IMG/VR virus record: IMGVR_UViG_2974727265_000001
Coordinates: 35,495 to 99,494 of that record
Length of the DNA: 64,000 nucleotides
DNA from: a virus
Taxonomy: Duplodnaviria; Caudoviricetes
Reading direction: 5' to 3' (one strand)
The first letter of the stretch is position 1. The number at the start of each line of letters is the position of its first letter. The translations under genes were made by a program, and so were the position numbers. The notes under the pieces are model-generated. The model made no database searches and was not told the origin of the DNA. It saw nothing but the letters and a program-made list of their open reading frames with translations. Shown here piece after piece: positions 1 through 64,000 of this stretch.

Positions 1-1
1 A

Positions 2-214
2 GATGATGAAGCTAGACTTGCTAAGACATTAGTCAGAGTAGAGGAAAGAGAGATATTCAAAGTGTATTATAATAGAGGCAAGGCTAATTATAATAACAAA
101 TCATACTATGAGTTCAGTGTTAACAGGGACCTCAAGAAGAGACTCAAGCAGAGAATCAAAGAGGGTAAGATAGAAGCAATGTACTTAGATAAAAACAAAA
201 GATATGCTGAATAA
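2..214 (+). CDS. 3' part of a conserved crAss-like IHF/HU-like protein (truncated by window edge)
   Basis: Open frame from base 2 (DDEARLAKTLVRVEEREIFKVYYNRGKANYNNKSYYEFSVNRDLKKRLKQRIKEG...YAE*), TAA at 212-214 overlapping the next ATG; IHF-like genes precede the tail tubular gene in crAss-like phages. Confidence 0.5.
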   Translation, partial: DDEARLAKTLVRVEEREIFKVYYNRGKANYNNKSYYEFSVNRDLKKRLKQRIKEGKIEAMYLDKNKRYAE

Positions 215-902
215 TTTCAATTATATAAACATCAGAGAGATAGCCAGCAGGTTAATGAGACATCCTCTCATGCAGGACTTAACTCTGGAAACTGTGATAC
301 AATATACAGTAGACTTCATTGGTGTTGTTGGTCTCAACCCTGTATACTTTGATAAGGTAGAGGAGTTAGAAATCAACAACTATAGAGCAGCTTTACCTTG
401 TGACTGTGTATCTATAGTACAGGTTAAAGATAAGAAGAGTAATGTATGTCTGAGATCATCTACAGACTCATTTCGTACTAAAGAAGCAAGAGGTCATTTA
501 CATAGGGAAGAGAGTACATTCAAGACTCAGAACAGTGTAATCTATACTACATTTAAGGAGGGTAAGATTGAAATAGCTTATAAGGCTATACCTGTTGATG
601 AGGAGGGTATTCCTATGATTCCTGATAACTCTAAGTTCTTAAGAGCATTAGAAGCTTTCATTAAGAAAGAGTGGTTCAGCATACTATTTGATATGGGTAA
701 GATTCAGCCAGCTGTACTACAGAATATACAACAAGAGTATGCATGGAGAGTAGGTCAAATGAATATGGAATTTACATTACCTTCTGTATCAGAGATGGAG
801 TCTATCAGCAATATGCTTAATCAGCTTATACCTAGAACTAATGAGTTCAGAAAGGGATTCAAGAATCTAGGTAATAGAGAATATATGAGAGACCAAAGAT
901 AG
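204..902 (+). CDS. tail ring / tail tubular protein (P22 gp4-like, crAss Ttub)
   Basis: 232 aa ORF directly upstream of the large muzzle gene; size and C-terminal segment (IAYKAIPVDEEGIPMIPDN..FLRALEAFIK) resemble crAss ring proteins. Confidence 0.7.
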   Translation: MLNNFNYINIREIASRLMRHPLMQDLTLETVIQYTVDFIGVVGLNPVYFDKVEELEINNYRAALPCDCVSIVQVKDKKSNVCLRSSTDSFRTKEARGHLHREESTFKTQNSVIYTTFKEGKIEIAYKAIPVDEEGIPMIPDNSKFLRALEAFIKKEWFSILFDMGKIQPAVLQNIQQEYAWRVGQMNMEFTLPSVSEMESISNMLNQLIPRTNEFRKGFKNLGNREYMRDQR

Positions 903-910
903 GAGGAGAT

Positions 911-3900
911 ATGATTAAACAAGAGATACATCAAATCAGGGGTATGCAGAGGGACTTAACTGTAGCTAAGTTTAGTCCTGAGTTTGCTTTTGATGCAATG
1001 AATATAAGAATAACAGCCAGAGAGAATGATACTCTATTGGCTGTTACTAATGAGAAGGGTACTCTGAATATCCCTCTTCTCTCTAATGGTGAGCCTGCTG
1101 AGATACTAGGTGTAACATTAGGTTATTGTGTAATCAAGAACTACATTACTGTGTTTACTAAAGGTGATGTAGATAGGATATACAGGATAAATAGGGATGG
1201 AGATATATTCAACATTGTTACATTGTTTGAAGGTGATTTGAACTTTAATACAGACTATCCTATCCAAACTCTTGGCTCATATGAGAATGATAATATTCAG
1301 AAGGTATATTGGGTAGATGGTATTAATCAACCTAGAATGGTTAATATAGTAGCTGACCAGGGTGAATATAATAGCCCTGATAAGTTCAACTTCATTAGAG
1401 ATGTCTCAGTTAACTACACTGTGAATGTAGAGAAAGACCCTAATGGATCAGGCAGCTTTCATTCAGGTGTGATTCAGTATGCCCTTTCCTATTATGTTAA
1501 GTATGCACAGGAGAGTGCTGTATTTTATGCTTCTCCATTACTATATATTAGCCCTGAGGGTAGAGGTGGCTCACTTGAGGAGATATGTAATTGTACATTC
1601 AAGGTAACTATTAATGATGCTGATATTAACTTTGATGGAGTTAATATATACTCTATTCAAAGAACATCATTAGATGCTACTCCAACAGTTAAATTGATTA
1701 CCAGCTTACCTATTGTTAAAGGGCAGGAGCTTATATTAGGTGTACCTTATATAGGTACTGGAAGTGTAACTGGAGTTACAGAAGAGGGTCTACAGGTATA
1801 TAGGAATAATACACTCACACCTTTAAGTAATTATCCATTTACCACTGACTCTGAAGGAAATAAGGTATGGTCATTCACCTTCAATACAGGAACTGATGGT
1901 ATATTCAATGCTACTTCTGGTGTTAATATGTACAATGCCAGTTCAATGACTGTGAGAATTGGACCTACTAAGAATGAGATAACCTTTCCTACTAACACAT
2001 ATACTGATTGGAGCTGTAGATTAAGTACTTCCAAGACTATATCATTTGTAGATAATGGCAGTGTAGGTACAACTATAGACCCTACTGAGTTGTTATATAA
2101 GGGGGGTGAGGAGGTTATTCCTTATACTATTACACAGAAGGATAACACACTATTTCTTGGTAACTTGACATTAAAGAGAAGGTCTATTCCTGAAGATATA
2201 AGAGCAGAAATCAAGAACCTTAATGTAGGCTCTGGTAGTAAGAATTCAGTATATGTCAATAATAGCAATAATGCTATTTATCCATATAAAGGTTATCTTA
2301 ATCTTGATAGTCAACAGGCTACTTCTTTTAAGACAGGAGAGACATATAGACTTGGTTTAATAGCCATGCATAAGACTGGTAAGTGGTCAGAAGCTTTGCC
2401 TATCAGTGATGAAGTGATGACTAGTAGAGTCATTAATTCATTTGAGCAGTGGTATCAGTTAACACAGTTCAGTTCTCTTTTACCTGCAAGTTTATGTCAG
2501 GAGTTACTTGACTTAGACTATATAGCTGTTAAACCAGTAGTAGTATTTCCCTCATATTCAGATAGAACTGTACTATGTCAGGGTATTGCTTGTCCTACAA
2601 ACTATATTGGGGATGATAGGAAGAACAACTCTCCCTATGCCCAGTCTTCTTGGTTTGCAAGACCTAAATTATATGTAGATAAGAGTGTATATGATGTACA
2701 GGAAACTACAGTGCAAGGTACTATACCTAAATCAGGTCATGGTGATGTTGTTGGCAGCAAGACACCACAATCAAACAAGTACTCTATAGAAGTGCAATCA
2801 GCTGTAAGAGTGTTTGTAGATGAGAATATCTTCACATTCCACTCACCTGATATTGAGTTTGATGAAGCACTTAGACCATTGTTATCTAATGCTAAGATGA
2901 GGGTAGTAGGCTTAGCTAAGACTATTAGTAATGCTATTGATTACTCTATAGTTGGTGGAAACTACTTTAGGACAAGTCATACAACTAACTACCCATACTC
3001 AGTAGTAGAATATGATTATAGTAAGTTATATAATATCTATAATCCTCTAGGATATAGAAGATTAGTAGCTGCTCCATTATGGAGAGATGGTGTCATTGCA
3101 GTTAATAATAATCCTGAATCAGATGAAGTAGTTACTGATGATAGAGGTAGATTATACTCTGCACATATGACATTCCCTTGGCATAGAGATACCTCACTGA
3201 ATAATGACTTTAGAGGCTATGATGGTACTGCTATATTAAGAAAGAAGGTCATGTCTACCATGCTCTACACAAGTACAGAGTATCTTGGCTATACTAGATA
3301 TTATAACTTTGAGGAGGATAATGACACATATAGAACAGGTATTAGTGGTATAACTGTAGTAGACTCTAATGAGGTAACCATAGAGAGAATACCTGTACCT
3401 AAATATAGTACTGATTCAGAGCAAGCTGTTTATCAAGGTAACTATAATAGTGTAGTCATTAATACAGATGAGACTTCTGGTGCTATATCCAGTTATGCTC
3501 TTTATGGAGCTGGGACTAGTGAACAAGATGCTACAGCTAACTGGAACTTCTTCTACAATAATGAGTACATGGCAACTAGAACAGATGCTGGAGAATTTCC
3601 ATATCAGACTGATGGATGGATAACTTATCCAAAAAGGTTCTCAACAGATGGGGTTAGTATGAAGTACAAATCAACTGCCCATGCAGTTATAAGGTTCAAT
3701 AATAACAGGTTATATAATCCTGTGGTACTTCCAGCTATTTCTAGAGCTGACCAAGGTATTTATGGAACAGTTACTCCTAACTATCCTCCAGTATCTAATA
3801 CCATTACTATCAACTATAAGAGCAGCACTCAGCCTATAGGAGCTCTATCAGGTCAGAGGTGGTTCAAGTTAATAGGCTCAAATCAGTTCCAAGGTAATCT

Positions 3901-5572
3901 ATACCTGTTTACTAATGGTGCTTGGGAAGAGGTTGAATCACCTGTTATAGATGGTACTACATTATACTCATTTGCAGGCAATAACTATTATTTAGAGAAG
4001 AGGTCAACTAATAGTTACTACACTCTTATAACAAGAGATGATATTACTCCTTTCTATAAGGATGATATTAGTAGCCTGTTTAGTGCAAGTAGTACAGATG
4101 CTACTGCATTCCTAGTTACTGAGTTATACAGAGATAATATAGTTAATAGATTTGGAGGTGATACTGACAATGCTTATAGTAATAACATATGGCTCCCAGG
4201 AGGGAAGACTGTACCATTAACAACTAATGGAGTTACTATAGTATGGGAACAAGGTGATACCTTCTTCCAGAGGTATGACCACCTGAAGACTTATCCATTT
4301 GATGAGGAGAGTAAGAATAACATTGTTGAGATAGTGTCATTTATGTGTGAGACCAGAGTTAATGCAGATGGAAGATATGATAGGAATAGAGGACAGAAGA
4401 ACAATATGTCCATGACCCCCCAGAACTTCAATCTATTCAACCCTGTATATAGCCAGAAGGATAACTTCTTCACATATAACTATGCAGACTTGGATTTATC
4501 AGCACTGGATAACTTCCCTAACTCAGTTACATGGACTTCTGAAAAGACTAATGGAGCTATTACTGATGCTTGGACTAGAGTCAATATGGCATCTATACTT
4601 GATATGGATGGAGATAAGGGCGAGATTACTTCACTTAATACTCTTAACAATGAGATATACTGTTTTCAGGAACAGGGATTAAGTAATATCATCTTCAATC
4701 CTAGAGTACAGATTACACCTAGTGATAATGTACCTATTGAGATTAGTAATAGCTATAAAGTACAAGGCAAGAGGTATGTAAGTAACACTATTGGATGCAA
4801 TAACAAGTGGTCTATATGCACCACTCCAGCTGGTATATACTTTGTAGATAATATCACAAATACTCTATATCTGTTCAATGGGCAGGCTATTCAGCCAGTC
4901 TCTGATAAACTAGGATATAGACAGTTCATAGGTGCTAATAGTACTCTTGATAACTGGAACCCAGTTAACTTTAGTAACTTTAGGACCTTCTATGATAAGA
5001 CTAATAGTGATGTTTATTTCTCAAACAACAACACCAGTCTTTGCTATTCAGAGTTCTTACAACAGTTTATATCATTCATGAGCTATGAGCAGATACCTGC
5101 CATGTTCAATTATGATGATAAGTTCTACTCCATTAAGAACAATAAGCTGTGGCAGATTAATGGTGGTGACTACAATATGTTCTTTGATGAGTTTAAGCCT
5201 TATTCATTGACTGTAGTAGCTAATCAGGATGGTGGAATAGACAAGGTATTCAATACTGTAGAGTATAGAGCTGATATGTATGATGGTGATACATTCATGC
5301 CTGATGCTACCTTCAATAAGCTAGATGTGTGGAACAGCTATCAACATGGGCAGCTTACTCTAACTAACAAACTAGGACACCCTTCACCATTAAAGAGGAA
5401 GTTTAGGATATGGAGAGCTAATATACCTAGAGCTAATACAGAGATTAATGGTATCCCTGCTAATAACAGAGATAGAATAAGGAATGCCTGGGCATATGTC
5501 AAACTAACTATGGATCAAGAGAATACATATAGTATGAGGTTCCATGACCTTTCTATTGGGTACTACATATAG
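911..5572 (+). CDS. tail stabilisation / muzzle protein (P22 gp10-like, crAss Tstab)
   Basis: 1553 aa beta-rich ORF; N-terminal GMQRD..DAMNIRI, VYWVDGINQPRMVN, C-terminal DKVFNTVEYRAD..KRKFRIWRANIPR..RDRIRNAWAYVKL typical of crAss Tstab. Confidence 0.8.
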   Translation: MIKQEIHQIRGMQRDLTVAKFSPEFAFDAMNIRITARENDTLLAVTNEKGTLNIPLLSNGEPAEILGVTLGYCVIKNYITVFTKGDVDRIYRINRDGDIFNIVTLFEGDLNFNTDYPIQTLGSYENDNIQKVYWVDGINQPRMVNIVADQGEYNSPDKFNFIRDVSVNYTVNVEKDPNGSGSFHSGVIQYALSYYVKYAQESAVFYASPLLYISPEGRGGSLEEICNCTFKVTINDADINFDGVNIYSIQRTSLDATPTVKLITSLPIVKGQELILGVPYIGTGSVTGVTEEGLQVYRNNTLTPLSNYPFTTDSEGNKVWSFTFNTGTDGIFNATSGVNMYNASSMTVRIGPTKNEITFPTNTYTDWSCRLSTSKTISFVDNGSVGTTIDPTELLYKGGEEVIPYTITQKDNTLFLGNLTLKRRSIPEDIRAEIKNLNVGSGSKNSVYVNNSNNAIYPYKGYLNLDSQQATSFKTGETYRLGLIAMHKTGKWSEALPISDEVMTSRVINSFEQWYQLTQFSSLLPASLCQELLDLDYIAVKPVVVFPSYSDRTVLCQGIACPTNYIGDDRKNNSPYAQSSWFARPKLYVDKSVYDVQETTVQGTIPKSGHGDVVGSKTPQSNKYSIEVQSAVRVFVDENIFTFHSPDIEFDEALRPLLSNAKMRVVGLAKTISNAIDYSIVGGNYFRTSHTTNYPYSVVEYDYSKLYNIYNPLGYRRLVAAPLWRDGVIAVNNNPESDEVVTDDRGRLYSAHMTFPWHRDTSLNNDFRGYDGTAILRKKVMSTMLYTSTEYLGYTRYYNFEEDNDTYRTGISGITVVDSNEVTIERIPVPKYSTDSEQAVYQGNYNSVVINTDETSGAISSYALYGAGTSEQDATANWNFFYNNEYMATRTDAGEFPYQTDGWITYPKRFSTDGVSMKYKSTAHAVIRFNNNRLYNPVVLPAISRADQGIYGTVTPNYPPVSNTITINYKSSTQPIGALSGQRWFKLIGSNQFQGNLYLFTNGAWEEVESPVIDGTTLYSFAGNNYYLEKRSTNSYYTLITRDDITPFYKDDISSLFSASSTDATAFLVTELYRDNIVNRFGGDTDNAYSNNIWLPGGKTVPLTTNGVTIVWEQGDTFFQRYDHLKTYPFDEESKNNIVEIVSFMCETRVNADGRYDRNRGQKNNMSMTPQNFNLFNPVYSQKDNFFTYNYADLDLSALDNFPNSVTWTSEKTNGAITDAWTRVNMASILDMDGDKGEITSLNTLNNEIYCFQEQGLSNIIFNPRVQITPSDNVPIEISNSYKVQGKRYVSNTIGCNNKWSICTTPAGIYFVDNITNTLYLFNGQAIQPVSDKLGYRQFIGANSTLDNWNPVNFSNFRTFYDKTNSDVYFSNNNTSLCYSEFLQQFISFMSYEQIPAMFNYDDKFYSIKNNKLWQINGGDYNMFFDEFKPYSLTVVANQDGGIDKVFNTVEYRADMYDGDTFMPDATFNKLDVWNSYQHGQLTLTNKLGHPSPLKRKFRIWRANIPRANTEINGIPANNRDRIRNAWAYVKLTMDQENTYSMRFHDLSIGYYI

Positions 5573-5580
5573 ACTTCATA

Positions 5581-5620
5581 AGACCAGATAAACTAATTTA
5601 GTTGTCTGGTCTTTCTTTTT
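5581..5620 (+). terminator. intrinsic terminator after muzzle gene
   Basis: AGACCAGATAAACTAA-T-TTAGTTGTCTGGTCT hairpin followed by TTCTTTTT. Confidence 0.75.
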
Positions 5621-5630
5621 TAATTAATTG

Positions 5631-5664
5631 CTTGTGTATGTGTAGGAATTTACTTACTTTTGCA
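5631..5664 (+). promoter_or_regulatory. Bacteroidetes sigma-A-type promoter for the cargo operon
   Basis: -7 element TACTTTTG (TAnnTTTG) at 5655-5662, CTTG 20 nt upstream; ATG at 5682. Confidence 0.6.
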
Positions 5665-5681
5665 CTAAAAGATTTAATAGT

Positions 5682-8180
5682 ATGGCTAAAAGAAAACATA
5701 ATAAGAGGGTTGTACCTATAGTAATAGAGGACTCTAACCAATATTTATTAGGTGGAGTGCTTGGTGGTTTATCTTCTATGGCATCTAATGCTGTATCTGG
5801 TGGCAAGTCTACTGGAGTAGGTGGAGCTATGCAGGCTGTAGGTAGTTTAGCCTCTAACATCCCTGGCATTGGTGGAGTTATTGGTGCTGGTGTCAATGTA
5901 CTTGGAGGTGTAGTTAATAACCTATTTGGAAGTAAATTGAATGATGAATTCATTCAAGAAACTGAAGCAGGTGCAGCTGATTTAAGAGATACTAAGATTG
6001 ATGATAGTACAGTCCAATCAGTATTACAACAGCAAGGAGATATAAGAGGAATGGGTACTGTATCTAAAGACCAAGTAGGTAAGGATGGAGTATTCAGTAA
6101 TAAGGCTGCTAAGAAGACAAGACAGCTTAATAAGAAGATAGCTGATGCTAATACTGTACTTAACTTAAACATGAGTCAGGCATTTGATAATGCAAATGAA
6201 CTAGAAGATTTAAAGACTATGGGAACATATTCAGCATATGGTGGACCACTCTTTGATGAGGGAGGTGGTATTCACATTAAAAAGAAAAACAGAGGTAAGT
6301 TCACTGCTTATTGTGGTGGAACTGTAACTGATGCTTGTATTAGCAGAGGACTAAATTCTGATAATCCTACCACCAGAAAGAGAGCTAACTTTGCAAGGAA
6401 TGCCAGAAAGTGGAACCATGCAGAAGGAGGTTACTTATATGAAGATGGTGGTGGCATACATATCAAAAAAGCTAATAGAGGCAAGTTTACAGAGTACTGT
6501 GGGGGTAAGGTTACTTCTGAATGTATTGCTAGAGGTAAGAACAGCAGCTCTCCAGCAGTAAGAAAGAGAGCTACATTTGCTGCTAATGCTAGGAAATGGA
6601 ATAAAGCTGAAGGTGGATTCTTGGATGATTATGACAAGCCAATTCCAGGAGTAATCTATAATGGTGCATATGATTCAATCTCTGAATACCCTGACATGTT
6701 TACTCATGGTGGTGTATTTAGTGATGGAGTAGTTAGAGTAGGTGAAGGAGATTCACATGAGAATAATCCTAGAGGGGGAGTACCAATGGGTATTGCTCCT
6801 GATGGTCAACCTAACTTAGTTGAAGAAGGTGAAGTAGTATTCAATGACTATGTATTCAGTAATAGACTAAAGGCAGATGATAGATTACTTGAAACATTTA
6901 ACTTACCTTCTAAGTATAAAGGAAAGACCTTTGCACAGATAGCTGATTCTATCAATAAAGAGCCTAGTGAGAAGCCTAATGACCCTATTAGTAAAAGAGG
7001 TCTTAATGCTAGTATGTCTAAACTAATGCAAGCTCAAGAGGCACTCAAGGAAGCTAAGAATAGAAGAACTAATGGCAGGCAGTTTGCAGATGGTGGACCA
7101 TACAAGACATATAAGAACTTCACTAATATTGGTGATGACTGGTATACAGATGACTATATGGGATTTGTTGATTCACTGCAAGAAGGTGACCCTGATTCTA
7201 TGAACTGGTTAAACAGAATCAACAGTGGAGAGTTTGGTGATATAGGTGGCAATACATTTACTGATATATCTGATATTAAGAGACTGGCTACTGATAGAAA
7301 GAAAGGTCCTGTACATAATGCAATGACTGCTGCTTCTACAGTTTACAATAATTCAAGAAGGAACCCAGGTCCTATGATAGATAACCCTATCAATCCCTTT
7401 GCTTCTCAACCTTCTGGTGTACCTACATCACTTCCTATGCAAGGATCAGCTGGTCCAATAGATGAAGGAGATGATGAAGAGAAGAGAGGAATAGGACTTG
7501 AGGCACTTAGATATGCACCTGCTGTTGGTGCTGGAGTAAGCCTCTTCAGTGATATGATGGGTCTTACTAACAAGCCTGATTACTCAGGGGCTGATTCACT
7601 TGAGGGAGCTATCAGATCAGTTAAACCAGTAGCTGGAAGAACTATTGGTAACTATCTTAGATATACTCCATTTGATACCAACTATGCTATTGGTAAGTTA
7701 GATGCCAACTCAGGAGCTACTAGAAGAGCACTAAGAGATAATGCAGGTGGTAATAGAGCTACAGCAGCAGCTAACTTGATTGCAGCAGACTATAACTATG
7801 GTACTCAGATGGGTGACTTATTCAGACAGGCTCAAGAGTATAACCAAGCACAGAGAGAAAGAGTTGAAGGCTTCAATAGAGGTACTAATCAGTTTAATGC
7901 TGAGTCTCTGAACAGAGCTGATGTAACTAACATGCAGGCTGCTCAACAAGCTAATGAACTAAGACTTAGAAAGAAGATAACTCAGGCTAATATGAGAGAC
8001 CAAGCTGATATGAGAAGCTCAACTGCCAGAAGTGCTAATCTATCTAACTTCTATGAAAGTCTAGGAAATATAGGTAGAGAAGAGTTCAGCAGAAATATGA
8101 TTGAATCTAATCCTGCTTTAGGTTATTCTATTGGCAGAGATGGTAGAGTTACTTACAAGAACAAGAAAAAGAAACAGTAA
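5682..8180 (+). CDS. virion cargo (ejection) protein 1-like
   Basis: 832 aa; Gly-rich hydrophobic N-terminal helices, GDSHENNPRGGVPMG..PNLVEEGEVVFNDYVFSNRL segment, Gln/Asn/Ala coiled-coil C-terminus; follows the muzzle gene as crAss cargo genes do. Confidence 0.7.
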   Translation: MAKRKHNKRVVPIVIEDSNQYLLGGVLGGLSSMASNAVSGGKSTGVGGAMQAVGSLASNIPGIGGVIGAGVNVLGGVVNNLFGSKLNDEFIQETEAGAADLRDTKIDDSTVQSVLQQQGDIRGMGTVSKDQVGKDGVFSNKAAKKTRQLNKKIADANTVLNLNMSQAFDNANELEDLKTMGTYSAYGGPLFDEGGGIHIKKKNRGKFTAYCGGTVTDACISRGLNSDNPTTRKRANFARNARKWNHAEGGYLYEDGGGIHIKKANRGKFTEYCGGKVTSECIARGKNSSSPAVRKRATFAANARKWNKAEGGFLDDYDKPIPGVIYNGAYDSISEYPDMFTHGGVFSDGVVRVGEGDSHENNPRGGVPMGIAPDGQPNLVEEGEVVFNDYVFSNRLKADDRLLETFNLPSKYKGKTFAQIADSINKEPSEKPNDPISKRGLNASMSKLMQAQEALKEAKNRRTNGRQFADGGPYKTYKNFTNIGDDWYTDDYMGFVDSLQEGDPDSMNWLNRINSGEFGDIGGNTFTDISDIKRLATDRKKGPVHNAMTAASTVYNNSRRNPGPMIDNPINPFASQPSGVPTSLPMQGSAGPIDEGDDEEKRGIGLEALRYAPAVGAGVSLFSDMMGLTNKPDYSGADSLEGAIRSVKPVAGRTIGNYLRYTPFDTNYAIGKLDANSGATRRALRDNAGGNRATAAANLIAADYNYGTQMGDLFRQAQEYNQAQRERVEGFNRGTNQFNAESLNRADVTNMQAAQQANELRLRKKITQANMRDQADMRSSTARSANLSNFYESLGNIGREEFSRNMIESNPALGYSIGRDGRVTYKNKKKKQ
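6261..6617 (+). repeat. tandem 62-aa (186-nt period) duplication inside cargo protein
   Basis: GGGIHIKKKNRGKFTAYCGGTVTDACISRGLNSDNPTTRKRANFARNARKWNHAEGG versus GGGIHIKKANRGKFTEYCGGKVTSECIARGKNSSSPAVRKRATFAANARKWNKAEGG. Confidence 0.9.
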
Positions 8181-8183
8181 CAT

Positions 8184-9551
8184 ATGGCAGGTAGATATAT
8201 AGTAAATAGTAGTAAGTTCCAACCTTTCTCTTATGCAGAGATGCTGGCTCCAGTACAGATGGCACAAGAAGCACATACAGCAGTTGAGGAAGGTTTAGGT
8301 GAACTTTCAGCTAAGGCAGGAGTATGGGATAAGTTAGCTAATCAGCAAACAGACCCTATAGCTTATGCACAGTATAAGGCTTATGCTGATGACTTGACTA
8401 AACAAGCAGACCTCTTAGCTAGACAAGGGTTAACTCCTGAGTCTAGAAGGGGTTTAATAGATATGAAGAGAAGATATACATCTGAAATAACTCCTATTGA
8501 AGTAGCAGCAGCTAAGAGAGAAGAGTTAACCAAAGCTCAGAGAGAGGCTATTCAGAAGGACCCTTCTCTTATGTTCAATGTAGACTATGGTGCATCATCA
8601 CTAGATGATTTAATCAATAACCCTAATCCCACTTATAATACTATAAGTGGTGCTGAGTTATCAAAAAGAGCTAGTATGATGGCAGCTAATCTTGCTAAGA
8701 CAATACAAGATAATCCACAGTATCAATCAATACTTGGAGGACAGTACTTCCAACAGATGCAACAATTAGGTTATACACCCCAACAGGTTATGCAGACTAT
8801 AATGAATGACCCTAATGCACCTAAGGAATTAAAGAATGTAGCTGATACTATATGGCAAGAAGCTGGTCTTGATGCATGGGACCAAGCTACTCAGGCAAGA
8901 GCAAGAGACTACATTAACTCTGGATTGTATGAAGCTATTGGCACACAGAAGTATGATACTCAAGGTAATAGAGGTTATATGACTGCTGCTGAGTCTAGAA
9001 GATTAGACCTTGAAGAGGAAAGACTTAAGATGCTTAAGGAGCAACAGGCATGGGCTAGAGAGGAAAAACAAGGTTATCTAATGAGTGATGGTACTAGAGT
9101 TAAACCTATTGGAGGTGGTAGGGTACTTGTAACTAACCCTGATGGTAGTTATGGTGGTATCCAAACAGCCTCAACTTCATCTGGTTCTAAGACTAAGGTA
9201 GCTAAGTCAGACTTATTTACTACTTTAGATTATACTGGAGGTGGATTTAGCACTCCAGGAGGGTCTGATAGATTCTCAGAATCTGATGCCAAGAAGATTA
9301 CCTTTGGTCAGTTAAGTCCTAAGGCAAGGAAGAAGCTGGTTGAAGACTTAGCTAAGTATGAACTCACACCAGAAGATGTAGATATATATGAGGATAGTGA
9401 TGTATTCTCAAGAAATCATTATAGAGTTGTAAGAAAAGGAGCTAGTGTATCTGGCGGTGGAATACCTGCACAAGAGCCTGCAAGCACTGAAACAGTGACT
9501 CCACAAGTTACAGATAGTGTCAGTTTTGATGTAAATATAGGATTAGACTAA
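8184..9551 (+). CDS. virion cargo/structural protein
   Basis: 455 aa helical ORF with N-terminal SKFQPFSYAEMLAPV motif, tightly packed between cargo genes. Confidence 0.6.
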   Translation: MAGRYIVNSSKFQPFSYAEMLAPVQMAQEAHTAVEEGLGELSAKAGVWDKLANQQTDPIAYAQYKAYADDLTKQADLLARQGLTPESRRGLIDMKRRYTSEITPIEVAAAKREELTKAQREAIQKDPSLMFNVDYGASSLDDLINNPNPTYNTISGAELSKRASMMAANLAKTIQDNPQYQSILGGQYFQQMQQLGYTPQQVMQTIMNDPNAPKELKNVADTIWQEAGLDAWDQATQARARDYINSGLYEAIGTQKYDTQGNRGYMTAAESRRLDLEEERLKMLKEQQAWAREEKQGYLMSDGTRVKPIGGGRVLVTNPDGSYGGIQTASTSSGSKTKVAKSDLFTTLDYTGGGFSTPGGSDRFSESDAKKITFGQLSPKARKKLVEDLAKYELTPEDVDIYEDSDVFSRNHYRVVRKGASVSGGGIPAQEPASTETVTPQVTDSVSFDVNIGLD

Positions 9552-9552
9552 T

Positions 9553-12500
9553 ATGGAAGGATTACAAGGACTAAAGGGGCTGACCCCAGAAGATAGAGCT
9601 AATTGGGAGAAGCAGTACTCTTCTAAGATACAAGGATTCACTCCTGACCAAGTTGAAAGAACATATAGAAACTTCAAGTTCAAAGAGAAGTTTGGCAGCA
9701 GACCAGACTATGAGAACTTAAAGAAGTACACTCCTGAACAGAGAGATAGCTTATATAATGAAGAGCTGTTTCCTGAGATGGAGCAACAGGATGATTCATT
9801 AGCTAATAACATTAGCAAAGCCTTTCAACAAGGTCAGCAGTTTGAACAAGAGGCTACTAAGTTAAATGAGAATTATAACAAGTGGCCTTCACAAGGTAGA
9901 AGAGCACTTGATGAGTTTGATAAGATAGCTAATGAAGTATCACCTTACTATAAGAAGTACAAGAATACTGAGTATCTCCCTTTCTCTGATGAAGAGAAGT
10001 ATCAACTAGCTGCTGAATATCAAGCAGCTAAGAGTGCTTTTGGTGAGCAGGAAGCTAATAATATACTTAGAAGAAAGATGCAGAATACTGCTTCTGAGAA
10101 TCAAAGTACCTGGGAGAAGTATTGGAATGGATTCAAAGGTATGGGTGCTCAAACTGCTGGTGCTTTAATTAGTACAGCAGGTATGATTAAAGGTGCTATT
10201 GATTATGTAGGTGATGAAAGAAATGAGAATCTGGATAATGTAGCTCTTGACTTCCTTGACCATATATTAGATAACAGCTGGACTAGGTATGGTAGTGATG
10301 TTATGCAGTATGGCTCACTATTTGATGCTAATATCAAAGAGGCTAAGGAAGCAGGATTATCTAATAACCAGATTATTAGAACTACTGCTGAAGAAGAGGG
10401 TGGTATACTTGATAACCTATTAAGTGTGAATACTATACCTGAGCTTATCAATCAGCAAGGTTTTACTATTGCATCTATGCTTACTGGTACTGGTTTATCA
10501 GCTATTACAGATAAGGCATTCAAGGGAGCAAGAGGGCTAGCAATAGCTGCTAACAGAGCAGGTACATTAAATAATTTGGAGAAGGTTAACAAGACTCTTA
10601 GAGCTTTACAGCAAGCACAACAAAAGGTTAATGCATTTGTTATTCCAGCAGCAGTTGGAACTGTTGAAGGTGTGACAGAAGGACTTAATACTAAGATACA
10701 GTTTCTTGATGATGCTAAGCAGATGATTGCTGAAACACAAGCAAAGACAGTTCAAGAAGAGTTTGAGAGAAGACTGCAAAACCCTGAAGAGCTAAGCAGG
10801 CTGGGATATGACCCTCAAAGTGAGGAAGATATGAACAGACTGTATAAGGACATCTTTGATTCCTATGCACCTAGATATGAGGAAGCAGTTAATAAGGCAG
10901 AGGTCAATGCAACTAAGGCTGGTGTGTATAACATGGGTCTTAACTCTATGATTAATGGAGCACTGAATATGACACTTAAGGCTGGTCTTCAGACACCTTC
11001 AGTACAAGAAGCTATGAGAAGGAGTAGATTAGGAAGGCTATTCAGTCCTACTGACTTTAAAGTAGAATCTGGTAGAGTGATTCCTTCTTATGGTAAGATG
11101 CAGAGAGTACTTAATGTGCTTCAGGAACCAGCAGGTGAATTTACAGAAGAATACCTTCAAAGTATTTCTGATGCTTTTGCAAGAGGTGGAGCTGAGTATA
11201 GCCTGCAAAACTTCATTACTAATAAATATAAAGGTGATGGTAAGGCAGCTGTAGATGATTCTATGGCAGATAACTTCTTTGCAGCTAGCAGAGCAGCAGG
11301 AGAAGCATCCTTAGATAAGGAGACCCTGCTCTCTGGTATTTATGGTGCACTTGCTTCAGGTATGGGTACTCCTACTATTAATAATAGAAGAGGACCAGCT
11401 GTTAGAACAGAGAATGAGTCTAAACTAGAGTATGCTTTAAGAAGGTCTCCTGTTACTTATAGAAACCCAATATGGCAGTCTATTCAAGAACAGAGGGAGC
11501 TTGGAGAAGAGAGGGCTACATCAGCTAAGATACTTACAGACTGGATGCAGGACCCAGCTAATAGAGCTAAGTATGATGGTCTTGTTGGTACATTCAACTG
11601 GGCTAAGTCTATGGATGAGGCATCAGGCAAGAATGATGAGTTTAGCTACAGAAACAGTGAACTAGGTAAGACTATTAATGATGTTATGATGTTGCAGAAG
11701 CTGCAAGGTACTGACTACTATAACTCATTTATGAATGACTTGGTTAGAGCTGCTAATGCTGAAGAAGGTTCACCAGAAGCTCAACAACTTATAGAACAGT
11801 TCAAGAATGCTCCCAACAATAGGGACATGAATATGGATGATGCAGCTGTGCTTGAGACTATTAGAAAGAACTCTAATAAGTTGCTTGATACAATGAACAG
11901 CATTGATGCAGAAGCTGAAAGCATTGATAAGATGTTAGGTAATGCAGCTAATGATGATACTAAGCAAGCACTTATCTATGGTAAGTTATCAGTTGATAAT
12001 TGGAGAGAAAGAGCTACTCAGTTAGAAGATGAACTTAGTCAAATAGAGATTAGCAATCCTACTGTAGCATCATCTGGTGATACTGAGGCTGCTAATGCAG
12101 TACTCACTTATGGTTCACTTGATAAAGCAAGAGAGCATAAGGAGAAGCTAGGTAATAAGATTGATGAACTTGAAGATACTATAGAGGCTATTGAGAGAAG
12201 AAGTAGACTCACTGGCAAACAGGAAGAGAGAGCACTTAAGGCACATAAGATAGCACTTAAGACTCTTAAGAAGGAGTATGATAATCTTAAGATTGATGCT
12301 ACTACTGACTATCTATTCAATGAGAATGATATAATGTCAATGTCACCTGTAGACAGAGCTACTATACTTAATCCTGATAACAAGTCTAAGTATAGTGAGA
12401 AGCAGCAGGAGATTATAGACAATGTAGTCAGAGCAGGTGTTGCTGCTTATACAGATTTCTTAGATAAGATACAAGATTCAGGTAGGATTAACCTTGCTCA

Positions 12501-15500
12501 AACTGCATTCCTCTCTCAATATAATGCTATACTTAGTGACCCTGAGAGTTTTAATGCATTCTCTAACAGAGTCAAGCAAGAGGTTGCTGATGATAATACA
12601 AGAAGAAAGTATGAATTCTTGAATGGTGTACAGGATTATGCTACATTTGTAAGAGAGCTGGATAAAGCTTATCAAGGTGCTAGTCAAAGAGAAAGAATGG
12701 TTATCAGAGATATAGTAGGAAACAATCCTAACTATACTAGATACATTGAGGACAACAAGACTCTTGATGGCATGTTTGACCAACTTGAATCCAGTGAGAA
12801 GTTCAAGAACTTGAGTGACAATGATAAGGTTCTAACTGAGATTGCAATGCAGTTCCTGACTAATAGAGGAGTAAGTCCAAATGGTCCTGGAGCATTAGAT
12901 GCACTACAAGAGATGGATGGTAATGGTACATCAGCATTAATGAATTACATTAATGATGTGAATGGAAGATTACCTGATGGTCAAAGAGTTACCCCTACTA
13001 GTCTTGGTGAGATAGTTCAGTTATACAAAGATGTAGTAGATGAACAGACTAAGAACATTAATCAGGTTGAACAAGTTACTAAACCTATTGAAGTGACTCC
13101 TACTACACCAGAGGCATCTAACCCTGCTCCTTCTGTTACTGTTGGTATATTTGGGACAGCTGCTAATTCATTAGAGGAATCTAAGGCTATGATGGCTGAA
13201 CAGAATAAGTATGAGATGCCTGAGAAGACTACTGAACCTGCTCAAGCTACACCTGAAACTAACATAGTTGACAAGTACAAAACTAATAGTAATGATGAAG
13301 TAGCTAATGCAGCTAATGAGGCTATTGATGCTATTAATAGTGCTGGTGAAGCATATACTGATGTTAAGGAAATGGTCACTCAGATTATAGATGAACTAGG
13401 AGATAGTGAGTATGAGAATAGTGACTTACTTAAAGAAGCCCTCATCTCTAATGCTAATCAACTTCTGGTGCAATCAGAGACAGGAGGAGATAACTTTGAC
13501 AAAGCATCTTCACTTCTTAAAAGAGCAGCAGCTAAAATAGTGGCTAAACCACAGCCTAAGCCTGAGTCTAAAGAAGAGAGAGCCAAGACCCCTGATACAG
13601 TAAATGAAGAGAGGAGAAATAATGCTCTGATTACTACAGCTGATGTTGAAAAACATCCTCAATCTACAGTGGGTCAAGCTTATGCTAATTATAAGATAGG
13701 TGAGTTTCTAAGAAAGGGTACTATTACACCTAAAACTAAGATTATGTTTGTAGCTGACCCAGCTATTATAGCAGGTGTTAAACAAGAGATGGGTGAGGTT
13801 TATAATGAATCTGACCATCTCCCTATAATGGCAGTTGTTGAGGATAGTAATGGTCCTATAACTATAGGTGATAAGAAGTATCAGCCTATTGGATTTATGC
13901 CTAGAAATAGTGCTAATACACAGGGTGCAGCTAGAATGAGTCCTATAAGAACATTAGCTCTTGCACAACAGGATGGACAGCTTATCAAGGATGGTGACAA
14001 TGTAGTTACTACTAATGGCTATGTTAGAGCCAACCCACCAGAGCATACTAAGGCAGATACTCCTAATACACTCATTCATCAGATCATGAGGAATGATATG
14101 GATACCTACACTAGAGAAGCTATGGATGGTGATAAGTTACCTATAGAAGAGAGAAGGTCTATATATAACAGAGCTAAGAATAGTATCCTGTCTAATATTA
14201 GAAGAATAGCAAAGGATGGTGAGAGAATACATCTATCTTATGTTACTCCTAATATGAAGGGGGGAGAGACTGAGTTTGAGCTATATGTAACCACCCCCCA
14301 AAACTCTTACTCTAGGTCTGGTAAGTCTATATCAGAAGTACTTAATGCAGGCACACCTGAAGAAGTAATCTCTGCTAATAGCAGGATGAATAGATACACT
14401 AAGGTTCTTGAGAAGTTCTTTAAAGGTAATCCATTCTCAGAAGATATCAGATTTAAGAGAGAAGGGGACCAGTTGGTTGCTACTGGAGAAGGTGCTACTA
14501 AGTTAGCTACTTTAGCAGAGAATCTAGGTAAGAAGTTAAACAACTTCATCACAGTACCTAAAGGTTATGAGTATCAGTTAACTCCTACTGAGAATATGCT
14601 AGGAGAGAATAGAATGTATCAGTTATCATTAACTAATGGTACTAATACTATTAACTTAGCTCAGGTTACTAATGGTACTATAACAGATGCAACTAAAGCT
14701 CAAGTACTTAAGAATCTAATGCTTAATGGAGGTTTATTTAGAACTGAAGGTAGTCAACCATTTGCTAAATGGCAAGTCAACTATAATGACTTCAATGCTA
14801 AGGAAGGTGAATCTGAGGAAGCTAAGAAGGCTAGAATGGATAATATCAGTAACATTTTTGATGATAATATACTTGAAGCAAGCAGAACTTCATTCAAGTA
14901 CACTCTTAGAGGAGTTGATATTAATAGTCCATTTAAACAGGAGGGGACAGCTCCAACTACTCCTAGTCCTGTAGTTGCCAATGCTGTCAATGCTACTCAG
15001 GGTAAGCCTATCAATACTCCTGTAATTACAGCTACAGACCAAGTTAGGGTGGGCAATGCTATAGTTGACAGTGACTCTGGAGCAGTACTTAAGGGTGAGG
15101 TTAAGCCCTCTAATCCTGTAGCTGAGAGAGCTTCTGCTATTGCAGACAAGATAGTCAGTGATTCTAAGGATATGACTTTAGATGGTGATGGCTATATTGA
15201 TAAGGAAGGTAGAAGATATGCAAGAGTTACTTCTATCATTCAGGCAGATGAGAATGCAGGAGAGAGATTTGACTCTGCTAGTCCTTGGATGATACCTTCA
15301 ACCAACATAGGCACATCTGTAGATGAGTTTGTGAGAGACTTCTTTGCAGGTGAGTTCTCTGATGAGAATGGTAATCTGATTAGTGATTATCTGTATGACT
15401 ATCCTAATGCTACTCAAGCACAGTGGAAGGCATTTGCTAATCAGTTAAATGGTCTTAAGGCATTCATTGATAGTAAAGGTCTGACTGTTATACCAAGAGA

Positions 15501-16221
15501 TGTTACTGTAACAGGAACTGTCAAAGTAACTGATAATCAAGGACAGGAGCATGAGATACTTGTAGCAGGCACTCTTGACTTACTTGCATATGATGAACTT
15601 GGTAACTTCCATGTCTTTGATATGAAGACTAATAGGAGTGGCATTAGTGAGGAGAAACTAGCTAAATATGCTAAACAGGTATCTATGTATAAGAAGTTCC
15701 TTGAAGACAAGTATGGAATTAAGGTAGCTTCTCTGAACATTATACCTATTGGAGTTGATTATGCTGCACCTATGGGATTTAGGGATGGTAAAGTCAAGTA
15801 TGAAGTTAGTGAAGGTAACCAGTTACTTGCTAATGGTAAGGAATTCAAAGATGCCAAACCAACACTTGAACAAGTAGGTTCAGTACCTGATACTGGTGTT
15901 AATATTCAATATGATAAACTAACTGATAAGGAGAAACAGATGATAACAGATATGCTGCCAGCAGATGTTAAACCAAAGAAGGTAGAAGTACCTGATACTG
16001 AGGCTCCAGTTAATAAGAACTTAGGTTTGAAGATGGGTAAAGTAAAGAACAGATTTGCTAAACCAGCAAAGAAGGGAGCTATAGTTACACCATCAGCTAA
16101 TAACTGGGAATCAATCAGTGATGAAGTAAGACAAGCTGCTATCCAGTTAGGTTATACCAAGGAGACTTGGAATGATATGACTGAAGAAGAGAAGAAACAT
16201 CAGAAGGAGTGCTTGGAGTAA
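9553..16221 (+). CDS. large virion cargo protein with C-terminal PD-(D/E)xK nuclease-like domain
   Basis: 2222 aa helical protein with Gly/Ala-rich membrane-like segments near the N-terminus; C-terminal RVTSII...AGTLDLLAYDELGNFHVFDMKT...YAKQVSMY is a RecB/PD-(D/E)xK pattern. Confidence 0.7.
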   Translation: MEGLQGLKGLTPEDRANWEKQYSSKIQGFTPDQVERTYRNFKFKEKFGSRPDYENLKKYTPEQRDSLYNEELFPEMEQQDDSLANNISKAFQQGQQFEQEATKLNENYNKWPSQGRRALDEFDKIANEVSPYYKKYKNTEYLPFSDEEKYQLAAEYQAAKSAFGEQEANNILRRKMQNTASENQSTWEKYWNGFKGMGAQTAGALISTAGMIKGAIDYVGDERNENLDNVALDFLDHILDNSWTRYGSDVMQYGSLFDANIKEAKEAGLSNNQIIRTTAEEEGGILDNLLSVNTIPELINQQGFTIASMLTGTGLSAITDKAFKGARGLAIAANRAGTLNNLEKVNKTLRALQQAQQKVNAFVIPAAVGTVEGVTEGLNTKIQFLDDAKQMIAETQAKTVQEEFERRLQNPEELSRLGYDPQSEEDMNRLYKDIFDSYAPRYEEAVNKAEVNATKAGVYNMGLNSMINGALNMTLKAGLQTPSVQEAMRRSRLGRLFSPTDFKVESGRVIPSYGKMQRVLNVLQEPAGEFTEEYLQSISDAFARGGAEYSLQNFITNKYKGDGKAAVDDSMADNFFAASRAAGEASLDKETLLSGIYGALASGMGTPTINNRRGPAVRTENESKLEYALRRSPVTYRNPIWQSIQEQRELGEERATSAKILTDWMQDPANRAKYDGLVGTFNWAKSMDEASGKNDEFSYRNSELGKTINDVMMLQKLQGTDYYNSFMNDLVRAANAEEGSPEAQQLIEQFKNAPNNRDMNMDDAAVLETIRKNSNKLLDTMNSIDAEAESIDKMLGNAANDDTKQALIYGKLSVDNWRERATQLEDELSQIEISNPTVASSGDTEAANAVLTYGSLDKAREHKEKLGNKIDELEDTIEAIERRSRLTGKQEERALKAHKIALKTLKKEYDNLKIDATTDYLFNENDIMSMSPVDRATILNPDNKSKYSEKQQEIIDNVVRAGVAAYTDFLDKIQDSGRINLAQTAFLSQYNAILSDPESFNAFSNRVKQEVADDNTRRKYEFLNGVQDYATFVRELDKAYQGASQRERMVIRDIVGNNPNYTRYIEDNKTLDGMFDQLESSEKFKNLSDNDKVLTEIAMQFLTNRGVSPNGPGALDALQEMDGNGTSALMNYINDVNGRLPDGQRVTPTSLGEIVQLYKDVVDEQTKNINQVEQVTKPIEVTPTTPEASNPAPSVTVGIFGTAANSLEESKAMMAEQNKYEMPEKTTEPAQATPETNIVDKYKTNSNDEVANAANEAIDAINSAGEAYTDVKEMVTQIIDELGDSEYENSDLLKEALISNANQLLVQSETGGDNFDKASSLLKRAAAKIVAKPQPKPESKEERAKTPDTVNEERRNNALITTADVEKHPQSTVGQAYANYKIGEFLRKGTITPKTKIMFVADPAIIAGVKQEMGEVYNESDHLPIMAVVEDSNGPITIGDKKYQPIGFMPRNSANTQGAARMSPIRTLALAQQDGQLIKDGDNVVTTNGYVRANPPEHTKADTPNTLIHQIMRNDMDTYTREAMDGDKLPIEERRSIYNRAKNSILSNIRRIAKDGERIHLSYVTPNMKGGETEFELYVTTPQNSYSRSGKSISEVLNAGTPEEVISANSRMNRYTKVLEKFFKGNPFSEDIRFKREGDQLVATGEGATKLATLAENLGKKLNNFITVPKGYEYQLTPTENMLGENRMYQLSLTNGTNTINLAQVTNGTITDATKAQVLKNLMLNGGLFRTEGSQPFAKWQVNYNDFNAKEGESEEAKKARMDNISNIFDDNILEASRTSFKYTLRGVDINSPFKQEGTAPTTPSPVVANAVNATQGKPINTPVITATDQVRVGNAIVDSDSGAVLKGEVKPSNPVAERASAIADKIVSDSKDMTLDGDGYIDKEGRRYARVTSIIQADENAGERFDSASPWMIPSTNIGTSVDEFVRDFFAGEFSDENGNLISDYLYDYPNATQAQWKAFANQLNGLKAFIDSKGLTVIPRDVTVTGTVKVTDNQGQEHEILVAGTLDLLAYDELGNFHVFDMKTNRSGISEEKLAKYAKQVSMYKKFLEDKYGIKVASLNIIPIGVDYAAPMGFRDGKVKYEVSEGNQLLANGKEFKDAKPTLEQVGSVPDTGVNIQYDKLTDKEKQMITDMLPADVKPKKVEVPDTEAPVNKNLGLKMGKVKNRFAKPAKKGAIVTPSANNWESISDEVRQAAIQLGYTKETWNDMTEEEKKHQKECLE

Positions 16222-16234
16222 TTCATAACTCAAC

Positions 16235-16274
16235 AAAAAAAAAAGAGGCAAGGGGGATACCCAAGCCTCTTTTT
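16235..16274. terminator. bidirectional intrinsic terminator between convergent genes
   Basis: A10-GAGGC...GCCTC-TTTTT hairpin between the stops at 16221 (+) and 16291 (-). Confidence 0.8.
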
Positions 16275-16290
16275 GCATTTATGAACATTG

Positions 16291-19200
16291 TTATTTAGTA
16301 GCTCCACCAGTTGCTCTACCAAATGTATATGATTGAGCAGCCTGATAAGGACTCTGCATTAATAACCAACTTCTATAGAATGGCAACATTCTTTCAGCTT
16401 TATGCTGCCATTTGAGTTCTCCCTTCTCATAGGAATCACCACTTGATTTATACTCATCTTGAGTTACAAACTTCTCTGCTAAGTCATATAAGTTAAGCAG
16501 TGCACTAAACCCTACTGGACTTACATTAGTTAGTGATTGTGATTCTCTAACCATACCCCAAGGAGCATTGAATGCTGACTGTTCTGATAATAGTCTGCTT
16601 GCAAAGTAATAGGCTATACCCATTACTTGGTCAGGCTCTTCATCATCGTCATCATCAGGCTTAGCAGTAAGAAGGTTCAATAAGAACAGAGCTGTTATAA
16701 CTAACATATCTGCCCAGTTTCTTCTCATATTATAATACTGATTAGCTGAGAATCCAGCATCCAGCATCTTCTGCTGAGTAGCCTTTGATGTGGGTAACAA
16801 TATAGCCCTAGCAGTTAAAGCAAATCCACCTCTATCAGTGAATGTAGATGCAATCACTTTGGATAGAGTTCTTAATGAGCCTTCTGTTTCTCCTCCTAAT
16901 GATACACTATAAGTATTAACACCAAACCTTCTTTGAATCATACCTAGAGCATAACCCCTCATAGCTAATAGTGCATTACCATATACATTCTGTTGGAATG
17001 ATACCTTATCTTGGTTATTATAGATACCATGCATTCTGTTATTCACTTCTCTTGCCTTATCCATAAACCTTGATTCATCAGTAGTATTCCATACTCTCAG
17101 TTCTCCAGTCTCTTCATCAAGTACCCTTACACCTTCCTTCATGATTAATGTCTTGCCAGCTTTAGGGTTGTTTGCATCTATTGGAACTATCTGATATGCA
17201 TTATATAATGAGATTGGATTACCATTAGTATCAATTAGCTTAGTAGCATTAGCCATAGCTAAGAAAGCCATAGTCTGCATGTAATGTTCTCCACTCTTGT
17301 AAGGTAAGAACAGATTCTCACCAACTGGATTCAACTTAACTAGCTTAGACTTTCTGGTGAAATATTCTCTCTCCCTCTTTCTATTCTCATTAAGTACATT
17401 CATCTGCCTTATAAGAAGACTTACCTTATCCTCCTTGATATCATCACCAGCATGGAGCCAGTTAGATGGCAGAGTCTTCCAATATTCTATATTAGCTCTC
17501 TCCCAGTCCTTAACACTAAAGTACTCACCAGCCATAGCTTCTTTGAAGATTTCAAGAGCACCAGTTCCAAGATTGACTGCACCACCAACAACATTACCTC
17601 CTAAGAACAACTTAGAAGCTAAACCAGTGAAGAATCCAACTATCTTATTGACTACTACCTTCTTACCAATTTTTATCTTAGTAGTATTGATTCCATAGAC
17701 TTGTTTATCCATGAACTTGCCATATCTTCTAAAAGCTCTTGATGTTTCTGCTCTTTCAGATTCATTCTTTAGCCCTGCTACCTTCCTATTTCTAAGTACT
17801 TCTCTACCTAACTCTAATGCTCCTACTACACTAGACATGCCAGCATAGGTATGCGCCATTCCAGCATAAGCCAGAGTAGATTGGAATAGGTCTGTACTCA
17901 GTTCATTGCTGTCTCTCAGTTTATTAATACCATATAAAGGAAGTCTATTAACCTTCTCTTTCTCAAACTCAAGTTGATTAGAGAACATATCTTCTTCTAT
18001 GGTATTATAGGTCTGGTCACTACCAAAGTCTCTATCCTCACTATCCTCTACAAAAGTATCTGCCATTTCTCTTCTTAGAGTATAACTGATAGCCTTTCCA
18101 GTACCCTCAGTCATCCTTCTATTTCTGATCTTGTTCATAGTAGTACCTTTGAACTGTGGCATCCTATAGATATTAGTACTGCCATCAGGAAGGAATGAAT
18201 CTAACTCCACCTTAAGGTTCATGTACTTAGCTAGCCATTTCTCCTTACTTGTTCCAATAATAGTCTCCTGATATTGTTTACTCTTGTAAGATTCATTTGG
18301 ATACCATCTTCCCTCAGCTTGGTTCCACTGTGAGTGTGCTTTATGCCATGCCTTTGCTTGTGGTCTAAAGAACTCATCAAAGAGTATACTCTTCTCAAAG
18401 TCTGACTTGCCATCAAGGTTATTACTAGCTTTGAATCTATCTCTTGCATCTTTCTTGAAATCTAGCCAATCATTCTCATAATCACCCCATACATACTGTG
18501 ATATAATGTTACCAGTTAACTTACCAGTTCTTGGACTTACTTCACAGAATACATCAGTATTGTTGATGCCAATACCCTTCAATTCCTCTTGTAATAATCT
18601 TAGTCTATCTTGAGTCTGAATTGTCATATCATCAGCATACTTATTGGCTTCTTTAGTAGCTCTGTCTGCTAATTGACCTACTATATCAGAGTTATTAGAC
18701 ATAGAAGCTAAGTACATTTCTTGTAGAGTAATATCACTCTCCATGTAATTAACCAAGTCATTGATGTTCATCTTATCTGCTGGAACCCACTTAAGTCCTC
18801 TATGACCTTTCTTCCAATCAAATACAACCCTTGCTGCTCTTTCAACATAGTTAGAACCCATTGCATCTTGCAGGAATCTTGTAAAGAACTCTCTCCTCTT
18901 TACTTCTAGATTAGCCAGTAGTCTGTTATCACCATTAATGACCTCATTAAGGTTCCTTCTCATGACTCTTAACTTCTCTAGGTCTGCATTCTCAAGCATA
19001 GTTGCTGAGTTCTTGGTAGTTGCATCTTGTATTATCTTTAGTAGTGCTTGAGCATTACTTACATAAACAGATACCTCTCTCAGCTTATTAGCATTCTCAG
19101 GGGTATTACCACCTGTAGTCAAGTCAACTGATACTAACTTATCAGTCATTTCAGGCATCATATCAATCATCAAGTCCATTGCCTCAACAATACCATCAAC

Positions 19201-20400
19201 TGCAATACTATCAGCAAAGAGAGATGGTGAGGGGGTTAATCTACCTAGTTCAACCTGCCCCATAACATTGTTATACTTGTTGTATAGGTCCTTATTAATA
19301 GCAGCCATTTCAGCAGTCTGCTGCTTAAGTATATTCAATACTGACTTGAAGGTTGATACATTAATAGAGTCTTTAGAACTAAATAGTGTCTCCTTAGTCT
19401 CAAGAGCTTGTTCAACAGTTCCTTGGAAGTTAGATGACATAAATCCCTGTGCTATTGCATCAGCAGTTCTGACAGCCCCAAGTTTAGCATTAGCTATCTC
19501 ATTGCCAGTAATACTATTGAATACTCTCTTGGCTTGCATGACAATCCTATTAACAAGACTCTGCCATATAGCTCTCTTGTCAATATGACCATCAATAGCC
19601 CTGCCAACCAAGTATCCAGCTACTTCTCTAGCAGGATTAGCTCTGAATGCTATGCTATTATAATCATCACCCATTATAGACTTCTGTACTTCTGGTGTTA
19701 GTAACTTCTCTAGTCTTTTAACTAGAGGGCTATTACCTAATGCACCTACAGCAAAGTGGCCAGCCTCCTCAGCTAAGGAACTTTCTACCTTCTCATTATT
19801 AGCTACCTTAATCAACTGATACATACTATCAGCTGTTCTAGTAGCATTAACAGTACTATATCTACCATCAGACTTCTCATCTTCTGTCATGAAGGTATAG
19901 TCAGCACCTGCTCTGTTAAGATAGAACTTAATCCTCTCTTGCAGACTCCTATTAGCTATATTATCATTTAACTGAGCAGTGTTGGTCTTGTTCTTCTCAA
20001 CTACAGTCAATTCTACTTTACCATCACTTCTATTAATGATAGTAGCCATATACTTATCATTATACTGGCTATTCCTGTTAAATGATTGTAACTTTGGTAT
20101 AGCATCATTATAGTCATATACTCCAGCTCCTAAGTCTTTATTAAGAGTCTGTTTTACTCTCTCAGCATTCAAGTCTAACTTACTTAGGCTCCTCAATGAC
20201 TGGAAAGTGATTTCCCCATTAGCATCAAACTTTGCTTCACTTGCTACTCTACTAAGGAACTCAGGGTTAGTACCTACTGCATAATACTGCTTAGCTAGTT
20301 CCCTGTTACCAGTAAAGTGCAGAAGTGAGCTAAAAAGCTCACTATCTACAAACTTACCTTCCTTATTCTTAACCTGTGGTTTAATTACACATTTACTCAT
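16291..20400 (-). CDS. large virion protein co-transcribed with the RNA polymerase (degenerate zincin-like motif)
   Basis: 1369 aa, starts 1 nt after the RNAP stop; EEAGH at a HExxH-like position; hydrophobic C-terminal helices. Confidence 0.65.
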   Translation of the reverse strand: MSKCVIKPQVKNKEGKFVDSELFSSLLHFTGNRELAKQYYAVGTNPEFLSRVASEAKFDANGEITFQSLRSLSKLDLNAERVKQTLNKDLGAGVYDYNDAIPKLQSFNRNSQYNDKYMATIINRSDGKVELTVVEKNKTNTAQLNDNIANRSLQERIKFYLNRAGADYTFMTEDEKSDGRYSTVNATRTADSMYQLIKVANNEKVESSLAEEAGHFAVGALGNSPLVKRLEKLLTPEVQKSIMGDDYNSIAFRANPAREVAGYLVGRAIDGHIDKRAIWQSLVNRIVMQAKRVFNSITGNEIANAKLGAVRTADAIAQGFMSSNFQGTVEQALETKETLFSSKDSINVSTFKSVLNILKQQTAEMAAINKDLYNKYNNVMGQVELGRLTPSPSLFADSIAVDGIVEAMDLMIDMMPEMTDKLVSVDLTTGGNTPENANKLREVSVYVSNAQALLKIIQDATTKNSATMLENADLEKLRVMRRNLNEVINGDNRLLANLEVKRREFFTRFLQDAMGSNYVERAARVVFDWKKGHRGLKWVPADKMNINDLVNYMESDITLQEMYLASMSNNSDIVGQLADRATKEANKYADDMTIQTQDRLRLLQEELKGIGINNTDVFCEVSPRTGKLTGNIISQYVWGDYENDWLDFKKDARDRFKASNNLDGKSDFEKSILFDEFFRPQAKAWHKAHSQWNQAEGRWYPNESYKSKQYQETIIGTSKEKWLAKYMNLKVELDSFLPDGSTNIYRMPQFKGTTMNKIRNRRMTEGTGKAISYTLRREMADTFVEDSEDRDFGSDQTYNTIEEDMFSNQLEFEKEKVNRLPLYGINKLRDSNELSTDLFQSTLAYAGMAHTYAGMSSVVGALELGREVLRNRKVAGLKNESERAETSRAFRRYGKFMDKQVYGINTTKIKIGKKVVVNKIVGFFTGLASKLFLGGNVVGGAVNLGTGALEIFKEAMAGEYFSVKDWERANIEYWKTLPSNWLHAGDDIKEDKVSLLIRQMNVLNENRKREREYFTRKSKLVKLNPVGENLFLPYKSGEHYMQTMAFLAMANATKLIDTNGNPISLYNAYQIVPIDANNPKAGKTLIMKEGVRVLDEETGELRVWNTTDESRFMDKAREVNNRMHGIYNNQDKVSFQQNVYGNALLAMRGYALGMIQRRFGVNTYSVSLGGETEGSLRTLSKVIASTFTDRGGFALTARAILLPTSKATQQKMLDAGFSANQYYNMRRNWADMLVITALFLLNLLTAKPDDDDDEEPDQVMGIAYYFASRLLSEQSAFNAPWGMVRESQSLTNVSPVGFSALLNLYDLAEKFVTQDEYKSSGDSYEKGELKWQHKAERMLPFYRSWLLMQSPYQAAQSYTFGRATGGATK

Positions 20401-20401
20401 A

Positions 20402-23400
20402 TCAACATATCTTATTATCTTGTTGGTCAGTTATACTATTAGCCTGTGCCTTAAGAGCATTGATAGTATCAATCAAATCATCTCTGCTAGCCTTATTCAA
20501 CATTTCAACAACCAGACTCCTCTCTAAAGTATTGTCTGCTTGCATTGCTAACTCAGTAGCTTCTTTTATCAAATCCTGTATAGACCTACCATCTTCTATA
20601 GTTACTACTTCTGGTTCTATAGAGGTACTTGCCTCTTCTACAACAACAGGAGCAGCCTCACTCTTAGAAGCTGTGAGAGGATTAGATACATACTGAAGAG
20701 ACTTACCTGAACTACCTAGAGCATCAACTCTTACATAGGTCATAGAGCCATATGGGCTTACATTGAACTCAGCCCCATCTCCACTACTTGCCATATATAT
20801 CATATCATCCATCATAATAGCAGGCTTAAAGCTATACTCACCTTTCTTAGCTGTTCTTAATAAGAAGTCATTCCCATCTTTGCCTAGTTTATCAACATCT
20901 AATATAAAGCTATCTTGAGCTACATTATTGTTGTATACCAGCCTGGATATAATCTTCTTACTATTGCCTTTAGGGGTATATACTAATCTCCTATTATCAG
21001 TATGATTCAATATATATTGCTTAGCAAATTCATTAGAATTGATACCTATATTGCCATTCTGGACATCATTCAAGAAGTCTACATAAGACTTAGGATTCCC
21101 ATTATAGTCAAAGCCAACCTGAACTCCTAGTTTAACCTCTACAGGTGCTAGGTTCATGAAAGCTAGTGGACTATAAGTAAAGCCCAGTTTATAGTAGTTA
21201 TACAAGAATAATGACTGTGCAATCTCTCTGGTCTCCTCATTCCTCATCAGGTCTCCCCAACTCTCTTTTAACTCATCCTTCTTATAAGACTCAAGTCCAC
21301 CAATATCCTGTATATTCATACTCACTTTACCTGTCTTTTCATCAGTAGTGAACTGCATATACTGGAATATAGGGAGTGTTCTCATAGCTGGATTATTATC
21401 CAAGACTTTATATAGACCTTCAGGGAATATCTTAGTGAAGTACTCTCTAGCTGTTACAGTTTCTCCTGCTGCATCTATAGATACACTGCCATTAAATAAG
21501 CTACTCTCCTGTTGACCAAGCATATAGACCATAAGGTCACTATGTACACTGTTAATAGTTTCTGCATTCAACAGACCATTATCAGTTAGCTTAGCTATAG
21601 TGTTTCTTGCATCCACATATGTCTTAGTATTGTATGGGAAGAATCTGTTAATTATCTTTTCAGCTCTTCTATTCATATCATACATAGCTTGTTCATATGC
21701 AAATGGGTTATCAAGTAACTTCTCCATATACTCTTGGTCACTCATGCCCTCAGTGCTCTCATCATTCATAGGAGTATAGATTCCATTAGCAACCTTCATA
21801 TGTATCTTTAGCTTATCAGCATTCTTGAAAGATTGCACATAGTTAGCTACTTTCATCTGCTGTGCATAGGCATCACCAAAGGTAGAACCTACAGCATTTG
21901 AAGCAGTAAACTTAGTATTTCTAACAAACTGGGATACATCATTACTTGCACTAATTATCTCCTTAAACAACTCAGCTATATGAATCTGTCTCTCAACAAA
22001 CTCATCATCCCCCATCAGGTCCTTCTTACTTTCATTAGCACTTCTAACTATATTATAGGCTAGCTTCTCTTTGCTAAACTCTTCAGGTACAGCTCTATTT
22101 AATTCTCCATCTACCTCATAAGTATCCAACACATTCCTTATAACAGTGTCTATATTGGATACTCCATTATTAAAGCCATACTCACATATATCCTTAATAA
22201 TAGGCTGATTGAATAACAAACCTATATCCTCAGTAGTATAACCAAGTCTAGCTAACATAGCACCAGCATCTGCTGTGATAGTATTCAAGTTCAAGAAGTT
22301 CAATACAGGGTCCTTAACAGCATCTACTGATGCAGACAAGAACTCAGCTACAGTCAAACTTGTATCTACCTCATTGTTATGCAGTAAGTCAAAATAAGAC
22401 TTGCCAGCAAATGAGATAGGCTCTTTTAAGTAGAACTCATCCATCAATGAAGCAAAGGCATGATTAGTATTCTGATTAGCAAAAATACCAATCAACTTGC
22501 CAGCTACCTGATTCTGCTGATTATATGTAATAATAGTTAATGGATCACTTGGGTCATAATTAGGCTCAGGGTCTTGTGATTTACCTTCAGCAATGTCCTT
22601 ACTTATGGTAGATAAATCAACAGTTCCATCAGTATGATTAACCTTATTCTTACCAAATAGTAACTCTCTCATTAGTCTTGCAGCTTTTGATGCATTAGCG
22701 AAACCACCTGGAGTGTATCTATTCTTAAAGGTCTCTTCATCCATCAATCTCTGTTGAATCAGATTAATAAGCATGTTGTTTCTAACAGCTCTACTATTCT
22801 CTAATGGAGTCTTATTGAAGTTATAGGTATCCAGTGATGAATACTTATTTCTCCTTCCAGACAACCAGTTGTTGAACTCAGCAGTTACACCTTCCTTATA
22901 CTTATATAATCTATCCTTCTCATTGACTTCAGTACCTAACAAACTAGACAGTAACTTACCAACACCTTTATCAGCACCTCTTAGTTCCTTCAACTCCTGA
23001 TATAGGTCAGGATGTTCACTATAGAAGTCTTTCCATGCCTTCTCTAACTGCTTCTCAGTCATCTCTGTAAATTGATACTCATTTCTCATGAAATAGAGTT
23101 TATCAATATCAAAGTCAAAACCTGCAATAGTAGTACCCTGAGGTGGAACCTTAATAGTACCTCCTGCCATCTTATGACTAAACCTCTTAACCTTAAGGTT
23201 AATCATAGAATAGTCTCTTTCAGTAGGGATTCTATATGCAAGTATGCTTAAGATGTTAGGATAGGTCTTCTCTATTAAAGGATTACCATCACTATCAGTC
23301 TTGATAGTACCATCTTCATTACACCAGTCATTGAATTCCAAGCTATGCTCAACACCATTAACATCAGTATAGTTCAGGTCCCAAGGTATCTCACATTCAG

Positions 23401-26400
23401 CATATAAGATATTGTTAGGATTATTAGGGTCAGTTACATATCTCAGTCCTCCATCTTCCTCATAACCAGTAATACCCATAGCAGATACCTGCACAGCACT
23501 ACCACCTTTAATAGATTGCTTGTTAACCATCTTCTTAAATAGGCTGAAGAATAGTGCAGATGAGTCATGTTCCAGACCTCCTTCAAACAAAGGAATAGTA
23601 AAGTTACCATTCTCATTTAAAGAGTAAGCCATCATGTTATCCTTAGACTCTCTACTATTGTTAGCAGTAGTTTGAATGAGTCTCTCACTTATCTTAGTAG
23701 GGTCACTGACTGCCTTTTCAAAGGTATTATAAGAGTCAACAATGTTAGCAGAGATTAGAGCATTATAGAATCTGATAACACCCAAACCATTCATAGGCAC
23801 TTTACCATATCTGCCACCAAGATTAACCATCTTACCTCCTACATAACTACTGTAGTCCTTAGCCTTATTGATACCTGCCATGATTAGCTTTCTTACCTGA
23901 GTACCAAATAGTTGAGAGCTATTTACATGCTCTGGTACATTAGTCTGAATCCTATAGTCAGTATAACTAAGCTTATGTACATAACCCTTATTAAGGTCAG
24001 TAGCAATGGTACTAGAGTTAGACTTAGATATATCTGTAGAACCAAATCCTCCTACTTTAACAATCTTAGTAGAACCAATCATGTCAATAGGTTCACTCTT
24101 TCCTGTTTCAGGATTCACATGGTCCTCCATCCAATAAGCTATATCCCTTAACTTACTACCAGAAGGTAGTAGTTCTGGAATAAGGACAGCTTCAGCATAC
24201 TTATGCTGTACAGGTATCTTGAGTACATTTGTGTTATTTATACTAAGATTCTCAAAGGTATACATATAAGGTTTGATAGGTTGGAAGATTACTGCAAGGT
24301 CATTCAGTGCTTTGATATCCTCTTTAGAAGGGTTCTCATCTTTGCCTATCTTAGCTCTCAGTGCTTGAATCTGATTATAAGTAGCTTCCTCTCTTTCTCC
24401 CCACTTACCTGACATACCCATGACCTTTCTATAGCTTTCAAGAGTTCTATATCCTTGACCATCAGTAAGAGTATTCCTCTTATATGCCTTATATACTAAA
24501 GAGTTCTTACCAAAGTGATTAGCAATAGCTCTCATAAACTCTTTATCAAAGTCCTCAGCATCAGCATTAATATCATCAAAGTACACTACTCTCTCAATAC
24601 CATCTTCACTGTACTTCTGACCAGTCCAGGGATTAATAGCTTCTGTGCTAAGAGCATTACCAGGAGCATGAATCTCCTTATATCTCTTCTGCAAATCCTT
24701 GGTTCCTACATAGAAAGATGGGTCAATAGTCATCATCTGTAATTGTTGAATGGTAGCAAACTTAGTATTCCAATAGTAGTCTGATAGTACATTATCTAAA
24801 CTTCTATCACCTTTTACTTCCTGACTCAGATACTTATATTGACCATTAACTTCATCAAGTACTCCTAACTCACTAAGCTTATTCTTGAAGTTACCAACAG
24901 CATCACTCATATATGCTTTGATAGCATTCTTAACTGATTGTTCAAGGTTACCCTCTTTAATCATATCAGCATACTTAGGTTCATTCAAGAAGGTAAGAAG
25001 GCTATACTCATTTTCTGTCTTAGAGAAGTTATCAATTAACTTATAACCTGCATCTCCCAGCTTCTTATTAGCTGCTTTGACAAGTTCCATTCTTCTATGT
25101 TCCTGTACATATACATTATACAGACCATCAAGTATCTCAGTACTGCTATATCTCTTAGCCTTAATGAATTTAGATACTCCACTATCACCAAGAATGAATA
25201 CAGGATACCATGCATACTGGCTCTTAGGGCTAATTTGTCTTTCAGAGAAGTACTCATTCAACATCTGTATAGCTTGCTGCTTACTAGTGAAATCCTCAAA
25301 GTTCAAATCACCTGTACCCAAGAATCTCTTATAAGTGAAGTTAGATGCAAAGTTATCCTCTTTAGACAGGTCACTATTATATAAGTCCTCTATCCATTTG
25401 TTGAGTATCTTATCATTATAATTAAAGTACTGTGAGTTCAGATAAGTGGTCTCAAGAGTAGCTCTAAGACCAGTTATATCACCTGCCTCAGCAAAGCTGG
25501 ATATCTTGTCAAATCTATCTCCCATGAATGATGGGGTCACATTACTATAGAATGTAGTATCACCATATCTAGTTCTGGATTCAAGCTTTAGACCTTCCCT
25601 GTTCTTAGCTACAATAGCAAGTATCTTAGTAATCTTCTCTCTCAGTACACCCTTCTTTTCATTACTTGTAGCTCTCTTTATGAGCTCTTCATAACTAATA
25701 GACTTAGCCCCTGACTTCTCCTCATTAGATAGATTAAGACCAAACTGAGCAGTCTGTAATAGATTCTCAGTTAGCTTTCTCATGTCAGCTGCTTTACTCA
25801 TGATTCTATCAAGAGTCTCCCCATCTATATCAATGTTGAGAGCTTCTGTAGCTTCAATTAAGAACTGCTTCTTCTCTACTCTGCTTAGGTTATCAAACTT
25901 ACTTTTAGGTCTTGTAGGCTTAGCTGTTGCAATAGGAGATGCATTATATATAGCTACTTTTCTATCATACTCCTTCTGGGCTTCTTCAGAGATTGAAAGG
26001 TTATCAAGAATATAATTCCTTATTCTCTCTACTCTTACAGGCATAATCCTTGTACTCAACCCACTCTTTTCAAAGATACTTCTGGTGGGATTAACCAGCT
26101 TACCCATCTTAACACCAGTTAAGAAGGAACTGAAAGGTCTATCACCTTTGATTCTATTAAGTATAGCAGTTTTATACTTAACAAAGGGCCCATCCTTCTC
26201 TTCAGTCTGCATTGAATAGGGCTGGAAGTTCTTCTTGAAATCAGTATAGAACTGAGTTCTTACTTGAGGATTCTCAAGCTCTATCATGAATGGTGTTACC
26301 CAGCCAGCTGTACCACTATATCTTCTAAGTGCAGCCATCATTTCAGTCTCACTTCCAACTCCTCTTAATACATCAAGTAACTCTTGGTGCATCCTTACAG

Positions 26401-27199
26401 GGTCCTGCATTACAGGGAATCCTAGATCATCCATCACAGGCTCACCATCCTTATAGACAGGAGTTCTTCCAATTACCTTTCTGACTTGCTTACCAATAGA
26501 ACCAAAGCTTGATTCTAATTCAGCTTTATCCATCCAACCTTCTCTCTTTGATTCTTCCATGATGAACTTCTCAGTCATGTCATTCTCATTGAAATTATTA
26601 GGATTGGAATCATCAGCAAAGTTAATATTCTGACCTAATTTGAGGTCTTCTGCATCTCTAATTCTAATCTTTGCAAAGGATATTAAGGCTCCCCAGTTAT
26701 CAAATATCTTCTGATACTTAGCTGCTGTCTCAGTGTCACCTTCTTCTACTGCATCACTGTACTGTGATTGAAGTGTATCATATATCTCATTGAAGATACC
26801 TGCTACACCACCAACCTGTTGTCCATTTTCAGTATATCCAGCTATGATGTCCTTCCTACTTCTAGCAGGGTTCTCCTCCTGAACAGCATCTACAATGTCT
26901 GAGAATAGGGTGGAAATCATACTGACTCTGTTAAATCTTTCCTCAGCAGTGAAGTCATCTCTCAACTGATTATATGACACAGCTGGGTTATTAACAGCAT
27001 CAAGTAACCTCTTAGCATCCTCTTTACTGAGTGTTCTTCTGAATTTAACCAGAGTCTCAGCATCTGGAGTTCCAGCATCAGGATTTCTCTCTTGATACAG
27101 ACCTCTCAGATTAGCAACTAAGTATTTATTCCATCCTGTTACCTTACTAGCTATTACATCATCCAGACCTTTCTCTGGAGTATAACAAGTCTTACTCAT
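20402..27199 (-). CDS. virion-packaged single-chain two-barrel RNA polymerase (phi14:2 gp66-like)
   Basis: 2265 aa; catalytic GFDFDIDKL (DxDxD), AYRIPTE, TDGQGY, QPIKP, HKYAE motifs of crAss-like RNAP. Confidence 0.9.
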   Translation of the reverse strand: MSKTCYTPEKGLDDVIASKVTGWNKYLVANLRGLYQERNPDAGTPDAETLVKFRRTLSKEDAKRLLDAVNNPAVSYNQLRDDFTAEERFNRVSMISTLFSDIVDAVQEENPARSRKDIIAGYTENGQQVGGVAGIFNEIYDTLQSQYSDAVEEGDTETAAKYQKIFDNWGALISFAKIRIRDAEDLKLGQNINFADDSNPNNFNENDMTEKFIMEESKREGWMDKAELESSFGSIGKQVRKVIGRTPVYKDGEPVMDDLGFPVMQDPVRMHQELLDVLRGVGSETEMMAALRRYSGTAGWVTPFMIELENPQVRTQFYTDFKKNFQPYSMQTEEKDGPFVKYKTAILNRIKGDRPFSSFLTGVKMGKLVNPTRSIFEKSGLSTRIMPVRVERIRNYILDNLSISEEAQKEYDRKVAIYNASPIATAKPTRPKSKFDNLSRVEKKQFLIEATEALNIDIDGETLDRIMSKAADMRKLTENLLQTAQFGLNLSNEEKSGAKSISYEELIKRATSNEKKGVLREKITKILAIVAKNREGLKLESRTRYGDTTFYSNVTPSFMGDRFDKISSFAEAGDITGLRATLETTYLNSQYFNYNDKILNKWIEDLYNSDLSKEDNFASNFTYKRFLGTGDLNFEDFTSKQQAIQMLNEYFSERQISPKSQYAWYPVFILGDSGVSKFIKAKRYSSTEILDGLYNVYVQEHRRMELVKAANKKLGDAGYKLIDNFSKTENEYSLLTFLNEPKYADMIKEGNLEQSVKNAIKAYMSDAVGNFKNKLSELGVLDEVNGQYKYLSQEVKGDRSLDNVLSDYYWNTKFATIQQLQMMTIDPSFYVGTKDLQKRYKEIHAPGNALSTEAINPWTGQKYSEDGIERVVYFDDINADAEDFDKEFMRAIANHFGKNSLVYKAYKRNTLTDGQGYRTLESYRKVMGMSGKWGEREEATYNQIQALRAKIGKDENPSKEDIKALNDLAVIFQPIKPYMYTFENLSINNTNVLKIPVQHKYAEAVLIPELLPSGSKLRDIAYWMEDHVNPETGKSEPIDMIGSTKIVKVGGFGSTDISKSNSSTIATDLNKGYVHKLSYTDYRIQTNVPEHVNSSQLFGTQVRKLIMAGINKAKDYSSYVGGKMVNLGGRYGKVPMNGLGVIRFYNALISANIVDSYNTFEKAVSDPTKISERLIQTTANNSRESKDNMMAYSLNENGNFTIPLFEGGLEHDSSALFFSLFKKMVNKQSIKGGSAVQVSAMGITGYEEDGGLRYVTDPNNPNNILYAECEIPWDLNYTDVNGVEHSLEFNDWCNEDGTIKTDSDGNPLIEKTYPNILSILAYRIPTERDYSMINLKVKRFSHKMAGGTIKVPPQGTTIAGFDFDIDKLYFMRNEYQFTEMTEKQLEKAWKDFYSEHPDLYQELKELRGADKGVGKLLSSLLGTEVNEKDRLYKYKEGVTAEFNNWLSGRRNKYSSLDTYNFNKTPLENSRAVRNNMLINLIQQRLMDEETFKNRYTPGGFANASKAARLMRELLFGKNKVNHTDGTVDLSTISKDIAEGKSQDPEPNYDPSDPLTIITYNQQNQVAGKLIGIFANQNTNHAFASLMDEFYLKEPISFAGKSYFDLLHNNEVDTSLTVAEFLSASVDAVKDPVLNFLNLNTITADAGAMLARLGYTTEDIGLLFNQPIIKDICEYGFNNGVSNIDTVIRNVLDTYEVDGELNRAVPEEFSKEKLAYNIVRSANESKKDLMGDDEFVERQIHIAELFKEIISASNDVSQFVRNTKFTASNAVGSTFGDAYAQQMKVANYVQSFKNADKLKIHMKVANGIYTPMNDESTEGMSDQEYMEKLLDNPFAYEQAMYDMNRRAEKIINRFFPYNTKTYVDARNTIAKLTDNGLLNAETINSVHSDLMVYMLGQQESSLFNGSVSIDAAGETVTAREYFTKIFPEGLYKVLDNNPAMRTLPIFQYMQFTTDEKTGKVSMNIQDIGGLESYKKDELKESWGDLMRNEETREIAQSLFLYNYYKLGFTYSPLAFMNLAPVEVKLGVQVGFDYNGNPKSYVDFLNDVQNGNIGINSNEFAKQYILNHTDNRRLVYTPKGNSKKIISRLVYNNNVAQDSFILDVDKLGKDGNDFLLRTAKKGEYSFKPAIMMDDMIYMASSGDGAEFNVSPYGSMTYVRVDALGSSGKSLQYVSNPLTASKSEAAPVVVEEASTSIEPEVVTIEDGRSIQDLIKEATELAMQADNTLERSLVVEMLNKASRDDLIDTINALKAQANSITDQQDNKIC

Positions 27200-27228
27200 A
27201 TAACATTCAATTAATTAGTTATTTACTT

Positions 27229-27262
27229 TGCAAAAGTAGAATATATTTTTTAAATAAGCAAT
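27229..27262 (-). promoter_or_regulatory. Bacteroidetes-type promoter for the RNAP operon
   Basis: Minus-strand TACTTTTGCA (27238-27229), identical to the cargo-operon -7 box, ATTG 20 nt upstream; about 30 nt before the RNAP ATG. Confidence 0.6.
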
Positions 27263-27308
27263 AGAATAAGTCTAAATGTTCTATGTGAGAAGAACATTTC
27301 TTATATAA

Positions 27309-27336
27309 GAACAAAGGGGAGTATTGCTACTCCCCT
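27309..27336 (-). terminator. intrinsic terminator ending the replication block
   Basis: Minus strand AGGGGAGTA-GCAA-TACTCCCCT followed by TTGTTC. Confidence 0.75.
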
Positions 27337-27349
27337 CTATAATAGGTAC

Positions 27350-27568
27350 TTAAGACAAGATATCAAGGAGAGAGTTAGCACCAAGTTTATGCATGCAAGT
27401 ACTATGACTAACTCTTCTAGCATACTCTTTGATGTTTATAGTCTCCTGATACCATGAATATTCATAATTCTTCCTGTCCCAACCATCAGGGTCCATCACC
27501 TTAGGATAGGGGTATAACTCCTGCCATTCAGCTGAAGTCCTTAACTCAGTTAAATCAATCTTATTCAT
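27350..27568 (-). CDS. hypothetical protein (start reassigned to MNKIDL)
   Basis: KVMDPDGWDRKNY segment; ATG at 27568 overlaps the upstream gene stop. Confidence 0.6.
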   Translation of the reverse strand: MNKIDLTELRTSAEWQELYPYPKVMDPDGWDRKNYEYSWYQETINIKEYARRVSHSTCMHKLGANSLLDILS

Positions 27569-28130
27569 GTACAATCTGAATAAGACTTGGGTCAATGCCA
27601 ACTCCCTTGCCTTCAGAGATATCCTTTAGAGTTAACTTAACTCTAGTAGGTTTAACTGTGATTTCATCCAACTTGTGAGATGTAATAGTGAACTGTCTGT
27701 TAGTACCACTAGGCAGCTCTGTGAAACCTAATGGACTTACAGTTAAGATAGGATAGTCAGCACCTTCAAGGATAGCAACTACTACTCTTTCAGTACTCTT
27801 CTTCTCCAACTTAGCTACTATTCTATCTCCCACCTTAAGAGTAGTGTTGATAACAGGGGATGGTGTAGGTTCCTCTACAGTCTTAGAAGGTACTTCATCA
27901 GGTATTAAACTAAACTGGCGCAGATTAATAATCTTGCTCCAGAAAGGAGTACCTTCAACAGTTCTAGACCAGTTAAAGCCACCCTCAATAAGAGAGGCAT
28001 CACACTTTCTTTGGAATACACTAATGTCTTCCTTGTTACCTTGTTCTACTTGCTTTTTAAGCATCAACTCAACCACCCTTGCAGGGAAGTCTTTGATGCT
28101 GCCAATTAAATGTCTTTCTTCTACTTTCAT
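27561..28130 (-). CDS. hypothetical protein
   Basis: 189 aa ORF in operon; GGFNWSRTVEGTPFWSKI segment. Confidence 0.65.
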   Translation of the reverse strand: MKVEERHLIGSIKDFPARVVELMLKKQVEQGNKEDISVFQRKCDASLIEGGFNWSRTVEGTPFWSKIINLRQFSLIPDEVPSKTVEEPTPSPVINTTLKVGDRIVAKLEKKSTERVVVAILEGADYPILTVSPLGFTELPSGTNRQFTITSHKLDEITVKPTRVKLTLKDISEGKGVGIDPSLIQIVHE

Positions 28131-28134
28131 AATG

Positions 28135-28296
28135 CTAACTAATTATTTTGAATGAGTCTCTTTCTACTTGAATAAAAGTGTTTAACCTCTCACCTCTAAC
28201 AAAACATTTATCATTAGAGGTTATCCACACTTCTCTTACTTCAATGGTTCCATCATTATAAGAGAATTCACCTAATACAATTCTATAACCAATCAT
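28135..28296 (-). CDS. small hypothetical protein (53 aa, not in ORF track)
   Basis: MIGYRIVLGEFSYNDGTIEVREVWITSNDKCFVRGERLNTFIQVERDSFKIIS* fills the gap, ATGA overlap with upstream gene. Confidence 0.5.
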   Translation of the reverse strand: MIGYRIVLGEFSYNDGTIEVREVWITSNDKCFVRGERLNTFIQVERDSFKIIS

Positions 28297-28901
28297 TCTA
28301 CTACATACTTCTTACCATCAATGATTAGCCATTGAATAGTATTAATGTTAACTGGTCTCACACTCTCATCAGTAGGGAGGTCTACATCAACACAGTTATA
28401 TCTTCCATCTCTGGATTCAAATTGTATCTTGAAACCTCTCAATACTCTGTCCTCTCCCTCTTCATAGGGAAGGATAGGATTCTTGATTAGCTCTTCTGCG
28501 AACTTCTTTGCAGCCTCAGCCACACCCTTCTTGCTCTTTTGAATAGTGTCAATCTCATTAGAGAAGTCACTAATCAGTGTAGCAATCTCAGCATTTAACT
28601 TCTTCTGAGTTTTAGGCTTATCCTGCTTCTTGAAACATACAGTGAATGCTTGGTCACTGTGTATGTTTTCAAAGATGCTTCTAATGCCTAGAGTACCATC
28701 TCTCTTATCCTCCTTGGTGACCTTGACAACTTCAAGTACTTCATCAGCTGAAGTGAGATACTTTTCAATGTACATCTTATTAATATGTACAATATCACCA
28801 CTCTCTAGATGCTCAAGCATTGTATCATTGCCTATCATCTTTGTAACTCTGTAATGAGATGATTCACTCAATACATCACCTACTTTAAATTCTTTAATCA
28901 T
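28293..28901 (-). CDS. hypothetical protein
   Basis: 202 aa ORF with genome-typical codon usage. Confidence 0.7.
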   Translation of the reverse strand: MIKEFKVGDVLSESSHYRVTKMIGNDTMLEHLESGDIVHINKMYIEKYLTSADEVLEVVKVTKEDKRDGTLGIRSIFENIHSDQAFTVCFKKQDKPKTQKKLNAEIATLISDFSNEIDTIQKSKKGVAEAAKKFAEELIKNPILPYEEGEDRVLRGFKIQFESRDGRYNCVDVDLPTDESVRPVNINTIQWLIIDGKKYVVE

Positions 28902-28905
28902 AATG

Positions 28906-29001
28906 TTATAGTTTAAATATGTTCTTTACTGCATATACCACAGTCAGGAGAGATATTCCTATTCCAAGAAAGAATCCTCCTAAAAATAACAACACTCCCA
29001 T
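28906..29001 (-). CDS. small single-TM peptide (31 aa, not in ORF track)
   Basis: MGVLLFLGGFFLGIGISLLTVVYAVKNIFKL* exactly fills the gap between thyX and the next gene. Confidence 0.45.
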   Translation of the reverse strand: MGVLLFLGGFFLGIGISLLTVVYAVKNIFKL

Positions 29002-29003
29002 AA

Positions 29004-29966
29004 TTAGTCTGGATTAGCTACATCATACAAATCTGGTATCATCTCACTATGTAATCCATGAGCCAAGAAGTATGCATCAGGATGAGCATGCTGCTTATCA
29101 TCTCTTAACTCAAAGAAGTGTTTCCAGTCACTGATGAATGCAGTATGAACTAACTCAGTATTAGTATCTAAAGGTAATACTACTCTAGCTTCTTGAGGCT
29201 TTCTACCTAATTCAAGGAGTTTCAAGTAAGTCTCTTCAGCTACATAGTTAGACCACAACCACCACTCAATACTACCCCAATCCTTAGATGAGACTTCACA
29301 AAAGTCTTCATTAAAGTACTCCTTCTTCAATTCATCAAAGGTTGGCAGCTCCCATCCTGGGAAATTGTATAGTTCATTCATAGAACTATTAACCCAACTA
29401 GGTATATTGATGTTTACTCCACCAAACTTATCCTTACCAAAGTTACAATATCTAGTAGACTGCTCAGCCATAGAGTTTACTCTGTGTCTGTTGAACTCTC
29501 TTGATATTGCTATTTGCAGGTCAAAATGCACAGAGATTCTATCCTCCACAGGCTCACCAAAGCTCAATCCTTCTGGTAAGTCATCATGCTCTATAATGTA
29601 ATCCCACAGCATAGGAGTCTTTTCAAAGATAACTCTCATATTAGTAGAGAATCTTCTACTCATCTCATCTTCACTTACTTCAAACTTTGAATGGCTATCA
29701 AAGATAGTGTACTTCAGTTGCTTATACATATCATAGTTAGTACTCTTCATCTTACTCATATCTTGAAGTAGATGAATAGAACCATGCTCTAACATGGCAG
29801 TATGCCCACTCTTAGTCATTCTAAGTACAAACTCCTTAGCAGTGCCTTCTGCTATCTTATCTTCTGACTTGTAGCAGACTCTGCCTGCTCTCTCTATCTG
29901 TTTATAGATTCCCTCTATTCCAGATTCTTGATTCCATATTTCAAATGCTGGTACTACTAGTTTCAT
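29004..29966 (-). CDS. thyX: flavin-dependent thymidylate synthase
   Basis: IERAGRVCYKS, GHTAMLEH, signature REFNRHRVNSMAEQSTRY, PQEARVVLP, FFELR. Confidence 0.93.
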   Translation of the reverse strand: MKLVVPAFEIWNQESGIEGIYKQIERAGRVCYKSEDKIAEGTAKEFVLRMTKSGHTAMLEHGSIHLLQDMSKMKSTNYDMYKQLKYTIFDSHSKFEVSEDEMSRRFSTNMRVIFEKTPMLWDYIIEHDDLPEGLSFGEPVEDRISVHFDLQIAISREFNRHRVNSMAEQSTRYCNFGKDKFGGVNINIPSWVNSSMNELYNFPGWELPTFDELKKEYFNEDFCEVSSKDWGSIEWWLWSNYVAEETYLKLLELGRKPQEARVVLPLDTNTELVHTAFISDWKHFFELRDDKQHAHPDAYFLAHGLHSEMIPDLYDVANPD

Positions 29967-30255
29967 ACTCCTCCTTTAATTCAATTAATAACTCTTCAAT
30001 AGGCTTTAGAGCCTCTAACATTTCTCCCAACTTAGCTCTGGCTTTGTCATAGTTGGAACCATTCACAATGCCCTTAATCTTATGATAGTTACTATATACT
30101 AATGATATAGGAAGGTCCTCTCCCATCTTAGCAGGTTTTACCATTTTGGTGAACTCTGCATCATATCTGCTATAAAACCCCAACACATTAGCCAATTCAT
30201 TTCCAGTTAACTGAACTATATAGTCACTATCATTAGATGCTCCTAATATCTTCAT
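29941..30255 (-). CDS. hypothetical protein
   Basis: 104 aa ORF overlapping neighbours in the operon. Confidence 0.6.
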   Translation of the reverse strand: MKILGASNDSDYIVQLTGNELANVLGFYSRYDAEFTKMVKPAKMGEDLPISLVYSNYHKIKGIVNGSNYDKARAKLGEMLEALKPIEELLIELKEEYETSSTSI

Positions 30256-30449
30256 ACTTCTGGTGTTATTTTAACAAACTGATCACTGGACTTGATATAG
30301 GTTCTTGCATAAAGAGGGTCACTCTCTTTAATCTTAACCCTGCGCTCAGTTATAGAGGTTATCTTTCCTACTATTAACTCTTTGTAGTGATTAGGAACAA
30401 ATACTACAGTATCTCCAACCTTTACTTCTCTACCTAATTTATCTATCAT
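30252..30449 (-). CDS. small KOW/SH3-like hypothetical protein
   Basis: MIDKLGREVKVGDTVVF...GKITSI pattern. Confidence 0.55.
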   Translation of the reverse strand: MIDKLGREVKVGDTVVFVPNHYKELIVGKITSITERRVKIKESDPLYARTYIKSSDQFVKITPEV

Positions 30450-30450
30450 A

Positions 30451-30696
30451 TTACTCCTCCACTGCTACATAATCATCTACTATCCACTGCCTACCTTGAA
30501 AGAAGGGAGGCATCACTTGATCTTTAGCTAACTCAGTTAAACTTAACTCTTGCTCTCTCCAATCTTTAGGTACATGGATAGTAGTACTCTTACTACAAGT
30601 GATACTGATAGTTACATCAATCTCCTCTAGTTCATCCTCATTGTAGGGAGCCATAGGGTCATTAGCTGCCCCAGGTGGGTAATTATCTGTACTCAT
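30451..30696 (-). CDS. hypothetical protein
   Basis: 81 aa acidic ORF beginning NYPPGAANDPMAPYNE. Confidence 0.6.
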   Translation of the reverse strand: MSTDNYPPGAANDPMAPYNEDELEEIDVTISITCSKSTTIHVPKDWREQELSLTELAKDQVMPPFFQGRQWIVDDYVAVEE

Positions 30697-30961
30697 TGTA
30701 TGTCACTACTTGTTCAGCCATTAGTCCACAACAGGGTGGTATAACCACCTCTTCACATTTAGTTATAAGGTAATCAGATTGAGTACCATTATACATACCA
30801 CTAGTCTTAAGGATGTTGCCTGCTTCCTCAGCATTAGGTGCTTTGACTATTGCACAGCCTTTTCCTTTAGCCCTCACATTAAATGTTACCACCCATATCT
30901 TAGGTGGAATGAAGGCAGTCTCAACTGCCTCATGTAATACATCTTCAATAGCTATATCCAT
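30683..30961 (-). CDS. hypothetical protein (start reassigned to MDIAIED)
   Basis: Shorter start removes a long overlap with the 30945..31238 ORF. Confidence 0.55.
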   Translation of the reverse strand: MDIAIEDVLHEAVETAFIPPKIWVVTFNVRAKGKGCAIVKAPNAEEAGNILKTSGMYNGTQSDYLITKCEEVVIPPCCGLMAEQVVTYNEYR

Positions 30962-31238
30962 AAGCTTCTTTATAACATTTACTACACAATTGATTAGGTT
31001 GAGTAGCAGGTTTACCACAATATCTACATCTCACTACAGCATTGAACCCAAGCTCTCTGCTACCTTGAGTTGAGTTATCAGTAACCTCTCTAATCAAATC
31101 AAATGCCTTGTTTAACTTTTCTCTCTCATTAGGAGTGAGGTTAACATTATCAGCTACAGAAGACATACCAACTAGACCTTTAAGTCTCCATAGGACATGA
31201 CTCCTGTACCTCCATCTTAATTGTTTCTCTGTTGCCAT
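30945..31238 (-). CDS. hypothetical protein with C-terminal CxxC-CxxC zinc ribbon
   Basis: CRYCGKPATQPNQLCSKCY. Confidence 0.65.
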   Translation of the reverse strand: MATEKQLRWRYRSHVLWRLKGLVGMSSVADNVNLTPNEREKLNKAFDLIREVTDNSTQGSRELGFNAVVRCRYCGKPATQPNQLCSKCYKEAYGYSY

Positions 31239-31241
31239 TAA

Positions 31242-31508
31242 TCAAAGATAGTTAAATTCTTTAATAATCTTCTCCTCTCCCTCATAAGTAGCTCCCACTA
31301 TCTGCTCCAAGTCTGCATGGTCATACTCAATAGACCTCTCTTCAATAAGCTCCATAGCTCTCATAGGATTTCTGGCAGCTACTACTATCATTCCACCATA
31401 ATACTGACTTTTATATGTATTCATATAAAGATAGAGTGGCTTGTTAGCCACCCTATCCCTATTGGGAATGATGTTATCAGGAGTGATACTATTCACATGT
31501 CTTACCAT
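31242..31508 (-). CDS. hypothetical protein
   Basis: 88 aa ORF in operon. Confidence 0.55.
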   Translation of the reverse strand: MVRHVNSITPDNIIPNRDRVANKPLYLYMNTYKSQYYGGMIVVAARNPMRAMELIEERSIEYDHADLEQIVGATYEGEEKIIKEFNYL

Positions 31509-32031
31509 TTGTCTCCTTCTTATTTCTATCCATCCACATCACTGTCATGATGCAATAATTAGCCATATCAAGAAGAGTATCTCTTATAGATTCATCTTTG
31601 ACAAGAGCCTCTTCACCTTTAGACAACTGCTTAAATCTCAACCACTTATCATTCAGTCTGATTCTTGCAGCAGTAAGACCTTCTTCATCCATAGACACAT
31701 CAAAAGAGTTACCATAATCATGGTTCTTTCTTATATATGTATCATGCATCTTATCTACAATTGCCTTGAATCTATCAGGCTCCTTCTCTTTCTGATTAAG
31801 CTTCCTTATATGCTCCTTAAATGGAACAAAGTAGTCCCCAAAATTTAGAGCAAATTCAGGATACCAGGCAGGTTTCCAAAGAATACCTTGATTGGTAGTT
31901 AGGAAACCATCCATTGGAGCTGTATAACATACACCCTTGGTAAATGCATCTGTATCTTCTCCACTGATACCTTGTGCTGATATAGACTTAGTACACATAA
32001 ATATGTCATTTACTTTAATAGTCATCTTCAT
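31489..32031 (-). CDS. nucleotide-modification-associated domain 1 (DUF1599-like) protein
   Basis: YIRKNHDYGNSF...RLNDKWLR...DESIRDTLLDMANYCIM in the C-terminal half. Confidence 0.8.
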   Translation of the reverse strand: MKMTIKVNDIFMCTKSISAQGISGEDTDAFTKGVCYTAPMDGFLTTNQGILWKPAWYPEFALNFGDYFVPFKEHIRKLNQKEKEPDRFKAIVDKMHDTYIRKNHDYGNSFDVSMDEEGLTAARIRLNDKWLRFKQLSKGEEALVKDESIRDTLLDMANYCIMTVMWMDRNKKETNGKTCE

Positions 32032-32325
32032 TTACTTCATCTTACTTTTCTTATTTTGTTCTCTCCATTGCTTTAATGAAATGAACTTAGCTAGGAAATC
32101 AGCCTCCTCTCTTATGTACAACTTCTCACTGTTATAGTAATCAGCATACACAATAGCATTAACCCATTTCCTAGTTGCAGCATCCTTCATTAAGCACTTG
32201 CCTATATACATGTACTTGTTGTTCTTATATAGGTAGGTCTTTCTATCTACATGAACACTTGCAGTATAGTACACAAGCATCATTAATCCCATAAGGATTA
32301 CTGCAATAATACCTGATAATATCAT
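32032..32325 (-). CDS. DUF1653-like protein with N-terminal TM helix
   Basis: YKNNKYMYIG...VNAIVY...LYIREEADFLAKF. Confidence 0.6.
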   Translation of the reverse strand: MILSGIIAVILMGLMMLVYYTASVHVDRKTYLYKNNKYMYIGKCLMKDAATRKWVNAIVYADYYNSEKLYIREEADFLAKFISLKQWREQNKKSKMK

Positions 32326-32340
32326 AATACTTACATTGTT

Positions 32341-34713
32341 TTAATGAACCCAATGGTCTGCAATCTCAGGCACTGCCTTGATAGTCACACTCTTACAGAA
32401 TAGGGATGCAGCATACTCCATACACTCACTCAACTTCTTTGCTTCCTGCTCAGCTATTTCAGCAGGTGGCTCAGTCAGATATTCATCATGTACATCATTA
32501 GGAATAAGGACTTTGAATATAAGTCCACTATCCACTAAGTAATCAAAATACATAATACCAGCTATCTTTGTCATAGCTGCTGCTGTACCCTGACTTGTAT
32601 AATTACATGATTGATTCTCTGATGAACTCCTTCTCTTACTTAAGTGCTTAAGCACCTTCACTATAACAGTCTGCCAGTTGATATCAATATACTTTGTCTC
32701 TACCTTATCACCTTTCTTCACCTTATACTCATACCTTATAGCTATGGCTGAAAGTGGCTCTCCATGAGCAAACTTCTTAGCTATTTCCTGCATCACAACA
32801 CCAGGCACATCATCAATTACCATACCAGAATCCTTTGCTTTTCTATACAAATCCCAGTACTCCTGACCCATGCTGTTCTTCCTCTTCTCAATACCCTTCA
32901 GAATAGGCCAGTCATAGATATATGCTCTCAGTCCAGTAAGTTCTGAGATTAATATATAACCTCTATTCCACATATTCTTCTTTGATACTTTGAAGAAGTT
33001 ATCAATACCCTTGAATGCATTGAAGTATGTCTTGAAACACTTCTCACAAAACTCTAGAGGCTTACCAGTGTTAGCTGCTAATGCAGGTGCAGTTCCATTG
33101 TAATTAAATGTGAACCTAGCTGGTTTAGCTGCATCTCTTAAGTCCTTTCTTTTTGCTTTTACTTCATTCTCAGGTATATCTTTCAGCTCATCAGGAAATA
33201 TCATCTTAGCTACAAAGGCATGACCATCTCTCTCAGCAGGGTCATTATAGAACTCAATCCAAGCCTTATCCTGAGTTAGCTCAGTAAATACATGGCCTTC
33301 TTGGTCTCCATAATCACAATCCACCAGAAGATGTCCTTCACTGGGGATGAAACAAGCTCTTGTCTCTGGATCACTAGGTAACTGCTGTATATTCACACTC
33401 TTATCTACTGCAATTACTTCATCAGCATTCAGTTCAGTTTCATCTTCTGCAATATCATCATCCTTGGTTTTTCCTCCTCCCTTCTTGCCTCCTTTACCAC
33501 AGCTCAGTCTACCAGTATCCATCATTTGATTGAATGTAGGATGTATCCTACCTGTCACTGGATTAACTGCATCAATAAAGTTCTGACCAAAGGAAGTTAC
33601 TACTTTGAATGCTGCTGAATACTCTAGATACAAAGGTACTATATCACTCTTGTTCTTCTGTTGTTTAATCAACTTGGAATCCACAGACTTCTTCAACCTT
33701 CCAGTCTTCTTGTCTTTAGTCCATAGTTCAAACCCCAGCTCTTCAAATAGTGGTATAACCTGCTTGTTACTATTCCAATTAATGATACATCTAGGCTTGG
33801 ATTCTTCAAATAAGCTTCTTTGTGGGTCTATTGCTACATACTTTCCCTCAGAGGCTTTAGCCCTCTTCTTCTTTCCTCTTCTTCCTGTTATATCATAAGC
33901 TATAACTGCATCTTCACCTTTGGATAATACATAGTTAACTACCCACTCATTAAGCTTAGTCTCAGCTTCTCTAAGTCTTAATTCATCCTTCACCATCTTG
34001 GCTTTCCACCTATTCACATCTAGCCTTATGCCACAATACTCAATATAGGCTAGTACTCTGACAAACCTATTCTCAATATCTATAGCAGCTAGTTGTTTCC
34101 TTATGGTGAGTAACTTGATCTGCTCATTCATTACATCTTCAAGCCAGACAACATCATTAGCTGAATATATAATGACCTCATCAGTTAACCCACCATTAAT
34201 CTTACCTCTCACACTCTTGTCCAATTCTACATTTCTGTATCTTCTTACACAAGCCTGCAAGCTCAGTGAGACTATGCCAGGAGGAAACCCTAAGAAGAGT
34301 ATCTTCTCACCAAGGAATGTATCATACACATTCCTGACTACTATACCTTCCTTATACAACCACCTTAAATCAAACTTAGCATTGTGAATAATAAAGAGCC
34401 TGTCACTTTCAAGGAAACTCTTATACCTCTTAACATCAACAGTAAGACAATCAATTACTACTTGAAACTTCTTATTGCCTAGTTGAAGAAGTAACAGAGT
34501 TCCTTGCCAGATTTCAGTTCCTTTAGTTTCACTATCCAAACCAACTACTTTGAGTGTACTAAGTAGTTCAAGAGACTCTTCAACTGAGATACATTTGTAA
34601 GGTCTATCATCATCCCCAAACAGACTACTCTGTCCTGTAACAAAGTATATCTGTTCCCCATAATATACTATAGGTTCCTCTTTCAACTCTCCATAATCCC
34701 AGTCTGCATCCAT
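32341..34713 (-). CDS. polA: family A DNA polymerase with 3'-5' exonuclease
   Basis: Exo motifs GLDSET, HNAKFD, YSANDV; TGRLS; motif A DCDYGDQE, motif B RDAAKPARFTFNY, QGTAA, motif C VHDE. Confidence 0.93.
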   Translation of the reverse strand: MDADWDYGELKEEPIVYYGEQIYFVTGQSSLFGDDDRPYKCISVEESLELLSTLKVVGLDSETKGTEIWQGTLLLLQLGNKKFQVVIDCLTVDVKRYKSFLESDRLFIIHNAKFDLRWLYKEGIVVRNVYDTFLGEKILFLGFPPGIVSLSLQACVRRYRNVELDKSVRGKINGGLTDEVIIYSANDVVWLEDVMNEQIKLLTIRKQLAAIDIENRFVRVLAYIEYCGIRLDVNRWKAKMVKDELRLREAETKLNEWVVNYVLSKGEDAVIAYDITGRRGKKKRAKASEGKYVAIDPQRSLFEESKPRCIINWNSNKQVIPLFEELGFELWTKDKKTGRLKKSVDSKLIKQQKNKSDIVPLYLEYSAAFKVVTSFGQNFIDAVNPVTGRIHPTFNQMMDTGRLSCGKGGKKGGGKTKDDDIAEDETELNADEVIAVDKSVNIQQLPSDPETRACFIPSEGHLLVDCDYGDQEGHVFTELTQDKAWIEFYNDPAERDGHAFVAKMIFPDELKDIPENEVKAKRKDLRDAAKPARFTFNYNGTAPALAANTGKPLEFCEKCFKTYFNAFKGIDNFFKVSKKNMWNRGYILISELTGLRAYIYDWPILKGIEKRKNSMGQEYWDLYRKAKDSGMVIDDVPGVVMQEIAKKFAHGEPLSAIAIRYEYKVKKGDKVETKYIDINWQTVIVKVLKHLSKRRSSSENQSCNYTSQGTAAAMTKIAGIMYFDYLVDSGLIFKVLIPNDVHDEYLTEPPAEIAEQEAKKLSECMEYAASLFCKSVTIKAVPEIADHWVH

Positions 34714-34714
34714 A

Positions 34715-34987
34715 CTAATAAAATGTTATAGTGTAACCATACCCAATAGTAAAATCAATAGACTTCACTACTGCTTTAGCTTCTTTCAATTCCTCACCAA
34801 CAATTATTAAGTTACTTCCTGTAGCTCCAATAAAGGCATAACCTCCAGTAGGGGTCTTAGAGAAAATTACATAAGGGTCTGTCACCTTAAGTACATATGT
34901 CTTAGACTCACTACCATCAGGTTTCTTCAGCTTCTTTAGATAATTGCTGTTCTCTCCAGTAGTCTCTAACTTAATTATATCTTCCAT
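34715..34987 (-). CDS. hypothetical protein
   Basis: 90 aa ORF tightly packed in operon. Confidence 0.6.
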   Translation of the reverse strand: MEDIIKLETTGENSNYLKKLKKPDGSESKTYVLKVTDPYVIFSKTPTGGYAFIGATGSNLIIVGEELKEAKAVVKSIDFTIGYGYTITFY

Positions 34988-35490
34988 TATTGTAATGAAT
35001 ATGCTACTAATTCATCAAAGTCAATCACATACTTATACTTCTGAAAGAAAGAACTACCTATTACACCATGCAGATTCACTCCATACTTCTGTTTCAGATT
35101 ACCAAATGCACCATCCAAATCCCATGAATAGAATAGGTCAGTAAACTGCTTCTCTTTATATGTTATTGTCATCTCCACAATATCTACATGGTCACTATTG
35201 CCATCAGCTCCATAGATAGTGTCTTTAAACTTGGTAGGAACAAACTCAAACTCATCAACAACAGACTTGTTAATAACTGAATTAGTAGCTCCAGTATCAA
35301 GGAGGAAGTTTAACTTCTTCTCTCCTTGCCTGAATGTCACTATAGGTAACTCAGTTAAATCAAGGGTCTCCTTGAATGACATTCTATCTATTGTTTTACT
35401 CTTGCCTCCCTTTCTAATTGCACTTACAATCTCAGCAAAGAGAGCAGCCAAGAGTACAATTCCTACCACATACAATATACTTGTTATCAT
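34987..35490 (-). CDS. retropepsin-like aspartic protease with N-terminal TM anchor
   Basis: FLLDTGATNSVI catalytic motif and GVIGSSFF; hydrophobic residues 3-23. Confidence 0.8.
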   Translation of the reverse strand: MITSILYVVGIVLLAALFAEIVSAIRKGGKSKTIDRMSFKETLDLTELPIVTFRQGEKKLNFLLDTGATNSVINKSVVDEFEFVPTKFKDTIYGADGNSDHVDIVEMTITYKEKQFTDLFYSWDLDGAFGNLKQKYGVNLHGVIGSSFFQKYKYVIDFDELVAYSLQ

Positions 35491-35516
35491 GTTCTCATCT
35501 TTTTTTTTTAGAGTTA

Positions 35517-36050
35517 TTACTGTACTCCTGAGGTCCCAAATCCTCCCCTACTGTTACTATCCAGGTTCTCTACTACCTCAAATTTAATCTTACCAGAGAA
35601 TAACCATCTTAGCTTCTGCCACACAGTTGCATTCTGGCTTGGTTGTATTCTGAACTGGCAGATTCTATGAGATTGGAAGATAGTAGTATCCTCCATTGCA
35701 ATAGCAGGGAACCTCCATTCATCATCATTACCACAGTAAGAATTATCAATAACTCCTTGACTGTTTGCACTGATAACTCTAAAGTTCTTCATAGTACTGC
35801 TTCTTGGATTTATCACAGCTTCAAAACCTTTAGGTAACTTCATTGCAACACCTAGTCTGATCAGTTGATAATCAAACTTCACATCTCTGGTACTAACCTG
35901 TTCACCTCCTATGTCTCTCTTTCTCTTCCTTACTCCTGCTTGTGGTGCTCTCATATGCACAGTTTCTGCTGCACGCAGGTCTACCCAATCCCCCTTCTCA
36001 GTCATTGTAGGCATACATCCAGGGGTTATAATTTTCACTTTAATCTTCAT
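35517..36050 (-). CDS. dut: trimeric dUTPase
   Basis: GDWVDL, PRSS, GVIDNSYCG, RICQFRI, RGGFGTSG motifs. Confidence 0.92.
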   Translation of the reverse strand: MKIKVKIITPGCMPTMTEKGDWVDLRAAETVHMRAPQAGVRKRKRDIGGEQVSTRDVKFDYQLIRLGVAMKLPKGFEAVINPRSSTMKNFRVISANSQGVIDNSYCGNDDEWRFPAIAMEDTTIFQSHRICQFRIQPSQNATVWQKLRWLFSGKIKFEVVENLDSNSRGGFGTSGVQ

Positions 36051-36167
36051 GTTTATATAATTTTAAATAGTGAGAGTTCTTATGTCCTCGCTTCTACTCA
36101 AGAACATAAGAGCACATCTGTTACTATATAATAAAACCATCTGTAAGACTTACAGTTTAATGTTATA

Positions 36168-36656
36168 TCAAATAGGTTTACCTCTCACCAGTTTATCAAA
36201 TCTGCAATTCTCTTTACTAAAGGGCTTTGTTGTATCCAACCTTACAATAGTGTAATCAGTTTTCACTTCACCCATATCTGATAAGAAGTTATTGTAGTTG
36301 TTCCATCTATCAGGAAACATACCTGCATACTTCTCATACATTGGGTTATTGGGATTATTACACTTATTCTTTAAGTTAGCCCATAGTTTGTATGTTCTTG
36401 ATAAGCCTAGTCTATACAACTTCTGGTAGTTTCTCTTCTTCTCTGGGTCCTGTATTCTATACCTACTACAACCACAGGAAGTACTTGAACCTCCTATCAG
36501 GTTAGCTCTAGTTACTAAGCCTTCTTTGCCACAATCACACACACATTTGTATATCTTTAAACCATGTGACTCCTTACCTTCATAAGATAATACAGTCCAC
36601 TTGCCAAACCTCTGACCTACTATATCATTGGAATCAAAGCTCTTAGCTCTTCTCAT
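36168..36656 (-). CDS. HNH-family homing endonuclease-like protein, probably degenerate
   Basis: GQRFGKWTV..CVCDCG..STSCGC, YKLWANLKNKC.NPN..YEKY, RW..FLSDMG, TIVRLD...FSKENCRF. Confidence 0.7.
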   Translation of the reverse strand: MRRAKSFDSNDIVGQRFGKWTVLSYEGKESHGLKIYKCVCDCGKEGLVTRANLIGGSSTSCGCSRYRIQDPEKKRNYQKLYRLGLSRTYKLWANLKNKCNNPNNPMYEKYAGMFPDRWNNYNNFLSDMGEVKTDYTIVRLDTTKPFSKENCRFDKLVRGKPI

Positions 36657-37693
36657 GCTGATTTCAAATTACTTATTTTCATTACTCCGTTTCTATCTCT
36701 AACATCTTTGGTATACTTGATATCTGGATTCTTCAAGTAGTAATCCAACTCTATTAACAGTTTCCTCCAATTCTTATATACCTTACCATCATTACCAACC
36801 ATATCCACCTGTGCAAAGTTCTCATAGTATCTCCAAATAAGAGGAGCTAATGTAATTCTATTGATAGGTATGAATGTATAATGGGCTATCTTGAAGTCTC
36901 TGAAGTACTCATCTCTTCTAACAACCTCACTGAGAATATATGAATAAAGTTGTGCTTGTATCATATATCTCCAAGTCAGGAATGATTGTTCAAAGTCTTC
37001 CTCAGGATGCCCAGTAGTCTTCAAATCAATAGGATATATTATCTTCTCCACATGGTCAACTATCAGTTCATCAAACATGCATCTGACTGGTATGCCATTA
37101 TACACAGCTTTGAACTTCAGTTGAAATACCTTCTCAAACCTTTTATCAAATGGATTGATAAAGAAGTACCCTCTGGTATAGGGGTTATTCTTAAGCTCAT
37201 TGACACAATTCATTGCATCATCATAGTCCTTTTGAGATAGTATCTCTTTATCACCAGCTAATGCCAGTAGACTATAATAGTCAGCACACTTAGTCCTAAT
37301 GTTCTTAAGCTTAGCCTCATTCCCCCAATTAGGTTGATAGTTGATTGCATACATAAGAATATCCTCATCTGCAATCATATCAATACTCCTGCACTTATCA
37401 CTGAATGCATTATATAATGCTTTGGTCATTCCAACCAGTACTTCTGATAACTGAGGAAACTCACACACAATAAACCTTTGGTTAAATGCTTCTGGTCCAT
37501 CAGTTAATATGGTATCAACTGCACTACCAAACCTCAAAGCAGGAGATTCAACCTTATCAAATAAGCTGCCTAGCTTTCTAAATCCCTCTCTATCAAATTT
37601 TGATAATGTGGAATAACTGTAAGCTGGGTCTGCTCTGTAAGTAGGTTCATCAACCTGCCATGATATATCTATAATACTCTTTCTAGTCTTCAT
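36653..37693 (-). CDS. PD-(D/E)xK exonuclease (RecE/exonuclease VIII-like)
   Basis: SYSTL, ALRFGSAVD, RCMFDELIVD..IDLKT, YMIQAQLY. Confidence 0.8.
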   Translation of the reverse strand: MKTRKSIIDISWQVDEPTYRADPAYSYSTLSKFDREGFRKLGSLFDKVESPALRFGSAVDTILTDGPEAFNQRFIVCEFPQLSEVLVGMTKALYNAFSDKCRSIDMIADEDILMYAINYQPNWGNEAKLKNIRTKCADYYSLLALAGDKEILSQKDYDDAMNCVNELKNNPYTRGYFFINPFDKRFEKVFQLKFKAVYNGIPVRCMFDELIVDHVEKIIYPIDLKTTGHPEEDFEQSFLTWRYMIQAQLYSYILSEVVRRDEYFRDFKIAHYTFIPINRITLAPLIWRYYENFAQVDMVGNDGKVYKNWRKLLIELDYYLKNPDIKYTKDVRDRNGVMKISNLKSA

Positions 37694-37979
37694 AACCTCC
37701 TATTATAGCATCATAATTATAGGTGTCACTAGGTATATCCAACTGGTCTACATACTCATCTACAGATGCTTTGAGTTCTCTCAGTGCATCTAAATCAACT
37801 TTAGTATATTTCTCACTTGGATTGATACTTACCACACTTCTCTTTGTCCTGATAATAGCTGAATCTACCAGCTCTTTCAGTGATTCAAAGTCCCTGACCT
37901 CTATAAATCTGACTGCTAAATTATCATCTCCCTCAGGAAGGTGATGAGTTAACCCCTTTATTCTCTCTACTGTTACCAT
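37683..37979 (-). CDS. hypothetical protein
   Basis: 98 aa ORF overlapping neighbours. Confidence 0.6.
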   Translation of the reverse strand: MVTVERIKGLTHHLPEGDDNLAVRFIEVRDFESLKELVDSAIIRTKRSVVSINPSEKYTKVDLDALRELKASVDEYVDQLDIPSDTYNYDAIIGGYED

Positions 37980-38412
37980 AGTCCTTGATTATTGTTATAG
38001 CTTCTAACAGTTGCTTCTTAGTGAATATCTCAAACAGTAAGTAATTATCCTTATCTGGTTGCTTTTCCAAGTACTCTCTAAGCAGTTTGAGCTTATATGG
38101 GAATACATCATTCTCCATCCCCTTAGCTTCTATGATGACCTTCACTCCCTTATATTCTAGATAGAAGTCAGGAGTTAGCTTTATATCAATCAACTTCTTC
38201 AGGTTGAGTACATGTTGTTTCTTCTTATTTCTTGTGTAAAAAGGTACTGTTGGTCTGAATCCCTTCCATAGTATATAGGTGTTGGCTTCATATCTAGGCT
38301 CAAGCCCTTCTTGAAGTAAGGTCTTATATACCATTACCTCAAGAAGTGACTTGAAATGAATGCCATTATACTCAAAGGGAGTAGCATTCTTTACTTTCTT
38401 ATTATCTGCCAT
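37933..38412 (-). CDS. PD-(D/E)xK endonuclease (T7 endonuclease I / DUF1064-like, possible resolvase)
   Basis: FKSLLE...TPDF...IIEAKG. Confidence 0.75.
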   Translation of the reverse strand: MADNKKVKNATPFEYNGIHFKSLLEVMVYKTLLQEGLEPRYEANTYILWKGFRPTVPFYTRNKKKQHVLNLKKLIDIKLTPDFYLEYKGVKVIIEAKGMENDVFPYKLKLLREYLEKQPDKDNYLLFEIFTKKQLLEAITIIKDYGNSRENKGVNSSPS

Positions 38413-38929
38413 ACAGTTTTCTCATGATAGGCTTCATGATATGTTTGGCTGCTTTAGCATCATCAAGTGTTCTGAAAGCAGCAAAGTTTCTGAAGTTCTT
38501 GATTCTGTTCAAATCTTTAACCTTCTTGATTTCACCATCCAGCATGCTGATAGTCCATATTTCCTTACTTCTCTCAATATGGTCTGGATACTTCTCATCA
38601 AGAACAATAGCTACCTCTCTCAGGATGATGCTACAAGCTGCTGCTGGGTAGATGTCAACTAAGTTTGCAAGATACTTATCAACATTTTCATACTTCCAAC
38701 CAATTCTTTCTGCAAGATGGTCAAGATAGTAATTAATTTCAAGATGAGTACCTTCATCAACAGCAGGTTTCTGCCATAGTTTTGCACACTCAGCAATGGT
38801 ATCAAGCAATTCAGGTGTGACTTCTAGTTCAACTTCTTTGAACCCCTCTTCAGGGTGGTACTGCAATGCTTTAACCTTGTCACCTACTGCAAAGGTATGA
38901 TGACCCCCTTCAAATACTAACTTCTTCAT
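38402..38929 (-). CDS. hypothetical protein
   Basis: 175 aa ORF in operon. Confidence 0.65.
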   Translation of the reverse strand: MKKLVFEGGHHTFAVGDKVKALQYHPEEGFKEVELEVTPELLDTIAECAKLWQKPAVDEGTHLEINYYLDHLAERIGWKYENVDKYLANLVDIYPAAACSIILREVAIVLDEKYPDHIERSKEIWTISMLDGEIKKVKDLNRIKNFRNFAAFRTLDDAKAAKHIMKPIMRKLYGR

Positions 38930-38944
38930 AATGGTTATTATTTA

Positions 38945-39619
38945 TTATTTGTACTCCTGGAACCACTGTATTGGTTCTCCATATTTGTCTTTAGTTAACT
39001 TACTTACATCTTTAAAGACTGTAGATGGCATCCTCTTTCCTATTCTAGCATAGTAGGCTGGATGCTGTTCCTCAAGAATGATATTGAATCTACCATTGAT
39101 GTATGGTTTAAATGTCCTTGCTTGTGCTCCAAACAGGACATAGATAATACCATTATTCCACTCTGATAGGTTATGAAGCAGACTACTTATAAAGGGTCTC
39201 CATAACATAGTATGACTACCAACTTTATTCATCTCTACTGTAAGTGCTGAATTTATCATTAGCACTCCTTGCTTTGCCCAACTCTCTAAAGTCTGGTCAA
39301 AGATAACACTATTATGTGGGATATCAAAATCAATGCTAGCCTCCTTAACAATTCTTAGTGAAGGAGACAAGTCATCTTCACTTGTCTCTTTCTTATTACC
39401 AAACAAGATACCTGTTGCTACATTCTTCTGTGGGTAAGGGTCTTGCCCTATCATAACTACTTTCAAGTCATTATAAGGGCAAAGTTCAAATGCTCTGAAT
39501 ATATCAGGTAAGTTAGGACATATAGGTGCTTTTATATTACCTACAATATTAGTTACCTTGTATAATTCAGTATCACTTATAACCCTCATCCAATCACCAA
39601 AGTACTCACTTAATGTCAT
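38945..39619 (-). CDS. ung: uracil-DNA glycosylase family 1
   Basis: KVVMIGQDPYP, PSL, WAKQGVLMINSALTV, SH, HPA. Confidence 0.93.
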   Translation of the reverse strand: MTLSEYFGDWMRVISDTELYKVTNIVGNIKAPICPNLPDIFRAFELCPYNDLKVVMIGQDPYPQKNVATGILFGNKKETSEDDLSPSLRIVKEASIDFDIPHNSVIFDQTLESWAKQGVLMINSALTVEMNKVGSHTMLWRPFISSLLHNLSEWNNGIIYVLFGAQARTFKPYINGRFNIILEEQHPAYYARIGKRMPSTVFKDVSKLTKDKYGEPIQWFQEYK

Positions 39620-40368
39620 ATAAGCAGGTTACCTAAAACATTATCAATGTTTTCATTAAGAAGTGCATTAAGACTGATATTAAGGTCCTCATCCTCAGGC
39701 TCAAGAACCCTATGTATAAATCTATTTAAGTCTGCTATAACTACTTCAGTTGTAAAGTCAGCAGATGCCTTACCTGCCCTTGTTCCATAGGGTACTAGAC
39801 TACCCTCATTCCCCAAGATTATAGGTATCACTTTCTTCTTAATAGCTTTATACATTATATCATCTTCCCTAAGCACCACATTTGGACTAACATATAGTAC
39901 ACCTTTATTATATACATAATATGTGTCAGTAATACTCTTAGAGCCTCTTAATACATATATGTATAATGGATTAAAATTCTCATCAAGCATTAACCCAGGT
40001 GCTCCCCAATATACTCCTCCCTTATGATTCTTAATACCATGTAGACCATAACCTAGACTTGATGTGTTAAGCTGTCTTATAGTAGATTCAGCAGTTCTGG
40101 TAGTTCTGTTCTCCAGCCTTCTAGGTAGTAAATTACATACAAACATATCAGCATCTTGTAATATCCTAGTCTCTACCATATTCCTCATAGCTACAGGTAT
40201 TTCAACTTCATTGCTATTTGACATATCAGCTACTATAGTTCTATTGAACACAGCACCCTCAAGTCCATTAAAAGCATGATTATAGGCTACAGATGTTGTT
40301 AGATAAGAGGTAGTAGTTAGGGGTCTTATAAAGTCCTCTTCCAAATATTTACCTATCTTTGCCATCAC
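39616..40368 (-). CDS. hypothetical protein coupled to the E1-like gene
   Basis: 250 aa; 4-nt ATGA overlap with the ThiF gene stop; no recognisable motif. Confidence 0.65.
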   Translation of the reverse strand: MMAKIGKYLEEDFIRPLTTTSYLTTSVAYNHAFNGLEGAVFNRTIVADMSNSNEVEIPVAMRNMVETRILQDADMFVCNLLPRRLENRTTRTAESTIRQLNTSSLGYGLHGIKNHKGGVYWGAPGLMLDENFNPLYIYVLRGSKSITDTYYVYNKGVLYVSPNVVLREDDIMYKAIKKKVIPIILGNEGSLVPYGTRAGKASADFTTEVVIADLNRFIHRVLEPEDEDLNISLNALLNENIDNVLGNLLI

Positions 40369-41375
40369 TTCTCAACTTTAAAATACATAGTACTTGCATC
40401 ATAGGAGGTCAGAAATGGTACATCTCTTGGGAAGATAGGGTTACATTGGTTAGCTACATGATTAACAAATATGTTGACCATAACAGAGCCAATCATGTTA
40501 GCCATGAATGTAGTCTGTTTATAACTACATAATGTTTCCTCAACCTCTTCATCATTAAATAACCACTCCTTAGAGTACCTCTCTATAGCACTTTCATCAT
40601 CTCCAGTAATAGCAAACACTTGAAACTCCTCTGCTGCCAGTCTACCATCAATGTATAACATAGTATCTACAGAATTACCAGCACTTATATGCATACGACG
40701 TCTATTCATCCAACTATAGAAGAATACCTTTCTAGCCTCCATATTATCAAAGCCACAAATCATAACATCTTCCTTTAAAGATGACTCATCATACACTCTG
40801 TTTCTCACAACACCCTGACTAAAATTGGAGAAGTGTGACATTATACTATATATAGCATTAGCCTTGTATTCTCCAATATGGTTACTACCATACAACTGAC
40901 CTGATAAGTTGACAGTTTCTACTCTGTCAGGGTCATACATATAAATTACATTTGGTTTCAATCTGCCAAGTAGGAATGCAACATAGCTACCAATACCTCC
41001 TAAACCTGCTAATACTATCCTTTGTTCTCTGACCTTATCATACCATTCAGCAGAACTAAATCTACTAGTAGACTCATCCACCAGAAGAGTATTAGAATTA
41101 AGAGGGATTTTATGTATATCTACCTCAGAAGTTGGACTCTCAGTTATGATCTCTTCTACAGGTTGTATAGTATCTGCATCATCCAGTTCAGCTAATACTT
41201 CATCAAGTACTGAAGCTACTTCATCAGGCAGTATATCTCCATATGGATTTAATTCCATTCCTCCAGCTTCTTCAGCTACCTCTGGTCTATCAATATGTGA
41301 ACCATCCTGAGCAACAGGGGTTTCATTTATCAATGCTTCAAACTCTTCAACAGACATAATTCTATCGTCTTCCAT
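40365..41375 (-). CDS. ThiF/MoeB/E1-family ubiquitin-like activating enzyme
   Basis: IVLAGLGGIGS nucleotide-binding loop, YDPDRVETVNLSGQLY, ICGFDNMEARK, IDGRLAAE, candidate catalytic Cys in ETLCSYKQT. Confidence 0.88.
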   Translation of the reverse strand: MEDDRIMSVEEFEALINETPVAQDGSHIDRPEVAEEAGGMELNPYGDILPDEVASVLDEVLAELDDADTIQPVEEIITESPTSEVDIHKIPLNSNTLLVDESTSRFSSAEWYDKVREQRIVLAGLGGIGSYVAFLLGRLKPNVIYMYDPDRVETVNLSGQLYGSNHIGEYKANAIYSIMSHFSNFSQGVVRNRVYDESSLKEDVMICGFDNMEARKVFFYSWMNRRRMHISAGNSVDTMLYIDGRLAAEEFQVFAITGDDESAIERYSKEWLFNDEEVEETLCSYKQTTFMANMIGSVMVNIFVNHVANQCNPIFPRDVPFLTSYDASTMYFKVEK

Positions 41376-41376
41376 A

Positions 41377-42621
41377 TTAAATTATATAATTTTCAAGGTG
41401 ACCAATCATAGATAACACATACTCATTTGCAGGTAATTGAGCTAGCTCATTTGACAATGCATTAGCTAACAAAGCTGCTTGAGTATCATCATCAACATTC
41501 AAGTAAGTCTCAGTGTAATACACAATGAACTCTACATGAGATGCAATCCAAGCCTCAAACAATGCAATGTCTGGGAATCTTGTTTTGTACTTCTCAACCA
41601 TAGCCTCAGATATTTCCTCAAGAGTACCATCAAGTGTCTCAGTTATACTGCCAGAGAGTAACTCCCTAGCTGCCTTCATAAGTACATCTTCTGGTATTAC
41701 ATAGGCAGAGTAGCCAATAGAGGCGGGCTCTTCTTCAACTTCCTTCTCCTTCTCAACAGGTGGTACTACTTCAGCTGCTTTGTTTGCTGGTATTACATTA
41801 CCTCTGCCTACAGTAGCTTGATATACAGGTGCAGGAGTCTTTCTCTCAGAAGGCCACACATAAGGGTCATCATCTCTGTAATTACCATATGCTCCATAAC
41901 CACCATAGTTATTATAACCACCACTATAAGTAACAGCAGATTTAGTCTTTCTAGCTGCTTCTGCCTTCTGCTTTTGCACCTCTTCAATTCTCTGACTAAG
42001 CTCAAGATAGGGATTAGGCAACTGAGGTCTCTCTACATCCAACATGAAGTATTCCAGTCTTTTTCTCTTGAATGTATAACTGATTGGCTGGCTAGCCTCC
42101 TGTTCATTAAAGGTAAGGAATCTAGCAGAACCTGTTGCTGTCATTTCCTCTTCTACAATCCTTGTAATAGCTGCTTGGTATGTACCTTTAGTGTCAATAA
42201 TGAGTGATAAGAAATGAGTTCTATCACTACCCTCTTCTCTAAGAGTAGCATAATCAGTTCCACTAAAGAATGCTCCCATTGTATGATGAGAATGCATAAG
42301 TCCCTGATATACATCTTCTCCAAGCAGTTCAGGATTATCAACCATATATGCAACCACATCAGGAGACATATTGAATTCAGTATAAGTACTGGTTCCAATA
42401 TCTTGTAAGATAAAGTCAAATGCAGTTATCTCAAAGTTCATCTCTTTGAAAGAACCAGTAACTTTATAGAACAAAGTGCCTGAATACTCAGTGTTTGGGA
42501 ATCTATCAAGATAGTATCTAATCTTTCTCTCAAGCTCCTCAGTTACAATTAGCTTAAATGTATTTGATCTTTTTACAAGCTCCAGTAGCTTGGTCTTCTG
42601 TATTGCTGTTTCCATATTCAA
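41377..42621 (-). CDS. JAB/MPN (JAMM) metallo-isopeptidase
   Basis: PNTEYSG Glu plus HSHHTMGAFFSGTD = JAMM E...HxH...SxxD. Confidence 0.88.
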   Translation of the reverse strand: MNMETAIQKTKLLELVKRSNTFKLIVTEELERKIRYYLDRFPNTEYSGTLFYKVTGSFKEMNFEITAFDFILQDIGTSTYTEFNMSPDVVAYMVDNPELLGEDVYQGLMHSHHTMGAFFSGTDYATLREEGSDRTHFLSLIIDTKGTYQAAITRIVEEEMTATGSARFLTFNEQEASQPISYTFKRKRLEYFMLDVERPQLPNPYLELSQRIEEVQKQKAEAARKTKSAVTYSGGYNNYGGYGAYGNYRDDDPYVWPSERKTPAPVYQATVGRGNVIPANKAAEVVPPVEKEKEVEEEPASIGYSAYVIPEDVLMKAARELLSGSITETLDGTLEEISEAMVEKYKTRFPDIALFEAWIASHVEFIVYYTETYLNVDDDTQAALLANALSNELAQLPANEYVLSMIGHLENYII

Positions 42622-43738
42622 AATTTATTACTTGCAGAATGATTCTATGAATCCATTCTGCTAATCTAACATTAATAAAATTAGAAAGATTATTATCACC
42701 TATCTGTACTTCTTCCTCTCTAATATGAACTCTCACATCCTCACCCTTAAAGGTACATACATGCTGACCCTCATATTCCAGGTATGATCTAGGTATAGTT
42801 GAGTTATCATATTTTATTACACCCTCCTCTATGATACCCCTTCTTAACAAGCCTTGTCTTAATAGGTCACCATAGGTCTCAGACACTTCTCCAGCAACAA
42901 GTTTCATGTTATACCATTCAATGAATTCATTACTGATGAATACTATCCATTCTAAGAAAGTGGTAGATATCCCATAATGATAACCATTAAAGTCAAACTT
43001 AAGCTTGTTCCTAGATATGAGCCATGTTACAAACTCTCTCACTCTAGCATTGTTAAATGCATTAAAGTGAGGTATATTGCCAACATTTGTAGATAGATTC
43101 CAGTTACTTTCACCTATACTCATTTCCTTTGAACCTACTCTTTCCAGCCTATGATATGGTCCACCACCAATAGATTCCACTTGCACATATTTGCTTAACT
43201 CAAAGCAAAATAACTGCCATCTAAGTTCATCAAAGTCTTCAGTTCTAAGTGTTAGTATAGTATCTCTAATAGGCCCTTCTCCCAGACAAGGGTCCTGAAA
43301 ACTACTGAAATCCCATGTGGGTATATCACTTACATGGCTATGCATATAGTTACTATTCAATTGGGCAGTATTATACTCAGCTCTGTTGAGAGTAAAGTAA
43401 CCTAACATCTTACCATTATAGCCAAGTTTAACCCTAGCATATAACTCCCATATATCTATAGATTGGTCATACTCATTAGTGATTGTAACCTCTGGGAATC
43501 TTACCAGTATAAATACATGGCTAGGATATAGAGCCATACTACCTGCTTCATAAATATTTACTAGGCGGCTATTCTCATAACCTAGTAAGCTAGATGCATA
43601 GTCCTCTCTGCTTACCATTTGTATATCAACAAGCTCCTCACCAAAGAAGTCACAGAAGATTTTATATATCTCCATAGGTTTCTCTATCAGTCTCTGATAA
43701 TGCTTATCAATAATAGTACTTCTATTCACTTCTTCCAT
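42554..43738 (-). CDS. prokaryotic E2-like ubiquitin-conjugating protein
   Basis: YMHSHV...PCLGEGPI matches the HxH...CLG active-site pattern of prokaryotic E2 families; located between Ubl-like and JAB genes. Confidence 0.7.
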   Translation of the reverse strand: MEEVNRSTIIDKHYQRLIEKPMEIYKIFCDFFGEELVDIQMVSREDYASSLLGYENSRLVNIYEAGSMALYPSHVFILVRFPEVTITNEYDQSIDIWELYARVKLGYNGKMLGYFTLNRAEYNTAQLNSNYMHSHVSDIPTWDFSSFQDPCLGEGPIRDTILTLRTEDFDELRWQLFCFELSKYVQVESIGGGPYHRLERVGSKEMSIGESNWNLSTNVGNIPHFNAFNNARVREFVTWLISRNKLKFDFNGYHYGISTTFLEWIVFISNEFIEWYNMKLVAGEVSETYGDLLRQGLLRRGIIEEGVIKYDNSTIPRSYLEYEGQHVCTFKGEDVRVHIREEEVQIGDNNLSNFINVRLAEWIHRIILQVINFEYGNSNTEDQATGACKKIKYI

Positions 43739-43747
43739 TTTGCTTAC

Positions 43748-43784
43748 AAAAAAAAAGAGGCTGATGATTACTCACCAACCTCTT
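43748..43784 (-). terminator. intrinsic terminator after the Ubl-like gene
   Basis: Minus strand AAGAGGTTGGTGAGTAATCATCAGCCTC followed by a run of 9 T. Confidence 0.75.
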
Positions 43785-43801
43785 ATTATTACTTGAACTT
43801 A

Positions 43802-44542
43802 TTATCTTCCCACAAATGAGAACATATCATCAATCTCACTACCGGAGAGACCTTCTTCAGCTTCAGGTTCTGTGTCACCACAGCCACCATGACCATTGCG
43901 CTCATCAGCACCATTTGCAAGTTCATCTGCTCTATCTGCAAGATCACTATAATCTTCATACAGTTCATCTTCACCTCTCAGAGTTTCAATCAAATCATGC
44001 AGGAGTTTTCTTGCTTCTACATCAACACCGGCGACAACAGTAGGAGTGATATCAGCCTGAGAAGGAGCCTCATCTACAGGAAGTGCCTCAGCTTTAGTTA
44101 CTTTAGCTGATTTGGGTTTGTTCTGCTCTGCCAGGAATACAGTAAGCTCTTTAGTGCTTACCTGAGTCGCATTCTTTTTGAACTTCTCCATAACTGCTTT
44201 ACCAAGACCCTTTGCTTTGATTTCAGCAAGGATGTTTGATCTTTCAGTACCAAGAGCTCCACTCTTGATCTTCTTGTTCTCAGGAGTCAACATGAACACC
44301 AACTCATTAGTTGTGCTTGCAGGAGTTGTACCTTTAGCAGGCACAGGAACATTAGTTGGCAACACAGACTGATCATCTTTCAATTCAGTTCTGGTTCTAC
44401 CTTCATAGAATGCCATACCTGATATGCTGATGCCGGCATTACTCATATCTCTCTTCAGCTGACCAAGAGTTTCTGCTGTTGACATGATTGTTTTCTGAGA
44501 TGACTTGTTGTTAAGAACTACAGTAATTTTTCTAGCTTCCAT
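43802..44542 (-). CDS. ubiquitin-like (beta-grasp) precursor with C-terminal extension
   Basis: Residues 1-95 show a beta-beta-alpha-beta-beta pattern (RKITVV..KTIMS.AETLGQLKRDM...LKDDQSVLP...ELVFMLT) ending KKIKSG; first gene of the E2-JAB-E1 cluster. Confidence 0.65.
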   Translation of the reverse strand: MEARKITVVLNNKSSQKTIMSTAETLGQLKRDMSNAGISISGMAFYEGRTRTELKDDQSVLPTNVPVPAKGTTPASTTNELVFMLTPENKKIKSGALGTERSNILAEIKAKGLGKAVMEKFKKNATQVSTKELTVFLAEQNKPKSAKVTKAEALPVDEAPSQADITPTVVAGVDVEARKLLHDLIETLRGEDELYEDYSDLADRADELANGADERNGHGGCGDTEPEAEEGLSGSEIDDMFSFVGR

Positions 44543-44554
44543 AATCTTTAAATT

Positions 44555-45574
44555 TTAAAATGGGATGTTTTTTAATGTTATTTCCTCTCCACTTATAAGG
44601 CTGAGAATCACCTCTTTGAACTTATTCTTATCTTGCAGGAGCTTGAATAAGTCTGATACATCTTTTGCTCCATAGTCTGGCAATACTAAGTTAGTGAATC
44701 CAGTAGATTCAGATAGTTTCAGTGCATCTTGCACCCCAGCTTCATCATTGTCCAGTAGTATATAAATCTCTTTATATCTCCTCCTTAATTCACTAACTGC
44801 TGTATCACTCATACCATAACCTTCTCCTTGAATTGCTATACAGGGTATTCCTGTATTTGCCCATATACATAAAGCATCCTTCATTGATGAACAGACTATT
44901 ATCTTATCACCTTCTTCTGGTACTTTAGTCCATAGGCTAATGACTGACCTATCATGCTTGTTACTCCACTTATAACCTTTAGTATTGAATGGCTGGTATA
45001 TCTTCAAAGTAACCTTGCCTTCCTTTCTCTCTACATAAGCATAAGCATACTTATCTGCAACAAACACATATCTGTTATTGCCCTTAATCACTATCTTATG
45101 TGATATAGGATATATATCAGCATATCTAAGCCAGTCCAATGATATACCAAATAATTCCCAGTATTCTATATCATGCTTCATCCATTCTCTTACTTTACAT
45201 TCAAGAATAGTGTCTACACTATAGTTCCTAGTATCACTTGGTCCTCTCATTTTATTGGATTTGATGCCAGTAGTGGCTATATTAGGTAAGTCTTCCCAAA
45301 TTCTGTTCAAGACTTCTTTGTAACTTACTCCCCAATATTCTCCTAACATATCCCATAGACCCCCACTTAAGTTCTTAGCTAAGTCCTTCCAATGTATTCT
45401 GATACCATCAGTACTATAAATACCAAAGGATGGTTTCCTATCCACTCTCAAAGGACTTGATATAATACAAGGAACATCACTTACACCAAAATAGTGATAG
45501 AGTATATCAAACTCACTCACCTTACAGAGTATATCACTTAGGGTTATACTAGACAAGCCACTACTAATTGCCAT
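44555..45574 (-). CDS. DNA primase (TOPRIM, DnaG-like)
   Basis: SSPLRVDRKPSFG N-terminal domain, SSMKDAL, GEG, ILLDNDEAG, AKDVSD. Confidence 0.85.
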   Translation of the reverse strand: MAISSGLSSITLSDILCKVSEFDILYHYFGVSDVPCIISSPLRVDRKPSFGIYSTDGIRIHWKDLAKNLSGGLWDMLGEYWGVSYKEVLNRIWEDLPNIATTGIKSNKMRGPSDTRNYSVDTILECKVREWMKHDIEYWELFGISLDWLRYADIYPISHKIVIKGNNRYVFVADKYAYAYVERKEGKVTLKIYQPFNTKGYKWSNKHDRSVISLWTKVPEEGDKIIVCSSMKDALCIWANTGIPCIAIQGEGYGMSDTAVSELRRRYKEIYILLDNDEAGVQDALKLSESTGFTNLVLPDYGAKDVSDLFKLLQDKNKFKEVILSLISGEEITLKNIPF

Positions 45575-45600
45575 ATATCAATTCAATTACAGGTTATTAC

Positions 45601-46584
45601 TTATTTTGCCCAAGGCCAGGGTGGGTTGCTACCAGCAGTAGCTCCACTTTGTGCAGGTGCTGAAGGTGCTCCAAATGGTAAATCATTTGCAGGTGCATTG
45701 AAATCAGTAGACTCTACTTTGTACTCATGCAGAGGCTCAACACTGAACTCAGTTGTTGAATATGCACCATTCTCTTTTCTACTCTGAATCTCTTCATCCA
45801 GCTTGCTGTAATCAGTGATTACATTCTTCAGGAACTTCTGGGTATATACAGTCTGATAAGTCTTATTATCATCTGTAGTCTTCACACCAAATGCAGCCTT
45901 AACCAAGTTACTTGGCTGGAGTTTCAGCACATTCTCCAACTCTTTGAAGTCACCCTTGAAATAATCCTTGATATTATCAAGTCTTGCAAGAGCATCATCA
46001 AGGTTAGGAAGTACCTTAGTAATCTGCTCACCAGTGTTCTGGTCTTTGTAAGAATAAGAAGGACTTGGAATGTTCAGATACTTCTTGATGAAGTCAGTCA
46101 GGAACTCTTCACCAATGAATGCAGGTCTATAATCCTTATCAAGGTTAGCAGGACCATTAGCATACTGAGGAATAGCATGAGCTCTTGCTTCTTCAAGAGT
46201 GGGCCATGCAAACTGACCATATTTATCAACAACCTGAACTTTAGTCTTGTCCTTGTTGTATCTGAAAGCATCAACAATGTAGAAGCTAATCTTAGTCTTC
46301 ATTTCAATACCATTGTTCTTAACTGGGTCAGTGACTACAAGGAAGTCAATCTTTACTTGAGGAGTCTTCACTTTGTCCTCTCCAACCTCAGTCTCACCTA
46401 CATACTCAGGCTCCTCTGTTACATTGTCAGAACCATAGAATGCATTCAACTGAGCCATGTTAGGATTAACTGCTGTTACATATACAGCACCAATACCCAA
46501 GTAGAACTTTCTGGTATTCTCTGTTGATTCTCTACCACTTGCAACAGCCATCATTACAGCTGCACCTTTATTAACTTTCTTCAT
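45601..46584 (-). CDS. single-stranded DNA-binding protein (crAss type)
   Basis: Between AAA ATPase and primase; YLGIGAVYVTAVNP start and flexible NDLPF...PPWPWAK tail. Confidence 0.65.
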   Translation of the reverse strand: MKKVNKGAAVMMAVASGRESTENTRKFYLGIGAVYVTAVNPNMAQLNAFYGSDNVTEEPEYVGETEVGEDKVKTPQVKIDFLVVTDPVKNNGIEMKTKISFYIVDAFRYNKDKTKVQVVDKYGQFAWPTLEEARAHAIPQYANGPANLDKDYRPAFIGEEFLTDFIKKYLNIPSPSYSYKDQNTGEQITKVLPNLDDALARLDNIKDYFKGDFKELENVLKLQPSNLVKAAFGVKTTDDNKTYQTVYTQKFLKNVITDYSKLDEEIQSRKENGAYSTTEFSVEPLHEYKVESTDFNAPANDLPFGAPSAPAQSGATAGSNPPWPWAK

Positions 46585-46610
46585 GTTATAATATATTACA
46601 ATGTTTTCAA

Positions 46611-47000
46611 TTATACTTCAAATGGGAGACCATTGATATCTTTTGGCTCCAATCCAAATGGATTTGCAGGCTCAGCAGCTACTGGTTGCTCTTCTTCAAC
46701 TGTTTCAGTTGCTGCTTCAACAGGAGCTTCCTCTTCTTTCAAAGTCTCTGCAAGTTCAGCACTCTGTTCTTTTGCTAAAGCCAGGTCCATCTCACCATTG
46801 AGCACTTGTTCTGAAGTGAACCCACCAGTCAATTCAATGATAGGAGCCTCATACTTCTCAATAACTGCATTGATGGTATCCAACTCTTTCTGAAGTACAG
46901 CTACTTTCTCTTCTAGTCTGTTCTTCTTTGCTCTGAACTGCTGAACACTCTTTGCAGTTCTCTTGCAGTTTGCAAGTTCAAATCTTGATAATTCTTTCAT
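46611..47000 (-). CDS. coiled-coil protein with acidic tail
   Basis: 129 aa; heptad segment then Glu/Ala/Pro-rich tail ending GLPFEV. Confidence 0.65.
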   Translation of the reverse strand: MKELSRFELANCKRTAKSVQQFRAKKNRLEEKVAVLQKELDTINAVIEKYEAPIIELTGGFTSEQVLNGEMDLALAKEQSAELAETLKEEEAPVEAATETVEEEQPVAAEPANPFGLEPKDINGLPFEV

Positions 47001-47011
47001 GTTTTCTTTAA

Positions 47012-47290
47012 TTAAAATACTGACAACACCCTATTAGGGGCCTTTCTTAAATCATATAATATGTTGACATTGTGCTCTTTGCTCAGCACTTCTAAAGCAT
47101 CAAGGAAACACTGATTCAGGAGTGGTCCACTCATACTTAGCAACTGAACAAATTTCACAGACATCTGTGGATTCTTACCACGTTTAACACAGTAGTTAAC
47201 TATGATATCTTTCTTAATAGAAGGGTTTATGAAGCCTATCTCACCTCTAAAACAATCCACCACTAACTTAACTACTTCATCCCTTGTCAT
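47012..47290 (-). CDS. hypothetical protein
   Basis: 92 aa, ATGA overlap with the ATPase gene. Confidence 0.6.
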   Translation of the reverse strand: MTRDEVVKLVVDCFRGEIGFINPSIKKDIIVNYCVKRGKNPQMSVKFVQLLSMSGPLLNQCFLDALEVLSKEHNVNILYDLRKAPNRVLSVF

Positions 47291-48039
47291 TGTCTATGAT
47301 AGTGAGCATCAATACATTTCTTCACATACCCTAAGTCATTAGGGATATATAATGGACACTCATCCAATGCACCAATACTATCCTTTGCAGGAAATTCACC
47401 ATCAAAGTCAGTCACAAACTGTTTAATAGCTCTCTTGTTAGTGTTATCCCAATCAGCCTTACCATACAGGATTATATCAAACTTACCTTCTGGTGTGATA
47501 TAACCATCTACCATATTGCCAGTGGTCTTGAACTTATAAGATATGGAATCACCATTCTTATCTTTGTACTCCTCATAATGAGCAAGAGCAAATAGGTCCT
47601 TCTCTCTGGTTGGGATAGCTTCAAATGCATTGAAGATAAGTCCCATACCATAACCAATCTGCTTAGGAGTATCCCAACCACCCTTCATGGCATTTGCCAT
47701 ATAATAATCCTGAGAGAGATAATTGAAATCATCAACCACAATGTTCTTGAATGGTGATTGAGCTAATAGTTCAATAGCTTTTGCAACTGTTTTGAACCTC
47801 TCAAGACCAGCTATGTTACCTACTTGAAGTCTGTTACCATTAGCTATAACCTTTATCAGGTCATCAGCTTTAGTTACACCCTCAATAAGTACATAGTCAA
47901 GGTTAGCCAACTCTCTGTTTGCACACTGAATAAGGAAGGTTTCCTTTGGGTTTAACCCCTCAATATCAAACTTCTTTCTCCCACACAGAGCAGTTGTTTT
48001 ACCAAACCCACTCTTTGCAAGAACAAGCACTTTTGCCAT
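47287..48039 (-). CDS. P-loop AAA ATPase (AAA_24 / Sak4-like)
   Basis: Walker A AKSGFGKT, Walker B IVVDD, ALAHYE, TPEGKFDI. Confidence 0.85.
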   Translation of the reverse strand: MAKVLVLAKSGFGKTTALCGRKKFDIEGLNPKETFLIQCANRELANLDYVLIEGVTKADDLIKVIANGNRLQVGNIAGLERFKTVAKAIELLAQSPFKNIVVDDFNYLSQDYYMANAMKGGWDTPKQIGYGMGLIFNAFEAIPTREKDLFALAHYEEYKDKNGDSISYKFKTTGNMVDGYITPEGKFDIILYGKADWDNTNKRAIKQFVTDFDGEFPAKDSIGALDECPLYIPNDLGYVKKCIDAHYHRQ

Positions 48040-48040
48040 A

Positions 48041-49276
48041 CTATTCTTTAATTACTTTGTTTTTAAACTGTGCAAAGGTAACTAATCTTTTCCACCTTTG
48101 CAAATTTCTACTCCACCTTTTATGAACTCCACCAGAAGTCATCATGAATATGGGCTTACCATGTTCTTCTCCTCTAATGTAATCCAGATACTTGTATACC
48201 TCCTTTATCTTCTCAGTCTCCTGAGGTAAGGGAAGTTCTTTGAAGTCACATACTGCACCATCAAAGAATAAAGGACATAATCCACCCATCTCACCATCTC
48301 TGTTAAGAAGCACTTCAAGGAACCTTATATTGTCTCTGAAGATATTGATGTTATACTTCTTATAGTCTTGTAGTTCAAACTTGAATGGACTAAACAGACC
48401 CAGCAATATATTACAATCTCTTGCAATATACTTACTATCTCCAAGACCTTGAGCAGTAGGTCTCAATCTGCCACTGGTAAAGTTCTCATTACTCTCATTC
48501 TCAAAGGATTGCTGCTGTATAACAACAGGACTGAAACCATAGTTATTTCTAAGATACTTAGCAAGATACTCTGATAGCTTATCCATTGATTGTTTAAGGT
48601 TCATTCCTCTTTCAGTATCTATCAATCCCATATGGTCAATGAAGATAATCTTATATTCTCCTGGGTCATTAGGAATATAATGGTCAAAGCTGTTAGTATC
48701 AACCATTTCACCTAACTCACCTCTATAAGAAGACTTCCTTGTATGAACTGTACCATTTTCCTCTGCATACCTTTTGCACTCTTTATAGATGCCTGTAGGA
48801 TTGGATGTGGTACTAAATTCAATACTCTCCTCAAAGAACTTGAATAATGCAGCATACTCAGGACTTTCAAGTAGGTCTATTATCTCTTGTGCCAGTGGCT
48901 TGCCATTATCAGAACTTCTCAAGTCTCTTGGTGATACCCTAATCTTACCACCAGATAGATGGAATAAGATATGACTCATAAATCTCTGCATTACCCTCTC
49001 AGGAGTTTCCTCAAGAGCATAATAAAAGACCTTGACTCTTACCTTCTGTCTGTTATAATAAGCATATAGCAATGGCACAAAGATAAAGGTATAAGATGCA
49101 AACTGAGACTTACCTCCTTTAGTTGCAGAAGTGACACAATAGTAAGTAGATTGTTCTACTCCAATGAAGTCACTTCTAAACCTAGAGAAGGTAGAAGGAA
49201 TGCTATTGATACCTCCATCTAGTAGATTCTGCCTCCTAGCTTTAAGGCCTTCTAGGGTTCTCTCATAAACTGCCAT
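48041..49276 (-). CDS. dnaB: DnaB-like replicative helicase
   Basis: SATKGGKS Walker A, YALEE, IIFIDH, VIQQQ, LGDSKYIARDCNI, LLNRDG. Confidence 0.85.
   Translation of the reverse strand: MAVYERTLEGLKARRQNLLDGGINSIPSTFSRFRSDFIGVEQSTYYCVTSATKGGKSQFASYTFIFVPLLYAYYNRQKVRVKVFYYALEETPERVMQRFMSHILFHLSGGKIRVSPRDLRSSDNGKPLAQEIIDLLESPEYAALFKFFEESIEFSTTSNPTGIYKECKRYAEENGTVHTRKSSYRGELGEMVDTNSFDHYIPNDPGEYKIIFIDHMGLIDTERGMNLKQSMDKLSEYLAKYLRNNYGFSPVVIQQQSFENESNENFTSGRLRPTAQGLGDSKYIARDCNILLGLFSPFKFELQDYKKYNINIFRDNIRFLEVLLNRDGEMGGLCPLFFDGAVCDFKELPLPQETEKIKEVYKYLDYIRGEEHGKPIFMMTSGGVHKRWSRNLQRWKRLVTFAQFKNKVIKE
48071..48104 (-). promoter_or_regulatory. canonical Bacteroidetes promoter inside the 3' end of the helicase gene
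   Basis: Minus strand TTTG (48104-48101), 20-nt spacer, TACCTTTG (48080-48073); points into the ATPase-SSB-primase-Ubl genes. Confidence 0.65.
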
Positions 49277-49277
49277 A

Positions 49278-49871
49278 CTACTTTAGTGTTGATGTCCAAT
49301 CAGAGTCTAGAATAGCTGCTGCCTCATTCTCCATATATGATGCCAAGTCAGATACCTCACTTATATAGGTATTACCCTCAGAATCCATCTTTCTTTCATC
49401 TTTCCAAATGAAATACTTGAGGACTCTCATATAGGTATAATTACCATTGAAAGAGTCTACATACTGCTTGGTTGCAGCTAGTATCTGCTCATCTGTATAT
49501 GTGTTTCCATACAGTTTGAAGAACTTCTTCAGTCTCAGTGTAACATCTTTCCTGTTGCCTCTGAAATATTGAGAAGAACCTGCTTTCTTCTGCGCTGGAA
49601 ACATAGCCATCATTTTAAGAGCAAGCTGCTCTATTCTATCCTCTGGTTGTCTGTACTTATCAGAATCTAATAGTACACTAGACATTCGTTCATCATACCC
49701 CATAGTAACAAGATACTTGCCAAACATATCCTTGACTAAAGCCTTCTTCTCCTCAAGATTAGCAAACAATGAAGGCACATCTGCTCCAGACTTGACTATA
49801 GTCAGGGCAAGTACTTCAGCCATAGTTAGCCCATACTTGCTGCACACATCATCACTTATTGTTATTGTCAT
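49278..49871 (-). CDS. putative replication initiation protein
   Basis: 197 aa between SF2 helicase and DnaB; ILAATKQYV..F.GNYTYMRVLKYFIWK segment as in crAss replication-initiator-like proteins. Confidence 0.5.
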   Translation of the reverse strand: MTITISDDVCSKYGLTMAEVLALTIVKSGADVPSLFANLEEKKALVKDMFGKYLVTMGYDERMSSVLLDSDKYRQPEDRIEQLALKMMAMFPAQKKAGSSQYFRGNRKDVTLRLKKFFKLYGNTYTDEQILAATKQYVDSFNGNYTYMRVLKYFIWKDERKMDSEGNTYISEVSDLASYMENEAAAILDSDWTSTLK

Positions 49872-51049
49872 ATTACTATCTGATTTAAGTTATCTACCTC
49901 AGTTATCAATTCAGGATTATAGTCTTCAAGCATCTTGCCAACTATCTCTTCTTCTCTTGTTCCTTTGTAATAAGGTATAATGAGAACAGGATTAGGGTGT
50001 CTTAGTATTCTTCCCAGCTTCTGTTTAATCAATATATCACTACTGTTCACACTAGCATAGATGCCAACTTGACAGTCCACCAAGTTTACACCCTCATTGA
50101 GCATGTTACATGATGTTATATGATTAATCTTCTTCTGGTTGAAATCACTAAGTACTATACCAGAGTCCTTGTTTTCAGTGTTGATATAGTTATCCCCTAA
50201 TACCATAGTCTGCTCTATGGAATTACAGAAGGTCAGTACCCTGTTCTTATTCAACTTCACCAGAAGTTGTTTAACAATAGGGTTCTTAAATGTACTCAGA
50301 ACTTTAAGTCTTACTCCAGCAAGCTGTAGCCATTTGTTCTTGAAGGATTCATTCTTCTTTCTAAAGTACATATTCTTCCAGTACTCTATCTTAGAGTTAA
50401 GTTCTATGATATACTGCTGTTGAGTTACTCTCAATATAACTGTACCATAGGACTTGTCTTTAAGATATTTCCACTTATCTTCTACATTACAGATTATTCT
50501 CTTGCCCTTCTTACTTGACTTTATTTCAAACAATTCAGACCTGACTGTATTATCAAGCTTATAGCCTATCAAGTACACTTTGGGGTCAGGAAGAATACTA
50601 TTATCAATAGCCTCCTTTGCTGTTACCCTATAACAATATAAGTTGTCAAAGTATATCTTAAGATAGTCTCTAAGCTTGGCAACAGTAGCTGAGAGAAGTG
50701 TGGAATACTTGATAGTCATGCTATCCACATAACCTAATGCTCTGTCAGTGAGATGGTGACATTCATCAAAGATAGCCATATCAAACTTTGCATTCTCAAA
50801 CTTCCTCAGTCCTACATATGTGCTGAATGTTACCTTATTAAGCCAATTACTGAGACCCCATTTAGTGAACTCATCCTTCCAGCTCTTGATAAGAACTAGT
50901 CTGGGTACTACTATTAATAAGGTATCAGGGTTCCTCTTAATCATAATGTCAAGAGCTTGTTTGCTCTTTCCAAAACTTGTTGGTAACTCCAATAATACAT
51001 TGTCATTCTTTATTGCTTGAATCTCTTTAGTTACTTCTTCTTTAGTCAT
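49868..51049 (-). CDS. superfamily 2 helicase
   Basis: LPTSFGKS, DECHH, LSAT, MLNEGVN, QKLGRILR. Confidence 0.88.
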   Translation of the reverse strand: MTKEEVTKEIQAIKNDNVLLELPTSFGKSKQALDIMIKRNPDTLLIVVPRLVLIKSWKDEFTKWGLSNWLNKVTFSTYVGLRKFENAKFDMAIFDECHHLTDRALGYVDSMTIKYSTLLSATVAKLRDYLKIYFDNLYCYRVTAKEAIDNSILPDPKVYLIGYKLDNTVRSELFEIKSSKKGKRIICNVEDKWKYLKDKSYGTVILRVTQQQYIIELNSKIEYWKNMYFRKKNESFKNKWLQLAGVRLKVLSTFKNPIVKQLLVKLNKNRVLTFCNSIEQTMVLGDNYINTENKDSGIVLSDFNQKKINHITSCNMLNEGVNLVDCQVGIYASVNSSDILIKQKLGRILRHPNPVLIIPYYKGTREEEIVGKMLEDYNPELITEVDNLNQIVI

Positions 51050-51050
51050 C

Positions 51051-51524
51051 CTACGGAGGTAATTTACTTATAATTGATTTAACCTTATTGATATACATGC
51101 TATCCTCTGCATACTGTATTCTAAGCAAGAAGTGATAATAGTACTCTCCATCTTTATGCCTGTATTCAATCATATTCTTATATGCTAATATACAGTTAGT
51201 CCAATGGTCAAAGTTATAATACTGTTTAGCTTTACTGTTATATAATCCAAAGATGTTATTCTTCTCCTTACATAACCTTGATTTATAATTAGCACTCTCC
51301 AACTTAGCTTGTGCCAATACTATAAGAGGCTCTTTGATCTCATAATAAACCAATGCTTTCAGTAATGTACTATCACTCAGTTCCATATTAAGGAACTCTG
51401 GTTGTTCCAACTTAGTATATGCTGGAGGTTTGCATTGCTCTATAGCTTCATGGTTTAGGAATACAAGTACTCCTAAAGCCACAATAGCTATAACCAATAA
51501 GATGTTTATGAATCTCTGTTTCAT
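51051..51524 (-). CDS. GH73 glucosaminidase (FlgJ-like) with N-terminal TM/signal
   Basis: LAQAKLES...NNIFGL...YAEDSMY. Confidence 0.8.
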   Translation of the reverse strand: MKQRFINILLVIAIVALGVLVFLNHEAIEQCKPPAYTKLEQPEFLNMELSDSTLLKALVYYEIKEPLIVLAQAKLESANYKSRLCKEKNNIFGLYNSKAKQYYNFDHWTNCILAYKNMIEYRHKDGEYYYHFLLRIQYAEDSMYINKVKSIISKLPP

Positions 51525-51526
51525 AA

Positions 51527-52348
51527 TTATACAACTTTGATTACTCTGATTTGATCTTGCTTGATATAGTCAGGAATCTCTTCATCCCAATCCTTATAAG
51601 AGTTAGTGAAGTAGATTTCATCATACCATTCTTTCAGTCTCTTAATGCCAAGTTCATTGACCATATGAGTTACCCAGATTGTCAGTTTCCTGTTAGGGTC
51701 AATAGCCTTGACAGTCTTAGCCAGTTCAACAAATGTACTGCCTCCATCACATAGGTCATCAAGTACTATGATAGGTCTATCCTTGTATTTCTCATCAGCA
51801 AGGAGCTCCTCATTCACAATACTATACTCTGTGATTCCACCTTCTGGGTCCCTTGTCTTATTACCACTAAGAACAGGAGTACCATACATAAACTCATATC
51901 TTGCTGCTGCACCTGTATCAGGCAACATAGGCAGAGACTGACTGAAATTAGGCATGGGGTGAGACAAGTTAGCATACCAGTTCTTGATTAGCTTTGTTGT
52001 TACATCTGAATGAGGTTCAAATGTATGCACCTCAGTAGGATTGAGACTGTTAATCATGTTGGTAACTACTTTCAGGTTGAAAGGCATATTGAAGTCCATG
52101 ACTCTATCCATTCTCATACCCATGAGATAGTAGATTCTCAGTGAGAACTCCACTTCATGCCTGTTGAGGATGTCACCTGCTTGCATCAGTATGTAGAGTT
52201 CCTCTGCATTTCTGATTCTACAGACAATTGTAGTATTATCCTTCCTGTTTATACCTTCTAACTCCAACCTCACATCCCCATCAGGGAATCTACTGATGTG
52301 ATACTTGATATCACTCTTGTCTGGTCTAACTAAATTTAAGATTTGCAT
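51527..52348 (-). CDS. prs: PRPP-synthetase-like protein (likely NARP1 ADPR-PP synthetase, Adps)
   Basis: FPDGD, YLMGMRMDR, EPHS, LPDTGAAARY, KTRD, VLDDLCDGGSTF, VTH; next to a NAMPT homolog. Confidence 0.85.
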   Translation of the reverse strand: MQILNLVRPDKSDIKYHISRFPDGDVRLELEGINRKDNTTIVCRIRNAEELYILMQAGDILNRHEVEFSLRIYYLMGMRMDRVMDFNMPFNLKVVTNMINSLNPTEVHTFEPHSDVTTKLIKNWYANLSHPMPNFSQSLPMLPDTGAAARYEFMYGTPVLSGNKTRDPEGGITEYSIVNEELLADEKYKDRPIIVLDDLCDGGSTFVELAKTVKAIDPNRKLTIWVTHMVNELGIKRLKEWYDEIYFTNSYKDWDEEIPDYIKQDQIRVIKVV

Positions 52349-52764
52349 TTGTTCATCATTAAGATTTCAATTCTGCCTACTGCATCTTCAAGTATAGTGT
52401 ATGCACTACCCAAGCCTGCTCTATCATCCAACAGGATGTTATAGTAAGGCTTCTTAGTCTGCATCACTGGACTCTCATTAATATAGTCAACTCTGATTCC
52501 ATAATGCTCACAATACTCCTTCATCCATGCTAACTTCTTAGCATCATCATTAGCTGTGAATAGTACCATTATGAAACCTAAGTCAGAGCACTTGCCTAGT
52601 AGTCCAATGACCTGATGGCAATCCAAACCAGCATTGTGGTAATCAAAGATTGTATTATCAAAGTCAAAAGCAACTACCAGTTTACCCTCATATTTGTTCC
52701 ACTCTCTAACTAATCTGTTACTACAGATTGTTGCAGAGGCATAATCATGGCTGGATAGTGGCAT
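52336..52764 (-). CDS. HAD-superfamily hydrolase (capless type)
   Basis: VAFDFDNTI motif I, LFTAN motif II, KPYYNILLDDRAG motifs III/IV. Confidence 0.8.
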   Translation of the reverse strand: MPLSSHDYASATICSNRLVREWNKYEGKLVVAFDFDNTIFDYHNAGLDCHQVIGLLGKCSDLGFIMVLFTANDDAKKLAWMKEYCEHYGIRVDYINESPVMQTKKPYYNILLDDRAGLGSAYTILEDAVGRIEILMMNKCKS

Positions 52765-54268
52765 TCAAATTCCTCCTTACTTCTTCAAGTGAGAACTCTC
52801 TGATTAACTTACCATCTTCAAAGACAGTCTCAAGACAACCAATAGCCTCTTGTTCTTTACTTGCTTGGTCAACTGCTTTATATTCAGCACCTTTCAGACC
52901 ACCAGTAACACAGATAAGACCTTTGAGAGATTTCTTCACACCATCATCAGTCTTTGGGTCCTTGAAGATTTCTCTCCCCTCACCATTAACCTGACACCAT
53001 GTAGCTTTCATAGCAAATCCAAGACTGTCTCTACTCTTATACTGATAGGTATATGAACCTACACCAAGTACAAGGTTAGTAGCAGCAAATCCTTTCTGCT
53101 CCAGCCTCTTATAGATTTCCTTCTGTCTTTCAAGAGTAATGGAATCACCATAGATGATGCCTACTTTAGGATTAAGTACTTTGTAGCCCTTCTCATTGAT
53201 AGTACCACCAAAGATATCCCAAAGCATCTCATAGGTTCCAGTATATACAGCTATACCTTCATTATTGATGAACCTAAATTTCTCTGATTGGTTATTAAAG
53301 TCATCAGGATTGTATCCAGCAATGATGTGAACAGGGTTTCCACTGTCAGGTCTGATAACCACTCTACCATCTCTGGCTAAGATTTCATCCTTTAGTCTAG
53401 GAAGGTAATCAACAATCACTTTCCAGTAGTCCCATGTATCAGATACAATAGACACAAAGCCTTGAGGATATACCTCTGTAATGAGTCTCTTGAATGTCTC
53501 AAACTCATCTACCTTGCCTCCAGCACACATCACTGAATGCTCAGTTGCAGGGATAGTAGCTGCAATTAACTCCTTCTCTGCATCTGCATTGTAGTACTCT
53601 TCCAGTGCTTCAATGGCAGGAATGGTTTCTGAGCCACAAAATGCAGTCATATGAGCCATGCCTGACATAATAGCAGCTTCAACACCAGCCATTCCTCTCA
53701 TAGAGAAGTCATGAATAAGGAACTCCAGATTAACATCAGGACTAAAGCCAGTCTTATCTGCATGTCTTACCAGCTCCTTCTTATACAGTCTTGCACTTGT
53801 TGCACTTGTCATAGGCAGCCACAATGTAGTTGATATGAGAGTCTCAAAGTAGTTAGTCAGCCAGAAGAAATCAGGATGAGTGTTAATGAAGGTCAATGCA
53901 GGCACTCTGATAGGACACAGACTGCCCTCAGGCAGTGCTTTGATTCTGATAGGCAGATAACCTAAATCCCATAGTTCCTCAATATGCTTAGTGCCTACTT
54001 CATTAGGTCCTAAAAATGAGTTTACTCTTCTTGCAAATCCTGCAACAGCCATCTCTTTAGGCATATCAAAGAAATCCTCTTTGAATCTCTTCATCAGATA
54101 CTCCTTAATGAAGTACTGAATCCCAAATACAACAGCTCCTTCCTCTGCTTCAGGGAAATAATGACAGCTTCTTGGTGTCCAGTTTGAATACACATACTCA
54201 GTACCTTGTGGATACTGTCTTCTGTGGTCCAACTTATAACCATCTGTCAGTAAAATTGCTTCTTTCAT
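52745..54268 (-). CDS. nadV: nicotinamide phosphoribosyltransferase-family protein (likely NARP1 Namat)
   Basis: LLTDGYKLDH, HDFSMRG, PATEHSVM, SIVSDTWD, VIRPDSG, IYGDSIT, GVGSYTY, SRD..GFAMKAT, KDPKTDDG.KKSLKG. Confidence 0.92.
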   Translation of the reverse strand: MKEAILLTDGYKLDHRRQYPQGTEYVYSNWTPRSCHYFPEAEEGAVVFGIQYFIKEYLMKRFKEDFFDMPKEMAVAGFARRVNSFLGPNEVGTKHIEELWDLGYLPIRIKALPEGSLCPIRVPALTFINTHPDFFWLTNYFETLISTTLWLPMTSATSARLYKKELVRHADKTGFSPDVNLEFLIHDFSMRGMAGVEAAIMSGMAHMTAFCGSETIPAIEALEEYYNADAEKELIAATIPATEHSVMCAGGKVDEFETFKRLITEVYPQGFVSIVSDTWDYWKVIVDYLPRLKDEILARDGRVVIRPDSGNPVHIIAGYNPDDFNNQSEKFRFINNEGIAVYTGTYEMLWDIFGGTINEKGYKVLNPKVGIIYGDSITLERQKEIYKRLEQKGFAATNLVLGVGSYTYQYKSRDSLGFAMKATWCQVNGEGREIFKDPKTDDGVKKSLKGLICVTGGLKGAEYKAVDQASKEQEAIGCLETVFEDGKLIREFSLEEVRRNLNATIQP

Positions 54269-54339
54269 CTTTTTTTTTTATGGTTTAAACTTCTCTTTCT
54301 TGTACTCTTCAATGTCCCTTATCTTTACAAAGTTAATAC

Positions 54340-54528
54340 TCATACTGTGAATAGTTTTGTGTAAACTCTCTCCCTATCTTCCCAATCATCATACTTGTAA
54401 TACCATAGAAGCAGTATGTACTTGTTGCCTGATTTAACTAGGTCAAATTGAGGCTTGTACCTTTTATACAAGCCTCTTATAAGAAGTGAGAATACTATTA
54501 TTAGAAATACTATACTATAAGTTACCAT
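54340..54528 (-). CDS. small membrane protein
   Basis: 62 aa with N-terminal TM helix. Confidence 0.55.
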   Translation of the reverse strand: MVTYSIVFLIIVFSLLIRGLYKRYKPQFDLVKSGNKYILLLWYYKYDDWEDRERVYTKLFTV

Positions 54529-55045
54529 CCTTTATGCTTGGTTTAATGTACTCATTACAGATAACAATATCAAACATGCCAATAATACCCTTAATAGTAG
54601 GTGTGTTGTAATAGTGCATATCTTCTCCTAGAGGTGTACTTACACATAGGGCATTAAGATGATATGGAGAACTCAGGCCATCCTGTATATCCTCAACAAT
54701 TCTCTTTATAGTATCACCACTAGAGATGAAGTCATCAAGAACTACAAGTATATCCTTTCCACTGTCATACCCTTCTATACCCTCCATGTTATATCCATGA
54801 GACTGACTCTTTCTTGATACTACAATATATACCTCTCTGTGTCTTCTCTTTAGAATATAACTGACTGCTCCTCCAAGTATACAGCCTGATGTGCCTCTTA
54901 CTACTATGTAAATAGCAGATTCAGGGGAAGGGAACTCCTTACATAACATATCTGCTACTCCTCCAATGTAGTCAGTACATCTACCAAAGTACCTACTTAC
55001 AGGATAATATGTATCACTATTCTCTTTAAGGTAAGCATATCTCAT
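54515..55045 (-). CDS. type I phosphoribosyltransferase-like protein
   Basis: VRGTSG and PRPP-binding loop LVVLDDFISSGDTI. Confidence 0.75.
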   Translation of the reverse strand: MRYAYLKENSDTYYPVSRYFGRCTDYIGGVADMLCKEFPSPESAIYIVVRGTSGCILGGAVSYILKRRHREVYIVVSRKSQSHGYNMEGIEGYDSGKDILVVLDDFISSGDTIKRIVEDIQDGLSSPYHLNALCVSTPLGEDMHYYNTPTIKGIIGMFDIVICNEYIKPSIKDGNL

Positions 55046-55051
55046 ATATCA

Positions 55052-55061
55052 CCCCCCCCCC
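55052..55061 (-). repeat. G10 homopolymer just upstream of the PRTase start codon
   Basis: C10 on plus strand at 55052-55061; the only long G/C run I saw in the window. Confidence 0.85.
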
Positions 55062-55066
55062 ATCAG

Positions 55067-55441
55067 TTAGTCTTCAAGAACTTGACAAGAGAGTACTTTA
55101 CCACCTAATTGCTGTGCAATTCTTTCTGTGTGGATAGCCAATCTCTCTTTAGTCTTGAGAGCATTCCAGTGTCTCTGCTTGAGGAAGAATGGACAACCTT
55201 CTGAACTAATCATATAGTTGTATGCCTCTTCACTCAAGTTGATTGTCTGAGTAGCTGGAATACTCTTTCTAGTTCTGATAACAATAACTTCTCTGTCTTT
55301 GTGGTCTGGACCTGACACCTCTATTGATGTCCTGTCATAACCACCTGCTGGACTTAATTTCTCAAGAGCATCAGCTGTCTCTTGGCTCACCATTGTTCTA
55401 CCTTGTAGAGCAACAGTGAGGCTTACTTTAACATCACTCAT
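55067..55441 (-). CDS. hypothetical protein
   Basis: 124 aa ORF. Confidence 0.65.
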   Translation of the reverse strand: MSDVKVSLTVALQGRTMVSQETADALEKLSPAGGYDRTSIEVSGPDHKDREVIVIRTRKSIPATQTINLSEEAYNYMISSEGCPFFLKQRHWNALKTKERLAIHTERIAQQLGGKVLSCQVLED

Positions 55442-55451
55442 TATTCAATTT

Positions 55452-55748
55452 TTAATTGTTTCCAGTAAAATGTGCAACCAACATAGCTGCCTTAGCCTCT
55501 AGGGGCATGAAGACAAAACCTACAGCCTCTTGAGCTTCCTTGGGAAGGATAGTGTACATCATACTGAGTACCTCAACTACCTCTTCATTAGTTCTGCCTT
55601 TAATCTTTTCAAGGATATCAGCCAAGAACTCTGGATTCTTAAGAGGGTCCTCACTCTCACCTGGCTTCCTAAGAGCTTCAACACCTTTATTGATTAACTC
55701 CTCATTCACTAACTGCATTGCCCATTCAGGCTTCTTTTGTTCTTTCAT
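55452..55748 (-). CDS. hypothetical protein
   Basis: 98 aa ORF preceded by an A-rich leader. Confidence 0.6.
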   Translation of the reverse strand: MKEQKKPEWAMQLVNEELINKGVEALRKPGESEDPLKNPEFLADILEKIKGRTNEEVVEVLSMMYTILPKEAQEAVGFVFMPLEAKAAMLVAHFTGNN

Positions 55749-55769
55749 GACTTTTTTTTTAGTTTACTA

Positions 55770-55892
55770 TTAGTCTAAATCAAAGTCAATGACCACTGGC
55801 TCTAATACTATAGGTTCAATGGTCAAATCCTCTTCTGTTATAATCACTTCTTCTGGTTCAATACCACAGCTCTGGGATGTATCCCTTTCCAT
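55770..55892 (-). CDS. very acidic mini-protein (40 aa, not in ORF track)
   Basis: MERDTSQSCGIEPEEVIITEEDLTIEPIVLEPVVIDFDLD*. Confidence 0.45.
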   Translation of the reverse strand: MERDTSQSCGIEPEEVIITEEDLTIEPIVLEPVVIDFDLD

Positions 55893-55907
55893 ATTCATAT
55901 GACATAG

Positions 55908-56057
55908 TTATAAATCTATTACATAATCAAATACACGTGTAGCTGGTAAGAATGGCTCCTTAGCACTCAAGAATAGCAGTACTATACCAAACACACCAGC
56001 TATGATAGCTAATATAAATGCAACTGTCAGTTGCAATCCCTTTAGTACATAAATCAT
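55908..56057 (-). CDS. small membrane protein (49 aa, not in ORF track)
   Basis: MIYVLKGLQLTVAFILAIIAGVFGIVLLFLSAKEPF...; ATGA overlap with upstream gene. Confidence 0.5.
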   Translation of the reverse strand: MIYVLKGLQLTVAFILAIIAGVFGIVLLFLSAKEPFLPATRVFDYVIDL

Positions 56058-56467
56058 AAGTTGTCTGGATGTTTATGTATAATCCACCTACAAGCACATA
56101 CTATTATCAGGTGTTGTACACCAGTAGAAAAGAGAGTACCTATTACTATAGTCTGCCAGTCTGGTAATACAGTCCAAGCAGATAGGTATATAGCAACAAG
56201 GAAGAATGTTATCCATGTAGTACTACAATAAATACAATAGCCTAGTGGATATGCAATGAATGCTAAGAACTTCTGCCATTTGGTTGGCTCCATACTAATG
56301 CACTCATTCTCATGCAAATCATCTTCAATTTCAGCCCAAGGCTTGAGTACCTTATAGTACCACCAATTGAATATCATGTTCTCAGGTTTGAGACAGTTTC
56401 TATAGAACAATCCCAACAGTCCCCCTACCACTCCTAATAGGAAGAACTCAATCAGTATATTTGCCAT
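56054..56467 (-). CDS. membrane protein with CxxC (DUF1360-like; start reassigned to MANILI)
   Basis: Three hydrophobic segments and YPLGYCIYCSTTW. Confidence 0.6.
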   Translation of the reverse strand: MANILIEFFLLGVVGGLLGLFYRNCLKPENMIFNWWYYKVLKPWAEIEDDLHENECISMEPTKWQKFLAFIAYPLGYCIYCSTTWITFFLVAIYLSAWTVLPDWQTIVIGTLFSTGVQHLIIVCACRWIIHKHPDNL

Positions 56468-56948
56468 AGTCATCTTCTTTGTTATAAACAAGGTTACAGA
56501 AATCAACTTTACTCAGGGGGATTATATGTTGCCAGTAAAATGATGTATCACCCTCTTCCATACTAGCTGAACAAGTCCCATCACCTCTATAGTATCTGAT
56601 ACTTCCATAGATAGGGCACATCTTACCACATGAGATAAACTCCTTTGAATCACTTACAAGGCATAAAGTACCTCTATGTAGGTCCTCTCTAAAGCCTTTC
56701 ACAAGTGACCAATCACGTATATCTCTGCTAGGGAATAACAGACATTCACTATCTTTATAGTCATAATACCTGCCATCATTCAAGAAGGCTCTAGTCGTGT
56801 TTCTATTAACAACTGATACTTCTATACCTACATTAGTATCCTTCCATGCATATGAAGAGTCTACTTTAACAAGTGTCACTTCACCAAACAGGGGACTATA
56901 TAATTTAGTCCCCTTTGGTGCATTCAATAATTTCTGTGCTACATTCAT
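56448..56948 (-). CDS. hypothetical protein, paralog of 56945..57436
   Basis: LLNAPKGTKLYSPLFGEV...SECLLFPSRDIRDWS. Confidence 0.7.
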   Translation of the reverse strand: MNVAQKLLNAPKGTKLYSPLFGEVTLVKVDSSYAWKDTNVGIEVSVVNRNTTRAFLNDGRYYDYKDSECLLFPSRDIRDWSLVKGFREDLHRGTLCLVSDSKEFISCGKMCPIYGSIRYYRGDGTCSASMEEGDTSFYWQHIIPLSKVDFCNLVYNKEDDYGKYTD

Positions 56949-57436
56949 ACTATAGTCCTTTCAAAGTTTGCTGCTAGATTAGTGAAATCAAACTTAGATA
57001 CTGGTACAACATATTTCCACCTACTACTGAATTGTGGGCTATCTACAGATGTAGAAGGAATCTTGTCAGAGGTAAGTTGACTATCAAATAATCTGCCATT
57101 TCTAGCATAATATCTAAGCATCCAACCATTAACATCATTACTGTTATTGACCATACATGGAGTGTCCATTGGTGTAATGTCAAATTTGCTCCAGTCTCTA
57201 TTTTCCTTACTAGGGAATAGGATGCATTCAGAATCAGGTTGACCCATATACAACTTACCATATCTAGTAAGTATCTCATCATTAGTACAATCCATCCTAT
57301 CAATTTTTACTTTGATAGGATAGTCCTTTCTACTTAGGTCTACATGTACCAATTTAACCTTCCCCAAGATAGTACAATACAATTCTGTACCTACAGGTGC
57401 ATCTTTTAGCTTTTCAACAATGTCTACTTCACACAT
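56945..57436 (-). CDS. hypothetical protein, paralog of 56448..56948
   Basis: LKDAPVGTELYCTILGKV...SECILFPSKENRDWS. Confidence 0.7.
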   Translation of the reverse strand: MCEVDIVEKLKDAPVGTELYCTILGKVKLVHVDLSRKDYPIKVKIDRMDCTNDEILTRYGKLYMGQPDSECILFPSKENRDWSKFDITPMDTPCMVNNSNDVNGWMLRYYARNGRLFDSQLTSDKIPSTSVDSPQFSSRWKYVVPVSKFDFTNLAANFERTIV

Positions 57437-57524
57437 TTTGCTATCATTTTAAGTTCATTACCACTGCAAGAAGCTACTAACATGAATAACTTCCCACCTT
57501 TACCTAGTCTCTTTAGTTTCATAT

Positions 57525-57689
57525 CTATTTGATTAATAGTTTATCAGTTTCAAGTAATGGAGTATATTCTATGTTCCTGAATAGGTAACCACATCTTACA
57601 CACCAGCACACTCCAAATCTATTCTGTCTAACCTTATGATGCCCAAAGGCACACAGTCTAAGCGCTCTTCTGTAGTCCTCCTTATTCAT
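57525..57689 (-). CDS. small Cys/His zinc-finger-like protein (54 aa, not in ORF track)
   Basis: MNKEDYRRALRLCAFGHHKVRQNRFGVCWCVRCGYLFRN... Confidence 0.5.
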   Translation of the reverse strand: MNKEDYRRALRLCAFGHHKVRQNRFGVCWCVRCGYLFRNIEYTPLLETDKLLIK

Positions 57690-57695
57690 TTCTTG

Positions 57696-58076
57696 TCATG
57701 CTAGCTTAGTATTAAATACATTCAAGAAGTCTTCAACAGTTCTCATAACCACATTACCTTCCTCATGGCCTATGCTGGAGTAGTAACTAACCATTCCAAT
57801 ATCTCTAAGTACTCTCTTAACAGTACCTGTAAACACTATTGTACCTCCTGGACTCCTATAAGCCCATACATCCCCCTCTTTAATGGGGAAGTCATCAACA
57901 ACAGTCTCAAGCTTTGCTTTAACTGCTTTATCTATGCTTTCATTACACTCATTCAGTTGAGTTCTGAGCCTGATAATCTCTATTCTGTACTTTAACATAT
58001 TGCGATAGTAGATATAGAAGACCACAACCATAAGGAGTGTAAGCATTACTGCAATTATTCCACTACTCTTCTCCAT
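57696..58076 (-). CDS. hypothetical membrane-anchored protein
   Basis: N-terminal TM helix, coiled coil, small beta domain. Confidence 0.6.
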   Translation of the reverse strand: MEKSSGIIAVMLTLLMVVVFYIYYRNMLKYRIEIIRLRTQLNECNESIDKAVKAKLETVVDDFPIKEGDVWAYRSPGGTIVFTGTVKRVLRDIGMVSYYSSIGHEEGNVVMRTVEDFLNVFNTKLA

Positions 58077-58362
58077 CCTGTTTCAATTTAAAATTAAACC
58101 TCTTTTCAAAGGCATCTACAGGTATATTCCATACATACCCAAAAGGTCTGCCTTCTGTAATGTATGTGAAATACACTCTACCTTTCTCACAATCTACCTG
58201 AAATACCATGACCTTCTTCATATGTTCATTATCACATACTTCTTCAGTCTTGATAGGGTTCTTCTGTTTCTTATACTCTCCTTTATAGGATATGAAATAT
58301 ACTGTCACTCCTATAATCAGTATTGCAATAAACAGCCCTAATAATGTTGTAAATAGTTCCAT
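58063..58362 (-). CDS. hypothetical membrane-anchored protein
   Basis: N-terminal TM helix, 99 aa. Confidence 0.6.
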   Translation of the reverse strand: MELFTTLLGLFIAILIIGVTVYFISYKGEYKKQKNPIKTEEVCDNEHMKKVMVFQVDCEKGRVYFTYITEGRPFGYVWNIPVDAFEKRFNFKLKQDGEE

Positions 58363-58363
58363 G

Positions 58364-58720
58364 TTATAAAAGTTTTAATGCCATATATAATCCATTCTCA
58401 AGTGCACTCTCATAACTTAGGTAGTACTTGGAATCCTTATAGTCTATGGTATTAGATGTAACTGAAAAACCCATTCCAGTATCATCTAATGTTACTAGTA
58501 CAATTACTCCCTTCTCATATCTTAACCACTTCTGTACTAATGATTGAGTGGGTGCTTCAATATAGTTTACATCCAAGCCATTAAGATAGAGAGCCCCATC
58601 ATCATTCTTATGTAACTGTTCAGGGGGAATGTCACTGTAATAGTGAGAACTACTATTACAGAAGTCGTGCTCTGCCAATAGCTTAGCTACTCTCAGAGAT
58701 ACTATCTGTTCTTCCATCAC
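58364..58720 (-). CDS. conserved Bacteroidetes-phage-type hypothetical protein
   Basis: EQIVSLRVAKLL...APTQSLVQKWLR...SYESALENGL pattern. Confidence 0.65.
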   Translation of the reverse strand: MMEEQIVSLRVAKLLAEHDFCNSSSHYYSDIPPEQLHKNDDGALYLNGLDVNYIEAPTQSLVQKWLRYEKGVIVLVTLDDTGMGFSVTSNTIDYKDSKYYLSYESALENGLYMALKLL

Positions 58721-59097
58721 TTCATTGAATATTCATTTACTTCTGCTGAGAAATCATCCAAATCAGCATCACTAATACCATGTAGTTCACAATATGTTCT
58801 TACTGCTAGTACTGTATTATTGTGCAGTTCAATATACTCCTCATCTGTTAATTCAGTAGAGGCAAGAGCTAGTTGACAGCCAATATCCATAGCTGTCTCA
58901 CTGTTAAATCCATGCTTGTTGATAAGTTCTAATGCATCCATATCTATTATTATTGGTTTCAAAGTTAAATACCAGCTACTAGATAACCTGTTATCTTCAG
59001 GAGTAGCTGGTATTGGCAGTAGTCTGCTAACCAACACAACACTTCTTATTGAATCTAAGAAAGTGACATTACTATGTAAGAGGTCACAATCCTTCAT
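58717..59097 (-). CDS. hypothetical protein (true start may be downstream)
   Basis: Acidic C-terminal half (MDALELINKHGF...) looks coding; N-terminal part uncertain. Confidence 0.45.
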   Translation of the reverse strand: MKDCDLLHSNVTFLDSIRSVVLVSRLLPIPATPEDNRLSSSWYLTLKPIIIDMDALELINKHGFNSETAMDIGCQLALASTELTDEEYIELHNNTVLAVRTYCELHGISDADLDDFSAEVNEYSMK

Positions 59098-59128
59098 GGG
59101 TGAAGGTTAGTGTATATAAAGACCGTCG

Positions 59129-59201
59129 TACACCAACTAGGATTTGAACCTAGGACCTACTGCTTAGAAGGCAGTTGCTCTATCCACTGAGCTATTGGTG
59201 C
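59129..59201 (-). tRNA. tRNA-Arg(UCU)
   Basis: GCACCAA-TA-GCTC-AGTGGATA-GAGC-A-ACTGC-CTTCTAA-GCAGT-AGGTC-CTAGG-TTCAAAT-CCTAG-TTGGTGT-A; full cloverleaf, anticodon TCT, CCA not encoded. Confidence 0.92.
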
Positions 59202-59206
59202 ATAAA

Positions 59207-59244
59207 TCATACAGTGTGACACTAGAAGTACTCACACTGTATGA
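59207..59244. repeat. 13-bp perfect inverted repeat just 5' of the tRNA
   Basis: TCATACAGTGTGA (59207-59219) / TCACACTGTATGA (59232-59244). Confidence 0.75.
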
Positions 59245-59321
59245 AGTTGTTCACTCTATCTTCACAGACTGAATTCACTCTTAGTATTAACTAAAACTTT
59301 TATATTATGAAACAAAACAGT

Positions 59322-60146
59322 TCAAGTAAATAGTGGTTTAAATCTGTCCCACTCTCTGAGTATGATCTCTCCAGCCTTGTTGATTGTCCTCATGTCTTTG
59401 AAGTACACCAATGCTAGGAAGTTGCCATCTATATGATATAGAGTCTCAAGGGTTTTGCAACCATTACCATTAACAGAGGTTGCACCAGAGAAGAACCAAG
59501 CTTTCTCTTTAGGCTTTCTTACCCAATCACCATTCAGTGCTTTAGCAAGTTTACATAAGTCAGCATAGGCACTAATACGTTCTGCATCACATGTGGGTAC
59601 TAGTCTGCATATTGAAGTATAAGTAAGGTCTTTCACTATATCTTCAAACTTCTCCTCAAGTTCCCAGTCCTTGAATGCATTTAATGCTATTGTTTTAAGA
59701 GCTGCATTATCACTCTTGTACCACTCTCTAGCTTGTTCTAGAGTGATACTTACATTTCTTGTTTCCATATGATTGTTATTAATAATTTTACTTTGAGAAA
59801 CTACAGTATATAGCCCTCTAGGTTTATTACCATTTGAGCATATTGTACTGATTCTACCTGTTCTTTGCAACATAGCATACTTAATTGTTGCACCAGATAT
59901 TGGTAAACATGTTGAAACCTCAGTATGTTCAGGTAGGATTAAGGTTATTATAGCCCATTCATAGCTGTTATATCTTCTTACTGCTATTATATCAAACACC
60001 CTAAGATTGTCTTCAAGTACAGTTTCTTCTCTAATGATTAACCTATGAGATGTGGAGTTGTTGCAGAATCTTGTACTAACATTATTTATGTTTACTGTTA
60101 CAGGTATACCTGTATAGCTTATAGTTATTCCTATATACTTATCCAT
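59322..60146 (-). CDS. hypothetical protein, possibly two domains or two genes
   Basis: 274 aa; internal METRNVSITLEQAREWYKS could be a separate start. Confidence 0.55.
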   Translation of the reverse strand: MDKYIGITISYTGIPVTVNINNVSTRFCNNSTSHRLIIREETVLEDNLRVFDIIAVRRYNSYEWAIITLILPEHTEVSTCLPISGATIKYAMLQRTGRISTICSNGNKPRGLYTVVSQSKIINNNHMETRNVSITLEQAREWYKSDNAALKTIALNAFKDWELEEKFEDIVKDLTYTSICRLVPTCDAERISAYADLCKLAKALNGDWVRKPKEKAWFFSGATSVNGNGCKTLETLYHIDGNFLALVYFKDMRTINKAGEIILREWDRFKPLFT

Positions 60147-60268
60147 ATCACTTATTTTTAGAGTTAATAAAATTAGCTCAGACTATGTTCACACACTGCC
60201 TGAGCTCATCAAACTTACATTTCAAATGTTACAAACCAATTCAACAACAGATTGAGATTTAGCATATC

Positions 60269-60504
60269 TTATAGTTCATGTATCTTCTCCTCTACCTCTT
60301 TAAGCTCCTTCTTTATGTAATCAACAACTATAGCTTTGAAGTCATCATCCATATAAGCTAAGGTGTATTATCAACGTTATATTTGTATGGTTTGATGATT
60401 GCTATTTCAACAGTTGGGTCAAGTTCTATAGCTCTAATAGTATCTAGAATAGACTCTCTGCGCTTGTTCAACTCAACTGCCTTATCTATATCTTCTATTT
60501 TCAT
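60269..60504 (-). pseudogene. small gene apparently split by a 1-nt frameshift
   Basis: MKIEDIDKAVELNKRRESIL...NVDNTP* continues in another frame as YTLAYMDDDFKAIVVDYIKKELKEVEEKIHEL*; span 236 nt = 3n+2. Confidence 0.4.
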
Positions 60505-60603
60505 GTCTCTTAAAATGTTTGAAACTAGCAGGAGCATAGATGCTGACTGTCAATCAAGAGTTATCAAATTTACGCTTATGATATTGCTCCTGCTAGTATA
60601 TGA

Positions 60604-60879
60604 TTAATCTAAGATAACTGCATCATCATTGTTAATCATTTGATACTTAACAATGCTACCAATCAAGATAGGTTCTCTTCTATCCCTTACTCTAGCAAAT
60701 ATAGACCTGCCTGCACTATCTTTACCTGTCTCAATGATAGTCACTGTAGCACAGTGGAGTTTTCTACTTGCAATAACAACACCTTCTTTGGTGCTTTGGA
60801 GCTTACCTTTGAGTAAGCCTCCAAGATTACTGTATTCTTTCAACATATGTTCTTTTTTAAAGTCTTGCATTGTTTTCAT
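60604..60879 (-). CDS. hypothetical protein
   Basis: 91 aa, ATGA overlap with upstream gene. Confidence 0.6.
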   Translation of the reverse strand: MKTMQDFKKEHMLKEYSNLGGLLKGKLQSTKEGVVIASRKLHCATVTIIETGKDSAGRSIFARVRDRREPILIGSIVKYQMINNDDAVILD

Positions 60880-61109
60880 TTGATACTATCTCCTTCACTG
60901 TATCTGTTATATTCATATCTAGGTACTCTAATACATTCAACTATATAAGTGTTAGTTGAATCTTTGTATCTAATACCTACATAGAATCCAGTCCAGCCTC
61001 TTCCCTTACTAACTATAGTAGAAGAGGGGTAGTTAAGAAGGGAGGTTACTTTTGGTTCACAGGATGTGAAAACCAGCAGACTAAATAATAGTATGATGAT
61101 ATGTTTCAT
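60876..61109 (-). CDS. putative lipoprotein
   Basis: MKHIIILLFSLLVFTSC lipobox-type signal. Confidence 0.6.
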   Translation of the reverse strand: MKHIIILLFSLLVFTSCEPKVTSLLNYPSSTIVSKGRGWTGFYVGIRYKDSTNTYIVECIRVPRYEYNRYSEGDSIK

Positions 61110-61333
61110 GATGCTTTCTCCTCTCTGTATTTAGCTATTTGTTTCTGTACTCCAAGTTCAAACTGAGTCAGTTCATCTAACTCTTTGTTTGCTATACTCA
61201 TGAACAATGCAGCATTGCTCTCATGGTTCTCTTTCAACATGTTGATGTGAGCTTTCTTACTTAATGAATAGCTATTACTACTGGCAATAGCTATTCTGTT
61301 AATTCTCTTTCTCATACCAATTCCTCCTTCCAA
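61106..61333 (-). CDS. hypothetical protein
   Basis: 75 aa (or 69 aa from MRKRIN) overlapping neighbours. Confidence 0.5.
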   Translation of the reverse strand: MEGGIGMRKRINRIAIASSNSYSLSKKAHINMLKENHESNAALFMSIANKELDELTQFELGVQKQIAKYREEKAS

Positions 61334-61512
61334 CTATAGTCTCTAACATGTTCTAAGTTGAGTGATAAATCAGCTGATGATACCACTGTATATACTTCTT
61401 TAGGTTCTATCTCTTTAAGAAGTTTACATACTTGCAGACCTTGTTCAAGGTTATCTGCATACATCATAGGAATGTATGATGTTAATCCTGTTGCTATTGA
61501 TACTGTTACCAT
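61312..61512 (-). CDS. hypothetical protein
   Basis: 66 aa ORF downstream of the tRNA-like element. Confidence 0.5.
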   Translation of the reverse strand: MVTVSIATGLTSYIPMMYADNLEQGLQVCKLLKEIEPKEVYTVVSSADLSLNLEHVRDYSWKEELV

Positions 61513-61540
61513 TTGATTATGTATTAGTTTGATTATTAAT

Positions 61541-61620
61541 TGGAGCCAGTGTGAGAGTTGAACTCACAATCTTCCATGCCTTAATTAATGGATGTTCTCA
61601 CCTTTTGAACTACCTGGCTC
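61541..61620 (-). tRNA. tRNA-like element / pseudo-tRNA with 10-nt anticodon loop
   Basis: GAGCCAGG-TA-GTTC-AAAAGGTGA-GAAC-A-TCCAT-TAATTAAGGC-ATGGA-AGATT-GTGAG-TTCAACT-CTCAC-ACTGGCT-CCA. Confidence 0.7.
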
Positions 61621-62127
61621 TTGTTCTTTTATTGACAGCTGTTATTATTACCTCTGTACTTCGATGCTGTTACTTCTATGCACAAAAACATTTCATCCTC
61701 CTTTACTTGTTGAAAGCTTAATGACTCTAATTAATGCTCATGAATAGACTTATATAAGGAGAGCTGCTCTCTAACTTTCATACGGTGTAACCCAGTTAAT
61801 GTACTCTAGTCAAATACCCAACTATCAGAACTATCTTATTCTTGCAAATCTACTAGTTATCTCATAGGTTTAGCCCCCTATGTTATCTTGTCTACTTACT
61901 ATTGTTCAGTAAACAAGTAGGCTGTAACAAACATTGGTTCTCTTGTTGCTCATTTAATAGTTAAACATACTCTATTTCTGTCTATCTCTCCAGTTTTTTT
62001 CCTCCTTTGCAGTAAACCAGAAGCCTAAAACTGTTACTATTACTACTGCTATGATGTATCCTTCCATGATGTATTGACAGTATAAACAATTATGTATTGC
62101 TCTTGCTTATTGCTGGAATGAAATGAA

Positions 62128-62162
62128 AGGGTAAGGGAATAATGTGGTTATTCCTCTACCCA
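62128..62162 (-). terminator. probable terminator after 62179..62460
   Basis: GGGTAAGGGAATAA...TTATTCCTCTACCC hairpin followed on minus strand by TTTCATTT. Confidence 0.5.
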
Positions 62163-62178
62163 ATCAAATACTCAGCTA

Positions 62179-62460
62179 TTAAGCTTTCACTCTTACAATA
62201 TCACTCTCTCCATCCTTCTCAAGAGTCACCAGTTCAGCCTTTGCCAAATCAATGGTATCACCTACTCCCAATGTGCTATCATTGCTCATTGGAATATACT
62301 TGTTACCACCAGCTATCATAGTGAACATAGCACTGTTTCCATACTCTGATGCTACTACTACAGCACTGGATACAGCAGCCAATTCTTCTGCTTCAAACTT
62401 TCTTGAACTCTTGAAATTCCACTTACCTGCATAGGTTCTTAAACTACTAAAAATGTTCAT
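62179..62460 (-). CDS. hypothetical early protein, paralog of 63161..63442
   Basis: MNIFSSLRTYAGKWNFKSSRKF...SEYGNSAMF...KYIPMSNDS...IVRV. Confidence 0.75.
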   Translation of the reverse strand: MNIFSSLRTYAGKWNFKSSRKFEAEELAAVSSAVVVASEYGNSAMFTMIAGGNKYIPMSNDSTLGVGDTIDLAKAELVTLEKDGESDIVRVKA

Positions 62461-62793
62461 AATGCTAATTGTTAAATGTTAATTGATATATGTTAGTTAT
62501 AGTGTGCAAGCACACCAGGAGCTCAGGAGGAGTAATGAGCTATACTCTTAACTTATAGCTAATGACTTATAGCTAATAACTCAACCCAACCAACCAAGGA
62601 CAAGGGAGGAGTAATGAGCTGTGCTTATAACTGTTGTTGCTTACTTGTTGTTATGTAACCCACCAGAAGTAGTAAGTAAATAGAGGTTAATTATAAAACA
62701 TAGCTATCAATAACCTCCCCAACATCTTAATTCTTCTGGTGCTATTGTTGATAGCTGATATACAAAACACCTAGTTGTTTTCATCTAAAATAT

Positions 62794-62814
62794 GTTCAGT
62801 GCGAAGCACTGAAC
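62794..62814 (+). promoter_or_regulatory. 9-bp DNA hairpin with GCGAAGC core (candidate virion-RNAP hairpin promoter)
   Basis: GTTCAGTGC-GAA-GCACTGAAC in non-coding DNA; the hairpin is seen, the function is inferred. Confidence 0.35.
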
Positions 62815-63117
62815 TAGGTCATAAATCACAGTCAATTTACACCCATTTATACCCCTCACTCATTAACATTTATTAGTATTAAACACCAATTATGAGTTGA
62901 TATGCTATTTGAATCATACCTGATTGATTACTTGTTGTTGTCATCTAATGCATAAATGATATCAATTCAAGTAACAAATTGAGGTGTCTTCAAATGATGT
63001 TTGAGCACCTCTTCAAATGTCACTCCACAAAAAGTTGGACTATATATATAGTATATTATATAAATATAATATATAGTATTAGTAATAGTCCAGTTTCTTG
63101 TTGCATGCAAATAGGAG

Positions 63118-63152
63118 AAAAAAGAATAGTGAGGGGTGAAACCCTCACTATT
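63118..63152 (-). terminator. intrinsic terminator after 63161..63442
   Basis: Minus strand AATAGTGAGGG-TTTCAC-CCCTCACTATT followed by C and a T run. Confidence 0.75.
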
Positions 63153-63160
63153 AATAGATG

Positions 63161-63442
63161 TTAAATTGAAACTCTGATGATATCAGCTTCACCATCCTTA
63201 CAAAGAGTGACTAATTTAGCCTTGGAGAGGTCAATGAATGTTCCAACAGGAACAGTGGAATCTCTATCCATTGGTATATACTTATCACCACCACTGACCA
63301 TATGGAAACAACATGAGTTACCATACTCTGATGGAACAACAACTGCTTCCTTAACAACAGAAAGCTCCTCTGGAGTAAACTCTCTACTAGATTTGAAACT
63401 CCATTTACCTGCATAACTCTTAAGTGTACTAAAGATATTCAT
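63161..63442 (-). CDS. hypothetical early protein, paralog of 62179..62460 (start reassigned to MNIFST)
   Basis: 93 aa, same length as and colinear with its paralog. Confidence 0.75.
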   Translation of the reverse strand: MNIFSTLKSYAGKWSFKSSREFTPEELSVVKEAVVVPSEYGNSCCFHMVSGGDKYIPMDRDSTVPVGTFIDLSKAKLVTLCKDGEADIIRVSI

Positions 63443-63697
63443 AACTGTATAATTTAATTGGTTTATATTCAAATACTTAGGTGGAGTGATGAGCCTATAA
63501 CTCATCACAACCAAGGTCCATAACTATAGAGTCCAGTCTGAACTCAAGATACTTATTCTCTTGAGAGAGGTGATGAACCTCTCTCATAGCACTGCATAAA
63601 CAGAGTGCCATAGCCAGTAGTACTGACAACATAACAATAGTCTTCATAAGATGTAAGTTTAATGATTCAAGAATATGGGAGAAGTAATGAGCAAGTG

Positions 63698-63889
63698 TTA
63701 TCTAGTGTGGATATCCCATCTATGAATAACTAAATTCTCTAACTCCTCAACATCTACTTCATAATAGAATGCAGCATCACTACACACATCATGGAATTTA
63801 CTGTATAGTATGATCTCAGCAATATGTAGATCATAGACTGACTCTAATGATGTCAGCAGTGCTTCAGGCAATGTACTTAACTCTTTCAT
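63698..63889 (-). CDS. small acidic hypothetical protein
   Basis: 63 aa ORF with AT-rich leader. Confidence 0.55.
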   Translation of the reverse strand: MKELSTLPEALLTSLESVYDLHIAEIILYSKFHDVCSDAAFYYEVDVEELENLVIHRWDIHTR

Positions 63890-64000
63890 AATAGATAATT
63901 TTAATGATTAATACTCAGATGCATGAATGGAGTAATCCCTCTCAAACATGGCAGGGGGTATAACCCCAAACTCAAAACCAAGGGGGGACCATGAGTTAAT

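What the first reader, a model, noticed from the sequence alone, without database searches (positions are those of the whole stretch)
39616..44542. Apparently complete phage-encoded ubiquitin-like conjugation cassette (Ubl - E2 - JAB - E1 - ORF) inside the replication module
Seen: four consecutive co-oriented genes between primase and ung. They encode a 95-aa beta-grasp-like domain ending KKIKSG, a protein with HSHV...PCLG, a protein with an intact JAMM motif (E...HSHH...SGTD) and a ThiF-family adenylase (GLGGIGS, DRVETVNLSGQ, Cys in ETLCSYKQ). A coupled 250-aa unknown follows. Established: E1 + E2 + JAB + Ubl is the minimal ubiquitination machinery, used by bacteria against phages (Bil systems; CBASS Cap2/Cap3). 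An E2-like gene plus no ThiS/MoaD pathway genes argues against sulfur transfer. Inference: this lytic phage carries its own protein-tagging system to modify host defence proteins or its own replisome, or to jam or reverse host Ubl immunity; the 250-aa ORF may select substrates. I know of no functional characterisation of such a cassette in crAss-like phages, but did not search the literature.
Basis: partly seen in the sequence, partly recalled or inferred. Interest (0 to 1): 0.93.

Follow-up and report, generated by a model that had tools for sequence, protein, structure and literature searches.

The report
Phage-encoded ubiquitin-like conjugation cassette
A crAss-like gut phage carries, next to its DNA replication genes, what looks like its own ubiquitin-style protein-tagging kit, a kind of system so far described mainly as a bacterial defence against phages.

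Summary
The window is 99.5% identical to Bacteroides phage DAC17 (Steigviridae). Between primase and UDG lie five co-oriented, tightly packed genes.

- **Ubl precursor (246 aa):** a predicted ubiquitin-like beta-grasp (residues 1-95) ends in an invariant Ser-Gly. A small helical domain and an acidic tail follow.
- **E2-like protein (394 aa):** its N-terminal domain is predicted as a UBC/UEV/RWD-like fold, at modest scores. The motif YxHSH...CxG is invariant.
- **JAB peptidase:** it has a complete JAMM motif.
- **E1:** a ThiF-family adenylase with an invariant Cys, but Gly replaces the usual Arg of NLxRQ.
- **250-aa ORF:** fast-evolving, with no recognisable fold.

The gene order is kept in 80 IMG/VR loci, in six Asinivirinae genera including crAss001 (gp79-gp75), and in Flavobacterium phage FpV4. 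In three relatives a homing endonuclease gene splits the Ubl gene exactly after the Gly codon.

My best reading (about 0.6) is a phage-autonomous cascade: JAB-processed Ubl, then E1, then E2. Targets are unknown. The weak points are these:
- no sequence-family match for Ubl or E2;
- the Gly is internal in the gene;
- the E1 motif is altered;

My literature searches found no description of this cassette.

The parts
43802..44542 (-). Ubl precursor gene (246 aa). It has a beta-grasp (residues 1-95), a three-helix domain (about 99-140), a disordered linker, a helical hairpin (171-216) and an acidic C-terminal motif SEIDDMF.
   Evidence: ORF. AF2 model with pLDDT 82.8 and secondary structure. 2666 homologues. 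737 representative clusters.
44258..44542 (-). Ubiquitin-like beta-grasp domain, residues 1-95. It ends ...KKIKS94-G95, and the Gly95 codon is at 44258-44260.
44123..44257 (-). Conserved small helical domain directly after Gly95 (residues 96-140, motif FGKN[FY]TQ). It looks HeH/SAP-like by eye only.
   Evidence: Three helices (99-110, 114-121, 130-140) at pLDDT 95-98. Conserved columns. No Pfam hit for residues 96-246.
43755..43784 (-). Terminator-like hairpin (13-bp stem followed by T7) in the 63-nt gap between the Ubl gene and the E2 gene.
   Evidence: Consensus scan; sequence seen. In RNA-seq run X2 a contig boundary falls at 43749-43755.
42554..43738 (-). E2-like protein (394 aa). It has an N-terminal UBC-like domain (about residues 8-205) with H133-S-H135 and Cys151 (codon 43286-43288), plus a C-terminal domain of unknown fold (about 206-394).
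41377..42621 (-). JAB/MPN+ metallopeptidase (414 aa; start is TTG at 42621 or ATG at 42615). JAMM residues are E45, H110, H112, S120 and D123 (HxH...D codons at 42253-42294). The C-terminal half is variable.
   Evidence: Prok-JAB E 6.5e-5. PADLOC JAB E 0.013. Motif invariant in 6 of 6 and in 85 of 86 loci; the one exception is interrupted by a group I intron.
40365..41375 (-). E1/ThiF-family adenylase (336 aa). It has a variable acidic N-terminal extension (1-95) and one adenylation domain with GLGGIGS (codons 40986-41006), DxD, NLSGQ, D210 and R215. The candidate catalytic Cys283 has its codon at 40527-40529.
   Evidence: Pfam ThiF E 2.1e-14. NCBIfam ThiF E 2e-16 and PRTRC_ThiF E 4e-8. PADLOC Cap2-type E1-E2 E 5e-10 and BilD E 1e-5. 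PDB: MccB E 3e-5 and UBA5 E 3e-4. Invariant columns.
39616..40368 (-). Fast-evolving 250-aa ORF of unknown function, with start and stop overlapping the E1 stop and the UDG start.
   Evidence: 14-28% identity among positional equivalents. 7 homologues found. No family hit. Atlas model pLDDT 0.29. Junctions.

Best explanation
This is a phage-autonomous ubiquitin-like protein conjugation system, made with the replication genes.

**Proposed mechanism (inferred from motifs, predicted folds and known homologous systems):**
1. The 246-aa protein is a precursor. The JAB/JAMM peptidase cuts it after Ser94-Gly95. This releases a 95-residue beta-grasp Ubl and a helical-domain/acidic-tail fragment.
2. 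The single-domain E1 adenylates Gly95 and may take the Ubl onto Cys283.
3. The Ubl passes to Cys151 of the UBC-like domain of the 394-aa protein.
4. That protein's C-terminal domain is the likeliest target-recognition module, since no E3 is present. It delivers the Ubl to lysines of phage or host proteins.
5. JAB can also reverse the modification.

**Status of each part:** shown here are the genes, motifs, predicted folds, conservation, synteny and presence in RNA libraries. Inferred are cleavage, adenylation, thioester relay, conjugation and all targets. The role of the 250-aa ORF is open.
For: **Ubl**
- The AF2 model (pLDDT above 90 for residues 1-90) has beta-beta-alpha-beta-beta...beta topology.
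- The C-termini of ubiquitin and MoaD align to model residues about 88-93.
- Gly95 is one of only 6 invariant columns in 41 diverse homologues. It is also kept in FpV4 at 26% identity. The ..SG motif is present in 83 of 83 loci.

**Natural split**
- In 3 of 83 loci (L041, L049, L073) a NUMOD4-HNH-NUMOD1 homing endonuclease gene sits immediately after the Gly codon.
- This gives a free 91-92-aa Ubl ending KSG-KF and a separate helical/tail ORF.
- No group I intron was detected there, although the same search finds one elsewhere.
- So the two halves can exist as separate polypeptides, split at the predicted cut site.

**E2**
- The UBC-like topology is a helix, a four-stranded sheet, a flap carrying HSH, Cys151, then helices.
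- UBC/UEV/RWD chains are the largest group among the top structural hits, including bacterial Cap2 and BubB complexes.
- YxHSH...CxG is invariant in 85 of 85 loci. The other cysteines are not kept in distant relatives.
- The Atlas points to Prok-E2_D as a lead (score 0.89).

**JAB**
- The full JAMM motif is invariant.

**E1**
- It is a ThiF-family protein above the Pfam cut-off.
- Cys283 is invariant in 6 of 6 sequences gathered independently of the motif.

**Context**
- Ubl and E2 each hit 43 phage records with identical organism and host tallies. E1 hits records with those same tallies plus 29 Flavobacterium phage records.
- The order is fixed in the 86 loci.

**Precedent**
- Type I Bub systems encode a Ubl fused at its C-terminus to another protein. 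Their JAB domain cuts it right after a conserved Gly (PMC11601596, sections 5-6 read).
- BilC pre-processes BilA (bioRxiv 10.1101/2023.09.26.559546, passages).

**Expression**
- RNA-seq assemblies of 3 runs from 1 study cover the whole cassette.
Against: - Neither the Ubl nor the E2-like protein matches any Pfam, NCBIfam, PADLOC or PDB sequence family. This was checked, and Prok-E2_D was not found in the phage genome at E up to 10.
- Gly95 is internal in 80 of 83 loci. None of the 150 best representative clusters ends there.
- The domain that follows Gly95 is about as conserved as the Ubl, so the fusion could act uncleaved.
- The tail is Ser-Gly, not Gly-Gly.
- The E1 has Gly in place of the Arg of the NLxRQ motif in 86 of 86 loci. 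That this Arg contacts ATP is recalled knowledge. Adenylation chemistry may therefore be altered.
- Conservation of the E1 Cys in the IMG/VR loci is partly circular, because the search pattern contained it.
- No E3, no target and no biochemical data are available.
- The RNA evidence comes from contigs of one study and cannot exclude DNA carry-over.
Confidence: 0.6

Rival explanations
1. The cassette is a sulfur-carrier or thiocarboxylate pathway. In this reading the beta-grasp protein works like ThiS, MoaD, CysO or QbsE. JAB trims it to expose the Gly, E1 adenylates it, and it carries sulfur for a phage-specific cofactor, tRNA or DNA modification. The 394-aa protein would be a non-catalytic scaffold.
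Against: The E1 has no rhodanese domain. No cysteine desulfurase, ThiG/MoaE-type partner or sulfur-assimilation gene lies in the cassette. A UBC-like protein with an invariant Cys is always present. The E1 scores are far below the ThiF equivalog cut-offs (60 against 159 bits).
Confidence: 0.1
2. The cassette uses the same enzymology but a non-protein or self acceptor. After JAB cleavage and E1 activation, the Ubl would be ligated to a lipid, a nucleotide or DNA moiety, or only to the pathway's own proteins. Alternatively, cleavage itself is the point, releasing a DNA-binding or L12-like fragment, and E1/E2 merely regulate that step.
For: The C-terminal part is conserved and modular. It contains a helical domain, and in some relatives a genuine ribosomal L7/L12 C-terminal domain (PF00542, E 1e-16 to 2e-8 in 4 of 4 proteins tested). 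It also ends in a conserved acidic E-I-D-x-M-F motif. The cassette is fixed inside the replication module next to primase and UDG.
Against: No acceptor-specific enzyme or domain was recognised. The invariant Cys residues in both E1 and E2 fit a protein-conjugation relay at least as well.
Confidence: 0.15
3. The cassette is a counter-defence device rather than a phage housekeeping tagger. Its main job would be to interfere with host ubiquitin-like immunity (type II CBASS Cap2/Cap3, Bil, Bub). JAB might strip host conjugates, or the phage Ubl/E1/E2 might compete with or mis-tag host defence proteins. This differs from the best explanation in biological role, not in chemistry.
For: The best defence-library matches for E1 are Cap2-type E1-E2 proteins (E 5e-10) and BilD (E 1e-5). 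E2, JAB and ORF250 diverge much faster than the flanking primase and UDG. Typical identities to the window are 32-35%, 32-35% and about 27%, against 66% and 72%. That pattern is seen in conflict genes.
Against: The position inside the replication module is strictly conserved across Asinivirinae genera and FpV4-like phages, which infect different hosts. Accessory anti-defence genes are usually patchy. Which defences the hosts carry was not examined here.
Confidence: 0.1
4. The set is non-catalytic or degenerate. The proteins would keep their folds but act only as structural or regulatory subunits, for example replisome accessory factors, with no adenylation or conjugation.
For: The Arg of NLxRQ is lost in 86 of 86 E1 sequences. 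The Ubl and E2 have no sequence-family match.
Against: All residues expected for catalysis stay invariant down to 21-26% identity. These are the JAMM E/HxH/S/D residues, the E1 Gly-rich loop, DxD, Lys171, Asp210 and Cys283, the E2 HSH and Cys151, and the Ubl Ser-Gly.
Confidence: 0.05

Closest known systems
Bil systems (BilA Ubl, BilB E2, BilC JAB, BilD E1), bacterial anti-phage
   Same: They have the same four parts. The JAB pre-processes the Ubl to expose a C-terminal Gly, there is no E3, and the E2 is thought to choose targets (PMC11601596 section 5; bioRxiv 10.1101/2023.09.26.559546 passages). The phage E1 weakly matches PADLOC BilD (E 1e-5).
   Different: [quoted passage not shown] The phage E1 has a single domain of about 240 aa. 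There are no BilA, BilB or BilC profile hits. The cassette is encoded by the phage, not the host, and sits in a replication module. Its Ubl carries a 150-aa conserved extension.
Type I Bub (6E/DUF6527) systems
   Different: Bub works through Ser oxyesters, and its E1 lacks a catalytic Cys (abstract). The phage proteins keep invariant Cys residues. In Bub the fusion partner is the E2; here it is a helical/acidic-tail module. JAB and E1 are fused in Bub but separate here. No DUF6527/BubE-like protein was detected.
Type II CBASS Cap2 (E1-E2 fusion) and Cap3 (JAB)
   Different: Cap2 fuses E2 and E1 and conjugates the CD-NTase C-terminus, not a beta-grasp Ubl. No CD-NTase or effector lies in the cassette, and E1 and E2 are separate genes.
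Lambdoid and T1-like tail assembly proteins TAPI (Ubl) and TAPK (JAB-NlpC/P60)
   Same: This is the known phage-encoded pairing of a beta-grasp Ubl with a JAB peptidase. The Ubl has a conserved Gly at its end and is joined by a linker to a small C-terminal domain. The JAB is predicted to cut at that Gly (PMC1779556, passages).
   Different: TAPI/TAPK has no E1 and no E2 and lies in the tail module. The crAss-like cassette has both and lies in the replication module.
PRTRC cassette (ParB-related, ThiF-related) of plasmids and integrative elements
   Same: It is an uncharacterised, mobile-element-borne cassette with ThiF-family and JAB-like members. The phage E1 hits PRTRC_ThiF (E 4e-8) and the phage JAB hits PRTRC_A (E 0.009). 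That PRTRC also holds Ubl-like and E2-like proteins is recalled, not tested here.
   Different: The scores are far below the family cut-offs (32.8 against 144.75 bits; 15.5 against 101.8 bits). There is no ParB in the cassette, and the other PRTRC members gave no hits.
Eukaryotic ubiquitin-ribosomal protein fusion precursors (recalled knowledge)
   Same: A Ubl is translated as the N-terminal part of a precursor, and its C-terminal partner is itself functional. In some relatives that partner includes a ribosomal L7/L12 C-terminal domain.
   Different: There is no sequence relationship. The resemblance is architectural only, and cleavage here is not shown.

Membership tests
E1 / ThiF-MoeB adenylase superfamily (PF00899) | Profile match above the curated cut-off, and a Gly-rich nucleotide-binding loop | tested here: met
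   ThiF scores 53.7 bits against a cut-off of 28.1. GxGGIxS is invariant.
E1 / ThiF-MoeB adenylase superfamily (PF00899) | Conserved Arg in the NLxRQ motif (ATP phosphate contact; role recalled) | tested here: not met
   N-x-x-G-Q is found in 86 of 86 loci and N-x-x-R-Q in 0 of 86. The alignment to MccB shows R replaced by G.
E1 / ThiF-MoeB adenylase superfamily (PF00899) | Conserved Cys available for an acyl-thioester | tested here: met
   Cys283 is invariant in 6 of 6 sequences found by tblastn and in 22 of 22. Its catalytic use is not testable here.
JAB/MPN+ (JAMM) metallopeptidases (PF14464) | JAMM motif E...HxH-x7-S-xx-D | tested here: met
   E45, H110, H112, S120 and D123 are invariant in 6 of 6. 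HxH-x7-S-xx-D is present in 85 of 86 loci.
JAB/MPN+ (JAMM) metallopeptidases (PF14464) | Profile match above the curated cut-off | tested here: inconclusive
   Prok-JAB scores 23.2 bits against a cut-off of 25, E 6.5e-5.
UBC/E2 superfamily | UBC fold (N-terminal helix, four-stranded antiparallel sheet, flap, helices) | tested here: inconclusive
UBC/E2 superfamily | Conserved catalytic Cys downstream of a His-containing flap | tested here: met
   H133-S-H135 and Cys151 are invariant in 25 of 25, 6 of 6 and 85 of 85. Residue-level superposition on an E2 active site could not be viewed.
UBC/E2 superfamily | Sequence-profile match to UQ_con or Prok-E2 families | tested here: not met
   No Pfam hit at E up to 10 for 25 of 25 family members. 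PF14460 was not found in the phage genome. The only pointer is an Atlas feature-based lead to Prok-E2_D, score 0.89.
Ubiquitin-like beta-grasp modifiers | Beta-grasp fold | tested here: met
Ubiquitin-like beta-grasp modifiers | Conserved Gly at the end of the tail after the last strand | tested here: met
   Gly95 is invariant in 41 of 41 and in 83 of 83 loci. The tail is Ser-Gly rather than Gly-Gly.
Ubiquitin-like beta-grasp modifiers | The Gly is, or becomes, the free C-terminus and is conjugated | not testable with these tools
   The Gly is internal in 80 of 83 loci. In 3 of 83 it is followed by only Lys-Phe-stop.
Bil (BilABCD) defence system | E1 with IAD-AAD-CYS architecture, and BilA/B/C profile matches | tested here: not met
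   The E1 has a single adenylation domain. There is only a partial BilD hit at E 1e-5, and no BilA, BilB or BilC hits.
Type II CBASS (Cap2/Cap3) | E1-E2 fusion acting on a CD-NTase | tested here: not met
   E1 and E2 are separate genes. The Cap2 profile matches cover only the E1 part. No CD-NTase is present among the cassette genes.
PRTRC cassette | NCBIfam PRTRC models above their cut-offs | tested here: not met
   PRTRC_ThiF scores 32.8 against 144.75 bits and PRTRC_A 15.5 against 101.8 bits. No other PRTRC member gave a hit.

The most novel reading that the evidence does not exclude
Asinivirinae crAss-like phages, which are among the most abundant human-gut viruses and include the culturable crAss001 and DAC15/17, together with FpV4-like Flavobacterium phages, run their own ubiquitin-like signalling system during replication. 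One precursor would yield two products, as eukaryotic ubiquitin-ribosomal-protein fusions do. One is a conjugatable 95-residue Ubl, tagged through a Cys-based E1-to-E2 relay onto replisome or host proteins. The other is a DNA-binding or L12-like effector fragment. Ubiquitin-like conjugation would then be a weapon or regulator on the viral side of the phage-bacterium conflict, not only a bacterial defence.
Probability: 0.3. Interest if true: 0.9.

Novelty: new variant of a known kind. Interest (0 to 1): 0.8.

Why it matters
Ubiquitin-like conjugation in prokaryotes has recently been established as bacterial anti-phage immunity (type II CBASS, Bil, probably Bub). The papers I could search describe phages only as carrying a Ubl plus JAB pair in tail assembly.

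A full Ubl/E2/JAB/E1 set that is conserved and fixed in the replication module of a major gut phage lineage would show the virus using the same chemistry. It would also open the question of its targets.

The question is directly testable. DAC15/17 infect the genetically tractable Bacteroides thetaiotaomicron, and crAss001 (gp75-gp79) grows on B. intestinalis.

GenBank currently labels these genes 'thiamine biosynthesis protein', 'metalloprotease domain containing protein' or 'hypothetical protein'. The analysis therefore also corrects annotation.

Tried and rejected
**Sequence-family routes for the Ubl, E2-like protein and ORF250**
- Pfam, PHROGs, PADLOC and NCBIfam gave nothing informative. 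PHROG hits were all 'unknown function'.
- A profile of 25 E2-like sequences against PDB sequences gave only a chance-level YbbR hit (E 0.04).
- Pfam on all 25 members at E up to 10 gave no E2 family.
- Prok-E2_D searched in the phage genome found nothing.

**Collecting bacterial Prok-E2_D sequences for a profile-profile comparison**
- I abandoned this. Only 1 of 301 sampled genomes had a match.
- Prok-E2_B in four MAGs found 0 of 4, and no control genome rang.
- No profile-profile test of E2 membership was therefore run.

**ORF250**
- Only 7 homologues were found.
- The Atlas feature hits were unnamed or capsid-like viral clusters sharing 139-148 of 256 features.
- The Atlas structure hits had TM 0.28-0.37 on a model with pLDDT 0.29.
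- I treat these as noise.

**Searches outside phage collections**
- Genome contigs returned 4 loci, all on MAG contigs that look like crAss-like phage DNA.
- The plasmid collection gave only 23-31% identical ThiF proteins at E 3e-5 to 9e-4.
- Neither search found a bacterial source family.

**Other negative or limited results**
- Foldseek against BFVD returned only uncharacterised crAss-like orthologues (5 at E up to 0.001).
- A group I intron explanation for the Ubl gene split found no match at E up to 1 in L041, L049 or L073. An intron type outside Rfam is not excluded.
- RNA contig depths are higher over primase and the Ubl 5' part than downstream. Contig depth cannot rank genes, so I use this only as presence in RNA libraries.

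**Literature**
- I ran nine full-text searches.
- None returned a paper describing this cassette in crAss-like phages.
- The crAss001 paper (PMC6235969, term search only) does not mention thiamine, metalloprotease or gp76/77/79.
- Yutin et al. 2018 could not be opened. Supplements were not consulted. Either could hold an annotation I did not see.

Full report
**What is there**

The window is 99.5% identical over 4927 bases to Bacteroides phage DAC17 (Crassvirales, Steigviridae, Asinivirinae, Wulfhauvirus). In that record all six genes under the match are 'hypothetical protein'.

On the minus strand the order is as follows:
- primase 44555-45574
- a 246-aa ORF 43802-44542
- a 394-aa ORF 42554-43738
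- a 414-aa ORF 41377-42621
- a 336-aa ORF 40365-41375
- a 250-aa ORF 39616-40368
- UDG 38945-39619

The last five genes are packed with overlaps or a one-base gap. A 63-nt gap after the 246-aa gene holds a 13-bp hairpin followed by T7.

**The enzymes with clear family membership**

*E1 (336-aa protein).* It is a ThiF/E1-family adenylase.
- Pfam ThiF gives E 2.1e-14, above the cut-off.
- NCBIfam ThiF gives E 2e-16.
- PADLOC Cap2-type E1-E2 gives E 5e-10 and BilD E 1e-5.
- The best solved relatives are MccB and UBA5.
- It has one adenylation domain after a variable acidic N-terminal extension.
- Across six phages down to 34-37% identity, the following stay invariant: the Gly-rich loop, DxD, Lys171, Asp210, Arg215 and Cys283.
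- One deviation stands out. The Arg of the usual NLxRQ motif is Gly in 86 of 86 loci.

*JAB (414-aa protein).* It carries a complete JAMM motif (E45, H110, H112, S120, D123).
- The motif is invariant in 6 of 6 and present in 85 of 86 loci.
- Pfam Prok-JAB scores just under its cut-off.

**The Ubl candidate**

No sequence family matches it. It has 2666 homologues and 737 representative clusters.

An AF2 model built on 41 diverse sequences has pLDDT 82.8. It shows:
- a beta-beta-alpha-beta-beta...beta domain at residues 4-87
- a low-confidence linker around Gly95
- a confident three-helix domain at 99-140
- disorder, then a helical hairpin
- a short C-terminal helix

Gly95 is one of six invariant columns in the 41-sequence alignment. 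It is kept in Flavobacterium phage FpV4 at 26% identity. The ..SG motif is found in 83 of 83 loci.

Against a simple reading, the Gly is internal. All 150 best clusters span both the beta-grasp and the following helical domain, and that domain is about equally conserved.

**A natural experiment at Gly95**

In three IMG/VR loci of two lineages (L049; L041 and L073), homology to unsplit relatives stops exactly at the Gly codon.
- The ORF then reads Lys-Phe-stop.
- A NUMOD4-HNH_3-NUMOD1 homing endonuclease gene follows (E 4e-15, 7e-9 and 4e-5). It is decayed in L041 and mostly deleted in L073.
- After it, the helical/acidic-tail part resumes as its own ORF.
- Rfam found no group I intron there at E up to 1.
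- The same kind of search did find a group I intron (66.4 bits, E 3e-16) interrupting the JAB gene of locus L068 at the JAMM motif, next to a LAGLIDADG-like ORF.

The beta-grasp module ending in Gly plus two residues, and the tail module, can therefore persist as separate proteins. This is what JAB cleavage at Gly95 would produce.

**The E2 candidate**

No sequence family matches it. The AF2 model (pLDDT 81.1, 25 sequences) has this layout:
- an N-terminal helix and four strands
- a flap carrying H133-S-H135
- Cys151 just before a helix, then further helices
- a separate C-terminal domain

The motif YxHSH...CxG is invariant in 25 of 25, 6 of 6 (down to 21% identity) and 85 of 85. The other cysteines are not kept in distant relatives. 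The protein-language-model search gives a viral Prok-E2_D cluster as a lead (score 0.89).

**ORF250**

Positional equivalents are 14-28% identical. Only 7 homologues were found. No fold or family could be assigned. Its role is open.

**Distribution**

tblastn against 50,697 phage records gave the following:

| Query | Records hit | Composition |
|---|---|---|
| E1 | 72 | the tallies below, plus 29 Flavobacterium |
| Ubl (residues 1-140) | 43 | 27 Bacteroides, 12 uncultured cr phages, Kolpuevirus, Kehishuvirus, bajarodcaudo virus 1, Dulem virus 41 |
| E2 | 43 | identical organism and host tallies to the Ubl row |

- In FpV4 the Ubl and E2 equivalents are recognisable by position and motifs.
- All hit records whose taxonomy I fetched are Steigviridae/Asinivirinae (Wulfhauvirus, Kolpuevirus, Kehishuvirus, Kahnovirus, Mahlunavirus, Lahndsivirus). 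The exceptions are FpV4 (Fipvunavirus) and two unclassified viruses.
- No record named as the prototypical crAssphage appeared at this sensitivity.
- In crAss001 the genes are gp79 to gp75.
- In 185,579 species genomes only four MAG contigs carried a relative, so the family looks phage-specific.
- Relative divergence from the window in crAss001-like loci is UDG about 73%, primase about 67%, E1 about 58%, Ubl about 38%, JAB about 34%, E2 about 32% and ORF250 about 27%.

**Expression**

Three RNA-seq runs of one study hold 97-98% of the sampled words. Their contigs cover 38900-45600 without gaps of note. These are contigs, so they show presence in RNA libraries only.

**Interpretation**

The combination best fits a Ubl conjugation cascade with a JAB-processed precursor. 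The elements are:
- a beta-grasp with an invariant terminal Gly
- an active-looking JAMM peptidase
- an E1 adenylase with an invariant Cys
- a probable UBC-fold protein with an invariant Cys
- strict co-inheritance

Precedents come from the literature. Bil systems use the same four parts, and BilC pre-processes BilA. Type I Bub systems make the Ubl as an N-terminal fusion that the JAB domain cuts right after a conserved Gly. Lambdoid phages pair a Ubl that has a C-terminal extra domain with a JAB peptidase, but without E1 or E2.

The cassette fails the tested membership criteria of Bil, CBASS type II and PRTRC. It also differs from Bub in keeping Cys residues. I therefore file it as a new, phage-borne variant of the known kind. 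My confidence in the conjugation mechanism is about 0.6. The biological role (replisome regulation or counter-defence) is not decided by any result here.

**Literature**

Nine full-text searches found no description of this cassette in crAss-like phages. The crAss001 genome paper does not mention these genes in its main text. Yutin et al. 2018 and all supplements could not be read.

Noticed in passing
L068:3314-5594 (IMG/VR relative): The JAB gene of this relative is interrupted within the JAMM HxH-coding region. A group I intron (RF00028, 66.4 bits, E 3e-16, at 3585-3844) lies there, and a 244-aa LAGLIDADG-like ORF sits on the opposite strand.
   Followed up: partly
L049:2047-2562, L041:2577-3050, L073:2736-2899: A NUMOD4-HNH-NUMOD1 homing endonuclease gene is inserted immediately after the Gly95 codon of the Ubl gene. 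It is intact in L049, has lost its original start in L041 and is mostly deleted in L073. The split gene arrangement persists in all three.
   Followed up: yes
Proteins P0241, P0244, P0249, P0251 (homologues of window 43802-44542): Some Ubl-precursor homologues (321-337 aa) carry a genuine ribosomal protein L7/L12 C-terminal domain in the linker between the helical domain and the acidic tail. The Pfam match is PF00542, E 1e-16 to 2e-8, above the cut-off.
   Followed up: partly
window 42475-42621 and 44486-44542, compared with L001 (DAC17 annotation): GenBank DAC17 annotates the JAB gene 49 codons shorter and the Ubl gene 19 codons shorter than the conserved ORFs. The shorter JAB start would remove the invariant JAMM Glu45. 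The shorter Ubl start would remove the first beta-strand. Homologue alignments support the longer forms.
   Followed up: partly
window 43749-44255: In all three RNA-seq assemblies, contigs break at about 44180-44255, just 3' of the Gly95 codon. Minor-variant 60-mers lie there. In run X2 a break also falls at 43749-43755, at the terminator-like hairpin. Mean contig depth is higher upstream than downstream. Contig depth is not a valid expression measure, so this is only a pointer for raw-read analysis.
   Followed up: no
L087-L090 (genome contigs): The only four 'bacterial genome' hits for the E1 are MAG contigs labelled Spirochaetia, Clostridium, Bacilli and Acholeplasmatales. One contig is 94 kb. 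They are 46-57% identical to the phage E1 and are probably crAss-like phage contigs binned into MAGs.
   Followed up: no
window 41090-41375 (E1 residues 1-95): The E1 carries a variable acidic N-terminal extension. It is 0 to about 150 residues long in relatives and absent in FpV4 and Dulem virus 41. It ends in a conserved IPxNSxTLLVDExTSRFS segment that contains the invariant Arg105.
   Followed up: no
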